Shown: in pieces, positions 1-11,445 of the stretch | Numbering within the stretch: the first letter of the stretch is position 1 | Layout: every line of letters starts with the position of its first letter | Origin: a virus | Taxonomy: Duplodnaviria; Heunggongvirae; Uroviricota; Caudoviricetes | IMG/VR virus record: IMGVR_UViG_3300029653_000033 | Reading direction: 5' to 3' (one strand) | DNA: 11,445 nucleotides | Position numbers and translations under genes: made by a program | The notes under the pieces: generated by a model | What the model was told of the DNA's origin: nothing | The model's input: only the letters and a program-made list of their open reading frames with translations | Database searches by the model: none

Positions 1-8054: not shown

Positions 8055-8936
8055 TCAGCGTCCTGAATCGGTATACCCCCATACAAAACCAGGTTGGACA
8101 CTAAGGTCTGATAGCTTTTCAATCCCCACCTGTGGAATGAAGTCGGTAGCCCGAAAGGGCACCCACAGACGGGTATACGCACCCTCTGTGGACTCCTTTT
8201 TATCCTGATTTGGGCATTTATGAGGCGGGAGACGAAGACGCATTTCACCTTTATCGATGTAGCACGGTAAACCATGTTCGAGCTTTTCATGAGCCAGTCG
8301 GATGTGTGCCGCCAGCTTCATAAATTCAGTATCAATGGCCATCCGTTTAATCGTTTCATAACGACGCTCAGCCTGATCTTCACGAGTACCGCTAACATCG
8401 TTATAAAGCTCACACTGATAAGCGAATTCCCAAAAACGCAAATCAACGATCGCTTCTTTGAATTCCGCGTCGTCTTCAGGTGGCAATGCTGCACGGCGCA
8501 TCTCCAGCATTTCCATTGCCCAACCATCAAGCGGCACGATACGCCATTGATAAGGTACTCCCTCTACAGACACCTCAATATCGTCAATGAAAGGTTCCAC
8601 TTCCAGGACCTGGATATCTTCAGCCAGAGCATTCATATCGCAATCGTAATAATGCTCTTTACCGCAATGTTTACAGGTGTAAGTGAATGTCTCGACCGGT
8701 GTTTCACGGGAGCCGGTAAATATCCACCATAACGCGGTAATCCGGTCCTGCGCCGTCCATGTCAGGGGATCATGTTTCGCGGGTTCAGCCAGCAAGGCTT
8801 TTAAATACGCCGTTGTCTGTTGTTCTTGTTCCTCCGGTGTTATCGAGTTGAAACGCATCGCATCAGCAATATTTGGCTGACGGAACTGGATCAATTCAGT
8901 TGGCCGCGATGGTAGCGGGAAAAGGGGTAAAAGCAT
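8055..8936 (-). CDS. Hypothetical phage structural/assembly protein, 293 aa, with Cys motifs
   Basis: Complete ORF. Strong Shine-Dalgarno (AAGGAG, 5 nt, ATG). Contains C-K-H-C and a later Cys pair (LPCY...HKCP), which may bind metal. Sits immediately upstream of the tape-measure gene. Confidence 0.65.
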   Translation of the reverse strand: MLLPLFPLPSRPTELIQFRQPNIADAMRFNSITPEEQEQQTTAYLKALLAEPAKHDPLTWTAQDRITALWWIFTGSRETPVETFTYTCKHCGKEHYYDCDMNALAEDIQVLEVEPFIDDIEVSVEGVPYQWRIVPLDGWAMEMLEMRRAALPPEDDAEFKEAIVDLRFWEFAYQCELYNDVSGTREDQAERRYETIKRMAIDTEFMKLAAHIRLAHEKLEHGLPCYIDKGEMRLRLPPHKCPNQDKKESTEGAYTRLWVPFRATDFIPQVGIEKLSDLSVQPGFVWGYTDSGR

Positions 8937-8950
8937 CCTTGCTCCTTAAT

Positions 8951-9562
8951 TCAAAGAGAAAAACTAAAGCCCAGAAGGGAAGCCAAAGAACTTGAGGATT
9001 GGTTAAACGTGCTGTGCAATGCGAAGGTCATTGGGAATGACTTAAATTCCGTAACCTGATCCCGCGCATAGGTGACATCGCCGGTAGTGACCGGGAATAC
9101 AGTCATCTCATTTTCCAGTTTGGTTAAGCCGGAAGACAGCAACCGATAAATACGCACATTGAGCAAATATTTAGACGGTATATTCCCGGTACCGTCTGGA
9201 TTAATCACCCGACTTTTTGCCGTCTTAAACCAGTCCAAAACGAGGCCATCAACGGTATCCCTGACCATCATTGTTATCTGCCCTGGCGAACGCTCCGTTG
9301 GTTGAAGGATATTCCCTCCGCCGATTTTAATCGTTTCATATTCGATGCTGTAATCGTGGTAGGTAATATCTTTGGCAAAGAAGTCTGCTCCCTCCAGTCC
9401 ATCAACTTCGACAGAGAACTGCCATCCTTGCGCGAAGAGCATTTTGTTCATGATGATTGACGTCAGCTTACCAACTTCCCGCTCACCAACGCCGGAGCCA
9501 AATAATGTCGTCGTTAATGCCGAAGATACATAAGACTTTACTGAAGCAACATTAAGCCCCAT
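8951..9562 (-). CDS. Hypothetical phage structural protein, 203 aa
   Basis: Complete ORF. Shine-Dalgarno GAGGGGG upstream of the ATG at 9562. Separated from the upstream gene stop by 10 nt and from the downstream gene start by 14 nt, consistent with a packed operon. Confidence 0.65.
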   Translation of the reverse strand: MGLNVASVKSYVSSALTTTLFGSGVGEREVGKLTSIIMNKMLFAQGWQFSVEVDGLEGADFFAKDITYHDYSIEYETIKIGGGNILQPTERSPGQITMMVRDTVDGLVLDWFKTAKSRVINPDGTGNIPSKYLLNVRIYRLLSSGLTKLENEMTVFPVTTGDVTYARDQVTEFKSFPMTFALHSTFNQSSSSLASLLGFSFSL

Positions 9563-9572
9563 ATCAGCCCCC

Positions 9573-10180
<608 letters not shown>

Positions 10181-10292
10181 TAGTCATTTGTTCATTGAGT
10201 AGGAATATTGTTGTCTGGGGGGTAATCAGTGTAGGTGGAATGAGGGATATGATATGGTTATCACATAATCAGGTTGTTTTGAGTAAAACAAT

Positions 10293-10319
10293 AAAACGCC
10301 CTTTAATGGGCGTTTTTTT
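10293..10319. terminator. Bidirectional rho-independent terminator (stem AAAACGCCC / GGGCGTTTT, loop TTTAAT, flanked by A and T tracts)
   Basis: 9-bp GC-containing stem followed by 7 T on the plus strand and by UUUAUUGUUUU on the minus strand. Lies 30 nt downstream of the stop of the AT-rich secreted-protein gene and marks the boundary between the low-GC cassette and the phage late operon. Confidence 0.8.
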
Positions 10320-10348
10320 AAAACTTAAATTGACTATCCTTTCAAATA

Positions 10349-11128
10349 CTATTTTAATTCTATGTAATTTTTAAATTCTCCCTCATATTTATACATGATG
10401 CTATCAAATCCTTCCATTACATCAACGAATTGTTGTGAACATTCCGGCTTCCAAGGCGTACACTTACGAACCATATCCATTTTTTTCTTATCCTTCGTTG
10501 TATCGACTAAGGATAGGTACCCTATAAAATTCATCATCTGAACAGGATCTTGATTTGTGAATATATATTTGACGTTTTGCTTAGTAGGCGAAAAAGAATC
10601 AAAAGCAGGGAACATATATTCACCAGAAAAAGAGAGTGCAGCATCAATGACGTCTGTTGCAGGAGTGCAGTTGCTCAGAATTGGCACTAAGCTAAAATTA
10701 GCACCTGAGCACACTGCATATATATCATCCCCTTTTTTTAGTTTTAACAGAGAGTCTTGCTTTGAATCCAATATTTTCAATTTGATATAATTTAGTGGCG
10801 TTGCATTTTCCCCTGGAGTAAATAACTCTACAATTGGTTTATTATTCACCATTCTTATGGATTTTATTTCACCATACACAATTGGAATTGTGTTCCATTT
10901 TTCCTGAGCAGCAAATTCATTATCTTTAAAATCATTAACCAACTCAGATGGCAAATGATAACCAAATTGATTGTTCATTGCTTTCGAAGCAAATCCAGAC
11001 AAATAGAATGCCCTTACTAAATCATAATCTTTCTTTGAGGTAGAAAGCCAATCTGGCAATTTATTATCAGCTATCGCGCTTCCAGCAAAAATAGCACAAC
11101 AAAATGTTATTACATTAAATAATTTCAT
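10349..11128 (-). CDS. Secreted protein of unknown function, ~259 aa mature-plus-signal (cargo gene in low-GC cassette)
   Basis: ORF in a markedly AT-rich region. Most likely start is ATG at 11128 (MKLFNVITFCCAIFAGSAIA-DNK...), giving a typical Sec signal peptide with an AxA cleavage site. Alternative starts are ATG at 11143 and GTG at 11161 (track). Two Cys pairs in the mature part (C-x13-C and C-x6-C) suggest periplasmic disulfides. No family recognised. Confidence 0.7.
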   Translation of the reverse strand: MKLFNVITFCCAIFAGSAIADNKLPDWLSTSKKDYDLVRAFYLSGFASKAMNNQFGYHLPSELVNDFKDNEFAAQEKWNTIPIVYGEIKSIRMVNNKPIVELFTPGENATPLNYIKLKILDSKQDSLLKLKKGDDIYAVCSGANFSLVPILSNCTPATDVIDAALSFSGEYMFPAFDSFSPTKQNVKYIFTNQDPVQMMNFIGYLSLVDTTKDKKKMDMVRKCTPWKPECSQQFVDVMEGFDSIMYKYEGEFKNYIELK

Positions 11129-11135
11129 TTTCCAT

Positions 11136-11330
11136 TCACTCATTAATCGGTTTAAACTCACTAATTAATTCACCAAGACTATTTGGGTATGCTTTATAAA
11201 TAACATACTCCGAAGAGCCATCTGAATATTGGTAAGCCCCATAACAGATCAGTTTATTTATTCCTTTCTGAATAGTTTTTTGATTATAAGAATCAACCAC
11301 TGTTATTCCATATGACGGTAATGACTCCAA
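11136..11330 (-). pseudogene. 3' remnant of a gene apparently truncated by the IS1 insertion (64-codon ORF reading out of the IS1 terminal repeat)
   Basis: This frame is open from inside the IS1 end: a stop at 11348..11346 lies within IS1, and the first start-like codon is TTG at 11330 inside the IRR. There is no internal ATG. The ORF ends overlapping the start region of the secreted-protein gene. Same AT-rich composition as the cassette. Confidence 0.45.
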
Positions 11331-11445
11331 CTTATTGATAGTGTTTTATGTTCAGATAATGCCCGATTACTTTGTCATGCAGCTCCACCGATTTTGAGAA
11401 CGACAGCGACTTCCGTCCCAGCCGTGCCAGGTGCTGCCTCAGATT
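11317..11445 (-). mobile_element. IS1 insertion sequence, right end (IRR at 11317..11339), element continues beyond the window
   Basis: Sequence GGTAATGACTCCAACTTATTGATAGTGTTTTATGTTCAGATAATGCCCGAT.ACTTTGTCATGCAGCTCCACCGATTTTGAGAACGACAGCGACTTCCGTCCCAGCCGTGCCAGGTGCTGCCTCAGATT matches the IS1 right end as I recall it (one or two differences from the canonical copy). Confidence 0.93.
11332..11445 (-). CDS. insB: IS1 transposase InsB, C-terminal 37 codons (partial, 5' end outside window)
   Basis: Minus-strand translation ...[37 protein letters not shown] with stop TAA at 11334..11332, which is the known InsB C-terminus. Confidence 0.9.

Follow-up and report, generated by a model that had tools for sequence, protein, structure and literature searches.

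Insertion of an IS1-based transposon, most likely a composite element, in the simB gene of a P1-like phage-plasmid

The sim region at the end of the window

The whole stretch of DNA analysed here (11,445 nt, hereafter the window) is a segment of a phage P1-like plasmid. All of its genes lie on the minus strand, in the order partial tail-fibre gene S, R, 16, bplA, pmgA, sit, pmgB, tub, pmgC, simC and a remnant of simB. In P1, simA, simB and simC lie next to c4-icd-ant and are annotated together with the promoters PsimA and PsimB; simB (P1_gp042) encodes SimB, a protein of 111 aa listed as a 'putative superimmunity accessory function'. The window is 99.1% identical to P1 at the DNA level over simB/simC. 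Besides sequence, its remnant shares with P1 simB the place directly upstream of simC, the overlap of stop and start codons, and the neighbours pmgC, tub, pmgB and sit.

The GC content of the sim region is 31-38%, compared to 45-49% for the neighbouring genes, and simABC has been described as a low-GC variable region in P1-like phage-plasmids (PMC9603915). According to PMC8546580, which cites Devlin 1982 and Kliem and Dreiseikelmann 1989, Sim blocks the entry of superinfecting P1 DNA. Since simA, simB and simC are all non-essential for P1 lytic growth (PMC10695390), an insertion in simB is tolerable.

A separate peculiarity of the window concerns sit (4581-7973), the tape measure/transglycosylase gene. 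Here the window carries T5014, by which the minus-strand codon at 5013-5015 (codon 987 of 1,130) changes from TCA to the stop codon TAA. T5014 is absent from the record of E. coli ATCC 98082 and from the two metagenome contigs L007 and L008, all described below; the ATCC 98082 record and L007 have G instead. As sit is essential in P1 (PMC10695390), the stop at codon 987 means that the window's prophage copy may be tail-defective.

The features around the insertion junction are collected in Table 1. simC is intact, and its DNA is identical to that of the IS1-free plasmid pPC6-mcr1. Its start is ambiguous: in P1 the gene begins with the ATG at 11143, so that start and simB stop overlap as ATGAGTGA, PGAP places the start at the ATG at 11128, giving the leader MKLFNVITFCCAIFAGSAIA, and the longest ORF begins with a GTG at 11161. 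In Pfam, neither SimB nor SimC nor the remnant had a match above threshold; below it, there were matches to TcpS, MWFE and tRNA_anti-like. The last of these, the OB-fold domain PF12869, was matched by SimC residues 62-154 with E=0.001 and 19.1 bits, below the cut-off of 23.5.

Table 1. Features at the simC-simB-IS1 junction (window coordinates)
Feature	Position	Strand	Basis and description
simC, P1 superimmunity gene	10349..11128	minus	Intact, 259 aa from the PGAP start; phrog_14355, E=3.6e-187
64-codon ORF	11136..11330	minus	ORF listing and translation; TTG start, 64 aa; TTG plus three more codons from the IS1 IRR, one codon (CCG) across the junction, simB codons 53-111, TGA stop
Native simB 3' remnant	11136..11316	minus	Residues 53-111 of the 111-aa P1 SimB
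Target-site duplication, window-side copy	11308..11316		9 bp, CCATATGAC
IS1 IRR end, including the insB 3' end	11317..11445 (129 nt, to the window end)	minus	Identity to IS1

The simB remnant is identical in sequence to IS1-free plasmids up to position 11316. Against the SimB family profile phrog_14329 it aligned with positions 43-105 of 105, a partial match that covers the C-terminal part only; its E value of 8e-38 argues that the match between the ORF and simB is not due to chance. An exact look-up of the remnant's product (MESLPSYG...) returned no match on record. The insertion junction falls within simB codon 52. Unlike P1 simB, the window keeps only the codons that follow, the first 52 being absent from it and split off, together with simA and the predicted promoters, by the insertion.

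P1 SimB starts with a hydrophobic, signal-peptide-like leader (MRRSGFMLIRLFLVLSFLTFNVFA followed by DEVDF), which was called a signal peptide by eye, without a predictor, and for which cleavage is predicted after residue 24. The remnant is without this leader and without 28 further residues of the predicted mature protein. A complete SimB with its N-terminal leader was not found in the window; only P1 and the far-side simB fragment of relatives showed the leader. The neighbourhood of SimB is found in two parts as well, the simC side in the window and the simA and c4 side, that is the c4-icd-ant immunity region, past the insertion in relatives.

The initial annotation had described a 64-codon ORF whose TTG start lies inside the IS1 IRR and whose frame stays open for five codons beyond it into IS1. 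Both observations were confirmed, and translation gave NTINK between a stop codon inside IS1 and the TTG. It had also taken this TTG as the only start-like codon, which is wrong: an in-frame GTG lies at 11300-11298, within native simB sequence. The 64-codon ORF would exist only because the simB frame happens to be open for 10 codons into the inverted repeat and so reaches a TTG. Judged from its sequence, it is best read as a simB pseudogene fragment.

IS1 sequence opens at 11317 with GGTAATGACTCC, and the IRR reads GGTAATGACTCCAACTTATTGATAGTG, which shows the terminal inverted repeat GGTRATG. With IS1 copies from phage records, that of P1 itself among them, the IS1 part of the window shares 99.2% identity. 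insAB runs in the same direction as simB and simC, and the insB stop codon TAA (11334-11332) ends 1 nt upstream of the TTG. P1 has a resident IS1 between isaA and isaB, likewise in a low-GC variable region; insertion sequence and type of phage-plasmid are the same in both cases. Unlike the resident copy, the one described here lies in simB and not in the isaA/isaB region, which is outside the window; it is an additional insertion.

Empty sites and the target-site duplication in relatives

If IS1 had inserted into a pre-existing gene, as initially proposed, relatives that are free of it should carry that gene in one piece, and they do. Hundreds of IS1-free relatives read uninterrupted across the site, with CCATATGAC directly followed by GATAATATT; at least 138 plasmid records have the uninterrupted site, reading CCATATGAC GATAATATTTCG. 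The alignment of the window to IS1-free plasmids diverges exactly between 11316 and 11317. In the IS1-free relatives a full-length simB runs across the site and encodes 111 aa in P1, 105 aa by PGAP, or a simA-simB fusion of 156 aa. That is, the comparison revealed a larger intact gene, and no relative with a small gene starting at this place.

Two variants of the region were seen along the way. In many P7-like mcr-1 plasmids the simA stop codon is changed from TAA to AAA (about 4176-4178 in pPC6-mcr1, L001, versus 2976-2978 in P1, L004). This fuses simA and simB, and the 156-aa ORF comprises two hydrophobic leader-like segments. The Escherichia albertii plasmid pEA24_3 (L003 3001-3770) carries a different IS1 copy at the opposite side of simC, with simB intact, and has unrelated genes in place of the pmgC-sit morphogenetic genes.

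The window-side flank had been given correctly as TTCCATATGAC, and a search for an 8-9 bp target-site duplication had been suggested as a check. At empty sites CCATATGAC occurs once. In relatives with the same junction these 9 bp lie on both sides of the inserted DNA; NZ_CP034659.1 and four viral contigs have the second copy, which is outside the window, after the far end of the IS1 DNA. The duplication expected of IS1 is thus present in the relatives that share the junction. IS1 prefers AT-rich targets and makes 9-bp duplications. The insertion would have taken place at the AT-rich target CCATATGAC, inside simB codons 52-55, duplicating its 9 bp.

The IS1-ysgD-corA-IS1 unit

The nearest complete record, NZ_CP034659.1, comes from E. 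coli ATCC 98082 and is a mosaic plasmid of 454 kb. Positions 1-11316 of the window aligned to it over 11,316 of 11,316 nt, with 2 mismatches and the same junction. In all, the window differs from this record at three positions, one of them inside IS1, and the two are not the same sequence. A full 768-bp IS1 is present at the junction of the ATCC 98082 record, while the window ends 129 nt into its own copy; within a query of 446 nt, the window's IS1 differed from this IS1A-family copy by 1 nt (T11368). T11368 is synonymous in insB and private to the window. G8297, another difference from the ATCC 98082 record, is synonymous in pmgB and common to other P1-like plasmids.

In NZ_CP034659.1 the 3' part of simB is followed by CCATATGAC, an IS1 of 768 bp, a ysgD-corA segment of 1,706 bp, an inverted IS1 of 768 bp, a second CCATATGAC, the 5' part of simB and simA, and then by the c4 operator/promoter region. 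The insert measures 3,242 bp (L002 5018-8259), and both of its outer ends are IRR. When the insert and one copy of the duplication were excised in silico, simA and a 111-aa simB were restored, with 1 mismatch in 636 nt to an IS1-free plasmid. The expectation that the 5' part of the gene lies beyond IS1 held in part: the 5' half of simB is there in relatives, with its frame continuing, but behind a composite of 3,242 bp and not behind one IS1 of 768 bp.

The inner 1,706 bp match corA regions of E. coli chromosomes at 99.9% identity. The whole 3,242-bp unit also occurs in the Salmonella Senftenberg plasmid pSSE-ATCC-43845 (L015 783-4024), where it is flanked by a different 9-bp duplication, GCCGTCGGC. 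With a query made up of the inner segment and, on either side, 50 nt of the adjoining IS1, we detected 57 plasmid records with at least 80% of that query, across E. coli, Salmonella and Enterobacter. The hallmarks of a composite transposon (two IS1 copies with cargo, one duplication round the whole unit, and another site with another duplication) were observed in relatives only. IS1-ysgD-corA-IS1 is a mobile composite unit that moves between plasmid types. Across both junctions in simB the composite is resolved in one complete record, and all short-read contigs break inside IS1.

Tn1681-type elements are IS1 composite transposons with inverted IS1 arms round a captured gene, and Tn9 is their direct-repeat counterpart. 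Like Tn1681-type elements, the corA unit has two full 768-bp IS1 copies round a captured chromosomal segment, and 9-bp duplications at two sites. Unlike them, it carries as cargo E. coli ysgD-corA (corA: magnesium/cobalt transporter) and not a toxin or resistance gene. We found no publication that names the IS1-corA-IS1 unit or describes it as a transposon. In a preprint on IncHI plasmids, corA appears only in a list of variable accessory genes.

We conclude, with a probability of about 0.88, that an IS1-based transposon, most likely the 3,242-bp composite, inserted in simB of a P1-like phage-plasmid, and that the 64-codon ORF is the resulting pseudogene fragment. The gene hit would be the middle one of the simA-simB-simC superimmunity operon. 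The inserted element would be IS1-ysgD-corA-IS1 with inverted arms and its IRR ends outward, as in the nearest complete record. The window would represent the left junction only, with simC, the 3' remnant of simB and the first stretch of IS1 from its IRR end. As the window ends within IS1, it is the relatives that make the composite, rather than a single IS1, the most likely content of its own source.

The single-element alternative, namely one 768-bp IS1 in simB of the window's source, with its IRR on the simC side and its IRL on the simA side, is unlikely; it would make the composite of the relatives a separate or later event. Simple IS1 insertions are far commoner than composite ones, the one IS1 end in the window fits either structure, and the window's IS1 carries a SNP of its own, T11368. 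However, every far-side junction found at this site is IRR-type (in the ATCC 98082 record, in the plasmid NZ_CP061756.1 and in four viral contigs), while the IRL-type far junction expected from a single IS1 had 0 hits in viral contigs. Moreover, the record to which the window's flank shows only 2 mismatches is itself a carrier of the composite.

Recurrence of the allele and expression beside IS1

Several samples have the simB-insertion allele, which was detected in an E. coli strain, in two metagenome contigs and in four viral contigs. The near junction is present in the two metagenome contigs L007 and L008, with 0 hits in viral contigs, and a junction scan of representative genomes gave 0 hits. 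Between L007 and the window, the only differences are at the three positions where the window is private or variable. L008 differs from the window at 87 positions, almost all in sit, a concentration that fits backbone recombination. The far IRR-type junction is present in four IMG/VR contigs, which continue into the P1 immunity region and match the P1 locus, at about 96% identity, as far as the end of that locus in kilA. This far junction in simB is shared by NZ_CP061756.1, an IncY (P1-type) plasmid in which IS26 cuts or replaces the left IS1 arm (L013 702-1550). IS26 also bounds contig L007 (1-52) at window position 4296. In the ATCC 98082 record, IS26 ends cut the P1-like element at the start of c4 (L006 about 25143), approximately 880 bp beyond the far junction, in the immunity region.

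One could read this recurrence as selection and not hitch-hiking, the event being a functional rewiring or cargo acquisition in which host corA was gained on an IS1 composite and became transducible, and simC, the superinfection-exclusion gene, came off its native promoters and under insAB read-through; we regard this as quite improbable. simC is probably poorly expressed, its expression reduced by polarity, since the predicted PsimA and PsimB now lie more than 3 kb away.

The suggestion in the initial annotation that the IS1 end might supply transcription or translation signals, should the gene still be expressed, found no backing in the sequence. A scan of 10900-11445 gave 0 sigma-70-like promoters or terminators. 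By eye, no acceptable -10 hexamer was seen at a distance of 16-18 nt from the outward TTGGAG in the IRR. No Shine-Dalgarno sequence precedes the TTG (the 20 nt upstream read CATAAAACACTATCAATAAG) or the in-frame GTG. Weak read-through or reinitiation is conceivable but unsupported; it is suggested by the co-orientation of insAB and by the insB stop codon 1 nt before the TTG. IS1 ends reportedly form hybrid promoters in some contexts. Expression of the remnant as a new small protein, or of simC from the IS1 end, could be imagined with the TTG as start codon, through reinitiation once the insB stop is passed, or by transcripts of the insAB promoter reading through, and we consider it very unlikely. 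No promoter-like pair of hexamers lies at the junction, neither candidate start codon has a Shine-Dalgarno sequence, and the product would be without the leader of a protein predicted as secreted. In addition, translation of the insB frame requires a rare frameshift, and polarity is a classical effect of IS1. From these features we infer that the remnant is silent.

A further reading would make the junction the endpoint of a recombination or deletion, such as an adjacent deletion mediated by IS1 or a cointegrate, with the 5' half of simB lost or distant in the window's source. It is hardly credible. Insertion sequences have indeed rearranged the related records heavily, as IS26 has done in the ATCC 98082 record, in L007 and in NZ_CP061756.1, but relatives show this breakpoint together with 9 bp duplicated on either side and with the other half of simB, which argues for transposition and not deletion.

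The insertion of an IS1-based transposon in simB is an ordinary case of a gene disrupted by IS1; the region hit is accessory, AT-rich and non-essential, and the phage-plasmid is well studied. IS1, simB and IS1 composite transposons are already known, and the exact junction is in GenBank, unannotated there. We recommend annotating the 64-codon ORF as a pseudogene fragment of simB and not as a gene. Of modest value is that the 3.2-kb IS1-corA-IS1 unit moves as a composite transposon between plasmid types. The simB-insertion allele can conveniently mark the lineage of a P1-like element circulating in several samples.
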